The notes beneath the pieces are model-generated. The model made no database searches. It saw only the letters and a list, made by a program, of their open reading frames with translations, and was not told the DNA's origin. DNA of 49,470 nt, filler included, from Stramenopiles sp. TOSAG23-3 (Eukaryota), in NCBI GenBank assembly GCA_900128585.1. It is 4 parts of 4 records of this genome, joined end to end, with 100 filler letters (N's around TTAATTAATTAA, not from the genome) between each part and the next. Parts side by side here need not be neighbours in the genome. Positions count along the whole stretch, not along the records: positions 22,696 to 45,280 come from LT642333.1; 3 more parts are not named here. The stretch is one strand, 5' to 3'. The translations under genes were made by a program, and so were the position numbers. Shown here piece by piece: positions 1-49,470 of this stretch. Every line of letters begins with the position of its first letter. Position 1 is the stretch's first letter.

Positions 1-473
1 ATAAATCAATCCTTGTACGATCTTCCAAGCAGCGGCTTAATTGTTTTTGAGGTGCTCGTTGTCTGTCTTGTAAATCGGTAAAGAGGTTGTTATCTTTTAT
101 TAGGGCCGGAAAGGGTTTTAACTTGAATCTTAAAAAGTAAGAATTAGCAACTTTTTCTGTCCTGAAAAGTATGAGAGTTTCACTCAAAGTTATCTTTTAA
201 AAAGTAATCAAGAGTTTCAGTGAAGTTTAGAAATTAACAACGCACTCTCTCAGATAAGATTTAAAGATTTAAAATTAATCTCTCAAGAGAGAGATTTAAC
301 TCCTCATTTGTTTTAAAATTTATATGACAGTCTAATTTTCAAACTCTGTACAATTTTGTTTTTAAATAAAACGTTTAGTTCGGGCATGCAGAAAACAGGG
401 AAGTTGCACGGACCTGCTTCTGCGGCCCCGGGAGTGCATCATACCACGGGCGAAACCGTGAAAAAACCCAGGT

Positions 474-1031
474 TTATGTGCCCATTGGTTTTTGCGACTG
501 CAGGTTTAGGTTTTGCGTAGCCTTCAACACACTGGCATAATCATCACCAGCGGTTGCGGCGCCCCCCTCGCCGAGTTTGTCTTTTACGGCACTATTTATC
601 AGGGTATCTTTCTTCACTAAACACCCAGCATCATTGAAGGTGTACTGCGCAAGGTAATCGTTGATGATTTTTTTAACATTTGACGGAGTTGTCATCGCAA
701 GGTCCGTCTCACTTCGAAAAATTAGCTCTTGGATTTGACAGTTGTTCGTTTGATACACGGCCAAACGAACGTCAGGGAACTTTGTGTAACCGGTGACAAG
801 AGCATAAATTTTTCCAATCTTCTTTCCTGCTCTTATGATCATGTTCCAACCTTGCTGTTCTAATTTCGCGCAAATCGCCTTTTCCATGTCTAGTGCCGCC
901 CGAAGTCTGCGCCTTGGCGTTGACATCGGGACCGGTGGAGCACGGGACGCTGGCGGCCCCATGCCGGCGGGAACGCCCTGCGCCGACTCCGCCGACAGGT
1001 CTATTGAGAGCTGTGGCATAAAACCTGCCAT
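474..1031 (-). CDS. Hypothetical protein, 185 aa
   Basis: ATG-initiated ORF that coincides with a GC-richer block between AT-rich flanks; Pro-rich N-terminus followed by a globular-looking segment; no family recognised. Confidence 0.7.
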   Translation of the reverse strand: MAGFMPQLSIDLSAESAQGVPAGMGPPASRAPPVPMSTPRRRLRAALDMEKAICAKLEQQGWNMIIRAGKKIGKIYALVTGYTKFPDVRLAVYQTNNCQIQELIFRSETDLAMTTPSNVKKIINDYLAQYTFNDAGCLVKKDTLINSAVKDKLGEGGAATAGDDYASVLKATQNLNLQSQKPMGT

Positions 1032-2313
1032 ATTATCGCGACTGTACTGTGGTTATGAATATTCAAAACAAAATCAATCGGAATCCACGTGCTTCCGAAA
1101 CGAAAAAATAATCGAGTTGCCCTTCTACGTAGAAATCAAACAAACCAAAGAACATTTCAAAACGTCTATTGAATTAATTGAGTTTGGAAACATCAGCCAT
1201 CCTCAACAAAAAAACAAGAAAGATTTAATAATAATTCTTCTTCATCATATCAGGTATTAATAGTAATTATAATAATAATAATAAAATATTTTAATTAATA
1301 ATTAAAAAAAAAGAACTAATACAGTGTTGTGTCGCTGTATGGCAAGTAAATGAGAAATGAAAAATAATTAAATAAAAAAAAAAAACTTCAGGCGTTTCCT
1401 TCTCTTTGTTTATATTCATTATTAATTCGAAGAAGTAGTACTTCTACTTCAATTTAATTATAATAACTATTCATTATACAATAAAAAGATTTTTGTTGGT
1501 TGTTCGTTGTCAATCACTCAATCACTCTCTAACATGGAATTTACATCCTGCTGTAAACCTTATAGGATACTTATTATAGTTCAATAATGTAAAAATGGAA
1601 GAGAATAGAATAGACGTAAGTATAATAAATTTCAAAAATAAACTTAATTATAACTCTACTATTAGACGACGTCGACGAGGTAGGAAAAGGAGGACGATTC
1701 TCTCCTAACAAATTTCAAATTTCTCAAATTTATTCCTTTCATTATTCACCAAAGTGTACAGGTACCTGGTATAATACAGGTAATACCAGGTACAGGTACC
1801 GGTAGACGACTGAGGAACTGAGCGGAAGTCGTTCTTTTTTAAAGAAAATAATTTATAATGTACAATTATTAATAGCCATGTTATTGTATAATAGTAGCCG
1901 TTATTATTACTCTTCCGTAATAAGCTTATAATACGCACCATCAGCCTCTCCTCATCACATTCCATTTGTTGTTGTTGTTGTTGTTTGTTTGATGAAACTA
2001 TAATAATATATTAATAATAATAAAAAATATAACTTTTTTTTATCCTCCAAAAACATATTATCATTTTTAAATTGTATTGGTCGTACCGTGAAGTTGTTAG
2101 TAGTCGTCGTCTACCTTACTCCTGTATTCATTAATTTTTATGCACGCGTTATTTATGTGTAACTTGAAATAGATTTCAATCCGTGTTTATACAAAATTAC
2201 ACAATTAAAAAACAAAGAAGAAAGGCAGAAAGTGTTTAGACGGACTTTCCTTATAGAGCGCCTGGACGTTGCCAAAAACGAAGGGTAGATAGAACCTGCT
2301 GCGAACGGTGTCT

Positions 2314-5300
2314 ATGGCGGAGCCAGTAAAGCGGGCTGCCTCGGCGGAAGCACTTCACACGGCAGGATCAAAAAGTGGTGGTCCAGTTGCCCCATGTGCT
2401 TCCCAGCCGACATTTTTGACGTTAGGACAAGTAGAAGGTGAGAAAAATACTGAAGGGGATAAAATAGCAGAAATGAAGCAGCAGATACTTCGGCAGAGGG
2501 AGATGCAGAAACAGCGTTTGAAAGAAATAAATGAAAAGAAGCGGAAGGCAGACGCCGTTGCGGAGAAGATCAAACGGGACATGATCGACAAAATTAACTT
2601 CAAAGGGTTCGATCAATCGTATTACAAGGATTTGCCAATGCAGCCGGGCGTCTCTTTTTTTAAATGGCTCGTCCCGAAAGACATAAAGAATAGTTTGCAA
2701 GTGAAGAGAATGCCTGGGATTAACGCCCTCAAAATAAAACTACCGGAAACTGTCGTTTATTCCCAACGCTTTGGAGTGCCGGAGGTGTGGGTGGGCACCG
2801 CTCACTCTGATGGGTGCGTTGTGAAGCGAAAATTGGCAAAGAACTGGAGGAAGAAGTTCGTTAAAAAAGCAACATCGGGTGCAATTTGGGGGATCAATAG
2901 GAGGCCCTCTTCACCCAGGCGTCGGAAGCGGGAGGGTGCAAACCCAGACGTGGTCGGCATGTTGAAAATTGCAAACACGGTGCATCCGCAAAGTTCCGCC
3001 ACTCGAACCGTCACGGCGTACCATATCGAGAAAACACTAGGAAAACCCACGCCCGAAGCGGCCCTATGTGGCGTGCAGGGTTACGTTCGGTGTAAGGGGC
3101 CGAGGGCCGTCGTCTACCGTGTTGTGTGGAGGCAGAAAAAGAACCCTTATGCCTTTTGTATTGTGAACGCAATGGATTTCGCGACCGTAGGGTCGAAGAA
3201 AAACCACGAAAGCACCTTGACAGACGATGCGCTGGAAAAGCTTTTGACCCGGATTTATTGCGCAACGTCGGACGTCAATGGGAGGGGCAAACTTCCGAAC
3301 CTGAAAGTTTTTGAAATTACGGGCCAGGCCTTGGGGCCGATGATAGACGAACTTAGCAAAATTGTTAAATATGTCCAAAAGCAAGACACAGAGTACGGCA
3401 GGATGAAATTCTCGGAATTTGTTGGCGACTTTATCAGGTCAAAGGATGGCGACTTGGTGTTTTTGCAGTGCAAGGCGTACAAACTGGAGCCAGAATGCTA
3501 CGCAAAGGTGCGGAAGCAGCTCAAAAGCGAAGAAGACGGGACTCTTTACGGGGATTTTGCGAGCATGGAGCATGATGCAAGCCCCGAGCGGCGCGTTGGG
3601 CCCGATGTTCACCTGAAACCCCCCAAAAAAAAGTCAAAGTTTGAGGAAAGGTTGAAAGCGAATGGCAAGCAGTGCTTCTTTTGCGAGCAGAAATACCTAG
3701 AGGGTGATCGGCTCCCGTTGGCCAGGGTTGGGGGGAGCCCGAAGAAACGGCAGATTACGCACCACCGTCATAGACATCGGCATCGCCACGGCCTCGACGA
3801 CGAAAATTCTGAGGATGGGCCGAATCCTGTCACCTTGTTCCAAAGGAAGGTGGAAAACTTTGGGTATGATTTGACCGAAAGAATGATGCAAGACACGCTG
3901 CGAACGCTGCACCGCCGCGGCATCAACCCACACTGTTTTGCAGATCACATAAAGCAATCGGCAGCCCGGGCAGAAATACCAAACCCGGTGTTGGACCGCC
4001 ATGGGCCTCGTGTGAAGGTCGGGGCGGCCTCAGATTTACATAAAGTGTGCCGCCCTTGTTTTGAGATTCACAATTCGCAAAGGGTACTTGGCGCGCTGAG
4101 CCGCCAATTCTCGCTCTCCCTTGGCGTTCCCCGTAAGATGTCGAAATCGTTTTACTTGCAGTCTGACAAGGTAGAATCCCGGTTTAACCGATTGGCGGGG
4201 CCTGGTCGAAAACTGAAGCAACGCGAAGACGCGGGGGGGACGATCGCCCCGCCGGCGTACCCTTCATATGCCGACCCGGCGGGGTTGCCGCGCCCTCCAC
4301 CAAACAGCATCGACCCAAAATTTTTGGAGTGGGTCGAGGTGAAAGATGCACCAGGCCATGCGATGCAGTTTAGAATGTTTTTCTTTTTTCACGAGCTTGA
4401 AGAGGTCACTGCTTCAAAGTTACCGGCTAGTATTCACGCCGAGGCACAGTATTCTGTGGTAGAATCCGTCCACCGGATCCAGATACCCCTGAAGGAGCGG
4501 GGGAAGCATGGCTTGGCCCCCGACGTTGTGCCTATAAAGCAATTGCGGATGAACTATTTGTACGCATCGCCGAAAGATCTGCAGTCTTACCTGTACAACA
4601 CAGCATTAGAGCTAAAGTTGATTCTGACTGTTGGGGAGGGAAAGGATATGATGGCGGCGGAAGGTGTAGCCAAAATTTATTTGACGTCATTTTTGTCCAG
4701 TGGCGTTGGCCGCTTCGGCAACAGGGGGTACTCCCATAAAGCAGACATGAGAATAGTCGTTCCTACAGAACCCTTGGGGGAAGTCACATTTCGCATATCA
4801 GTGGGCATTGTAGGGGACGCCGTTGCCCTAGACGATGGTCTGCTAGACACGCGAAAAGTTCGCCTCGGAAAAATGAACGTAAAGCACAACGACACGATTT
4901 ACTGGATGCCAGAGAATTACCATGATTCCCGGGCTATGCCAGAGACATGGATGGGCGCTATAACACATGGGGTTTCTGCACTGCGGGAGACGAACCTCAA
5001 CGTTGAGAAGGAAATGTCACAAGAGGAAATAATGGCATCAAAGGTGGAAAACAGAGAGAAGCACATCATAAGTCTGTTCTTTCACTTGCTTTACGCAAAT
5101 AAAAGTGATTCTCGGGCAGAGGACGTCCGCAAAAGTGAAGAAATTCTTCGAAGTGTGGAAGCGATACTGGACCTGAGGAGCCGGAGCTCTATTAGCAGTT
5201 CGCGCTCCTTGTTCAAGGCCGTTGCAAAGCTGACGAACGAAATATCATTTGAACGAAATATGGAAGAGAAGGAGGCGGAGCAGCGGGCATACTCACTACG

Positions 5301-7998
5301 CCGAGACTCAGCCAAGGTGGCCCTGGAGCATGCCCACGCAGAAATGACATTTCGAGAAGAGTTGAAAAAGTGCTATGACGCATCGCGCGAAAGCGAAGCG
5401 AGCGATACTCGCCCTCGCCGTTCGATCAAAAATTCAAAAAAACACGCGGAGATCTCCGTCGCTTTGTCTCAGTTGATAAGTATGGTGGAATTTGTGTGCA
5501 GCACTGGAAAATATTATAGGACCGGCGCGGCCCCCGCGCTGGTCAACGACGCCGATAACGATACTTACTCGGCATCAAACGCTAACAGTCAAGCGGGCGC
5601 AGAGGACGACGACGAGGATGAGTTGTTTGATAAAACATACGGTCGAACCGTTTGTGAAGTTCAGTTGCAAAAATGGGCGAGGTTGAACCACATGCTCGAA
5701 GAAGTCGAAGCGACAGGGACGAATCTTATTACATGGGATAAAATGATGGGCATGTGGAATAGTCGCAAACGCGAGGTGGAGCAGGACATGTACGAAGAAA
5801 ACATGGCCTTGGCAAATGAGCCGCTTCCAGAGGCTGGCCCAGAGAAAGGCGGGGACTACCGATACTCTGAACATAGCACGTTTCGCCGATGGCTCCGTCT
5901 CCGTGCGGCAATGCTTATATTTGACCAAGTCTTTCACGCAGACCTCACGGGAAATGCTTTGTCAAAGAACGATCATCCGTTACAATACACCACGGTCGAT
6001 GCAATCTATAGTGTGTCCACAGAGGCTGTTGTGGATATTGGCGAGCTGCACTCTCACGTTCATGAAATTGCTAATGGGGGTGGGTCATTTGTTGGCGCGC
6101 GGGATGTTCGAGCAATTCTATTCGGTGCGACTGAAAAACACCCTACTCATTTTGGACACGTAAGTTCCAATAAACTTGAAGAGGCGTACCGAAACGTGGC
6201 TGATTTGGTAGAAACAGTGAACGCGGTCAGCAGAGCCCTTTGTGTTACGCTCCAGGAAGGACCCCTGACCCAACACCTGTACTCTGTATACAGCGATGTT
6301 GCATCAGGAAACATACTGTGGTCCGAATTCTTTTGGCTTTGTGAAAAATGTGTGAAGGACAGCGTTTTACACGTGAGGCAAACGGCAGCAGGCACGGATT
6401 GTCCAACAGAGAACACCTTTTCGACGGACAGATTAGCAGGTACCAGCGCTGGGGTGTTTGCGACCGACTCATGCTCCCGCGAGATGGAGCATTTCTTCTG
6501 CAACGGCGGGCAGGAAGCAGCGTATGAACGAAACCTACCTATTTTGCAGGGGCCTCCCCCAACTGTGGCATCCCCTCAACCGAAACTGGCTGATCAAGTC
6601 GACTCTGAAAGCTCTGTTAGCAGCACAAGTAATGGAGACGGTAGTTTGGGAAGCGATAGCGTGGAAAGCGTAGAGCTTTGCAAGGGCAGTTATCCGGCCA
6701 ATGAACCAAACAAAGAAACAGAGGGAGACGCCGCGACCGATCTGCTGGTTTTGAGCGCAACAGAAAATTCAACCAAAGGGTTCTCGTCAGACGAGGCAAC
6801 CAGTGTTCCCGAAAGTCCATCGGAAACTGGAACAAGGCACTCAGGCGGGACGGCTGCCCCTCTGCATGAACCCGTCGCCCGCAATGCCTTTGAGGCAAAA
6901 TACGACGAGAGACCACATGTCGATAGTGACCAATCGTCCCCCGAGGGCCCGTTCTCGCACTTCAAAGAACTCGGGTATAATGAAATGGAAGCGTCAGGGC
7001 AAGCGAATATAGTGCATGAGTACATGAGGGATTCTGGAGTCCCTATGGGGGAAGAGCCCCCGGTCATGGAAGTCACTATGAAAAAACGCAAACACGTGCG
7101 CCCGACGGACAATCCTTTACATGCAGTAGAGAGGGGGATTGTGATGCGCCCGAAAAGCACAGCCTTTAGACGAAAAGCCAAACAAAGAGCGAGAAAAAGG
7201 TTGAACGCATTGGAGAACGAATCAGCCGGTCGAAACAAAGTCATGGAAGAACGCCAGGAGATGCTGAAGCGCGAGTTGCGAAAATGCGATCGCAGGGCAG
7301 AGCGGCAGAGTGCCTCGGTAGAAAACCAGCTGGACGAGATGAGGAAAGCTTTGTACAATCAATTGAAGCAACAGAAGAACAAGAAAGGGGCACGAGTCTA
7401 CCCATCTTACAAGCCTGTCAATCCGGGGAAGACGAAGAGGCCCAAGTCGGCGAGAAATGTGAAACAGCGAGGACCACAACCCAAGAAAAGTGCAAGTTCG
7501 AAACGACCGAAATCGGCGCCGTCGAGACGTAAAAGAGCGCCGAAGGCCCCCTCGTTGTCGTCTACAACTGGGGGAATGGTTGTTGTTTCTTCTCGGAGAA
7601 AACTCGCACCGCGCAACAATGTCGATCATGCCCCGACAAGGGTGAAGGGTATTATCGACGAGGAGGGCTTGCGGGAATTGTCAAACGATGCAAGAGTTGC
7701 AGAGCCCATGCTGAAGAGCGCGCTGATTAAATATGGCCTGAACGGTGATATGCGAGCAGTTCAGACGTTACTGCAAGATGGCGTCGATGCCGACACGAAC
7801 ATGAGTGAAGCGCCGCATCGCACCCTGCTTCAGGAGGCGGCTAGAACGGGGCGTGTTAATCTTGTTGCGTTGCTGCTTTCGTATGGCGCGAGCGTGATAA
7901 AGAAGGACGACGACGGCTGCAACGCACTCTACTGGGCGTACGCCAATGGCCATGATCGCGTCGTGGATATACTTTTGGAAGCTCAGGCTGTCGCTTGA
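2314..7998 (+). CDS. Large multidomain protein (~1894 aa): possible N-terminal ATP-grasp-like region, two CxxC pairs, coiled coils, C-terminal ankyrin repeats
   Basis: 5.7-kb uninterrupted ORF, first ATG at 2314. The C-terminal TLLQEAARTGRVNLVALLLSYGA and ALYWAYANGHDRVVDILL are typical ankyrin repeats. The N-terminal fold assignment is only an inference. Confidence 0.85.
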   Translation: MAEPVKRAASAEALHTAGSKSGGPVAPCASQPTFLTLGQVEGEKNTEGDKIAEMKQQILRQREMQKQRLKEINEKKRKADAVAEKIKRDMIDKINFKGFDQSYYKDLPMQPGVSFFKWLVPKDIKNSLQVKRMPGINALKIKLPETVVYSQRFGVPEVWVGTAHSDGCVVKRKLAKNWRKKFVKKATSGAIWGINRRPSSPRRRKREGANPDVVGMLKIANTVHPQSSATRTVTAYHIEKTLGKPTPEAALCGVQGYVRCKGPRAVVYRVVWRQKKNPYAFCIVNAMDFATVGSKKNHESTLTDDALEKLLTRIYCATSDVNGRGKLPNLKVFEITGQALGPMIDELSKIVKYVQKQDTEYGRMKFSEFVGDFIRSKDGDLVFLQCKAYKLEPECYAKVRKQLKSEEDGTLYGDFASMEHDASPERRVGPDVHLKPPKKKSKFEERLKANGKQCFFCEQKYLEGDRLPLARVGGSPKKRQITHHRHRHRHRHGLDDENSEDGPNPVTLFQRKVENFGYDLTERMMQDTLRTLHRRGINPHCFADHIKQSAARAEIPNPVLDRHGPRVKVGAASDLHKVCRPCFEIHNSQRVLGALSRQFSLSLGVPRKMSKSFYLQSDKVESRFNRLAGPGRKLKQREDAGGTIAPPAYPSYADPAGLPRPPPNSIDPKFLEWVEVKDAPGHAMQFRMFFFFHELEEVTASKLPASIHAEAQYSVVESVHRIQIPLKERGKHGLAPDVVPIKQLRMNYLYASPKDLQSYLYNTALELKLILTVGEGKDMMAAEGVAKIYLTSFLSSGVGRFGNRGYSHKADMRIVVPTEPLGEVTFRISVGIVGDAVALDDGLLDTRKVRLGKMNVKHNDTIYWMPENYHDSRAMPETWMGAITHGVSALRETNLNVEKEMSQEEIMASKVENREKHIISLFFHLLYANKSDSRAEDVRKSEEILRSVEAILDLRSRSSISSSRSLFKAVAKLTNEISFERNMEEKEAEQRAYSLRRDSAKVALEHAHAEMTFREELKKCYDASRESEASDTRPRRSIKNSKKHAEISVALSQLISMVEFVCSTGKYYRTGAAPALVNDADNDTYSASNANSQAGAEDDDEDELFDKTYGRTVCEVQLQKWARLNHMLEEVEATGTNLITWDKMMGMWNSRKREVEQDMYEENMALANEPLPEAGPEKGGDYRYSEHSTFRRWLRLRAAMLIFDQVFHADLTGNALSKNDHPLQYTTVDAIYSVSTEAVVDIGELHSHVHEIANGGGSFVGARDVRAILFGATEKHPTHFGHVSSNKLEEAYRNVADLVETVNAVSRALCVTLQEGPLTQHLYSVYSDVASGNILWSEFFWLCEKCVKDSVLHVRQTAAGTDCPTENTFSTDRLAGTSAGVFATDSCSREMEHFFCNGGQEAAYERNLPILQGPPPTVASPQPKLADQVDSESSVSSTSNGDGSLGSDSVESVELCKGSYPANEPNKETEGDAATDLLVLSATENSTKGFSSDEATSVPESPSETGTRHSGGTAAPLHEPVARNAFEAKYDERPHVDSDQSSPEGPFSHFKELGYNEMEASGQANIVHEYMRDSGVPMGEEPPVMEVTMKKRKHVRPTDNPLHAVERGIVMRPKSTAFRRKAKQRARKRLNALENESAGRNKVMEERQEMLKRELRKCDRRAERQSASVENQLDEMRKALYNQLKQQKNKKGARVYPSYKPVNPGKTKRPKSARNVKQRGPQPKKSASSKRPKSAPSRRKRAPKAPSLSSTTGGMVVVSSRRKLAPRNNVDHAPTRVKGIIDEEGLRELSNDARVAEPMLKSALIKYGLNGDMRAVQTLLQDGVDADTNMSEAPHRTLLQEAARTGRVNLVALLLSYGASVIKKDDDGCNALYWAYANGHDRVVDILLEAQAVA

Positions 7999-8043
7999 GA
8001 AGAAAAGTGCCCTACGCGCGCACGGTAACATTTATAATTCTTT

Positions 8044-8136
8044 GAAAAACAAGAAAATCGGCTGTTATCATATGATATTTAAGTAAGGGTTAAATTAATG
8101 TACTGCGAACTGAAATCTAGATTTAGACATTCTAGG
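8044..8136 (-). mobile_element. Family-1 short interspersed insertion with 12-bp target-site duplication (TSD)
   Basis: Reverse copy of ...TCTAAATCTAGATTTCAGTTCGCAGTACATTAA...AACAGCC(A/G)ATTTTCTTGTTTT, flanked by TTATAATTCTTT at 8032-8043 and 8137-8148. Confidence 0.8.
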
Positions 8137-8196
8137 TTATAATTCTTTTAGTGTCTTAAAATCGCAAAAGTTACAAAAACTTTCCGCGTAAGTAAA

Positions 8197-8217
8197 AAAA
8201 AACCAAAATATATAGTA
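8197..8217 (-). mobile_element. Family-2 ultra-short (21 bp) insertion with 12-bp TSD
   Basis: AAAAAACCAAAATATATAGTA flanked by CGCGTAAGTAAA at 8185-8196 and 8218-8229; the same sequence begins the copy at 46564. Confidence 0.75.
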
Positions 8218-8264
8218 CGCGTAAGTAAATGTTAAGAATTAAATGTCTTCAGGTGTAACCACCT

Positions 8265-9281
8265 CTATTCGTCACTCTGCTTTGCTTCAAAAATTGGCTT
8301 AAAATACGTTTGAAACGATTCGTAGCAAGCCATGGAGATTGCGGTCGCTGGGCCATGGAATGCCATCCGTGCTCCCACCCCCTTGAACAGGGCGGGCGCC
8401 CCTTCTACTTTTACAATCTGACCCAACCCGTGGAACAAATTTCTATACGGTGCGCCCCAGGGCAACCCAGACACCCCTTTGGCACCCGAGGGTACCGCAT
8501 TACCACCACGCTGCACCTGCAGTCTTAGTTTCACGAGATCGAGTGGGTTTGTCACGAAAGAGGCGGCCATGCCGGCAAATACACTGTTGGCCATGTGCTG
8601 AAAAAATGGGAGATCGTCAACGCTGTCGACGCCACGGAGCTGCAGTGATTTCTTCTTCATCTGCTCGTAAAACACAAAGTAAAAGGCCGAAAACGGGCCA
8701 AAAGACATCAGGGTCGCGCCGTAACCTTTGTACACGCCACGAATGCCTTCTAGTTTCCATATTTGCCGGACAGCGTCGACGTTTCCCTGGTATTTGGGGC
8801 CACCTACAAACGCTCCGTTGCTTGGGCCTTGGATTTGAAGCCTCTCCTTTGCAATGTCGACTGGGACAAACAGCACGCAGCTGAATGCTTCGGCGACCAT
8901 CCCAGATACAAAGTGTGATGCAGCAGGATATTTTTCAAAAAATTCATAGCGGCTGTTCAACCCAGCTTTTGTTTTTTCGTACGCACTCAAATAAAGGCAG
9001 AGGCCGGGTGCTCCTCCCACGAAGGCCACCCCAAACCCCCGGTACAGCCCAGCCAGGCCTTCCTTTTTCACCGTGCCCTTGATCACCTGAAGAAAATTAC
9101 TATATACACAACTATTGATCGCCCCAGCCCCACACTTGTTCTTTGCCTGGACTTGCAAAATAGCTTTGCAAGTATCCAGCGGGTGACAAGTAACACGTGC
9201 GACCATGCCCGCGGACGCAGACGCAAGAAGCATAGGCCACGGTGAGCCTGGAGGCCCGGGGTCTTTTTCAGACTTTGGCAT
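8265..9281 (-). CDS. Mitochondrial carrier (SLC25) family protein
   Basis: Three repeats with the Px[DE]xx[KR] signature (PLDTCK, PVDIAK, PLDLVK) and EGxxGxY[RK]G motifs; first ATG at 9281. Confidence 0.95.
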   Translation of the reverse strand: MPKSEKDPGPPGSPWPMLLASASAGMVARVTCHPLDTCKAILQVQAKNKCGAGAINSCVYSNFLQVIKGTVKKEGLAGLYRGFGVAFVGGAPGLCLYLSAYEKTKAGLNSRYEFFEKYPAASHFVSGMVAEAFSCVLFVPVDIAKERLQIQGPSNGAFVGGPKYQGNVDAVRQIWKLEGIRGVYKGYGATLMSFGPFSAFYFVFYEQMKKKSLQLRGVDSVDDLPFFQHMANSVFAGMAASFVTNPLDLVKLRLQVQRGGNAVPSGAKGVSGLPWGAPYRNLFHGLGQIVKVEGAPALFKGVGARMAFHGPATAISMACYESFQTYFKPIFEAKQSDE

Positions 9282-10279
9282 GGCGCGCAATGCCTAGACG
9301 GTTCTGGAGCACGCAAAAATGTAGTAGACTACGTGGCGTTCGAATCGTTTCTAATCGTTGCGATATGTATGCGTTATGTTTGTAAAATCAAACCATTAAC
9401 TTTAAATAAATGTACAGTTATAAAATATATATTATAATACTATCACTTATAAAATATTGAAAAAAAAATAGGATAATAATAAATAATACATAAAATGATG
9501 ACATTGAAAAAACTAATACAACACTTGAATACAATAAGAATAAGAATATTTCTTCTTCTTTCTCTTTTTTTGTTGTTGTCAAATTCAACTCATCATCATC
9601 CATCCGTCATGACCAAATAATCAATAATAATAATATAATCTCTTCTTTCTTCTTTCTTCCTCCACCACACACGAACGAAAATAATACGAGAGGTAGACAG
9701 ACAGACGACAACAGCAATTTCTCAATAATAATTTTATATTTAATAACATAGAAATACAATACAAAAACAAGGTCATCTATTATATTTTATATTACAGGAT
9801 AAACCAAGTATTGTAAAAACCTTACTAACTACGGTAACTATTATGCAGGTAGTGTGATGGGCAATATGGTTTGGTTCGATTGAGAAAAATCCGATGAACA
9901 CATGAAGAACAACATTATTTATATAGTCTCTAAAATAATAATAGTTTGAATGGAATATTATTGTCATCTCCTTTGTTATTTAGTTATTATATTCGTAGTG
10001 TATTATTCCAATTATAACTGATGACTGATGACTGCTGATGAATGTTATTATTTTTTAAATTATTATTATTAAATATAATAATTATTAATTATTAATCAAA
10101 ATAACACAGATTATTAAAAAAGAATCATCGAAACAAGCCGCTATATACGATTTGATCCGCCGTTCTTTGTTTAGCAATTTAAAAAGAATAAGGTACTAAC
10201 GGACGAGTCTATTGATTAATGAGGTAAAAAAATTGATCATTTCACAGCACCGTATAGTTTTCTTCGCACTGGGAATACA

Positions 10280-11599
10280 ATGACACTCTCGCTTCCCCGT
10301 GTGGTCTTGCTCTTACTAGCCTCCTCGGCGCTATGCTCGTCTGCGCTGGTCAAGAAGGGCTCGTCCTCGTGGATTTCTGACAAGGCGCTGCAAGAGGCCA
10401 CCCTCGGGCGGACGTCAAAGTCGATCCCCCATTATAAGGTCAACCTGGACCTTGCCCCAGAAGATAGGTGGTTGGAAATTGCCTCGCTTCCCGCATACGC
10501 CGGCGCAGCGAGCAAAATAATCTCATACTTTAAAAGCGCTGTTCCGAAGAAACTCTTACCTCTTATATCCAAAATAGGAAAAGACGTAGAGCCTTACTTT
10601 GGCCCCGAGCTTGGAGGAGAAATGAATGGACTAGCAAGCGCGTTCAAGATTGACGTTGGCTACATTGTCGCGGTGAACTTGGTGATGCAGCTGGAATCCA
10701 TCGGAATAAATTGCAGTAGCTGGAACAACACCGGCCCCACCATCCCGGACGACCCAGGGTGCATGGACGTGGACCCGAAGCAAGACTGGTGTTACTGCCA
10801 CAAGAAAGAAAACCATGGGAAAATGTTCTCTATGAAATCATTGAAAGAGGCGTACGGGCTCGAAGATGACGGCCCAGGGATGTGCACGAGTGTCGTCGTG
10901 GAAAACGAAGATGGTACCATATACCACGGGCGTAATCTTGACTGGAACATTCCGGCGTCGCTGCGGGAGATGATCGCCGACGTAGATTACCAACGAAACA
11001 ACAAGACCGTGTTTACGGGGACCACCGTCGTCGGGTTTGTTGGCGTGTTCAATGGCATGAAGAGTGGCGTATTCAGCGCGTCCATTGACGCGAGGGGAAA
11101 AGGTGGGAAAATCTTGACCAACTTTCTCCAAGCATTGCTGCACAAAAGCAAAACTCCGTCGCAGCACTTGCGGGCAGTGCTTAGTGATCCAGGATCGGAC
11201 TCGTACGAGAATGCTGTGTCGATGCTTGCAAGCGGTCATTTGATCGATGAGAACTATTACATAGTGGGGGGCACGACGTCCGGCGAAGGATGCGTCGTAT
11301 CCCGGGGAAGGAACAAAGCAGTGGATATTTGGCGCATGAACACAACCAACCCGACCACGGGGTGGTGGAGATTGGAAACCAATTACGACCACTGGAACCC
11401 TACACCTAAAGCAGATGATCGACGCACACCAGGGAATGCCAACGTACTTAAAATGGGGAAGGGTGGGATAGGAGAGGACGGCAGTGGCTTGTTCAAAATG
11501 GTAATCACCCAGTGGCCGACCTTCAACCATCACACGGATTATACGGGCATTTACAGCGCCGATAAAGGGCTTTACAGATCGTATTCGTGGACGGACTAA
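10280..11599 (+). CDS. Acid ceramidase / N-acylethanolamine acid amidase family Ntn-hydrolase, secreted or lysosomal
   Basis: Signal peptide, VNLDLAPEDRW, autocleavage/nucleophile site M|CTSVV, HGRNLDW, LETNYDHW, DDRR. Confidence 0.93.
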   Translation: MTLSLPRVVLLLLASSALCSSALVKKGSSSWISDKALQEATLGRTSKSIPHYKVNLDLAPEDRWLEIASLPAYAGAASKIISYFKSAVPKKLLPLISKIGKDVEPYFGPELGGEMNGLASAFKIDVGYIVAVNLVMQLESIGINCSSWNNTGPTIPDDPGCMDVDPKQDWCYCHKKENHGKMFSMKSLKEAYGLEDDGPGMCTSVVVENEDGTIYHGRNLDWNIPASLREMIADVDYQRNNKTVFTGTTVVGFVGVFNGMKSGVFSASIDARGKGGKILTNFLQALLHKSKTPSQHLRAVLSDPGSDSYENAVSMLASGHLIDENYYIVGGTTSGEGCVVSRGRNKAVDIWRMNTTNPTTGWWRLETNYDHWNPTPKADDRRTPGNANVLKMGKGGIGEDGSGLFKMVITQWPTFNHHTDYTGIYSADKGLYRSYSWTD

Positions 11600-11652
11600 A
11601 CTTTGAGGAGATAATTTATTACTTTTTAATTTAAGGGTACGACGAAGCTAAA

Positions 11653-11818
11653 TTTAATTACTTAAATAACAGCCAATTTTCTTGTTTTTTGTGCTTTTAC
11701 CTCAACGAATTATTTAATCTAGGAGTTAATTTTAGCAGTCGCAAATTAGATCAGTTCTACGATTGGGATAATCTTGAGAGTCTTAAAACATACTAGATAT
11801 CATTAGTTTTTTTTTTTT
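11653..11818 (+). mobile_element. Family-1 terminal copy (11653-11690) and family-2 copy (11728-11818)
   Basis: TTTAATTACTTAAATAACAGCCAATTTTCTTGTTTT matches 46625-46660; 11728-11818 is nearly identical to 46739-46830 and ends in a T run. No clean TSD. Confidence 0.8.
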
Positions 11819-12037
11819 AATCTCTAGTAATTTTGAATATGATGTTATAAAACATATATCGTATTACGTAATTTTTTTTTTAACATATCGTATGAATACA
11901 TGATGTTAAAAAATATATGTTGTTCTAATCTCAGTATCATAACATATGATTACCAGTACACAATCCACGAATTTTAATATAATTTAAGAACATTGTTAAA
12001 TTCTTTTTTACTGAAAATTTATCAGGTTACCCTTTAC

Positions 12038-13807
12038 TTAACCTTGGGCCGAGGTTTCTGCTTTCGCTTTTGCGTTGTCTCCGACAGCCTCGGCTGCGGC
12101 ATCGTCGTACGCGGCATTGTGCACGCCCGTCACGGCCCTTCCAGAGCAATCACCGTTGGAGAGCTCCGCCATTCGTTTGAAGTCCGCGTCCCATTTAATG
12201 GCGGTCGCAGACGAACACGCAATGGAGGGCTCATACACCACTGTCTCGACAGCACTTTGCTGAGGGAAATGCTTGATAAATATACTTCGGTAGTAATAGT
12301 TTTCTTTTGTCATGGGCGTGTTATGAGGAAACAAGAACTTGGCCTGACGAAGCATTTGATCCGTCACCTCCCGCTCTGCGAGATCGCGCAAACTGTCAAT
12401 CCATCCGTATCCAACACCGTCACTGAACTGCTCCTTCTGCCGCCACAACACGTCGTGGGGCAAATACGGGTTTTCGGCGTCGTCAAACGCTTTCCTCAAG
12501 TAATACTTTTCCATCCGCGACTTCCCAGTAGAAGGATCTTTGCACATTTTCAAAGCTGGGTGCAGTGACATGGCCAAGCCCAGGAACTCTTTGTCCAAGA
12601 AGGGAACCCGGGCTTCCACGCCCCACGCACTGGTCGATTTGTTGGCTCGTAAGCAGTCGTATAGATGCAAATCTACCAGCTTCCGCACGGTCTCGTCCTG
12701 AAATTCTTGCTCGTTTGGAGCTTTATGAAAGTACAAGTAACCACCAAAGACTTCGTCCGCCCCTTCTCCGCTGAGGACCATTTTGACGCCCAGCGCTTTG
12801 ATCTTCCTTGCCATTAAAAACATGGGCGTTGCGGCGCGAATAGTGGTCGTGTCGTACGTCTCCAAGTGGTAGATAACGTCACTGAGAGCATCCATTCCTT
12901 CCTCCAGCGTGTAGGTAAACGAGTGGTGGCGCGTGCCTAAGAAATTGGCAACCTTTTGTGCTGCGGCAAGGTCAGGCGAGTTCTCTAGCCCAATACAGAA
13001 GGAGTGTATTTTCTCACCCCATTGCGCGTTCCCATTTTCTACTTCTTGCTTCATGTGCCGGCATGCCACCGATGCGACCAACGAGGAGTCCAAGCCCCCC
13101 GACAACAGAACGCCCCATGGCACGTCTGCCATTAAACGCTTTTTCACAGCCCCTTCGAATGCAGTTCTTAACTTCCCCAAGTCTTCCGTCGGCGGCGACT
13201 CCCACTGCTGTGGTAATTTCCAGATGGGAGAGTACCAAGTGGTAAAGTCGCTCGTTTTGGAATGGTAAAATGACCCTGGGGGGAAGCATTGGAAGCGTAC
13301 GCAAGAGTCCTTGATTGCCTTCAGCTCTGATCCGAAACAGACGCCCCCGTCTGCGCGCCAACCAATATACAATGGAATTATACCCATGTGGTCCCTGGCG
13401 GCAAAGTAAGTGCCGTCTCGTTCGTCGTATATTACAAACGCGAACATGCCGTCCAAATCATTTATAAAATCTACCCCTTTCTCAAGGTACAAGGGCAAGA
13501 TGACTTCACAATCAGATTTGCTACTAAACGCGTACGGTTTATCCAAAGATTTTTTCAACCGTACGTGATTGTAAATTTCACCGTTTACCGCAAGGGTGAC
13601 TTGCTTGTCGGGTGTTTGCAAAGGCTGGGACCCAGACTCTGGATCTACAATTGCTAGTCGTTCATGGGCAATAACCCCACGTGGGACCTGCTTCACACCG
13701 CTCCAATCGGGCCCCCGGTGGCGCAATGTTTTGGCCAAGCGAACAATAAGTTTTCTTAGCTCTTCTTTGTTCTCGGAAGCGTCGAAGATTGCAACAATGC
13801 CGCACAT
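12038..13807 (-). CDS. ASNS: Asparagine synthetase (glutamine-hydrolysing)
   Basis: MCGI start with N-terminal Cys, HRGPD, HERLAIVD, NGEIYNH, SGGLDSS, SGEGADE, RQKEQFSDGVG. The start is the ATG at 13807. Confidence 0.98.
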   Translation of the reverse strand: MCGIVAIFDASENKEELRKLIVRLAKTLRHRGPDWSGVKQVPRGVIAHERLAIVDPESGSQPLQTPDKQVTLAVNGEIYNHVRLKKSLDKPYAFSSKSDCEVILPLYLEKGVDFINDLDGMFAFVIYDERDGTYFAARDHMGIIPLYIGWRADGGVCFGSELKAIKDSCVRFQCFPPGSFYHSKTSDFTTWYSPIWKLPQQWESPPTEDLGKLRTAFEGAVKKRLMADVPWGVLLSGGLDSSLVASVACRHMKQEVENGNAQWGEKIHSFCIGLENSPDLAAAQKVANFLGTRHHSFTYTLEEGMDALSDVIYHLETYDTTTIRAATPMFLMARKIKALGVKMVLSGEGADEVFGGYLYFHKAPNEQEFQDETVRKLVDLHLYDCLRANKSTSAWGVEARVPFLDKEFLGLAMSLHPALKMCKDPSTGKSRMEKYYLRKAFDDAENPYLPHDVLWRQKEQFSDGVGYGWIDSLRDLAEREVTDQMLRQAKFLFPHNTPMTKENYYYRSIFIKHFPQQSAVETVVYEPSIACSSATAIKWDADFKRMAELSNGDCSGRAVTGVHNAAYDDAAAEAVGDNAKAKAETSAQG

Positions 13808-13872
13808 TTTCAAGAGATTCTGGTCTGGTCGAAAGTATTTAAGGGAACAACTAACGATATGGATTTCTACAA

Positions 13873-13926
13873 AATTGTATAAATATCGAGAAGAATAATT
13901 GTATAAATATCGAGAAGAACAATTGT
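13873..13926. repeat. 24-bp tandem repeat (2.25 copies) upstream of ASNS
   Basis: AATTGTATAAATATCGAGAAGAA(T/C) twice plus AATTGT. Confidence 0.9.
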
Positions 13927-14699
13927 GAAATTGCAACGATTTAAATGAATGGGAAAACGTAAAAGTAACTCTCTGACGAAAACAGTTCTAACAAAATGTG
14001 ACAAGGATTGCGAAGAAGAGGTCAATACAAAGAAAACAACAAAACATGGGGCTATAATATAATAATAATTAATAATTATACCCACCCACCTATTTGTTCG
14101 TAGCTGATGCTGTATTAGTAATATATTATAGTAGTAAGACGAAAAAAGAAGAAGAAGAAGCGAAAAAAAAGAAGAAAACAACCAACAACATCAAAATAAT
14201 TCTGACGCACCAATATATTTTAAAATATATAAAAATTTTGTTGTGAGTGTTTGTACTTATATATTTAAATTCCCTATATAACAAATATAATATAAACACG
14301 AAGGGTGTTTTTATACAATTTATTATTATTGTCAAAAAAGAAGATTCTGATGGCGGTAGTAGAGACTACCAATTATTCTGCATTTATTTTTTAGTATAAT
14401 AGAGGAGGAGGAGTCTTCGTTCAGTTTAAATTTATTTATTTATTTGGACTATTCATATACGAATAATTAATATTTATTTCAGAAGAGAGATTTCAGAGAT
14501 GTGTCTTTCATTTTTCTTCTTCAGAGTTCGTTCTTTTTGTGATGAACGTTGCTTGGGCCGTTATAATTCAATGCTGTGATTATGTACACATATGCGGTGG
14601 GAATTAAATTTAATACGGTACAACGGAAGAGAAGAAAGAGGCACAGAGCTCTTTTAAAAATAGATAGTATTACAATGTACAGAGGACTATATCATCATT

Positions 14700-14746
14700 N
14701 NNNNNNNNNNNNNNNNNNNNNNNNNNNNNNNNNNNNNNNNNNNNNN
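14700..14746. other. Scaffold gap (47 N)
   Basis: Run of N with no stop-codon linker. Confidence 0.99.
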
Positions 14747-15015
14747 AAAATAATATAATAATAAACTACACTACTACAACAACAACAACAAAACCGTGAC
14801 ACAATGTGAAGATACAACTTTGAAAATAAAAACGACGCATACCGCCGCGGCGAAGAAACAGAAAAATCAAAAGAGAAGAAGAATTTATGATATCTATCTA
14901 TGAAAAGGATGTTGTTTCAGGAATTAATATAGGACTAATTTATGCTTGCTTCGAAATTTAATTGTGCACAGTTATTGGAATTCGTTTTTTAGTAGGTTCA
15001 ACGAACAGAAGTAGG

Positions 15016-16911
15016 ATGCACCGTGGGTATCGTAGTCGGTATAGTACTGGTCAAAATTCGGCCGTTAGCAGCGAACGTCCTGCGACAGTGTCGTTGGGGC
15101 CCCAATCGCTCTTTGAAAACTACAATGCAAACGCGTCATTTTCTACCGTTTACTCGAACCCTCGTGTAGGAATGAACTCTTCGTTCCGAAACAGCGGGAT
15201 AAACACAGTCAGATCGAGCGGATTTCCAGGTGCTCGGCATAGTTTCGATTCGGCCACGTCCGCAACGGGGAGGTCGGTTGGCCGGCGACCACACAGCGCG
15301 ACTTTAAAAGTGAACAACCAGTACCAGGTCCCGAAGCTAAATTACGGCATCACGCTCCAAGACTTGAACAAAGACTACTTGGGGCGTGACACCAGGGTAG
15401 AGCGGGATTACGGCAGTTTTTCAAGCCGGAGGTACAAAGCCTCTACGAGCGACTGGACCCAAGTGGCCGGCCCCGCAAGCTCCGATAACGACAGGACAAA
15501 CGTTGCAAGCACGGCGAAAGGGAGTAAAAAGGTTTGGCAATGGCGAGGCCGGACAATAACCTTTGGGGGTTCCTCCAGAAAAAATGCAACCGCTAGCAAG
15601 TTTAACGAGGGCCCGGCGATGCCAGGGGCGCCTCGAGTTACCCCGCGAGGGCGTTGGGGAGGGAAAGTCGGCAGTGTCAAACCGGAAAATCAAAACCAGG
15701 AGGCACAGGACGAAGGGAGAGAGGAGACAAAGAACGACGATGCGCTGGACAAGATACTTTCTTCTGGGCCAGACCAAGCGGTAGCCCCGCCAAGTGCTTC
15801 GGACCCCAAGCCAATAGAAACGGCAAAGCACGCTATCAAAACGGCAAGCAGTTCCAGACCACTTGATGAGGCCAAGGCACAGAAAAAAGCGCCGCACACC
15901 GAGAAAATGATTTTTGTCCTGAATCCAGATTCAGCAGTAGCGCCAGGTCCACCGGCCAAGGCTGAAAGGCCCTCTGGAGGCGGCCAGTCCACCAAGGCAA
16001 CAAACGCAAAGAAGAACAAACGTCAAATTGCAAGAGAAAAGGACGCAAACGCAGTCGCAAATCTTCCTTCGTCTCCTGCCCCAGCACCTGCCAGTTCGCC
16101 GAAAGCCTCGGCCGGCAGCAACTTGAATAGTAGCATGGCGATCGGTAGGAAGGAGAAAAAGAAGAAAAAGAAACGAGCCAGGGTCTCGTTTACTGTAAAT
16201 AGCCCGGATGTAAAGATTTTCGAACCGGTGAAAGAGGAAGATAGGACAAAACTCTGGCATTCCCACGAGGATAGCATTCGCAACAGGATGCAGCTGAAAC
16301 TGGAGAAACACGAAAATAAAACCAAAGTGCGAAAGGAAAAGGAGGAGAACGCAAAAACGCAACTGGACGCGAAAGAAAAGGAGACAGAGGACATTATCAT
16401 AGAGAAGAAAAAGAAAAGGGAGCGCAAAGCCGCGGCAAAGGAAAAACGCCGACTGGAAAGGGAGCGTGTCAAAAAGGAGAGGGAGAAGGAGCTACTTCGC
16501 AGGAGAATCGAGCAAGCCGAGAAACGTGAACTACGGAAGGTCCAAAAGCGTGCTGCGAAGGCAGAAACACTAATTGAAAAGAATTTAAAGAAAAAGTTAG
16601 GGCTGCATGTAGACGAGGTCAGCGGCGACGAAAACGACAGTTCGCTTCACAACCGTATCGCCGATCTAGAAAGGGAGCTGAGCTCGCTGAAACAATCGGC
16701 GGTCAAGAAAGCGAAGAAGGAGTTCAAGGCCAAGGAGTACCTCCGACGAAATAAAACGGCCGTGGGAAACGGTAAGGTTCACTGGAGGCGTGGCCAGTCC
16801 GTTAATGTTGTCGAGTTTCATAAAGACATACAACTCCCGGACGATTTGCGAGGTTCGCTTACATTGAAAGACATGAAGGAGATGAAAAAGCACACCTACA
16901 GTTTCGAGTAA
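15016..16911 (+). CDS. Disordered/coiled-coil protein with two RVxF-type motifs (candidate PP1 interactor)
   Basis: Long GC-rich ORF, first ATG at 15016; K/E-rich coiled coil; KKKRARVSF and GKVHW motifs. Confidence 0.8.
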   Translation: MHRGYRSRYSTGQNSAVSSERPATVSLGPQSLFENYNANASFSTVYSNPRVGMNSSFRNSGINTVRSSGFPGARHSFDSATSATGRSVGRRPHSATLKVNNQYQVPKLNYGITLQDLNKDYLGRDTRVERDYGSFSSRRYKASTSDWTQVAGPASSDNDRTNVASTAKGSKKVWQWRGRTITFGGSSRKNATASKFNEGPAMPGAPRVTPRGRWGGKVGSVKPENQNQEAQDEGREETKNDDALDKILSSGPDQAVAPPSASDPKPIETAKHAIKTASSSRPLDEAKAQKKAPHTEKMIFVLNPDSAVAPGPPAKAERPSGGGQSTKATNAKKNKRQIAREKDANAVANLPSSPAPAPASSPKASAGSNLNSSMAIGRKEKKKKKKRARVSFTVNSPDVKIFEPVKEEDRTKLWHSHEDSIRNRMQLKLEKHENKTKVRKEKEENAKTQLDAKEKETEDIIIEKKKKRERKAAAKEKRRLERERVKKEREKELLRRRIEQAEKRELRKVQKRAAKAETLIEKNLKKKLGLHVDEVSGDENDSSLHNRIADLERELSSLKQSAVKKAKKEFKAKEYLRRNKTAVGNGKVHWRRGQSVNVVEFHKDIQLPDDLRGSLTLKDMKEMKKHTYSFE

Positions 16912-17098
16912 GCTGAATGGCATGATGTCCAGTCCCCACGCGCTTGTCTGGCACGACAGCGGAGGGAAAGCATGTGGCATCTGAGGTACTAAGAGTAAGA
17001 ATACTTATGAATGCACACTTGTTCATAGACGATATGAAATTGTTATGCAATGCATTAGCTTACGCAAAGCAAAGCACCTCTTAATTCTTATCATGATG

Positions 17099-17337
17099 TA
17101 CAAGACAGACAACGAGCACCTTTAAAACTATTACGCCGCTGCTTGGAAAATCGTACAAGGATTGAGTCACCTATGAGTGTGATATCGGATGAGGAAGTTG
17201 ATTACGGTTCATTTGCAAGCATTGCTAATCCAGCTACCGATTCGGATCGTTCATGGAGGCCATTCTAGATTTCAGTTTTCAGTTTTCAGTTCGCAGTACA
17301 TTAATATTACTTCAGTAACAGCCAATTTTCTTGTTTT
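17099..17337 (+). mobile_element. Family-1 long copy (~240 bp, internally deleted)
   Basis: 17099-17199 matches 42419-42519; 17138-17258 matches 37971-38086; 17264-17337 is the common T-rich terminus. Confidence 0.85.
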
Positions 17338-17427
17338 AAATTATCTTACGTATGTTGTAACATATTTTATGCCTTTGCTGTTAAATTAATTTACGCACCC
17401 CCAAAACAACCAACGACAGGGCTAACG

Positions 17428-17697
17428 CTAAACAACCCCCATTTTCTTCCAAGGGTTGTGGTAAATCGTGCAGCAGTCACACGTTCCTAGACACGATTCT
17501 TTGACTGCGTAAACGCACGTGCGCCCACATCCACATGTCGGGCAAACAACGTTCCTCCATGTCCACACGGACGGTGCCCGGAGACAAACTTTCCACGTCC
17601 ACTTGGTAAGGTTAATTATTGCCTTCACAACCCTGTACACGGCATACAAAATAATGCCTACCACAACGGCGATCGTAAATATAGTCATGCCATCCAT
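17428..17697 (-). CDS. Small single-pass membrane protein with Cys-rich tail (89 aa)
   Basis: ATG ORF matching a GC-richer island; N-terminal hydrophobic helix; CPTCGCGRTC...C...CDCC. Confidence 0.65.
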   Translation of the reverse strand: MDGMTIFTIAVVVGIILYAVYRVVKAIINLTKWTWKVCLRAPSVWTWRNVVCPTCGCGRTCVYAVKESCLGTCDCCTIYHNPWKKMGVV

Positions 17698-18988
17698 CTT
17701 TTCTATTAGACCAGCACCTAAATGCTGGAATTCGGTTCTATTCGGTTAATTTACAATTAAAAATTCTTGCACCAACGGCAGATCCTATCGACGACGGCGA
17801 CGGTCACCTAAACTCAAGCAAGTGCGTTACGGTCACGAAAGGTCGAAATATTGTTCGCCGTACTTCGGGCCGTAAATTCTTCCCACCCTATCCTACCAAC
17901 TATATCAATTGAACAACCTGTGTATTCTACTGTAGATCTGAACGTTCAATTGCTTTCTAATTGATACAATCTTTTCAAACATCAACAGTAAAAGGGATTT
18001 CTTTACTTTTAAATAGCTTAATTTTGTTTTTTTGAAGTACCAATTTACTACTTTACACATCATCATCTCTATTAGCTATTAAATAATATACAATTGGAAG
18101 AATAATATACTCTAAACTTCTTTTTTCTTCTCTCCCTGCTCCCTGCCCACAACTATAACTCCTTCTCCTCCTTTTTCAGAAGAAGATCGGTATTAATATG
18201 GCGATACGGTACGGTACAGAAGAAAATATAACAATACGAGGATGCCTATCTCGTCATCTCGTAGTGTAGTATTATAAAAGAAATAAGAAATATAAATTAT
18301 AAAATACATAAAAAACAAAGACAACAACATGTACGCTATAATTATATTAATCTGAATACCTCCTCCTGTCTCCTGTATGAAAACAAAATAATTAAATTAT
18401 TTATTTTATAAATCTTTGAAAACTTTTAATCCTATATAAATATGTATTCTTTAAATTATACAACTATAATAATGATCACTACTAGGAAGAAGAAGGAAGA
18501 GGACGAAGAGGGTCGTCGGTCGTACCAAGGTATATTATTGTATTATTATTGGATTTTCTTCATCAATATAATAAATAAAAAATAATAATAATAATAATAA
18601 CAAAACAACAACTACTACTCGAAGACAAGACGACTATTAGCATTATAATAGTAGGTTGCTCAGGTTTTAATATATATTAAAAAAAATAATAATAATATAT
18701 AATTTTATTTTATATTAAATTATATTTATTATTTTTATTAGACCTTGTTGTGTTGTGGTATTAATCCAATAAAACAATTGTTGTTTTGTTGTGTTGAATT
18801 AAAAATTTTAAAAACGAAATATAATTATTGTAAATCAATAGATAAAAATAAATGCGTGAATGTTGTTGGCTTTTTAAGCACGTCGTGCGCAAGGTAATTA
18901 TCAACGGACGGGCATATTTACCCACTTGTATATACTAGGAATTATTGATCGAGGTAATTGAATAGTTGCGTCATAGATACAAGGCAGA

Positions 18989-19305
18989 ATGAGAGCACGA
19001 AGGGCAAGGGTGGAACGAGAACGGCGGGAAAGGGCAGCGCGCCAGAACGTGGCAGACGCGAACGGCGCGGGCGCGCACGGTGACAACGAACCACCACCTC
19101 GACCCCCACGGAAAGACTTGCCCATTTCCAGTCGCTACAGGGTAATCAAAGTCCTCGGGCGCGGCTCGTTCGGAGAAGCGTTGCGGGTCCAGCGCGTTGC
19201 GGATAAGGTAGACTTTGTTATGAAAAAGATCGATTTGGTGGGAATGCCAAAGAAAGAGCAAAAAGCGGCGATGTTGGAGGTCAAGGTACTGAAGAAACTC
19301 TCCCA
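18989..19305 (+). CDS. 5' part of NIMA-related (NEK) kinase, subdomains I-III
   Basis: YRVIKVLGRGSFGEA...FVMKKI...EVKVLKKLS; the last 81 bp equal the reverse complement of 22515-22595, where the rest of the kinase continues. Confidence 0.9.
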
Positions 19306-19348
19306 GGAAATGAAAGTTACGAAAGGCCTTATCACACCCGATGGGTAA
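19306..19348 (+). CDS. Probable 3' remnant of a different gene (…EMKVTKGLITPDG*), fused to the NEK 5' part by the inversion
   Basis: Kinase homology stops at 19305; the short tail ends in TAA facing the NEK stop across an AT-rich spacer. Confidence 0.4.
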
Positions 19349-19549
19349 ACAGGGCGTGTATTAATTATTACGCATAAAGTAAGACGTATATATATAATAT
19401 GTTTTTTTAAAATTAAGACGACATGATAAGCGCAATAAAGTATGTTAAGTATCCTAAAACGTTTGCGTGCTTTTACTAACTACTTTGTATCAATACTTCG
19501 CACATTATGTTTACACCTATGTACATACCCGTGCGCACGCGCATGATTC

Positions 19550-22500
19550 TTAATTACTACTCTGTTTCGCAATGTGACCCCGCGATTTTCTGAATAGGAC
19601 AGCCAAGGAGTCACTTGATTGATCGAGGGGAGTCACAGGCTTCATGCCCAGCCCGACAATGTGCTCCGATACCTCTAGGTTGCCTTGATCCACTTCGGCG
19701 ATCTCTATTTTCCCTGGGCGGCGGGACGCCCCGGCGCTTTTAACCCGGACTAGATCGTGGTCGGGAACATTCGCGCTCGAATTTTCAAAAAATTTGTTGG
19801 ATGTTTCGTTCGCGAACAGAAGGTTCTTTAAGCTTTCAGCAAGCCCGATCATTTCCTCAACGCCATCGTTCGATCCTGCAGACTTTTTTGTATCGTCCAT
19901 GTCCCCCAGGGTCAGAGTCATCGGAAACAAATCTGACTCGTCGTCAATGTATATTGACGTGGTCATGTCCAGCGCCTTCGTAACCGCGGCAGTGGACGCT
20001 GCCGCCGACGCCACCTCAACGCTGGCGCTGCCGCCTTTTCCAGTATCTACAACATGTGCGTTTTTGTGTTTCATGTCCAGCCGTTTTCGCTCTTCGAATG
20101 CCTCTATTCTGGCTTTTTCAAGGATTGCCAAACGCTCTGCCTCTGCGGCTTGGCGTGCCTTTGCCTTTTCTTCTAGCATTTGCGCCCGCGTTCGCGGTGG
20201 CTTTTGCCCCTCGTTACTCTGAATTCTGCCAGGACCTCCCTCCGTGGGGGATGGGTTCGCTGGCTGCCCAGGCTTCTTTTTCTGATGCTGCTGCCGCAAG
20301 CGCTCGCGATCACGAAAGGCTTCAAGACGGGCCTTTTCCAACTGTTGCAGGCGCTGGGCCTCTTCTGCCTGTCGAATCCTCTCCTTTTCTTCCAGGACTT
20401 GCGCCCGTGTACGGGGTGCGCGCGCACCCCGCGCATTGCCTTCATGGTCTTGATACAGCCCGGGAGGGGGTTTATCTGGGACCGCGGCGCTCGGGTGGTG
20501 CCGGCGTTTCCCGTCTTCTACCCGCTGTTTGTTCCGGAGCATGGCACGCTGATTTTCTTCGAAAATACTTCGACGATCCTGGTCCGTCACGCCGACGGGG
20601 CGAGGAGCAGCTTGTGCGTGTGCGCGGGGGTCTTGCTGGTAAGGATTCATTTGTCCGTATCCGTACGGGTTACCAAAGTGTGGTTGGTTCGCCGCCCACC
20701 CCGAGTTCTGCCGTTGGCGCTGTCCCGCGGCAACGGGGTCCCGATTCAGTGCCTGCCGCTCCCGCGAGTGTTGCTGTTGTTGATATTGCACCCCCTGGCT
20801 GTGGTGGCGCTGCGGCACCTGCTGGAATTGTTGGTTGCTACGGGCTTGCTGCTCATAGTGGTACTGCTGCTGTTGTTGCTGCTGCTGTCGCCGCTGCCAT
20901 TCTTCGTATTCTTGTTGCTGCGTCAGCTGTGCCAGCCGCTCCCTTTGTTCGCGTTCTCGATACCTCAAAACGGCTTCGCGGTGCTGCTGTTGTTCGTACA
21001 ATCGTTCATTGTGTAGTCCTGCGCGCGCGGCATTTTCAGCTTGTAAATTGGTGCCTGTCTGCTCATTTCCATAGTATTGATTCGGTGGCATTTCCGCCGC
21101 TGCAGCTACAAACTGGATTTCGCTCGTGCTATCGTTGCTCATGGATCGGTCCAACTTCGCGGCCACCGCAGAGCCCGTCGCTTCTGCAAACTCCCCTTGC
21201 CTGGCGAAAGGGTTACGATCCACTTGAAATGCCCCAGTCCCTTGTTTTAGGTACAGTTCACGGGCATCCGGTGTTTCGGACCCCGAGTCGTCATCGTCGT
21301 AATTCGATGGCGGCAAGGGCGGTCTTTTCTCGCCCACAGGGTTCGCCCTCTTGCCGGAATCGCCGTTACCTCTTCCCTCTTCGGCGCCTTGCCGTGGCGG
21401 ACTCTCCCCTTTCACCAAAACTTCAACCTCCTCGTCGTTGTGCCAGTCATTGTTCCACGATGGTCGCTTGTCTAGCTTGGCCTTGCTATTCTTCCGGTCG
21501 CGCTGCATCTGCTCGCGGCGTTTCTGTCGTAAAAGTGCAATTCGCTTCCTCTCCTTCTCCTTTCTCATTTGTTTCTCTTCCCGAAAAACAATCTGGGCCT
21601 TGATCTCTTCCTCCCGTTTCTGCTTTGCCCTTTCTTCCCGGGCTCGCAGTCGCGCTTCCCTTTTCGCCGCAACTACCTTCCGCCGTTCCTCTTCCTCTCC
21701 CGCCTGTGCCGCCTGTGCCCGTTTCTGCAACATGTCGGCTTTCATGATTTCCATGTCTTTCGTTATTTTTTCCATCCGGTCTTTCAGATTTTGATCCCGC
21801 GGCGTTTTGCGGTCCTGCTTCGTCACGGCTTTGCTTGACTTGTTCATAACTTCTTCCAAAAGGCTTTTGCTGTGCTCCTTGATAAATGCCCGCTTCAGAA
21901 TGTGGCGAATGTCAGGCCTGCGCAACGGGCTCTTCTGGAGCATCGCCTCTCCGAGCTGCCGGAACTCTCGGGAGTACGTGTTTGGGATTCGTTTCGGGGG
22001 CATGCTAACGACCTTCTTTACGAGGCCGAGCAAGTTGTTCGCGTTGAACGGAACTTCCAGCAACGCCAGCTCGTAAAACAAAACCCCCAGCGACCACACG
22101 TCGCTCTTGAGAGTATACGGTTGATCCTTGCAAATTTCCGGGGACATGTAATACGGCGTCCCGGCCACGGTGTTGCACTTGTCCATCGTCTTTTCCAGTA
22201 CTTTTGCAATCCCAAAGTCTCCCAGCTTCACTATATCCATTTGCAAAAAATCTGTGCCCGTGTTGTGCAAGAAGACGTTCGCGGCCTTGATATCCCGGTG
22301 CATGATGTGGTGTTTGTGCATGTATCCCAACGCAAGCATACACTGGATCATGATACGAAGGATCCGTTTTTCACTCAGCGGCTGCCGCTTCTTATTCCGG
22401 GACTTTATAAGGGCGGACAGGTCCCCCCCGTTCGCGTACTCCATGACAATCAGCAGGCGAGGAGAAGCCCCCCCCCTCTCTTGTCCTGCTTCTTCATACC

Positions 22501-22595
22501 TCACAATGTTTGGGTGGGAGAGTTTCTTCAGTACCTTGACCTCCAACATCGCCGCTTTTTGCTCTTTCTTTGGCATTCCCACCAAATCGATCTTT
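19550..22595 (-). CDS. NEK1-like Ser/Thr kinase, remainder of the kinase domain plus long coiled-coil/Gln-rich tail (5'-truncated at contig end)
   Basis: HPNIV, MEYANGGDL, HRDIKAANVFL, KLGDFGIAK, GTPYYMSPE, KSDVWSLG; duplicated tail motif PRTRAQ.LEEK...LEKAR.EAF..R.RL. Confidence 0.93.
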
Positions 22596-22695
22596 NNNNN
22601 NNNNNNNNNNNNNNNNNNNNNNNNNNNNNNNNNNNNNNNTTAATTAATTAANNNNNNNNNNNNNNNNNNNNNNNNNNNNNNNNNNNNNNNNNNNN
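22596..22695. other. Artificial contig-joining spacer
   Basis: N44-TTAATTAATTAA-N44, with stops in all six frames. Confidence 0.98.
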
Positions 22696-23850
22696 TCAAA
22701 AGGAAACAAAAGGATAAAGTATTATAACCGAAAACTCTTCGCGCTTCGCGAGAAACAACAATTGTCAGCCATTCGCTGGCAAGTTTTTCCTCCTTAAGAG
22801 AGAGAAAACGAAAAGATATTTGCGCGGTTTTTCTGGAATAAAACCCGGCCGCTATAGAAGAAGACGTAGTGCTCGACTTGTTAGCACCAGTACAAAGGAC
22901 TCATTCGAAGCGCCGCACCGCAACCGACTGGAAGGTTATCTTTAGAGACTTGTCCTGCAAAACGAAAAACTGCATGCGATGGAAGAGAGTTTTATAATAT
23001 ATATCTTATCGATAATAAAATTATTATTAAGCAAAAACTGATTCTTTATTATTAATCTTTAGCTAAGGTAGATACCACACCCCACAGCTAAATAATACCA
23101 TTTACACAATTACAGCTAATCGCTACGCTACGTCACACAAAAAGTATAATACGTCAAGTATTTAAAATTAAATCATAAATAGTATAATAAAACTATCACT
23201 AGGTTTTTTTTTTAATTAAATCTTTATAATACTACAACAATATAAACATACTAGCGATATAATTTGTTTTTTTTTAAATCTGTATTACATTAGACGACTA
23301 TCTACCATCATCAAGTCTCCTCGTATTCTAAAATAACTAGACGACTACGAGTAAATAAATACGTCGTAGACTAAATAACAACCAGGATTTATAATTACAC
23401 CTATTTATTATCTGCCTGGTAAACCAAACCCTTCCCTTTTTATTCATTTTATATTGTTGATAATTAGTCTACGTAATACCGTACGGTCCTGTACTGACTG
23501 GAATTAAATATTAATATACCGACGGTACTTCTTCTTTTTTTGTGCGTGTGAAGTTGGTACTTGATGCTCTGTCCTGTTATATTGTGTGTTTTTTAAAAGA
23601 CATTTGTAGTCTCTATGCCAGTGCTACGAGGCGTATAGATGTTGTCGTCTTCTTGAAGAAAAAAAAGAAAATTCTTCGTGGTTCTCTTCTTTTTTCCGTA
23701 TTTTATTTTATGATATATAATACCAAGGTACGACGAGGAACTCGCGTATTTTTTTCAGGAAATTTGAAGTTTAGCTCTTTCCCCCCCTCCTTTTTCTTTT
23801 AAAAATTCTATAATGTTACCATACCACTAAAGAAATTGGCTACCTCACCT

Positions 23851-25390
23851 TTACAGCTGAGCAGCACATCGTTCACAACTACAGGTAAACCCATAATCTC
23901 TTAGCTTTTCCCGACGTTCACTGTATGACAAACTGGAGTCAATGTATGAAAATGAAATTTCGTCCCCCTTCTTAATATTTTTGATTGTTTTCACAATCGC
24001 CTGCAGAGCGTTCGATTCCTCATCCCAGAGAATTTCAGCGTTTGGGTTGCACGAATGGTTCATGCAGCATATCACTGTAAACAATGCAGTGCCATCCAAG
24101 GGCGGGAAGTAAGCTTCTAGGTTAATGCTATTAATGTCAGCTGGTATGTGGCCCTCCTGTGACTGGTCAAGCTCGTCCTCAACCTCCACTCGCATGCTTT
24201 CCACGGTGCCCTGTGCCCTGTTCTTGTTGTCCTCCTGCTCCGCTTGTTGCCCATCGTCACCAGCGTTCTCTTCGAAGTCTTCCCCTTCCTCTTCGTCCCA
24301 CATACCGTTGGCTTCAATTTCGGCCAGCAAAGGCCTAAGGGTGAAAAATGTAATAAGTTGTGTTAGAATTGTAAAAGGATAAGAATCATGATCAAACTTA
24401 CAACAATTTGCCCAACAGTCCACTCTCCACGGATTGCCCTGCGGCGACGCCCTGCCCTTTCGGCACTGGTGCATTGACGTCTGCCATCTTTGCCTCTATT
24501 CCAAGTGCGACGAGTGACTTTCGACGAATGCCTAAATTATTTTGCTCAAACATACCGATGATTGAGCCGTAATAATCAACGTTAAATAGCTCGTCAAACT
24601 CCTTATCTGAGATTTGCACCGGGCTACAATTGGACAGAATAGCCTGTCGGAGAAGATGAAAGGATTCCATTGATAACTCATACAATGTATTTGCCAGCAT
24701 ATTTTTTTCTTCCAGTACCTCGCTTTCATCACCGGCTGTGTTTGACGGCCACACCACATCCCACCATTTGTTTTGCACAAAGCGTTTAAACGCCTCTTTG
24801 GACCTTTTTGGGTCCTTCTTGTATCTCATAATAATGCTCGTCACAACCTGTGCAGCCAAAATAAATATTTCGTTCGTCTCCATAGCATGTAGCTTGAACT
24901 GAATTATGGGGTGCTCTCTTGAACTCTCGCCATCGATTGGGCCGGTGCACAAAATAGCATGGCCATTTCTTGCATTATCATTTCCTTGGCATTCTGAAGA
25001 ACAGTATATTTCCCCGCAAGAGCAAACTACATGAGATGGGGGTCGTTTGATGTCCTCTTCGCCAAGAAGTGTCCAGCTCTGCTCGTACTTTAAATAGTCT
25101 AAACGGTTTATTTTCCTCTGCAATAAATCAATCTGTTGCTCCAGGGTGCCAATATTGCACTTACAATAGTGGCACACCACGACATCAAATTTATTGTCCA
25201 AACTCTGCATGGCCACAAGGGGCGATTCTCTATGGATCAACACGCCCTTCGAGATATCACTGGTCGCCACAATAATTTTTCCTTTGCTCTTGGTCTTCAC
25301 AACTTGAAAGCAGGATCCCACGTCCGCAGCGTTGAGTTTGTCCGAGTAGTAGTCCACCGCTTCGCCACCACCAACCGCCAAGGACGCCAT
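23851..25390 (-). CDS. SET/MYND (SMYD5-like) lysine methyltransferase; 2 exons: 25390-24402 and 24334-23851
   Basis: KGKIIVAT..I.KG, MYND-like CHYC...CSCGEIYCSSEC..H...C, NHSCNPN, GDEISFSY, post-SET YGFTCSCERC. Removing the intron restores the frame GKLL-PLLAEIE. Confidence 0.92.
24335..24401 (-). other. 67-nt spliceosomal intron
   Basis: GTAAGT donor, TTCTAAC branch point, pyrimidine tract and CTTAG acceptor; AT-rich; joins two SET-domain ORFs in frame. Confidence 0.92.
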
Positions 25391-25824
25391 ACTATGTACG
25401 TGCGCACTCGTTGGTACGATCAAGATAAACGATTCTCTGCAATTAAAGAGTTCCCGTTCAACATCTACGCCTTTTCACCACTTTCATTCAATAATTCGTG
25501 GATATCCAGCAGAAGACCAAGGCAGCATGTAAATTGGAGTTGTTTAATTTTCATTAAAAAAATCAATAATTAATACATCGTAAACTAATTTCGCCACAAC
25601 AACAACGACATTCTTCTTCATCATCATCAAATCATCATCATCATTTTTTTTTTTTTTACATGTGTGATGTAGCTAATTTTATTATTATCGGTACGAGTAC
25701 GACTATTGGAACTATGGAAAAACCGGCACAATAATAAAAAATAAAAAAATAATAATCAACAACAAAGATAATTATTTTTCTCATCATCATTGGTTCTTGT
25801 TGTGTTAAGTCGTACGCGTACACA

Positions 25825-25871
25825 CTAGACGACTATTACTAGAACTGACTAGTCTAATAATAGTCGTCTAG
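25825..25871. promoter_or_regulatory. 14-bp perfect inverted repeat built from two TAGACGACTA motifs in a divergent spacer
   Basis: CTAGACGACTATTA (25825-25838) and TAATAGTCGTCTAG (25858-25871). The regulatory role is inferred. Confidence 0.5.
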
Positions 25872-26129
25872 AACTAAGAAGCTATTTTATATAATACGGA
25901 TAATATGTGTGTATGATGGTTTAAATTATTATTATTTGTACGTAATTAGCTAGTTATTTATAGGTAATCGAAACTCGAAACTCGTGTTCTTGCTTACCCT
26001 ATACATAGCAAGCAAGTTGAAAACCAAAGAACTAGAAACTAATGGAAAGGCAACGATGCACGGTCGACTTACTAGACTTCTAGACAAGCGTCGCCTTTTG
26101 AGTTGCCAGCGAATCGGGCGGGTAGATGA

Positions 26130-27632
26130 ATGGATCTTGACGCTCTCTTGGACAATGAAAAGGAAGGCGACACGCCACCCTTCACGTACAGTCCAACGTC
26201 GTTGAGTGAATTGTGTGCGACAGAGGTGGCAAGATTAGTTGTTTTGGACAGACGAAAAATGTGCAAAATTTTAAATCGGTTGCCCTGGGGGATAGTGAGG
26301 ATTGTGCTCATGCGTCTCCCTGGAGATGTCGTGTTTTACTACCAGGTTATGTGTAACGAATACCATTTTGACCTTTTTGATTGGGAGTGTATCTGGAGCA
26401 TTAAATACAACGAGACATTACGCACCACAAAAGAATTGAACGAGGATAGACTGGAGCCCTCTGACTCATGGAGCTCGGGTATGATCCCGCTTTTACCACG
26501 TTCGTTAGATGGCTTCTACGTAGACATGAAAAAAGAATCTTGGGCCAATAGAGAAAAGCCATCTGAGCATTTTGCCACCTTCGTTAAAGAGATGAAACGT
26601 ATAATTAGTTGCATGCGTGGAGTGCGGCAAAAGCCTGCTTCCCCACTGAAGAAGAAAAATGCGAAACAATTAGTATCGTCCCGCAAGTCCAAGTCTAGAG
26701 CCAAAGGTTCCGCTGATCGCAGCTTTAATAAGTCCGAACGAGGATTGCTGAAGCCAACGTCCAAACGGACTTCCTTGCCACCAATCGCAAAGCGGAAGAA
26801 AACCCAAAAAAAACCTCCAAAGCCGTCAAAGTCTGCTGGAGTACTGCCGGCGAAGAAATACAATTTCTGCGTACCGCTGGTGTTTGGGTGCAATGCAACA
26901 GAGGTGGCCCTGAACTTTTTTTTCCCTTTCCAAAATATACTAGAAAGTCTGTGGAAAAACGAGGTGCGACCCCCATTTATTGGAGAAAATTCCCTCGTTA
27001 ACTTGACTCTTCGGGGCGCCTCAATAGATAATGGTTTGGTGTCGCGTATTTGCCAACAGCACAAGTTGCTGCAGAAGTTAGACCTTACAACCCAGGACTG
27101 TAGATGTACAGGCAGCGATGCACTGCTTTCCATAGCAAACCATCTGCATAAACTAAAAGAGCTTCGCTTAGGATGCTGGCCAGAAGATGCTGTAAATTTT
27201 GAATCAATAGATGCCTTCTGCAATGTTCTTCAATCCGAACAAGGAATGCTGTTGCCCCCGAGGGATGAAGCTCGTGCAGCAAAGTCGGCTGCTAGAAAGA
27301 TAAGGCAAACGTGCAAGGTGTATTCGTCTTCGTTAATCCATTTAGATTTGTCTAATTGCCTGGGGGTCAATTCAAGCGCACTTAATACAATTTTTTCAAA
27401 AAACCCAGGGATTCTAGACATGTGCGTTTTCGGGTGTTACATGTTGACCAGCGAATCACTTTTCGGGATGACCAACCCCGACTGTCGCCTTGTTCGCTTA
27501 AATTATAGCGGTGCATACAAACTCACTGATCAAGAGTTTGTTCGCCCACTATTAAGTGTTCACCCGGATATTGTATTTTACAACAGCCCGAACGAGTTCG
27601 GTGATTACGTTACCACCAAGAAAAGTTTCTAA
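26130..27632 (+). CDS. Leucine-rich-repeat protein (FBXL/AMN1-like Cys-containing LRRs), possible N-terminal BC-box/F-box-like segment
   Basis: PTSLSELC..V, LNRLPW; C-terminal LQKLDL, LKELRLGC, LIHLDLSNC, LVRLNYSG repeats. Confidence 0.85.
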   Translation: MDLDALLDNEKEGDTPPFTYSPTSLSELCATEVARLVVLDRRKMCKILNRLPWGIVRIVLMRLPGDVVFYYQVMCNEYHFDLFDWECIWSIKYNETLRTTKELNEDRLEPSDSWSSGMIPLLPRSLDGFYVDMKKESWANREKPSEHFATFVKEMKRIISCMRGVRQKPASPLKKKNAKQLVSSRKSKSRAKGSADRSFNKSERGLLKPTSKRTSLPPIAKRKKTQKKPPKPSKSAGVLPAKKYNFCVPLVFGCNATEVALNFFFPFQNILESLWKNEVRPPFIGENSLVNLTLRGASIDNGLVSRICQQHKLLQKLDLTTQDCRCTGSDALLSIANHLHKLKELRLGCWPEDAVNFESIDAFCNVLQSEQGMLLPPRDEARAAKSAARKIRQTCKVYSSSLIHLDLSNCLGVNSSALNTIFSKNPGILDMCVFGCYMLTSESLFGMTNPDCRLVRLNYSGAYKLTDQEFVRPLLSVHPDIVFYNSPNEFGDYVTTKKSF

Positions 27633-27700
27633 AAAATATTAATTACGAAAAACCTAATTCAGTTTATCTTAAATAGCAGCCAATTATATAGTATAATAAC

Positions 27701-28350
27701 AAAAAAACAAATTATATAGTATGTTTTAAGAAGTCAAAAAAAAGTTAATATCATAAGAAGTCAAAAAAGAAAAGAAAAAAGAAGGTAAAACCGTTCAAGA
27801 ACCCAAACTCCTCCTTGTTCCAGAATAAGACTATCATAAAATTGTTTGAGACAGCGGCTATTATTGTTTTGCAGATGCCTGGATCTATCTCAAAACTTAT
27901 TATGATGATCATAATGATGAATTTCTTTCAAGTCGTACATACATAAACCTGCGTAAATGTATCTTCTAAAGATCCAAGACTACCAAGAGTATCATGGATT
28001 TTCCACTTCAGGGCGTATTCGTATTCATCATTCAAACTATCACCTGATTGGTCTCTTCGAAAAACATGAACGTCATTTCCGATTGTATTGATTTCCCTTG
28101 CACGACCACAAGAAGTTCGTAGGTGCCCCCGGCAGGCTCGGTTGCTGCCCCATAGGCTACGTTTACATGTTGTGATAATCCGCCCAATAGAGCGTCTACC
28201 GGCACGTCGTCCGACACGGTAACAAAAGGCAATAAATGATGATCCATGGTACTTCTTCATGTACCGCGAATGTAAATCTGCTCCTTTTGTCCATTAAATG
28301 TTTACGTTCCTTCATATACTGCAAACTTATCTCTGCTCCTGTGATTTTAC
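27701..28350 (-). mobile_element. Longest interspersed-element relic (~650 bp) with decayed coding-like sequence; family-2 terminus plus a module shared with family 1
   Basis: Ends in CTTAAAACATACTATATAATTTGTTTT; 27704-27789 is repeated at 28701-28759; 28257-28350 is the reverse complement of ~38140-38236; broken reading frames. Confidence 0.65.
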
Positions 28351-28439
28351 TATTTTATATTAAGTATGTAACTTTAATTATAAAAAATTAATATTACGAT
28401 AGTATGCTTTAAGACTCTCATTTTATTTTATATCAATTA

Positions 28440-28525
28440 AAACAAGATAATTGGCTGTTATATTTAAGTAATTAAAATTAATGTACTGCGAACTGAACTC
28501 TAGATTTAGACATTCAAGGTTTACA
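28440..28525 (-). mobile_element. Family-1 insertion with 11-bp TSD
   Basis: Flanked by TATATCAATTA at 28429-28439 and 28526-28536; near-identical to 8044-8136. Confidence 0.8.
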
Positions 28526-28994
28526 TATATCAATTACAATTTCAGTTTTCCAACTCTAATCCTAACTTGATGTTTTCTTTCGTTGGTTGTCAATCACTGA
28601 GAGGAGTTATATTCCAATGAACAATTACTACCAAGTGTCAAGATGTTTCTTTTCTTGGTATCATAAAGGTAATCTGTAATCAACAAACATATGATATATC
28701 AAAACAAATTATAGTATCATATGTTTTAAGTCAAAAAAGAAAAGAAAAAAGAAGGTAAATCATATTCTAAAAGTAAATGCTGCTTCCACATTTAGTATCT
28801 TGCTATTATTATAGGACATTACCGTAGTAAAATTAATGTTATACGAAGGTATTATTTACGAAAACAAAACAATCATTATGCCTGCATGGAGTACATCTGA
28901 GAATGATAGTCAAGACTCCTCGTAAGCGACAAGACCTGTATCATACGAAATGATCCCTTATTTCGCGCTGACCTCGGATCCATGATGAGTTAAA

Positions 28995-30539
28995 TTATAA
29001 TCCCGACGCCTTTTTGCACGTATTTACTCGACCCACACTAGTGCAGCAATGGAACCCATTTCCACACACGCAATTCCCAGATTCACTATTTTTCAAGGAA
29101 AACATTTGCAAGGCCGTCGAAACTGCAGAGCTCTCGTGTTTTGACCAAGTGCACCATGTTTTATCCGACTGCGAGGTGGTGCAATCGTCTTTAGTTTTGT
29201 GCTGGCTGCAATCGTGTTTGTCATTGCTACCGGGGGCAGAGTACCCATTCTTTTTCGTGCACACCACCGCTGGATCTTTTGCCACAGCCTTGTAGTGTCG
29301 TACCTCTTCTGAAAAAGTGTACTTTTGGCCCTGCTCAATCTTGCAGGGTTTGCTACGGGGACCTTCGGTGCCAAAGCGCACTGCCTCTGCTTCTCCCCGT
29401 GTTACACTAGTTAAGCAGTACACCCAATCCACAAAATCTCCATCGTTGCATTTAGCTTTTCCTTTGGATTTGTCGATGTTGCAGATTGTTTCAATGGCTG
29501 TGTTTATCAAGTCGTTTTTCGATTCTACGCAACTCTTGTCTCCTTCCTCCTCTTCCTCCTTCGTCGGGTTTCCAGGCGATACCCTGGAGGGGCCTTCGCT
29601 GTCATCGAGGAGTGTATAGCTCAGACACTTGGAACAATCCGCCCGAGTTCCACCGTAACAACGCCCGTCGTGGTCGGTAGTTAAAGTCTCGTCCTCGAGC
29701 GCTGTCTTAATGATAGGAAGAATGATGTCCCTCCATTCTTTCTTTCCTGGGACTACTTGGCAACCTTTTGACCAATTCTTTACTTTTGTTGGAGTGTAAC
29801 CATATCCTTTCTTTAAAATCGTCGAATGAAAGTTCAACGCCCATGATTTGGTCGCTGTTGGGTTGCCTGATGCACTTTCTTGAAGGCGATACACAGATGA
29901 AGTTGGCCCCGTTGAGTGACGTTCCAACAACCACTGGTCGACTCCCATACATTTCAGCGCTGGGTACCCGTTGTGGTCTCCCATGCAATATTTATTCAAG
30001 TACTGGCCTGGTTTCATCACAGAGGTTTTGCTTGAGGACATCAGCGCGTGGCCCGGCAAGGTTGTCATTGCTGTAGTGTAGTGTCGATAGACATCCAGTT
30101 CACTGCAGTGCCAGACCAAATGCAACTCATCGTCAAACTTGTTTGTAAATACATCTTTCCAGCACGAATCGTCCGTCTTTCCCTTTGGGCAAATGCCAAG
30201 TGGGCTGTTCTTGCGAACACCAATGATGTTAACATCCCCGTCCTTGGTCCTAATTTTCATCCCATCAGTGTCACGGACTCTTTCTAATATGAGAGGGATC
30301 TTTTTGGACTCTTCGATCCCATCCTCGACGGGGAGAGCTTTGTCACACAGCCCTTTCTTAAGCGACTCAATACCTCGTTTCCTTGTGTCCCCCCACTTAA
30401 ACCCATCTGTAGTTGACCATGATTTCCCTCCCCTAACCATCGTGTACGTGTACTGGTGGGGATCCCGCAACAGCGTTGCTGCACTGCTTGCAAACAACAA
30501 GCAGGTCACCACGACAGATGGCTGTCCAAACCGTGTCAT
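28995..30539 (-). CDS. Secreted protein with bacterial/phage-type YkuD-like (L,D-transpeptidase-like) domain and Cys-rich C-terminus
   Basis: Signal peptide from ATG 30539; motif series NIIGVR, NKFDD, TTLPG, PGQY, GDHNGYPAL, LNFH-x18-SKGCQV, SYTLL. Family assigned from recalled motifs, not from a search. Confidence 0.7.
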   Translation of the reverse strand: MTRFGQPSVVVTCLLFASSAATLLRDPHQYTYTMVRGGKSWSTTDGFKWGDTRKRGIESLKKGLCDKALPVEDGIEESKKIPLILERVRDTDGMKIRTKDGDVNIIGVRKNSPLGICPKGKTDDSCWKDVFTNKFDDELHLVWHCSELDVYRHYTTAMTTLPGHALMSSSKTSVMKPGQYLNKYCMGDHNGYPALKCMGVDQWLLERHSTGPTSSVYRLQESASGNPTATKSWALNFHSTILKKGYGYTPTKVKNWSKGCQVVPGKKEWRDIILPIIKTALEDETLTTDHDGRCYGGTRADCSKCLSYTLLDDSEGPSRVSPGNPTKEEEEEGDKSCVESKNDLINTAIETICNIDKSKGKAKCNDGDFVDWVYCLTSVTRGEAEAVRFGTEGPRSKPCKIEQGQKYTFSEEVRHYKAVAKDPAVVCTKKNGYSAPGSNDKHDCSQHKTKDDCTTSQSDKTWCTWSKHESSAVSTALQMFSLKNSESGNCVCGNGFHCCTSVGRVNTCKKASGL

Positions 30540-31029
30540 GTTTGGATGGCTTCTCAATGTTCCTTTGCTTATTAAATTCACGCGATCGCTTGTTCACAAA
30601 CAGTCAGTTTGATTTCCTGTTCAATAAAGTGTATATTGGTTTGTTTTCTATTTCATACAATGAGTAGAAAATCTATAGTTTCGATCATTTGACTTCTTTT
30701 TCAATATATTATTCCTCGTATTATTTATGACTGAATTGTTCTTCCCCTAAAGGAAATATACATTAAGAATAGGGCAATAATAGTACATATATTTCATTTT
30801 ACAGGTAAGAGTATACAAGTATATTTATCCCCCCCCTTTTATGAAAATCATAACAACTTATAAAATTTCTCATACTTTCTTCTTCTACTAACATATTCGT
30901 CTATTTTTAGACGACTAAGTAGATACGTAGATAATAGAATCCCGGAAGGGGTCATTTCATTGATAGGATAAGTAACTGTACTTGACGTGTATACTATTTA
31001 TTATTTTGTAATTCTGAAGTATGCGTTTT

Positions 31030-32223
31030 CTAAAATCCTATCTCATACAGAGTTCCTTGGGTTAGCATAAAAATGATGGGATTCCATACAATCAGATAGC
31101 GAAGGGCATCCAAGAGCTGAGCCCAAACGAGGGACTGCGATTCCCACGGCGTCATGCCCAGAACGGACCGAATGTTCACCTTGTCGCCACAGTTTGGGCA
31201 CGTATGGTTCTTCCCTACAATAACCCACCCTCGTAGACAAAATTCGTGAAATTCATGACCACATTTCAGTTTAACGATACGCTCTTCTCGGGTTATAGAG
31301 CGCTGCTCATGGTTATGAAGGCTGTCATCTGCAAAGTCTTGGCCTTCGATCAAGGCCTCAGTGTCCACACCTAGTTGCCCTGCACACAGAGCACACATGT
31401 TCGTAGGAAGCATACGTTGGGGCTCGTCGTCGTCTTTCTTCGAGTACCCGAGGGCTTGTTTCATCCGCCACGCACACAGCTCAGCGCAGTCGCGCCCGAG
31501 CAAACCGAAGTATAGCCCATAAAACAGTACTATTGTTGCATGGCCGCTGAAAGAACGTGGCAAAAACAGTGCAGCCCGGATACCGAGGAACTCAAGAATG
31601 ACTCCCACGTACCCCCCGACGCTCATCACGTAGCAAATTTTATAAAGCCGGAAAAACCATGTATATACGCGCCTCGGTGTTTTCACGTCCAGCGGGTTTC
31701 TCGTTGCTAACCAGACGTGATAGCCGGTACAAGCCAGGAACATGGCCCATACAGCGACAAAACGCCAAAAGTGAAAATAATCAGCAAAGATGAAGGGGAA
31801 CAGCAGCAACCCCGCTAAAGTGGTTTGCTGGTAGGAATAGTAGTGCGTTTTTCTCCACGTCCACAGTAAAACTTGGGCAACAACCATTACGAACAGCAAA
31901 AACATAAACACGAACGGGGCTCGCTTTCGGCGTGTGCGGAAACGCTCGAGTCGTTCAAGTTGTTCTTTCGTCAGTTTTGATTCCTCGTGAAAACGACCCG
32001 CATGGTGCGGAAATTTTCCCTGGGTTTTCTTTATATTATGATGCAGTCCGACAGTTGCATTTATTCTTCTGGAATCGACCTTCTTCCCCAAAACTGTTTC
32101 TCCCGCAACAATGTCTACACTATAAAGCGCACACGCGCAGAAAGAGAACGCCAGTAAACATCCCAGCCGCCGCAAGTTTAAACTTCGGACCATTTTTCTC
32201 ACCTTGCCTCCCACCCTTTCCAT
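31030..32223 (-). CDS. RNF121/RNF175-like multi-pass RING-H2 E3 ubiquitin ligase
   Basis: TPRRVYTWF, LFYGLYFGLLGRDCAELC, CALC...LKCGHEFHEFCLRGWVIVGK..TCPNC, PWE....W.QLLDALRYLIVWNP. Confidence 0.95.
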   Translation of the reverse strand: MERVGGKVRKMVRSLNLRRLGCLLAFSFCACALYSVDIVAGETVLGKKVDSRRINATVGLHHNIKKTQGKFPHHAGRFHEESKLTKEQLERLERFRTRRKRAPFVFMFLLFVMVVAQVLLWTWRKTHYYSYQQTTLAGLLLFPFIFADYFHFWRFVAVWAMFLACTGYHVWLATRNPLDVKTPRRVYTWFFRLYKICYVMSVGGYVGVILEFLGIRAALFLPRSFSGHATIVLFYGLYFGLLGRDCAELCAWRMKQALGYSKKDDDEPQRMLPTNMCALCAGQLGVDTEALIEGQDFADDSLHNHEQRSITREERIVKLKCGHEFHEFCLRGWVIVGKNHTCPNCGDKVNIRSVLGMTPWESQSLVWAQLLDALRYLIVWNPIIFMLTQGTLYEIGF

Positions 32224-33085
32224 AAATACCTTATCACAGATGCCCAGTTATGTTGTAAAGATCGTTCGGAACGACGGACAGGTGAATACACCGCATGGGG
32301 GTTGTTATACCTTATTTCCGTCTTCCTTTCGTAGATGCTCGAATGTCAGCGTTTAATTCATTTATACATGTAATAATTGCATGAACAACAAAGAGAAGAA
32401 AGAAGAGCTTTTTGTTGTTGTTGGTGTTGTTGTTTATTTTTACCTGGTGGTGGTATGGTATAAATTACCTATTAATAATATTATTATTTTTTATTACTAG
32501 ATGTCTACGTAGTGGCCTCGTAATATTAAAATATAGATATTTATATTTATTATGTTATCACCTGTGGTAATAATCTCTCAAACTACGTAGTATCCTAGTC
32601 AAAGACAACGTTTGACTACCGGTGTACTGGCTAATAGACTATCTACCGATACCGGTAGAACAGAAAATTCGAACTTCATAGTCTCTATAATTAATCAATA
32701 TAATAACTAAGCAGACTATTGTCTATCTATTTGTTGTTGGTATTTGGGCACACTCCAATTACGTAGTCTCAAAAATATCAGGTACAGGTAGGTACCAGGT
32801 ACGGTACCGACCGGAATGGACAATAATAATACTAGACTTGACTGACTATAAGAAGACGACACTTTTAACTACTACTACTAAAATATTTTTTATAAATAAT
32901 ATAATTATTACTTCGTCGTGAACTCTTCGGTATTATACTATTACCGGTGCAATGTTTACAAAAATGAAAGGCGTTCATTCTTTTGCCTTTTTACAGCAAC
33001 CTATTTTATTATTCTGTTCACACAGCACTTACACCTTGGCTGACTTTCAAGAATTTTCCAGAGCAATCTTGCCCAGTTTGAAAAG

Positions 33086-33847
33086 ATGGCTAATTTAGTA
33101 AATGAGGACTCCTCTCCCCTCCTTCTTCGCGCTCTGGCGGCTTTCCGTAACGGTGCGGTAAGGGAAGCACATGTTGTGCTGAAAGTAATGTTGGCGAAAG
33201 GCTCCTGCGGCGAAGGAGACTTAGAGGCAGCAAGTCGATTAAAATTGCAAGTGCAGGATGTTATGATGAATGAAGAGGCAGAGGCAAAAGCGCGGTTGGC
33301 CAGTGGTTTCACTCGTTGCGTGCTAAAAGGTTTCTCGAAATCACGCTACAATGGCAAAAGTGGGACTGCCCGGGCATACTCTGCAGCTAAGGGGCTTTAT
33401 ACAATTGAATTGGACGGATTCAACGCCAACACCGGGGAATGGGAGTCCGTAGACGCCAGAGACAAAGAGCAATTGGAATGGACAGAAGACGACGCCCCGC
33501 TAATAGCGGGGGACGAGTGGTTGAGCAAACCCTTTGCTACCGCCCTGGAAGAGTTGTTTCGACGTTTCGATGTAGACGAAGATAACTTACTTTCCAAGGA
33601 AGAGCTAAAATTGTATAGTATTGCTGCAAATGAAAACAATAGGTGTTTTACGGACGTAGAGTTGCAAGAGATAGAGGATTATTTTGATTGGAAAGATGGT
33701 GGTGGGCAGCACAAAAAAGGGGGGTTGACCCTTCGAGGGTGGTATGATATGTACCACACTCAGACATGTAGTGAAGTGGAAGAAACTTGGAAAGACTTGC
33801 GACGGCTTGGTTACAATGGTCAGTTGAAGCGTTCTGGGAAAAGTTAG
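33086..33847 (+). CDS. EF-hand-containing protein with an upstream KOW/SH3-like segment
   Basis: LEELFRRFDVDEDNLLSKEEL is a canonical EF hand; GLTLRGW...ETWKDLRRLGY resembles Miro-type EF-associated helices; VLKGF...YNGKSG...Y.IELD beta module. Confidence 0.85.
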   Translation: MANLVNEDSSPLLLRALAAFRNGAVREAHVVLKVMLAKGSCGEGDLEAASRLKLQVQDVMMNEEAEAKARLASGFTRCVLKGFSKSRYNGKSGTARAYSAAKGLYTIELDGFNANTGEWESVDARDKEQLEWTEDDAPLIAGDEWLSKPFATALEELFRRFDVDEDNLLSKEELKLYSIAANENNRCFTDVELQEIEDYFDWKDGGGQHKKGGLTLRGWYDMYHTQTCSEVEETWKDLRRLGYNGQLKRSGKS

Positions 33848-34015
33848 TGGGGAAGAACTGAAAAATTAATCAATTCGGTATGCCAACAACTTTAAAACAG
33901 AATATCAAATTTTTACAAGCTAGAGTGCCAGTAAATAATATAACTTGTTTTTTATCTATACTAGAGCAGAATACTTCACTTGCGAGAAGTAGGTTTTAAA
34001 AAGTGGGGCCACAGA

Positions 34016-35701
34016 TCAGATTTTATCAATCCCGATCTCTCGATGCTTCGTTGCCTCTCGACCACAATCAAAAATGTACTCATCGGTAGGTAAGTCTACT
34101 TTCGGTTGGCCGACGCCATCATTTGCGGCATAATGCTCGGAGCTGGAGAGAGGTTCAGGGTAATCTTCTTCTTCGCAAGTCGTATATATTGCACAAAAAA
34201 CATCTTCCCTACTTCTCTTCATTCCTTTCTCTCGTCTGTTGGACGACGTTTCCGTTGCCTCGTGGCGATGGCGCTCGTTCGTAAAACACCACAGCCTGTA
34301 GTTATACCAGTAACGTTTGCGAGATCGCGGAAACTTAGGAGGGAACCGCTTCCTCGCCACCTCATTTCTAGAAGCTGGCAATACACATGGGTTTATCGAT
34401 GATCGCAGTTTTGGGCTAATTAACAGAAACATTTGAAGGCACAAAATCGTCTGTATGTTGTCGATGATATCCGACCAATACGACGCATACTCGTCGGCAG
34501 AGAGCTCAAGCAAACGGTGCACAGAATACCGAGGGATCCAGCAGATTATACATGCCCAAATCACACATAACTTTAGGTACACAGTGCTCTTATTCGCACG
34601 CACGAACAACCACAGAAGCTGCGTTTGCAAGCCTACTATGAACGGCAAAGCAATCATGATGTTCAATAGGTATATGTACAAAAATGGACTAGGCATGATT
34701 TTCACGTATCCCCCCAATGGGCAATCATCACGGTTTCGCAAAAAAAAATCCAAGCCCTTGCTTGGTCCTCCAAGGTCCAACACCAAAAGGATAAAAGCAA
34801 CGGCGTTTGCAAAGAGGATAACAATGGACAGTTTTAGGTATGTAAAGCACCGGTTCCCACGCGCAAAAGCTTGTCGCATTGCCAAAAATGATAAAACTGG
34901 CGGAACTTCCTTCTCCGCATACTGCATATGCTGCGAGTCAGTTGGATAAGTATCGTCCAAAAGCTTCGTTTTCAAGGAGGATGTCATCCGACTGGACTTG
35001 CATATTGCCCGGATGGACCTTTTTGCGTGCTTCGTTTTACCGTACTTCTTCAAAAGTAATTCAGTGTGTTTGGAAAGGCCACCTGGTGGCAAATAGCCAG
35101 CTTTTGGAGATGATGCCCGCCGACTAGACTTTGTCCGGATGGACTGTTTCGCATGATTTCCCCCTCCATATTTGTGTAAACGGAGCCACTCGCTCTTGGA
35201 AAAACCCCGTGGATAGCGGTGACCGTGCAACGGTAGAGAAGCACTTTTTCCAAACGTGTACTTTTCTTTGGTCATTGGGCTCTTTTGGCGCGGAGCAACG
35301 TTTGCAGTGGGCAAAAGCTCTTTACGGGAATCAATTTTCACAGTACAAAAGGTTTCTATTGTTAAAAACAGCCACAACCATTTGTCAATAATGATACAGG
35401 ACCAGTCGCTCAAGTTTTTCAACCAGCAGAGGTTCTCGGGGATGTCTTTTGAAAAAATGGCGTCTAAAGCGTACGTTATACAGTAACTGACTGTCAGGCA
35501 CAAGATAATGTAAAAATTGTTTTTATTTACATACTGTTCAAACACATTCTTTTTTATTGCGATGTAGCGTTTGTAAAACAAAACCTTTAGCGAAGCAGCA
35601 AACAGGACGAAAGAAAACGTAAGGCAGATTAGGTCGAGGGTGAAGGTATACTTGTCAGCGTTCACAAGGACGATCCTTCCGCTTTCGCTGCTGTCCGTCA
35701 T
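34016..35701 (-). CDS. GPCR-like 7TM protein with a very long second intracellular loop
   Basis: Seven hydrophobic segments, Cys at the top of TM3 and in ECL2, CWIP motif in TM6, basic helix-8-like SPKLRSSI; short N-terminus. Confidence 0.75.
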   Translation of the reverse strand: MTDSSESGRIVLVNADKYTFTLDLICLTFSFVLFAASLKVLFYKRYIAIKKNVFEQYVNKNNFYIILCLTVSYCITYALDAIFSKDIPENLCWLKNLSDWSCIIIDKWLWLFLTIETFCTVKIDSRKELLPTANVAPRQKSPMTKEKYTFGKSASLPLHGHRYPRGFSKSEWLRLHKYGGGNHAKQSIRTKSSRRASSPKAGYLPPGGLSKHTELLLKKYGKTKHAKRSIRAICKSSRMTSSLKTKLLDDTYPTDSQHMQYAEKEVPPVLSFLAMRQAFARGNRCFTYLKLSIVILFANAVAFILLVLDLGGPSKGLDFFLRNRDDCPLGGYVKIMPSPFLYIYLLNIMIALPFIVGLQTQLLWLFVRANKSTVYLKLCVIWACIICWIPRYSVHRLLELSADEYASYWSDIIDNIQTILCLQMFLLISPKLRSSINPCVLPASRNEVARKRFPPKFPRSRKRYWYNYRLWCFTNERHRHEATETSSNRREKGMKRSREDVFCAIYTTCEEEDYPEPLSSSEHYAANDGVGQPKVDLPTDEYIFDCGREATKHREIGIDKI

Positions 35702-36753
35702 CCCTGGAGCTGGACGGGTTCGAAGCGATAATAGTTATGCCGGGCAGGATTCGTTTCCTGTCTGTTTCATTAAAATCCATTATCTTAAAACTGCTTCGAA
35801 TCATGGTCCGTTTGTAAAAGTCTTGTTTTGTGAGGTCGTTTCGTAAAAGAACAAACCCCCAACAATACTAATAGTACCAGTATTAGTTTTACTATCGCAA
35901 CAGGCAACAGTACAATAAAAATCACAACAACAATAAAAATCCAATAAAAACAAAAAACCCATACTACACATACAGGTATTATAATAAATTACAAGTACCT
36001 GGTACCGGGTACAGGAATTATACCAAATGTCCCGAGTTCTGCAGTTGAATTAATTTGCTTAGCTGATGCTGTGTGATGTTAAATATATTGAAGCTGCCAA
36101 TGAGGAGAACATGTATAAATACATCAAATAACATTGATGCTGTGTTTATTTATTATATTGATTCATTACAACCCTTTCATCAACTCAACTAAAACGACGA
36201 AGGACAAAAGCAAAATCAAAAAGAGAAAGAAAAAAAAGGGGGGGGGGAATGTTTCTTATTATTTAACTCTTAATAATTAGCCTTCTTTTATATAGCATTA
36301 GCATTAATAGTATTGTATGTGTGTGACATATGCTATGCTATACTAATAGAATGGAATGCAGCAATATGATTAAATGAGGAGTGTGAGTGAGGAGTGTACA
36401 GAGTGTAATAAAATCTTCATATTTAAATAATATAGAATAGGGAAGAAGTAGAACAGCGATCTGCTTTAGGTTATAGGTCATCCATCGTACATGAAATAGG
36501 ATTAAACAACGAAGTAGGAAGGAATGGAGTGAGTGAGCAGGTATGGTTAAAGGACGGAGCAAGAGCAATTTGCATTGTTAGGGAACAATTTTATTTTCAC
36601 ACAGAGAGTGGAGAGAGAGTAAGTTTGAATATTTAACAGTTTGTACGTAAGGTAGAGGTGGGTTTGATTAAGTAAGCGAAAGAAAGCATTCCCAAAAGAA
36701 ACAGTCCGTACTTGAAAGAAAAGAAATAGCATATTGGGTGGTTGCAAAGAACA

Positions 36754-37722
36754 ATGAAGGTCACCGTTGGTATTCTCGTCTGTTTTCTCCTGGCGACGCT
36801 GGCGACTTCTTTGTCCTTGCGGCGTTCAAACGTTCGCTCGGGGCAGGGGAAAACAACGCCATCGGAATTGCACGGGGTCATGCCACGTCTCGATAAGAAC
36901 ATATCGAAGGCAGGCCCAAAGTTGAAACTGTTTGGTGCAGTTCCAAAAGGAAGTGTCAAGATGAAAACTCCCATTAGCCACGGCAAGTGCGTCAAGATTG
37001 CTGCCCCAAAAGTCTGCACTGGCACGGAGGACTTCTACTACGGGACCGTTGGCTCGCACGTTTCCAAGTCAAGCGTCAAGGAAATATCGGAAGGGATATC
37101 GAAAATTTTTGACTTGCTTCCCATGGTGAGCGTCATGCTCAAACCTGAAGACCAGGCCAAGTTCCAGAAATGCTTGCCGAGTATGTCCAACTTGGTATGC
37201 CATTCCCTATTGCCAAGGTGCAACCTGCAGTGCCAACAAATGAAGCCATGCCAATCTGCATGCGCTACAATGTTCAATGGTTGCATCCCCAAAGACGCAA
37301 TCAAAGACATTGGAAAAGTCCGCTCCGGAGGCTCTTATCGACCCATGATTTTAGGTGCCATCGGTGCCGCAGAGGGATCGCCTGTCATGACGGTGGTTGA
37401 CAGTATTTTAGACAGCCTTTCGGATCCAACGTGTAGCAGCCCAATGTACTCGAAAGCAACGAACAGAAAGTTGTGCCTTGGGGACGAGTATGAGGGGGGA
37501 ACGTGCGGGGACCCAGTGCCCGTTGACATCAGGGCAGAGATTGCGAAGAAGACCCACGACAACATGATGGTGTTGAAACGTCGTGTAAACGACTCCGCAG
37601 TCCATAAAGACGCGGATGAAACGGAGAAGAAAGTGTACCAAAAGCTTAACGTGAAACCGGAAAAGTCGGAGAACATAACCTCCAAATCAGACGAAGAGGC
37701 CTTCTTCATAGACATGGATTAA
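36754..37722 (+). CDS. Secreted Frizzled-type cysteine-rich-domain (Fz/CRD) protein
   Basis: Signal peptide from ATG 36754; C-x7-C ... C-x7-C-x4-PRC ... PCQSAC-x6-C spacing of the Fz CRD; no TM helix. Confidence 0.8.
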   Translation: MKVTVGILVCFLLATLATSLSLRRSNVRSGQGKTTPSELHGVMPRLDKNISKAGPKLKLFGAVPKGSVKMKTPISHGKCVKIAAPKVCTGTEDFYYGTVGSHVSKSSVKEISEGISKIFDLLPMVSVMLKPEDQAKFQKCLPSMSNLVCHSLLPRCNLQCQQMKPCQSACATMFNGCIPKDAIKDIGKVRSGGSYRPMILGAIGAAEGSPVMTVVDSILDSLSDPTCSSPMYSKATNRKLCLGDEYEGGTCGDPVPVDIRAEIAKKTHDNMMVLKRRVNDSAVHKDADETEKKVYQKLNVKPEKSENITSKSDEEAFFIDMD

Positions 37723-37970
37723 GTTAGCATTGCTAGAATATTTAGATATATGTTTAATTCCCTTTTTCATGCACGCTCTGGTCTCTCTGGCTTTTCTTCC
37801 AATTCTTTTTTCTCTACCGGTTAGATCTCCTAATAATATATAGATTTTATCATATATAATAGCGTATTCACATATTTTATTGGAATTATACTATTTAATG
37901 ATGATAATATGTGTGATGAGGATACACATACAACATACACAGTTGTAACATTGGTATTATATACGAGGAG

Positions 37971-38391
37971 GCTGCTTGGAAAATCACATAAGGAATGAGT
38001 CATCTATGAGTGTGACATCGGATGAGGAAGTTACGGGTCATTTGAAGCATTGCTAATCCACCTACCGATTCGGATCATGAATGGAGTACATCTGAGAATG
38101 ATAGTCAACACTAAGTGACAAGGGTATATTGATTTTTAGTAAAACCACAATCAAGAGCAGACATAAGTTCGCAGTGCATGAAGGAACGTATACCTCTAAT
38201 GGACCAAAGGAGCAGATTCATTTTCGCGGTACATGAGAAAGCTAAATTTTAATTTAAACTTCATGAAGGAATGCAAACCTAGAATCTCTAAATCTAGATT
38301 TCAGTTCGCAGTACATTAAATTTTAATTACTTAAATAACAGCCAATTTTCTTGTTTTTAAACTTAAATAACAACAGCCAATTTTTGTTTTT
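37971..38391 (+). mobile_element. Family-1 long copy (~390 bp) with duplicated terminus
   Basis: Contains, in order, the modules seen at 17138-17258, 42045-42120, 28886-28913 and rc 28257-28350, then the common terminus, which is repeated at 38361-38391. Confidence 0.85.
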
Positions 38392-38515
38392 AAAAATCTT
38401 CAAAAAAAACAACAAAATGGTGTCCACTTTCTAGACTATCTTTTTAAACGTTGGATTACTACATTCAATAGAACTAAGAAAAAAGGGAATGCTTTTCGAC
38501 CAGACTAGGGGGCCA

Positions 38516-39139
38516 TTATTCTACTGCTTTAAACGAGCGAAGCATAGACTCCGCTTTTGAACGCAATTTTGATACCCCGGCTTGAAATGCCTTGTCGCTC
38601 GTACCGTCAAAACCTCTACTTTCCAGCAAGGCAAGCAGCTCCACAATAAGTTCCTGTTGTTCCAGGACATGGCTTCTTGCGATGCCTGAAGAAATGTCTC
38701 TCACCGCGTCTTTGCGAGTAAGCTTGTAGTCAGTCGCTTCATCTGAATCTTTTGTTGAACTGAAGAACTTGTCTTTCATCGCATTCAGTGTAAACGTAGC
38801 CCTTCGACCAATTCCGCTTTTCTTCTGCCAACTGGACGACCCATGATCTACCTTGCCCCCAGCACTTAGGTTGTCCGGAGAACTGAGAAAGATTGACCCT
38901 GTTCTTGAGTCCCGCTCTATCTTGTTCAACACCTTGCTGCACGCTGCTGCTTCTTGATAATTGGGAGTATTGTCCTCCTTCCATGCTTCCCATGACGGAA
39001 TGCCAGGCGGTTTCGACGTCGGCCTTGGAGGGGGGACAGCGTTGCCATCGTTTGTCGGAGAAAGTGAACCTTGCCTTTCAGTCTCTTCGGGTTCGTCATT
39101 CTCGGATATCCCCATAAGAGAACCACGCTTAAACGACAT
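38516..39139 (-). CDS. Hypothetical protein (~207 aa)
   Basis: ORF fills a GC-richer island; first ATG at 39139; no family recognised. Confidence 0.7.
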   Translation of the reverse strand: MSFKRGSLMGISENDEPEETERQGSLSPTNDGNAVPPPRPTSKPPGIPSWEAWKEDNTPNYQEAAACSKVLNKIERDSRTGSIFLSSPDNLSAGGKVDHGSSSWQKKSGIGRRATFTLNAMKDKFFSSTKDSDEATDYKLTRKDAVRDISSGIARSHVLEQQELIVELLALLESRGFDGTSDKAFQAGVSKLRSKAESMLRSFKAVE

Positions 39140-40155
39140 CTTGTCGGCAACCAAGAAGCCTTTTTAACAAATTTCTTGCCCTTTTTTTGTTGTTCTTCAA
39201 TTGAACAATTCGTTTTAATGTTATCATCTCCATGGAATAGAACGCGAACGCACAAAGTTTCAACTTCATACGTGATACAATAAATTATTATTATTCGTAA
39301 TAGCTAAGATAATAATATTATTTACAACAACAACAACAATAAAAAAAATATAATATTATTAGACACTATTATTACTATAGTCGGTCTATACGACGACGCT
39401 GCGACTACTTTTTATTTGTCTTTTTTATTATTTTATTTTGATAGACAGACTATTATTGTTCTTCTTGTTGTTGTTGTTCATTCATCAACAAAAAAAATAA
39501 AAATTATTACAGTATTATAATATTATACTGTATTATATTTTTTTTTTATTTTATATTTTTTTTTCTGTACGAAGAGCAGAGGAGGAGGAGCAAAGAAAAA
39601 TAATTATTGCCAAGTCAGTCAGCTCTGGGAGGAGGAGGGAGGGGAGCGCTCTTCTTCTTCTCCTCCTCCTCCTCCTGTCTCCTTCTTCTTTTTTTTCTTC
39701 TTTCCAACAACAACATCCGTTTTTTTTTTATACTATTATTATTATTTTTTTTTGTGCAATGTATATTAATAGACTACCGAGTACCGTACCTATAATATCA
39801 TGTAGTTGGTTGTACAACATCTCAACAAAAGCAAATAAATATTATTATTCCACGTGGATTATTGAATTAATAATAATTATTTTCAGAGGACGACTGACAA
39901 TAACGAAATATATTTTGTGATGAAAATATACTCTCTACATCTTCGTGTAAAATTGATTGTTGCCAAGTAATACCTACATTCGTGACTATGGTGCAGCTTC
40001 TGATCCTCACTTGTTTTGGAAGAATTTCTTAATTTCACGCAATCCACCTGGTCTGTGATCCATACAGAAACTTCTAGGACCTAGAGCGGACGAGGCCGTA
40101 CTAGCAGGTTGAGACGGCGAACGTCGCCCAACGAGCGCTCAAGTAGGACACGGAA

Positions 40156-41745
40156 ATGGCCGAGCAGAGCTTGCAAGATGAAGCATCAAAATTGGCAGAA
40201 GAGATTGAGCGGAAGAGGGATGCCGAAGAAAGGAAGAACAAAACGAAGAAAATGGGGTTTATGTACGGGGTGGTCTCAGAGGCAAGTGCAGTAAAAAAGC
40301 TAAAACTGAAAATGAAGGCTGAGTATTACTTGCCACCGGCGGGCCCTATAAAATGGTTCCCTCCGAAGGACGACGTCTGTCGGTCTGCCGTGGGGGATAC
40401 CAGTGGTCTAACGAGCCGAATGAAAGAGGTGTATAATGCAGACAGTCAAATGTTCAGTACCTGCCCGTCCCCATGGGACGATGAATGGCTGGCGAAGTTC
40501 GGGGACCGTGAAAAAGGGCAAACGTTTCCTCAGTGGATGGAAGACGAAGACAAGAAAATCCCTTGCGGGGAGGCACGTTCCCATATCTACCTGTGTCCAG
40601 TTGGGAAAGACTACTCTCCGCTACTTATTAAGTCCATGGTGAACGTCATTCGTGGCTTTTGCTACGGGTGTCGTATACACGAACTGCCGTACGTCCCCAT
40701 AGATCCCTCCTGGTTCTACAATGTTCATGACTGGATGAGTGATGACGACGGGGACGACGGCAGCAGCGAGGATGAAGAGTCGATGGAGGCGGATGGGTTG
40801 GAAGACCTTCTTGTAGAGGATGAGAAAGCGAAGTGGCAGCGGGAAGTGAAAAGAAAGTTTGAGCGAAGAAAGCGCGAGGAGGCTCGGGCCCGAAAGGTCC
40901 GGCATCGGCGCCGGAAAAAAATGGCTGCCCGGTCTGCGGACCGGGTCAAGGTGTGTGTCACCCCGGTGCTGGATTACCTTCGGAACAAATTGAATCACGA
41001 TTGGCACGGTGCAGACAACGCATACATAGTCATTGCCATTTCAACGTACGAGATGGTGGATCCTCACGCTGCAAGCAAAGTGGATATCGAAATAGAAGCT
41101 CTCCAGCGGAAGGCAAATACAATAAAAATGGAAGAAATCGAGCCTCATCGTAAAGTTCTGGCAGAGGCCATCATGCAGGGGAAAGCAGCTCGCGCTCAAG
41201 CGCTTGCGAAGGAGAAAAAGTTGGCTGACAAACTGCAGAAGGTGAAGCATGGGATTGAGGCATTGTACAAAGAGGCAGAAAAGGCGTGGGAAGGGTTAGA
41301 AGAAAAAATTGTACCAAAGGATAGGGTCGGTGTCATGAGTATCGCGTACATGGATCCTTTGTTTGGAATGTCCGCTGCGGAAAAACGGCGTGCCAACTCA
41401 AATGGAAGAAAAGACGAGAACACTGAAACGCTGATTCGCCGTAGCTGCAAGCGGTTAACGCACACGTTTGGTCACCTGCTGGGGTTGGAGCACTGTATTT
41501 ACTACCATTGCCGCATGAACGGGTGCCTAACGACGAGCGAGCAGGAAGAAAGCCCTTGCTATTTGTGCGCGGTGTGCCTACGGAAGCTTCACAACGCTAT
41601 TGGTATTCACACGACAAGGCGCGTCATAGAGCGATATTACGAGAACCGCAAGTTTTATGGGGGAATATGGAGGAAAGCCTTCGGTCCAGAAGTAGAAAAT
41701 TGGTACAAAGAGAGAATAGCTCGCATCGAACGGTGCGTGGATTGA
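40156..41745 (+). CDS. Archaemetzincin (peptidase M54, AMZ-like) homologue, probably catalytically inactive
   Basis: DEWLA...EKGQTF..W, IYL.PVG, RVGVMS, HTFGHLLGLEHCIYYHCRMNG, LCAVCLRKL; Thr replaces Glu in HExxH. Confidence 0.9.
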   Translation: MAEQSLQDEASKLAEEIERKRDAEERKNKTKKMGFMYGVVSEASAVKKLKLKMKAEYYLPPAGPIKWFPPKDDVCRSAVGDTSGLTSRMKEVYNADSQMFSTCPSPWDDEWLAKFGDREKGQTFPQWMEDEDKKIPCGEARSHIYLCPVGKDYSPLLIKSMVNVIRGFCYGCRIHELPYVPIDPSWFYNVHDWMSDDDGDDGSSEDEESMEADGLEDLLVEDEKAKWQREVKRKFERRKREEARARKVRHRRRKKMAARSADRVKVCVTPVLDYLRNKLNHDWHGADNAYIVIAISTYEMVDPHAASKVDIEIEALQRKANTIKMEEIEPHRKVLAEAIMQGKAARAQALAKEKKLADKLQKVKHGIEALYKEAEKAWEGLEEKIVPKDRVGVMSIAYMDPLFGMSAAEKRRANSNGRKDENTETLIRRSCKRLTHTFGHLLGLEHCIYYHCRMNGCLTTSEQEESPCYLCAVCLRKLHNAIGIHTTRRVIERYYENRKFYGGIWRKAFGPEVENWYKERIARIERCVD

Positions 41746-41904
41746 TTAAAACTCTCCTCCAAAAAATACGCAACACACCTTGAATCATAATACACCCCCA
41801 GATGGCTGATGTTTATCATTATCATATTGACTAAACTTAATCGACTCTTTAACGAGATTGCTAACTTACTCCTTAATCCCCCTTTAAACGACATATGATA
41901 TATT

Positions 41905-42519
41905 AAAACAAGAAAATTGGCTGTTATTTAAGTAGAGTCGTCTATCCTAATTAAAATTAATGTACTGCGAACTGATTATTTTTAATGAGTAGATTATGGG
42001 TACATTTAATTACTTAAATAACAGCCAATTTTCTTGTTTTTAGATTATGGGTCATGTGGAAGCAGTGCTAATCCATCTACTGATTCAGATCATAAATGGA
42101 GTACATCTGAGAATGATAGTCCAAGAACAATATCTCCTCCTATTGCAGATCCGTCTAAATCTAGATTTCAGTTCGCAGTACATTAATTTTAATTACTTAA
42201 ATAACAGCCAATTTTCTTGTTTAAAAAAAACAAACTAATAATAAAACAAGAAAATTGGCTGTTATTTAACTAATTAATAACAGCCAATTTTCTTGTTTAT
42301 TATAATAGTATGTTTTAAGACTCTCATGTTTCTTGTTTTAATGAGTAGACAAAAAAATAATAGCCAATTTTTTGTTTTTATGAGTCTCAATTCACAAATG
42401 ACAATTCCTTGATTGGTTTACAAGACAGACAACGAGCACCTTTAAAACATACACGCCGCTGCTTGGAAAACCACACAAGGAATGATTCATCTATGAGTGA
42501 GATATCGGATGAGGAAGTT
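41905..42519. mobile_element. Nested cluster of at least seven family-1/family-2 pieces in both orientations
   Basis: Termini at 41905-41974(-), 42002-42040(+, TSD TAGATTATGGGT), 42153-42222(+), 42244-42266(-), 42276-42298(+), 42305-42326 (family 2), 42357-42379(+); internal modules at 42045-42120 and 42419-42519. Confidence 0.85.
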
Positions 42520-43830
42520 CACTCACCCGTCTTCTCCCCTACGGCCACATTGTCAAACTCCTCATCCTCAAAATCATGAGTCCTCCGAACTTCTATAGAA
42601 TTTTCTTCAATATGGGCTGGAGGGTCGCGCGGAACCTCTTCTTTTGGTGTCTGAAACATTCGGCAGTACCACAAACGTGATCTGGTACCGCCTTCGATCA
42701 ACCGCAGTACAAGGACGATCCCGACCCCTTCTACCAACCGGTAGAACAGCCCGCAAGAACAGCGACCCCAGTATGGCACCCACCACCCACAGCTGGATCC
42801 ACTGGCATGCACCGACCCCAACAAGGGTCGTCAGCGCACACCTCCCCGCAAACACAATGTAAAACGACATGATGTTCAGCGCTTCCCTGCGCTTGCGCTG
42901 CGCCTCCGTCTCCGCTGCCCCGTGCTTTTTCAACATGCTGATCACTTCTCTACCGTAGTAAATGAAACCGCCGGAGCAGAGGAGCGCAATGATACCGTTT
43001 ACATACAACCCCGTGATCTGGTAAATATATGAGTACATGGTGTACCGGCCAGTATACGGGACAATTTCGTTTACGCTAAAAACAATAGATAACACTGCAA
43101 TCATGAAAGAAACGATTTTCGTGCGACTGGCGACTGTAGGGAGTGTTACACAACGCCTCTTCTTTGTTTGCGCTCGCACGGTGTCGTTCGTGACCTGCCC
43201 CCAAGCTTGAAAGACAAATAGCCCGGCTACAAAGTAACACTTAAGTCCCACGTCTAAGATGACCCGGCTCACTCCGGGCATTACAAGCCAGTAGCGTTGT
43301 GGCCCGTCGACAGCATGCACGATCAATCGTGAAAGGCACATGAGAAGTATAAGGTGCGATGCCTGCAAGACGACGTTTCCGCAATAGTCGCACAGATTCT
43401 GTCTGTGGCCAGGCCGCAACAGCAACATGCTCCTTCGTTGAAAACCTCTCCGGTACTGCTTGATCTTCGTATTGATCATACCAACTGTCAGTACCGTCAA
43501 CCAAACATAGGCTGGCACGGTAAAAACATAGTTCAAAATCATGCAAGCGTTGTCTTCGGCATACGCGTGCTTGCACGAGTTAAGCTGCGTGCTGTACTGA
43601 AAGTCAGTATAACACACACACTCAAACGTGTCTTCTTTTGGCTTCTTTTCACAGTTGGCCGTTTTAAAAGCTTGGCCCGTCACACGAGATTCGGTATAAT
43701 AAGAGCAGTGTCTTTGACATTCGCTACTGTTCTTAAAAATCGGATTTTCCGAAGCGAACGCTCCCACTAAAAATAGAAAAAAGACCGGAAACCGCCGTCC
43801 GGCGATGCTAGATTTTGAACCTAACGTCAT
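42519..43830 (-). CDS. Multi-pass (7TM, THH1/TOM1/GPR137-like) membrane protein with signal peptide and Cys-rich ectodomain; 1-nt frameshift near 42750-42790
   Basis: ORF 43830-42607 gives a signal peptide, an EGF-like Cys cluster and about 6 TMs. The last TM (LFYRLVEGVGIVLVL) and an acidic tail lie in the shifted frame ending at 42519. Confidence 0.7.
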
Positions 43831-44089
43831 TCGCACACTCCTCTATCTGCCAACCCTGCCGGGGTATTGAAACTATAAAGCCTTTCCCCGTTGGTTGGAA
43901 TTGCCTAGTAAAAATGAACGATTACTGACATATTGTAGCCACTGTCAGTTGGAAGAATTTTTTTCTTTCTTCTGTTGCTTGGATCAGGATGAATATGTAA
44001 AAAGACAATTTTGGTTGTGTTGGGGAGAGGTTCTAACTTCTAACTAACTTCTCTCCAGCAGCAGCAGGCAGCAGGGTGGTGTTATTATT

Positions 44090-44465
44090 TTGTTCCAACA
44101 ACAAGTCTTCTTTTCCTTTTTTTGTTTGTTTTTGCAATCGGTATTTTATATAGACACAGTATCTATTAAAATAAAGTAACATGCCTCTTCGTTATTAAAA
44201 TGAAAGAAATATATTCCAACACAAAAGTTACAACAAACAATAAATTTTGGTTAAAGTAATATACATATACACAGCACTAAAATAAAAACCCAACTTTGTT
44301 GCAATGTTCCAACAACAATTGTTCTTTTGCAATTTTTTTGTTTCTTTTTTTGTTTTAGCAATCGGTGTTTTAGATCCTCACAGCATCTCTTCAAAGAAAT
44401 ATTAATTTCTTTCCGGTGTAAAAACGATGGAAATATATTTCAACACAAACTTACAACAAAAAATG
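44090..44465. repeat. Degenerate tandem duplication, period ~215-225 bp
   Basis: TGTTCCAACAACAA..., GCAATCGGT.TTT, GAAATATATT.CAACACAAA..TTACAACAAA each occur twice in the same order (44091-44241 and 44305-44464). Confidence 0.75.
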
Positions 44466-44557
44466 ACATAATTCTCATTTTCTTTAAAGCTGAAGAAACA
44501 CGACCGTCGTTGGTTTTTTTAAGTAAAATGTTATAGTAGACACCTGTTCTAGAAAGT

Positions 44558-44990
44558 GTTCAGTGTCCTTGGCGCGAATAAAAATCTAACTCGAATTTCA
44601 AAGTACAGAAGCGTTCCGCCAGAAAATGACAAATGAAAGCACAGGGAACGTATATCTCCATAAGTTTAGATAGTGCAATAGTTTTGGTCTCGGTGTCCGA
44701 TCCTGAACGAACGTTTATAAATTGTTTGCCCTCTAATGACTTGGAATTGTGGTTCCTAGGGACAATTTTTTGTGAAATGGGCGATTTCGACCAAATATCA
44801 CCCGGGCGAACACTTATTAATTTGTAAGATTGGGGTTAGGAATTATCGGGGCACAATTTTATGTATCTGAAAGGGCATTTGACTTTTTAAAATTATGAAA
44901 ATTATCTTTTTTTAATAAAGATCTCTTCGTTTGAAATACTTAACACAAAGTTGTTTGCACTTTTTCAATTCCGCGCCAAAGATACTGAAC
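44558..44990. mobile_element. Putative MITE / non-autonomous DNA transposon (~430 bp)
   Basis: Terminal inverted repeats GTTCAGTGTCCTTGGCGCG (44558-44576) and rc GTTCAGTATCTTTGGCGCG (44972-44990), 17/19 identical; no TSD seen; single copy here. Confidence 0.45.
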
Positions 44991-45210
44991 GGAGGAGGAT
45001 GTTGTTCGACGATTTTTCAATAATCAATCTGATAGTCTAATAATAATAAAGCCTAATTTTAAGTACGAAAACAATAAAAAATCTGCATCAAAAAAAAGTA
45101 GAAAAAAAAAGTGATCAATCGGATTCAGATTACAGATCAAAAACGAGCAAATAGATAGACACTACGGTAATGACTACGTAATAGTCGTCTATTTATTTAT
45201 ATAATATTTA

Positions 45211-45280
45211 GACGGACGGACGGCGGACGGACGGACGGACCACCACAACCCCCTCCCCCCTCCCCCCTCCCCCCTCCCCT
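45211..45280. repeat. (GACG)n and (CCCCCT)n simple repeats at a contig end
   Basis: Read directly from the sequence. Confidence 0.9.
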
Positions 45281-45380
45281 NNNNNNNNNNNNNNNNNNNN
45301 NNNNNNNNNNNNNNNNNNNNNNNNTTAATTAATTAANNNNNNNNNNNNNNNNNNNNNNNNNNNNNNNNNNNNNNNNNNNN
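45281..45380. other. Artificial contig-joining spacer
   Basis: N44-TTAATTAATTAA-N44. Confidence 0.98.
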
Positions 45381-45393
45381 CACCCACGGGGTC

Positions 45394-46365
45394 GTGAACA
45401 CTTTCGAAAACCCCCGCTGGTACCAGTGTACGTTGGTTGTGCCACGCTTTATCTCTCCCTCGGGGACTGCGGCGGTGTTCACCATTGGTGCCGCCTGTGG
45501 GTTGTTCCTTGCCAGGTTCCTCCAAGCGCCGGAGAAGTCGTACTCGATGGCGGACCAGCCGGCCCGATTCGCCCACCAGAAAAACATTGGGGACACTCGT
45601 GCGCTAGACATTGACCAGCACTATGACGCCTCGGCCCTCAAAGGGAAGCGCGTTTTGATTACGGGGGCAAACCGAGGCCTTGGCCTTGCGATCGCCACGG
45701 AAGCCCAACGGGCCGGGGCCCTTGTGTATGCCACGTGCCGGCGGCCATCCTCGGAGCTGCAGGCCCTCGGCGTGACTGCTATCATCCCGGGCATCGATGT
45801 GGCGAAAACGGAAACAATGGATTCGTTAGTAAACGCGCTCTCGGGCATCGATTCGATTGACATTGTGATCAACAACGCGGGCTACTTTATGCGCGAACGG
45901 GAAAGTATCCTGGGCCAGACCATGGACTACGGCGAGGAGATGAAAATGATTGATATTTGTGCAGTGGGGCAACTGCGGGTCACCAGCGCCTTGTACAACG
46001 GAGGAAAGTTGGCTGCAGGCTCGAAGGTCGCAATGATCACGTCGCAAGGCGGTTCAATCGCGTGGAGGGACACCCAGTGCCCAGAAGGGGGCGATTACGG
46101 GCACCATTTGTCCAAAGCGGCGGCAAACATGGGCGGGAAATTGGCAGCCAACGAACTGAAGAGCAAAGGAATCGTTGTTTCGGTACTGCATCCTGGGTTT
46201 GTACGAACAGAAATGACGAGCAAATACAGCCATATATGGGATATTGAGGGTGCAGTAGTGTCCAGCGTTGCATCGAAGCGCGTGTTGCACGAAATCAACA
46301 TTGCCACGATCGCCAGCTCTGGGGTATTCATTAACTGTGAAGATGGGCAAGAAATCCCATGGTAG
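45394..46365 (+). CDS. Short-chain dehydrogenase/reductase, C-factor (CsgA)-like; start uncertain (ATG 45547 or upstream of the gap)
   Basis: ITGANRGLG, IDIVINNAG, ITSQGGS, catalytic YGHHLSKAA, LHPGFVRTEMT, GQEIPW end. Confidence 0.93.
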   Translation: MNTFENPRWYQCTLVVPRFISPSGTAAVFTIGAACGLFLARFLQAPEKSYSMADQPARFAHQKNIGDTRALDIDQHYDASALKGKRVLITGANRGLGLAIATEAQRAGALVYATCRRPSSELQALGVTAIIPGIDVAKTETMDSLVNALSGIDSIDIVINNAGYFMRERESILGQTMDYGEEMKMIDICAVGQLRVTSALYNGGKLAAGSKVAMITSQGGSIAWRDTQCPEGGDYGHHLSKAAANMGGKLAANELKSKGIVVSVLHPGFVRTEMTSKYSHIWDIEGAVVSSVASKRVLHEINIATIASSGVFINCEDGQEIPW

Positions 46366-46449
46366 AGAGAGAGAGAGAGTCGCGGGCCGCATCCTGAAGT
46401 TAGGGTTGGTACAAGTGTGTGTAAATTTTGCTCGTACGAACTTAGCAAT

Positions 46450-46839
46450 TTGCAGTGTATGAAAAAACAAATTATATATTGCAGTGTATGATATCATAAA
46501 CTTGTAATTTACAAAAGTTTATAACGCGACCTCCTGCTATCACACGACGTGCGAAAATATTGAAAAAAACCAAAATATATAGTATCATATGTTTTAAGAC
46601 AGAAAATATTGATAAGTACCTAAATTTAATTACTTAAATAACAGCCAATTTTCTTGTTTTTAAGTACCTAAACTTATTAAATTCTGATGTAGGAACGACA
46701 AAGGAGGTAAGCATAACCGACCGACTTTAAGTGATATGAATTTTAGCAGTTGCAATATTAGATCAGTTCTACAATTGGGATAATCTTGAGAGTCTTAAAA
46801 CATACTATATATCATTAGTTTTTTTTTTTTAATTCTGAT
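46450..46839. mobile_element. Four adjacent TSD-flanked insertions (16, 38, 36 and 142 bp)
   Basis: 46463-46478 (TSD TTGCAGTGTATGA), 46564-46601 (GAAAATATTGA), 46625-46660 (TAAGTACCTAAA), 46689-46830 (AATTCTGAT). Confidence 0.85.
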
Positions 46840-46940
46840 TCTAAAGAAATTACGTAAGAATGAATGGAACTTCACCAGCGAGTGCTGCAGGTAGGGCACA
46901 TTGAGCTTACCACAACACACATGCACGCATACTTCTCACT

Positions 46941-47375
46941 CTATTCGACGACTTTCCTTCCCGCGCCTACGTCCTCCTCGATCACGAGTTCAAACTCTTG
47001 TGTAGCAACACACGAGTTCCCCCTGGCACGGTGAGGGGGGGTTCCTTCGCCTTTTGCAGTAGTTTGGTCCTTCGCCCCGGCCTCGTCCAGGCCTGTCTGT
47101 CTCAACACGGCATTGCCCAACCTTGCCAAATCGAACGAACTCATCGGCAGCTCGTCGTCGTCTTCGTACGGGGAGAGCTCGTCGTCGACCATGGAATCCG
47201 ACTGTTCACGAGACTGAAACAGCCCCGACTCGCTGTCTCTACGTTCCAAACGACTGAATTCTATCTCCATCCCGTAACTCCCTTGAACCATTGTTCGGGT
47301 GCGACCGGCCCGAAACAGCAAACAGATCCGGAACGACTGGATGGCATACCTACCAATAACAACCCAAGACACAAA
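46941..47375 (-). CDS. 3' fragment of a probable membrane protein with an acidic cytoplasmic tail (truncated by contig end)
   Basis: Open frame running from the spacer; hydrophobic stretch followed by a D/E/S-rich tail. Confidence 0.65.
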   Translation of the reverse strand, partial: FVSWVVIGRYAIQSFRICLLFRAGRTRTMVQGSYGMEIEFSRLERRDSESGLFQSREQSDSMVDDELSPYEDDDELPMSSFDLARLGNAVLRQTGLDEAGAKDQTTAKGEGTPPHRARGNSCVATQEFELVIEEDVGAGRKVVE

Positions 47376-47475
47376 NNNNNNNNNNNNNNNNNNNNNNNNN
47401 NNNNNNNNNNNNNNNNNNNTTAATTAATTAANNNNNNNNNNNNNNNNNNNNNNNNNNNNNNNNNNNNNNNNNNNN
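47376..47475. other. Artificial contig-joining spacer
   Basis: N44-TTAATTAATTAA-N44. Confidence 0.98.
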
Positions 47476-47857
47476 AAGAAATAAGTAAGTATAAGTATGA
47501 TAAGCGATAAGAAGAAACAACACAAGAACGAGAAGAAAAGAAGAAACGAATTAAACAAAAAAAAACAAAGGAAAGTGTTATGAGAGATATTTTTGATCTC
47601 GCGTATCAAAAGGTTTGTATATCAAATATTTACTTAAATTAAGAAGACAAAGAAGATTGATCCTGCACTCTCCCCATCATCATGGCTTTCTTACGGAAGA
47701 AAATCCTTCCAAGAGAGAGAGGAGTGAGTCACCTTCTTTCCATTTTTTTTCTATTATCATCTCTTCCAACCATTGCCGTCGCACCGGTTGTGCAAATTAA
47801 TTAAAACAGTGTTCGTTCCTATTTACAAATGTGTGTGTGTGGTGGTCCCAGGCAGAT

Positions 47858-48826
47858 TCATCTCGTCCACGTGCTCAGCCTCGACTGGTGCTCGAACTCG
47901 GACGTACTCAGCCTGGCAAGGGGAACCCCAGCGTTCCCGCCCAAAAATGATCCAATGCCGTTCGAGTCCGTCGACATGAGCGCGACCTCCTCGACGCTCA
48001 TTTTCGTCTGCCCGCCCGGCAAGTACGGCTGGACGTACAGGCTATACTGGTCTTGCTCAAAGGTCTGGCTGGCGCTTCGCTCGTGCAGGGCTTGGGGCGG
48101 CATCAGGTTGTAATCGACCGCCGGGGCCAAAGAGCCGAGGGAGAATTCGTTGTTCGCGGGGTTGCTCCGGACCACGGGGCAGTGCAACGGGAGCATGTCG
48201 TTCACGTCGTCGTGGACGTCCATGTTGTCCTCCTTCCGTTGGTGTATGAACGCGCACTTGTCCCCGTACGGGCACCGCCCGGTCTCGGTGAAGGTGGTGC
48301 AGATCTTCGTCTTATACTTTGGGTGGCGCTTCACGCGCTTGGCTTTGTCGTCGTCGAAACCGACGGCCTCGTCATGGACGAAGCGGCACCGTTTCCCGTA
48401 CGGGCAGGACCCTTTCTCCCAAAAGTTTCTACAGCGGACGGTCTTGTACGCGGACGGCTTGTCGGCCTCCTCGACCCTCAACTCGGCCTCGCCGTGGGCG
48501 TACTGGCACCGTTGGCCGTACGGGCAGGTCCCCGTTTCCGTCCACGTGTTGCACAGTTCCCGCTTGTACTTGTTCGGTCGCTTGGTGGTGGCCGGGTTAC
48601 CTCGTGCTTGGTGGTTCACGCGTTGGTCCTCGGTGTTGTTGTTGCTACTGCCACTCGGTCTAACTCTCCGTTTCGGCCAGCGCGGCGCCTCTCCCCGTGG
48701 TGGTGCTCTCCAGCTCGCTGCACTCGGCTGCATCCCTGTGCCCTGGTTCCACGCAGTCTTCGTCTCCGTCTCCGTCGCATTCGTCGCGACGGGGCGTTTC
48801 TTCAGCGTTTGTTTTGGCGTACCCAT
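47858..48826 (-). CDS. TIS11/ZFP36 (tristetraprolin)-like RNA-binding protein with three CCCH zinc fingers
   Basis: Three C-x8-C-x5-C-x3-H fingers with lead-ins KYKREL, AYKTVR and KYKTKI. Confidence 0.93.
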
Positions 48827-49470
48827 TTACGTCGCGCTTGGTTTAGTATGTACGTGTGGGTGCGTGGTATGCGATTTAGTAAACGAAGGAACGGCCGCTG
48901 ATGCGACGTGTGTATCGTGGGGAAGAAGAAATGGGTGGACGGGTGAGAAATGGTTGAACGTAGGTTCTAGGATCCCGTGTCGACCAATGGTTATGGAATT
49001 AAATCTACAACGTGCCGTTTGCTCCCTCTCTACACTTTGCCGTCATTTATTTTCCGTATATTCACTTTCTTCCACATGGAAACAATCAATCAAAGAAAGA
49101 AAGAAAGAAAGAAAGGAATCGTCACTTCTTCTTCTTTCTTCTTATTAAAATTCTTTTTTTTCTCTGTGCTATTTCTATATATATTAAATCACGCACCGAT
49201 CACTTTCTTCAAGCTGTTGTTTTGTCGTAGTGAATGTGAAATCAACGCTATCCCAATGTCTAAAAAAAGAAAAAGAAAAAAATGTATTCTACGATACATT
49301 TAAGTACATTTAATAGATAGGTATTGTTTATAATAAGAATAGAACAAAACTCCATTCTTTAAAATCTACTTTTTCATAGTAATCCTATATCAACATTTCA
49401 TTCAAGAAAAATTTGAGGCCATGAATGATTACTATGCTATATATATGTATTCAATTAATATTCCGTACTT

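Follow-up and report, generated by a model that had tools for sequence, protein, structure and literature searches.

The YkuD enzymes are defined by a conserved histidine followed by the motif (S/T)-x-G-C. According to the available portion of a 2025 review of LD-transpeptidases (PMC12729407), the family spans LD-TPase, LD-CPase and LD-EPase activities on the mDAP-D-Ala bond, and no word beginning 'eukaryot' occurs in that portion. An altered LD-transpeptidase fold is found in antibacterial use in Tlde1a, a T6SS LD-carboxypeptidase/transpeptidase effector described in the accessible part of PMC9638812. Laterally acquired wall hydrolases of eukaryotes include GH25 lysozymes (PMC4241558) and the NlpC/P60 proteins of Trichomonas (PMC6299479), and uncultured marine stramenopile predators (MAST-4) possess highly expressed GH22/GH24 lysozymes (PMC8237690), as far as the accessible text of these three articles goes. 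A search for a YkuD-like enzyme in a eukaryote returned no report from the literature covered, a limited collection without supplementary files.

The gene described here is a complete CDS on the minus strand (28995..30539) of the window, the whole stretch of 49,470 nucleotides analysed. It comprises 514 codons plus a stop and no introns, with a start ATG at 30539, a stop at 28995-28997 and a product of 514 aa by ORF listing and translation. An earlier note on this DNA had read the ORF as intronless, which was borne out by contigs of three RNA runs that were collinear with the DNA. An in-frame GTG lies upstream at 30581, and a start there would give a protein of 528 aa. At least four contigs were joined to make up the window, with N-run joints carrying TTAATTAATTAA linkers at about 22597-22695, 45281-45380 and 47376-47476, and the piece bearing the gene extends over about 22696-45280, placing the nearest joint ~6 kb from the gene. 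At one contig end there is an inverted duplication (19225-19305 versus 22515-22595). An Rfam scan of the whole window gave 0 matches.

The neighbours of the gene encode a RING membrane protein, an EF-hand protein, a SET protein, a kinase, a mitochondrial carrier and an asparagine synthase, the last of which has its nearest named relatives in oomycetes (64%). The GC3 of the gene (0.534) and its synonymous-codon distance (0.136, the 10th of 19 genes) match those of its neighbours, and four of the five population variants in the ORF were synonymous, the remaining one lying in the signal peptide. Strands alternate at 8 of the 9 gene adjacencies of the gene-bearing piece, and the sole break is formed by the tandem pair of the YkuD-like gene and the RING gene. 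The earlier note had presented this as the only break in strand alternation, which holds inside the piece, with the caveat that the window itself is made of concatenated contigs; moreover, the break cannot show which member of the pair moved.

The gene-bearing stretch was found in 20 runs from 13 studies, seven of them recorded as RNA. The longest RNA-library contig over the gene (28888..30646, minus strand; run X11, 1759 nt) reaches ~107 nt past each end of the ORF, RNA run X18 covered 28888-30458, and RNA run X17, which was oligo-dT primed, covered 28966-30303, 30274-30391 and 30362-30591. RNA depth fell to 0 in the spacer at 30680-30913, whereas DNA run X3 covers it. A 35-nt copy of the dispersed-repeat family D15 (28883..28917, unstranded) lies in the 3' flank of the gene, with further copies at 38078-38112 and 42093-42127. 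Many contig ends are loose at the flanking copy, in DNA and RNA runs alike, and since the repeat sits at the same place as the 3' end of the RNA contig, that end may reflect a break in the assembly. The evidence supports a genuine eukaryotic gene that is transcribed. The N-linkers of the window, the inverted duplication at a contig end and a repeat-rich left flank (27730-28887) that no single X3 contig bridges might all be taken as signs of bacterial or phage contamination, or of a chimeric join in a concatenated single-cell or metagenome assembly. However, the gene lies well inside one piece, and a 2904-nt contig from an independent marine DNA run, spanning 28888-31791, connects it to part of the RING gene. 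Together with the presence of the gene in RNA, including the oligo-dT primed run, its neighbour-like composition, the eukaryotic gene contexts of its homologues (see below) and its eukaryote-type signal peptide and tail, this led us to reject contamination as extremely improbable.

The catalytic-type domain occupies residues 80-325 (29565..30302, minus strand) and has PHROG matches and a predicted YkuD-like fold, and its conserved core covers residues 104-311 (29607-30230, minus strand), the extent that the earlier note had given for the domain. All of the motifs listed there were present and in the order claimed, namely NIIGVR (residues 104-109), NKFDD (133-137), TTLPG (159-163), PGQY (177-180), GDHNGYPAL (187-195), LNFH (235-238), SKGCQV (257-262) and SYTLL (307-311), with 18 residues from LNFH to SKGCQV, and they proved to be conserved columns of a real family. 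The whole protein matched phrog_3000 at E 1.9e-5 and phrog_33083 at E 1.3e-3, while the domain alone matched phrog_3000 at E 4e-6 and the C-terminal part of phrog_33083 at E 2.9e-4. Among 16 aligned family members, 13 matched phrog_3000, a family annotated as of unknown function, and 10 matched phrog_33083, whose name 'endolysin' is an annotation, with relatives down to E 1.9e-38. A full scan gave 31 proteins at E≤1e-3 and a profile scan 2020 clusters at E≤1e-5, so that the family holds at least 2020 clusters. The domain is carried by 24 phage records, including crAss-like, Bacteroides and Pseudoalteromonas phages, and 214 of 232 candidate stretches from bacterial genomes of many phyla were relatives. 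All six BFVD matches at E≤1e-3 were to phages, one of them named 'Lysin', and the nearest ESM Atlas clusters were viral and unnamed, followed by a named Tlde1 cluster whose score of 0.77 serves as a lead only. By its sequence, the domain thus belongs to a large family of phages and prophages, represented by phrog_3000 and by phrog_33083 in its C-terminal part.

Metagenomes scanned with eukaryote-type patterns gave 344 matching stretches, of which only four were relatives, all on short contigs. In IMG/VR, 68 stretches matched patterns of the eukaryote-type alignment, eight those of protein P0026 and one those of P0018, with 0 relatives among them, a pattern-limited result that does not argue against homologues in giant viruses. 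Three clusters had members in EukProt. The literature searched yielded no tested activity for any family member.

Partners of the domain elsewhere in the family point to peptidoglycan. It is fused to PG_binding_1 in the eukaryote-type protein P0013, to SPOR in P0018, to the baseplate spike domain Phage_base_V in P0027, to Amidase_2 in P0104 and to a phage amidase/endolysin domain in L040, while L030 carries two copies of the domain and adjoins an XhlA-like gene. The kinship with phage and bacterial proteins often fused to peptidoglycan-binding modules, which the earlier note had named, was thus supported by the PHROG matches and the fusions. The 52 features of phage ACA1, a carefully annotated phage, include two annotated holins but none annotated as an endolysin, and the homologue gp35 lies in its tail module; in at least this one phage, the domain is the sole candidate for the endolysin that is lacking.

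Two AF2 models (pLDDT 78.8 and 86.7) were compared with 48,161 solved chains by VIA-align. For both, all 20 rows at Z≥5 were YkuD-fold enzymes, and nothing was found between Z 5.5 and the next row at Z 2.5. The closest were the YkuD-fold LD-carboxypeptidases Pgp2 (6xj7), Bd1075 (7o21; Z 8.3/8.8) and Csd6 (4xzz; Z 8.2/8.5), matched over 125-130 residues at rmsd 3.4-3.6 and Z 8.2-8.9 overall; the top score, Z 8.9 to Pgp2 (rmsd 3.6, 126-128 aligned), is only moderate, since by VIA-align's own caution a best Z of 7-8 is common among models without a true match. Tlde1a (7uma; Tlde1_dom/DUF2778, PF10908) was also matched structurally by the models, but at Z 5.8/5.6, below the canonical YkuD enzymes and without a Pfam match. 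The core domain is therefore predicted to adopt a YkuD-like fold, and no structure of an unrelated fold, which the earlier note had named as evidence against its proposal, appeared among the model matches at Z≥5.

His238 in LNFH (codon 29826..29828, minus strand), the proposed general base, and Cys260 in SKGCQV (codon 29760..29762, minus strand), the proposed nucleophile, are invariant in 101 of 101 rows, as are S257 and G259. A third conserved polar residue, His189 in GDHNG (codon 29973..29975, minus strand), is kept in ≥90% of the 101 rows and in all 12 eukaryote-type rows. The local layout in the models, consisting of a strand ending in the histidine, a loop, the S-x-G-C motif, a short strand and a helix, resembles the sequence context in E. 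coli Ldts, and the L,D-transpeptidases (PF03734) likewise have a conserved histidine, a loop and then S-x-G-C. Unlike in those enzymes, the cysteine is followed by Q-V, where five of the six E. coli Ldts have I/V-R, and the family has the additional conserved motifs N-I-I-G-x-R, T-N-x-F-D-D, P-G-Q-Y and G-x-H. The YkuD enzymes are known from the bacterial periplasm, whereas the present family occurs in phages and a eukaryote; moreover, the T6SS and immunity-gene setting of Tlde1 is absent, the contexts here being eukaryotic genes and, in phages, modules for the tail or for lysis.

In contrast to the model comparisons, sequence methods gave no significant similarity to PF03734 enzymes. Pfam returned 0 families for the window protein (P0001) at E≤10, and neither the YkuD nor the Tlde1_dom family matched any of the 16 aligned family members at E≤10; as a control, the same YkuD HMM recognised six genes of E. 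coli, with scores of 35-96 bits. NCBIfam gave nothing real for the domain, nor did the PDB when searched by single sequence or by profile (0 matches for the latter). A match to AnkX at E 0.41 was rejected as noise. For neither model did Foldseek find a PDB entry at E≤1e-3, V. cholerae LdtA appearing only at E 0.42. With hhalign, alignment to LdtA/B/C (Prob 0.4%, E 0.14) and of 154 family rows to six E. coli YkuD domains (Prob 0.25%, E 0.24) was non-significant, the reference alignments being shallow in both cases. His238 pairs with the catalytic histidine of the E. coli Ldts solely in a non-significant, greedily extended hhalign alignment. The description of the protein as YkuD- or Tlde1-like in the earlier note is thus upheld by the predicted fold, with Tlde1a the weaker match, and by the invariant His and Cys, but not by Pfam, hhalign or Foldseek.

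These blank searches, and the closeness of Z 8-9 to the background that VIA-align states for unmatched models, would also be expected of a wall hydrolase unrelated to YkuD, in which a common beta-sandwich had acquired a convergent papain-like or amidase-like His/Cys site. We consider this quite unlikely, as two independent models gave only YkuD-fold enzymes in all 20 rows at Z≥5, with a gap down to 2.5, and the sole stretch that hhalign aligned to YkuD domains sits exactly on the catalytic S-x-G-C motif. The spacing from the histidine to the motif, 18 here and about 14 in the phage forms, is in addition near the YkuD range.

The protist protein differs from the phage members in what surrounds the domain. 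Phage members of phrog_3000 and phrog_33083, which direct HMM matches identify as the family of the protist domain, are about 200 aa long, contain 3 Cys (median) and lack a signal peptide. The protist protein has, in addition to the domain, an extension at its N-terminus, a tail of 180 aa, further cysteines and a signal peptide. This probable signal peptide covers residues 1 to about 24 (30468..30539, minus strand), with Arg3 followed by the hydrophobic stretch VVVTCLLFASSAATLL. The signal peptide reported by the earlier note agrees with this hydrophobic N-terminus on the basis of Kyte-Doolittle hydrophobicity (12-residue maximum 2.23, residues 9-20), and a hydrophobic N-terminus was present in 10 of 11 full-length eukaryote-type homologues versus 2 of 116 phage-type proteins. 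The Cys-rich tail described by the same note was also recovered, as residues 337-514 (28998..29531, minus strand) preceded by an acidic EEEEE linker (residues 329-333), with 13 of the 25 Cys of the protein falling within residues 337-508. A module with six Cys makes up its first ~95 residues and is found on its own as well. The tail is common to P0003, P0178 and P0185, and P0014 has two tandem copies of the module but lacks a catalytic domain. The tail (residues 330-514) had no Pfam match, no usable ESM Atlas match and a best PHROG match of only E 0.061.

In an unrooted tree, 12 eukaryote-type rows, the eukaryotic status of which is backed by gene context for only three, lay on one side of a branch (SH-aLRT 100) with 46 phage/bacterial rows on the other. 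A long branch (1.23 + 0.42 changes per column) leads to the group, which is not nested inside the phage/bacterial rows. Its proteins share 30-61% identity, have several domain architectures and come from contigs of 32-51% GC, and on other contigs two more homologues of this group have dynein, HECT and ankyrin genes as neighbours. The late arrival that the earlier note had proposed is not supported, given this diversity and the GC3 and codon distance stated above; because there is one diverse, well-supported eukaryote-type group and the composition is neighbour-like, the gene would be foreign in origin but not a recent newcomer. As the tree is unrooted, a transfer from phage or bacteria to the eukaryote is suggested by the distribution of the domain alone, which extends over phages, bacteria of many phyla and at least 2020 clusters.

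The eukaryote-type proteins have TTLPG where phage forms have TTDPG, and besides new tails they show three additional conserved cysteines (Cys185, Cys302 and Cys305). The long branch and the change to TTLPG mean that a change of substrate in the group is possible. In the paralogue L010 the equivalents of H189, H238 and C260 have been lost together (that of His238 is Asp), although conservation of its other domain has been maintained. In proteins of the P0004/L010 type the C-terminal domain looks NlpC/P60-like to the eye in its motifs, but neither Pfam (E≤1) nor PDB phmmer confirmed this, and in PHROGs it reached only E 0.021, to a tail protein. The contig ends of L007-L010 showed no poly(A). 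It could be envisaged that the Cys/His site has been kept but repurposed, acting as a peptidase or transpeptidase on a non-peptidoglycan substrate such as the protist's own secreted or surface proteins, or serving mainly in binding or sensing. The separation of the group from all phage and bacterial forms, its lineage-specific residues and tails, the open frame that L010 keeps without any of the three polar residues and the existence of the tail module without the enzyme domain would all suit such a change. However, H189, H238 and C260 are kept in 12 of 12 eukaryote-type rows (alignment A3), one eukaryote-type protein carries PG_binding_1, and the phage proteins with the most similar architectures all act on the wall, and we thus regard repurposing as rather unlikely.

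We consider it, on balance, probable that the gene encodes a secreted, disulfide-rich, divergent YkuD-like cysteine peptidase that acts on the peptidoglycan stem peptides of prey bacteria, and whose domain was captured long ago from phage or bacteria. We infer the substrate, bond, cellular location and biological role of the protist protein by analogy. The ancestral domain would have been an endolysin or a virion-associated lysin module in the phage/bacterial world. By comparison with YkuD-fold enzymes, His238 would activate Cys260, which would attack a peptide bond in the peptidoglycan stem, the likeliest target being the L,D bond that follows the diamino acid. A thioacyl-enzyme intermediate would form and be resolved by water, and the outcome would be stem trimming (LD-carboxypeptidase) or cross-link cutting (LD-endopeptidase). 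The signal peptide would direct the protein into the secretory/endolysosomal route of the protist, where it may help to dismantle the walls of ingested or nearby bacteria beside lysozymes. Stem-peptide trimming by itself would not suffice for cell lysis.

A signal peptide and a high Cys content would equally suit an extracellular, disulfide-stabilised protein, and the laterally acquired eukaryotic wall hydrolases active against bacteria, as presented in the available parts of PMC6299479 and PMC4241558, are precedents for a protein that works outside the cell, as a weapon against bacteria or to control symbionts, instead of serving digestion in the food vacuole. The observations made here fit both destinations alike. 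We hold the extracellular role to be rather unlikely; the named relatives of the neighbouring gene are stramenopile, and the high lysozyme expression of marine stramenopile predators, as given in the accessible text of PMC8237690, fits digestion. The putative peptidase resembles these acquired hydrolases in that a bacterial or phage wall enzyme would have been fixed and expressed in a eukaryote living with or on bacteria, but differs in its predicted fold and chemistry, with a glycosidase or NlpC/P60 enzyme there and a putative stem-peptide Cys peptidase here.

More tentatively, the YkuD-like peptidases may form a whole branch that is abundant in phages as an endolysin or virion-lysin module so far unrecognised, and a single capture may have occurred in an ancestor of marine heterotrophic stramenopile-like protists, followed by its elaboration into a secreted toolkit that would cut prey-wall stems and partner lysozymes in ocean bacterivory, a reading that is possible but speculative. 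The forms of this toolkit would include the six-Cys module, PG_binding_1, defensin-like Cys repeats and a second hydrolase-like domain. Small marine flagellates that feed on bacteria regulate both the abundance of bacteria and the recycling of nutrients in the ocean, and the wall-digesting enzymes described for marine flagellates are, in the available portion of PMC8237690, mostly lysozymes, which cut glycan strands. An enzyme cutting stems or cross-links, if the assignment is true, would be a second tool complementing lysozymes and could influence which prey are digestible. The domain defines at least 2020 sequence clusters that lack a Pfam or NCBIfam model; proven activity would thus put a name to thousands of 'hypothetical proteins' and widen the endolysin repertoire by a new catalytic class. 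Were the single-capture reading true, the family would represent the first case of a eukaryote using the L,D-transpeptidase fold, overlooked and yet globally expressed.

The gene lies on the minus strand at 28995-30539, an ORF of 514 codons beginning with ATG, and the motif series that the earlier note had read from it was confirmed, every motif being present, in the right order and in the place described: NIIGVR (residues 104-109 of the protein), NKFDD (133-137), TTLPG (159-163), PGQY (177-180), GDHNGYPAL (187-195), LNFH (235-238) separated by an 18-residue gap from SKGCQV (257-262), and SYTLL (307-311). At the N-terminus a single Arg precedes a hydrophobic stretch of 16 residues, where hydrophobicity reaches its maximum of 2.23 (Kyte-Doolittle, 12-residue), and 13 of the 25 cysteines fall within the last 180 residues. 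The secreted protein P0014 (367 aa) has two tandem six-Cys modules and no enzyme domain; this module is the first part of the tail in the window's protein and, since it stands on its own in P0014, the tail is an independent module.

By its other encoded genes the window is eukaryotic, with frames for a protein kinase, a RING membrane protein, EF-hand, Fz-like and M54 peptidase-like proteins, a mitochondrial carrier, an acid-amidase-like protein, an asparagine synthase, a SET protein, a short-chain dehydrogenase and a CCCH zinc-finger protein. Among named organisms the asparagine synthase comes nearest to those of oomycetes (64%), of labyrinthulomycetes (about 61%) and of other stramenopiles, and it is closer still to unnamed environmental sequences (69-74%). 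An uncultured marine stramenopile is therefore the probable source, a pointer that comes from a single gene. Runs of N around the linker TTAATTAATTAA, which has stops in all six frames, occur at about 22597-22695, 45281-45380 and 47376-47476; the window is thus an artificial join of at least four contigs, and neither the order nor the strands of genes carry meaning across the joints. The gene itself sits well inside the contig piece at about 22696-45280.

Within the contiguous pieces, strand alternated in 14 of 15 gene adjacencies (ORFs of at least 150 aa), an unusually regular head-to-head and tail-to-tail layout, and the spacers were AT-rich (GC as low as 0.27, genes being near 0.5). Dispersed short repeats were located in spacers at 8041-8148, 11648-11821, 17083-17367, 27695-28526, 28883-28917, 37971-38358, 41891-42519 and 46563-46833, on the 3' side of genes, where six separate convergent genes and one follows the SDR gene, the sole gene on its contig piece. 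They have one core in common, ...ACAGCCAATTTTCTTG..., and could be a MITE-like element or a common 3'-end signal; depth at 28340-28573 in one marine DNA run rose to about 1343, against about 3 over genes. The stretch 28252-28341 is repeated inversely at 38152-38241 with 84% identity, and a 110-aa ORF (27928-28260, minus strand) lies within the repeat-rich spacer downstream of the gene. The SET-domain gene is split into overlapping frames at 23851-24474 and 24398-25390 (minus strand), reflecting either an assembly frameshift or a short intron, while an 81-nt perfect inverted duplication (19225-19305 and 22515-22595), with one arm at a contig-piece end beside an N run, looks like an amplification or an assembly chimera.

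Sequence from 28600-31000 was found in 20 public runs of 13 studies, nearly all marine metagenomes and seven recorded as RNA, and four of these runs (one DNA, and three RNA from three studies) were compared with the window at 26000-33000. Linkage of the gene to a flanking eukaryotic gene was established by a 2904-nt contig from the DNA run, which spans 28888-31791 and so joins the gene to the first part of the adjoining RING gene. Dispersed repeats fill the left flank (27730-28887), which no single contig bridged in that run. RNA contigs covered the gene at 28888-30646 in one run and 28888-30458 in another, and at 28966-30303, 30274-30391 and 30362-30591 in an oligo-dT primed run, with the RING gene on RNA contigs apart from those of the gene; the spacer at 30680-30913 had a depth of 0 in all three RNA runs and was covered in the DNA run. 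No RNA joint was found inside the ORF in the three RNA runs, indicating a gene without introns, as the earlier note had held. Five variant sites were present in the ORF, four of them synonymous and one (C13W) in the signal peptide.

The window's protein as a whole matched no Pfam family at E<=10 and no PDB sequence, and none of 16 family sequences matched NCBIfam; by sequence the protein belongs to neither YkuD nor Tlde1. It was matched instead by phrog_3000 (unknown function; E 1.9e-5) and by the C-terminal part of phrog_33083 ('endolysin'; E 1.3e-3). Scanned in full with HMMER, 1.84 billion representatives yielded 31 proteins at E<=1e-3, and a profile built from 16 sequences picked out 2020 of 4150 candidate proteins at E<=1e-5. 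Members are typically about 200 aa long and named 'hypothetical protein'; among the 120 matches listed, 119 had no precomputed Pfam domain and one had Amidase_2. The family is carried by 24 phage records, including crAss-like phages, Bacteroides phages and Pseudoalteromonas phage ACA1, and of 232 candidate stretches in bacterial genomes, spread over many phyla, 214 proved to be relatives.

A literature search found no tested activity for any member, and the gene neighbours and fusion partners of the family in phages are consistent. The family domain is fused to PG_binding_1, SPOR, a baseplate-spike OB domain and Amidase_2, and a 378-aa protein of locus L040 joins it to a phage amidase/endolysin domain. 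Two copies adjoin an XhlA-like gene on a Bacillota contig, P2/HP1-like prophages place a member between the tail tube and the tail chaperones, and one BFVD relative bears the name 'Lysin'. The carefully annotated genome of phage ACA1 (OR438928.1) has 52 listed features, two of them holins and none an endolysin, and its family member gp35 (21970-22590, 'hypothetical protein') stands out as the candidate for the missing lysin.

AlphaFold2 models of residues 80-325 were obtained from a 16-row alignment (pLDDT 78.8) and from 101 rows (pLDDT 86.7, pTM 0.86), and each was compared by VIA-align with 48,161 PDB representatives, giving the same picture twice. Exactly 20 chains scored Z>=5 with both models and all 20 were YkuD-fold enzymes, row 21 falling to Z 2.5. 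The best row was the LD-carboxypeptidase Pgp2 (Z 8.9, rmsd 3.6, 126-128 aligned), to be read knowing that a best Z of 7-8 is common for models without a true match; the LD-carboxypeptidases Bd1075 (8.3 and 8.8) and Csd6 (8.2 and 8.5) scored similarly, with L,D-transpeptidases and DpaA below them and Tlde1a near or at the bottom of the 20 rows (5.8 and 5.6). While VIA-align thus favoured the proposed likeness to YkuD structures, Foldseek gave no match in the PDB at E<=1e-3 with either model. The exclusively YkuD-fold list and the gap below it point to a divergent YkuD-like fold, for which the predicted models make a good, not conclusive, case.

Across the 101-row alignment T160, G163, Y180, H238, S257, G259, C260 and T309 are invariant, and H189 is kept in at least 90% of rows. 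Profile-profile comparisons were not significant either with E. coli LdtA/B/C (Prob 0.4%) or with the full set of six E. coli YkuD domains that the Pfam model recovers (Prob 0.25%); the sole stretch aligned paired S-x-G-C with the catalytic motif of the same pattern in the Ldts, and a greedier setting of this non-significant comparison also placed H238 onto the catalytic His. In the predicted secondary structure, a strand that ends in His leads through a loop to S-x-G-C, after which come a short strand and a long helix. A paralogue-type homologue on locus L010 (2825-4813, 662 aa) shares 42% identity with P0004 across 629 residues and lacks the counterparts of H189, H238 and C260, a joint loss expected if the three work as one site. 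Its highly conserved C-terminal domain (DCSGF, GDILL, GGHV) looks NlpC/P60-like by eye, a likeness that no search confirmed.

In an unrooted tree from a quick IQ-TREE search, the 12 eukaryote-type proteins with complete domains fell on one side of a branch (SH-aLRT 100) and 46 phage/bacterial rows, comprising the 14 nearest phmmer matches and 32 drawn at random from 118, on the other; partial domains (P0015, P0017, P0025), the duplicate L009 and the fragments P0005 and P0006, for which longer cluster members stood, were left out. Hydrophobic N-termini were present in 10 of 11 eukaryote-type proteins starting with Met, against 2 of 116 phage-type, and cysteines numbered 15-27 against a median of 3. 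Eukaryote-type proteins have TTLPG or TTVPG where phage forms have TTDPG, and extra conserved cysteines. The Cys-rich-tail architecture of the window's protein is common to P0003 (48-50% identity), P0178 and P0185 have acidic linkers and half the tail, P0011 and P0013 have N-terminal Cys-rich repeats or PG_binding_1 architectures, and the P0004 cluster and L010 (632-720 aa) share a second conserved C-terminal domain. The repeat pattern in P0011 and P0013 is C..GG.C....C.GG....CC, P0013 having PG_binding_1 in addition.

Three members have a eukaryotic context, namely that of the window, one beside a dynein heavy chain (L008) and one between HECT and ankyrin genes (L010); for the rest, such a context is inferred from their own features and the EukProt membership of three clusters. 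GC at four metagenome loci with eukaryote-type members ranged over 32-51%, so that several organisms are involved. The group is old and diversified, and the gene gave no compositional sign of recent arrival in GC (0.485), GC3 (0.534) or synonymous-codon distance to other genes (0.136, 10th of 19); the late arrival suggested by the earlier note therefore does not hold. It is compatible with a single capture and later vertical inheritance and duplication, but the tree gives neither the donor nor proof of direction; transfer from phage or bacterium to eukaryote is argued from the far wider prokaryotic and viral distribution and from the substrate.

The earlier interpretation is partly supported: what stands is a gene that appears foreign-derived and, by predicted fold and motif, YkuD-like, with a product that is probably wall-directed; what does not is YkuD/Tlde1 membership by sequence, along with recent acquisition. 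If the protein works as YkuD-fold enzymes do, His238 would activate Cys260 for attack on a bond in the peptidoglycan stem peptide, and the acyl-enzyme would then be released by water. A 2025 review (PMC12729407) gives the activity of such enzymes on the meso-DAP-D-Ala bond as LD-transpeptidase, LD-carboxypeptidase or LD-endopeptidase; were the role lytic, endopeptidase cleavage of a cross-link's donor stem seems more plausible than mere trimming. Transfer of wall hydrolases into eukaryotes is already known in kind, as described for GH25 lysozymes (PMC4241558) and Trichomonas NlpC/P60 (PMC6299479). A literature search of open-access main text found no description of a YkuD-like eukaryotic/phage family, and the LD-transpeptidase review (PMC12729407) contained no word beginning 'eukaryot'.

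In the protist, the predicted signal peptide would direct the enzyme into the secretory/endolysosomal pathway. A food-vacuole role fits a bacterivore, and uncultured marine stramenopile predators highly express GH22 and GH24 lysozymes (PMC8237690); an extracellular antibacterial role is equally allowed. What is new is the enzyme class, a phage-abundant family of putative YkuD-like cysteine peptidases with no curated model, which includes a secreted, diversified eukaryotic branch.
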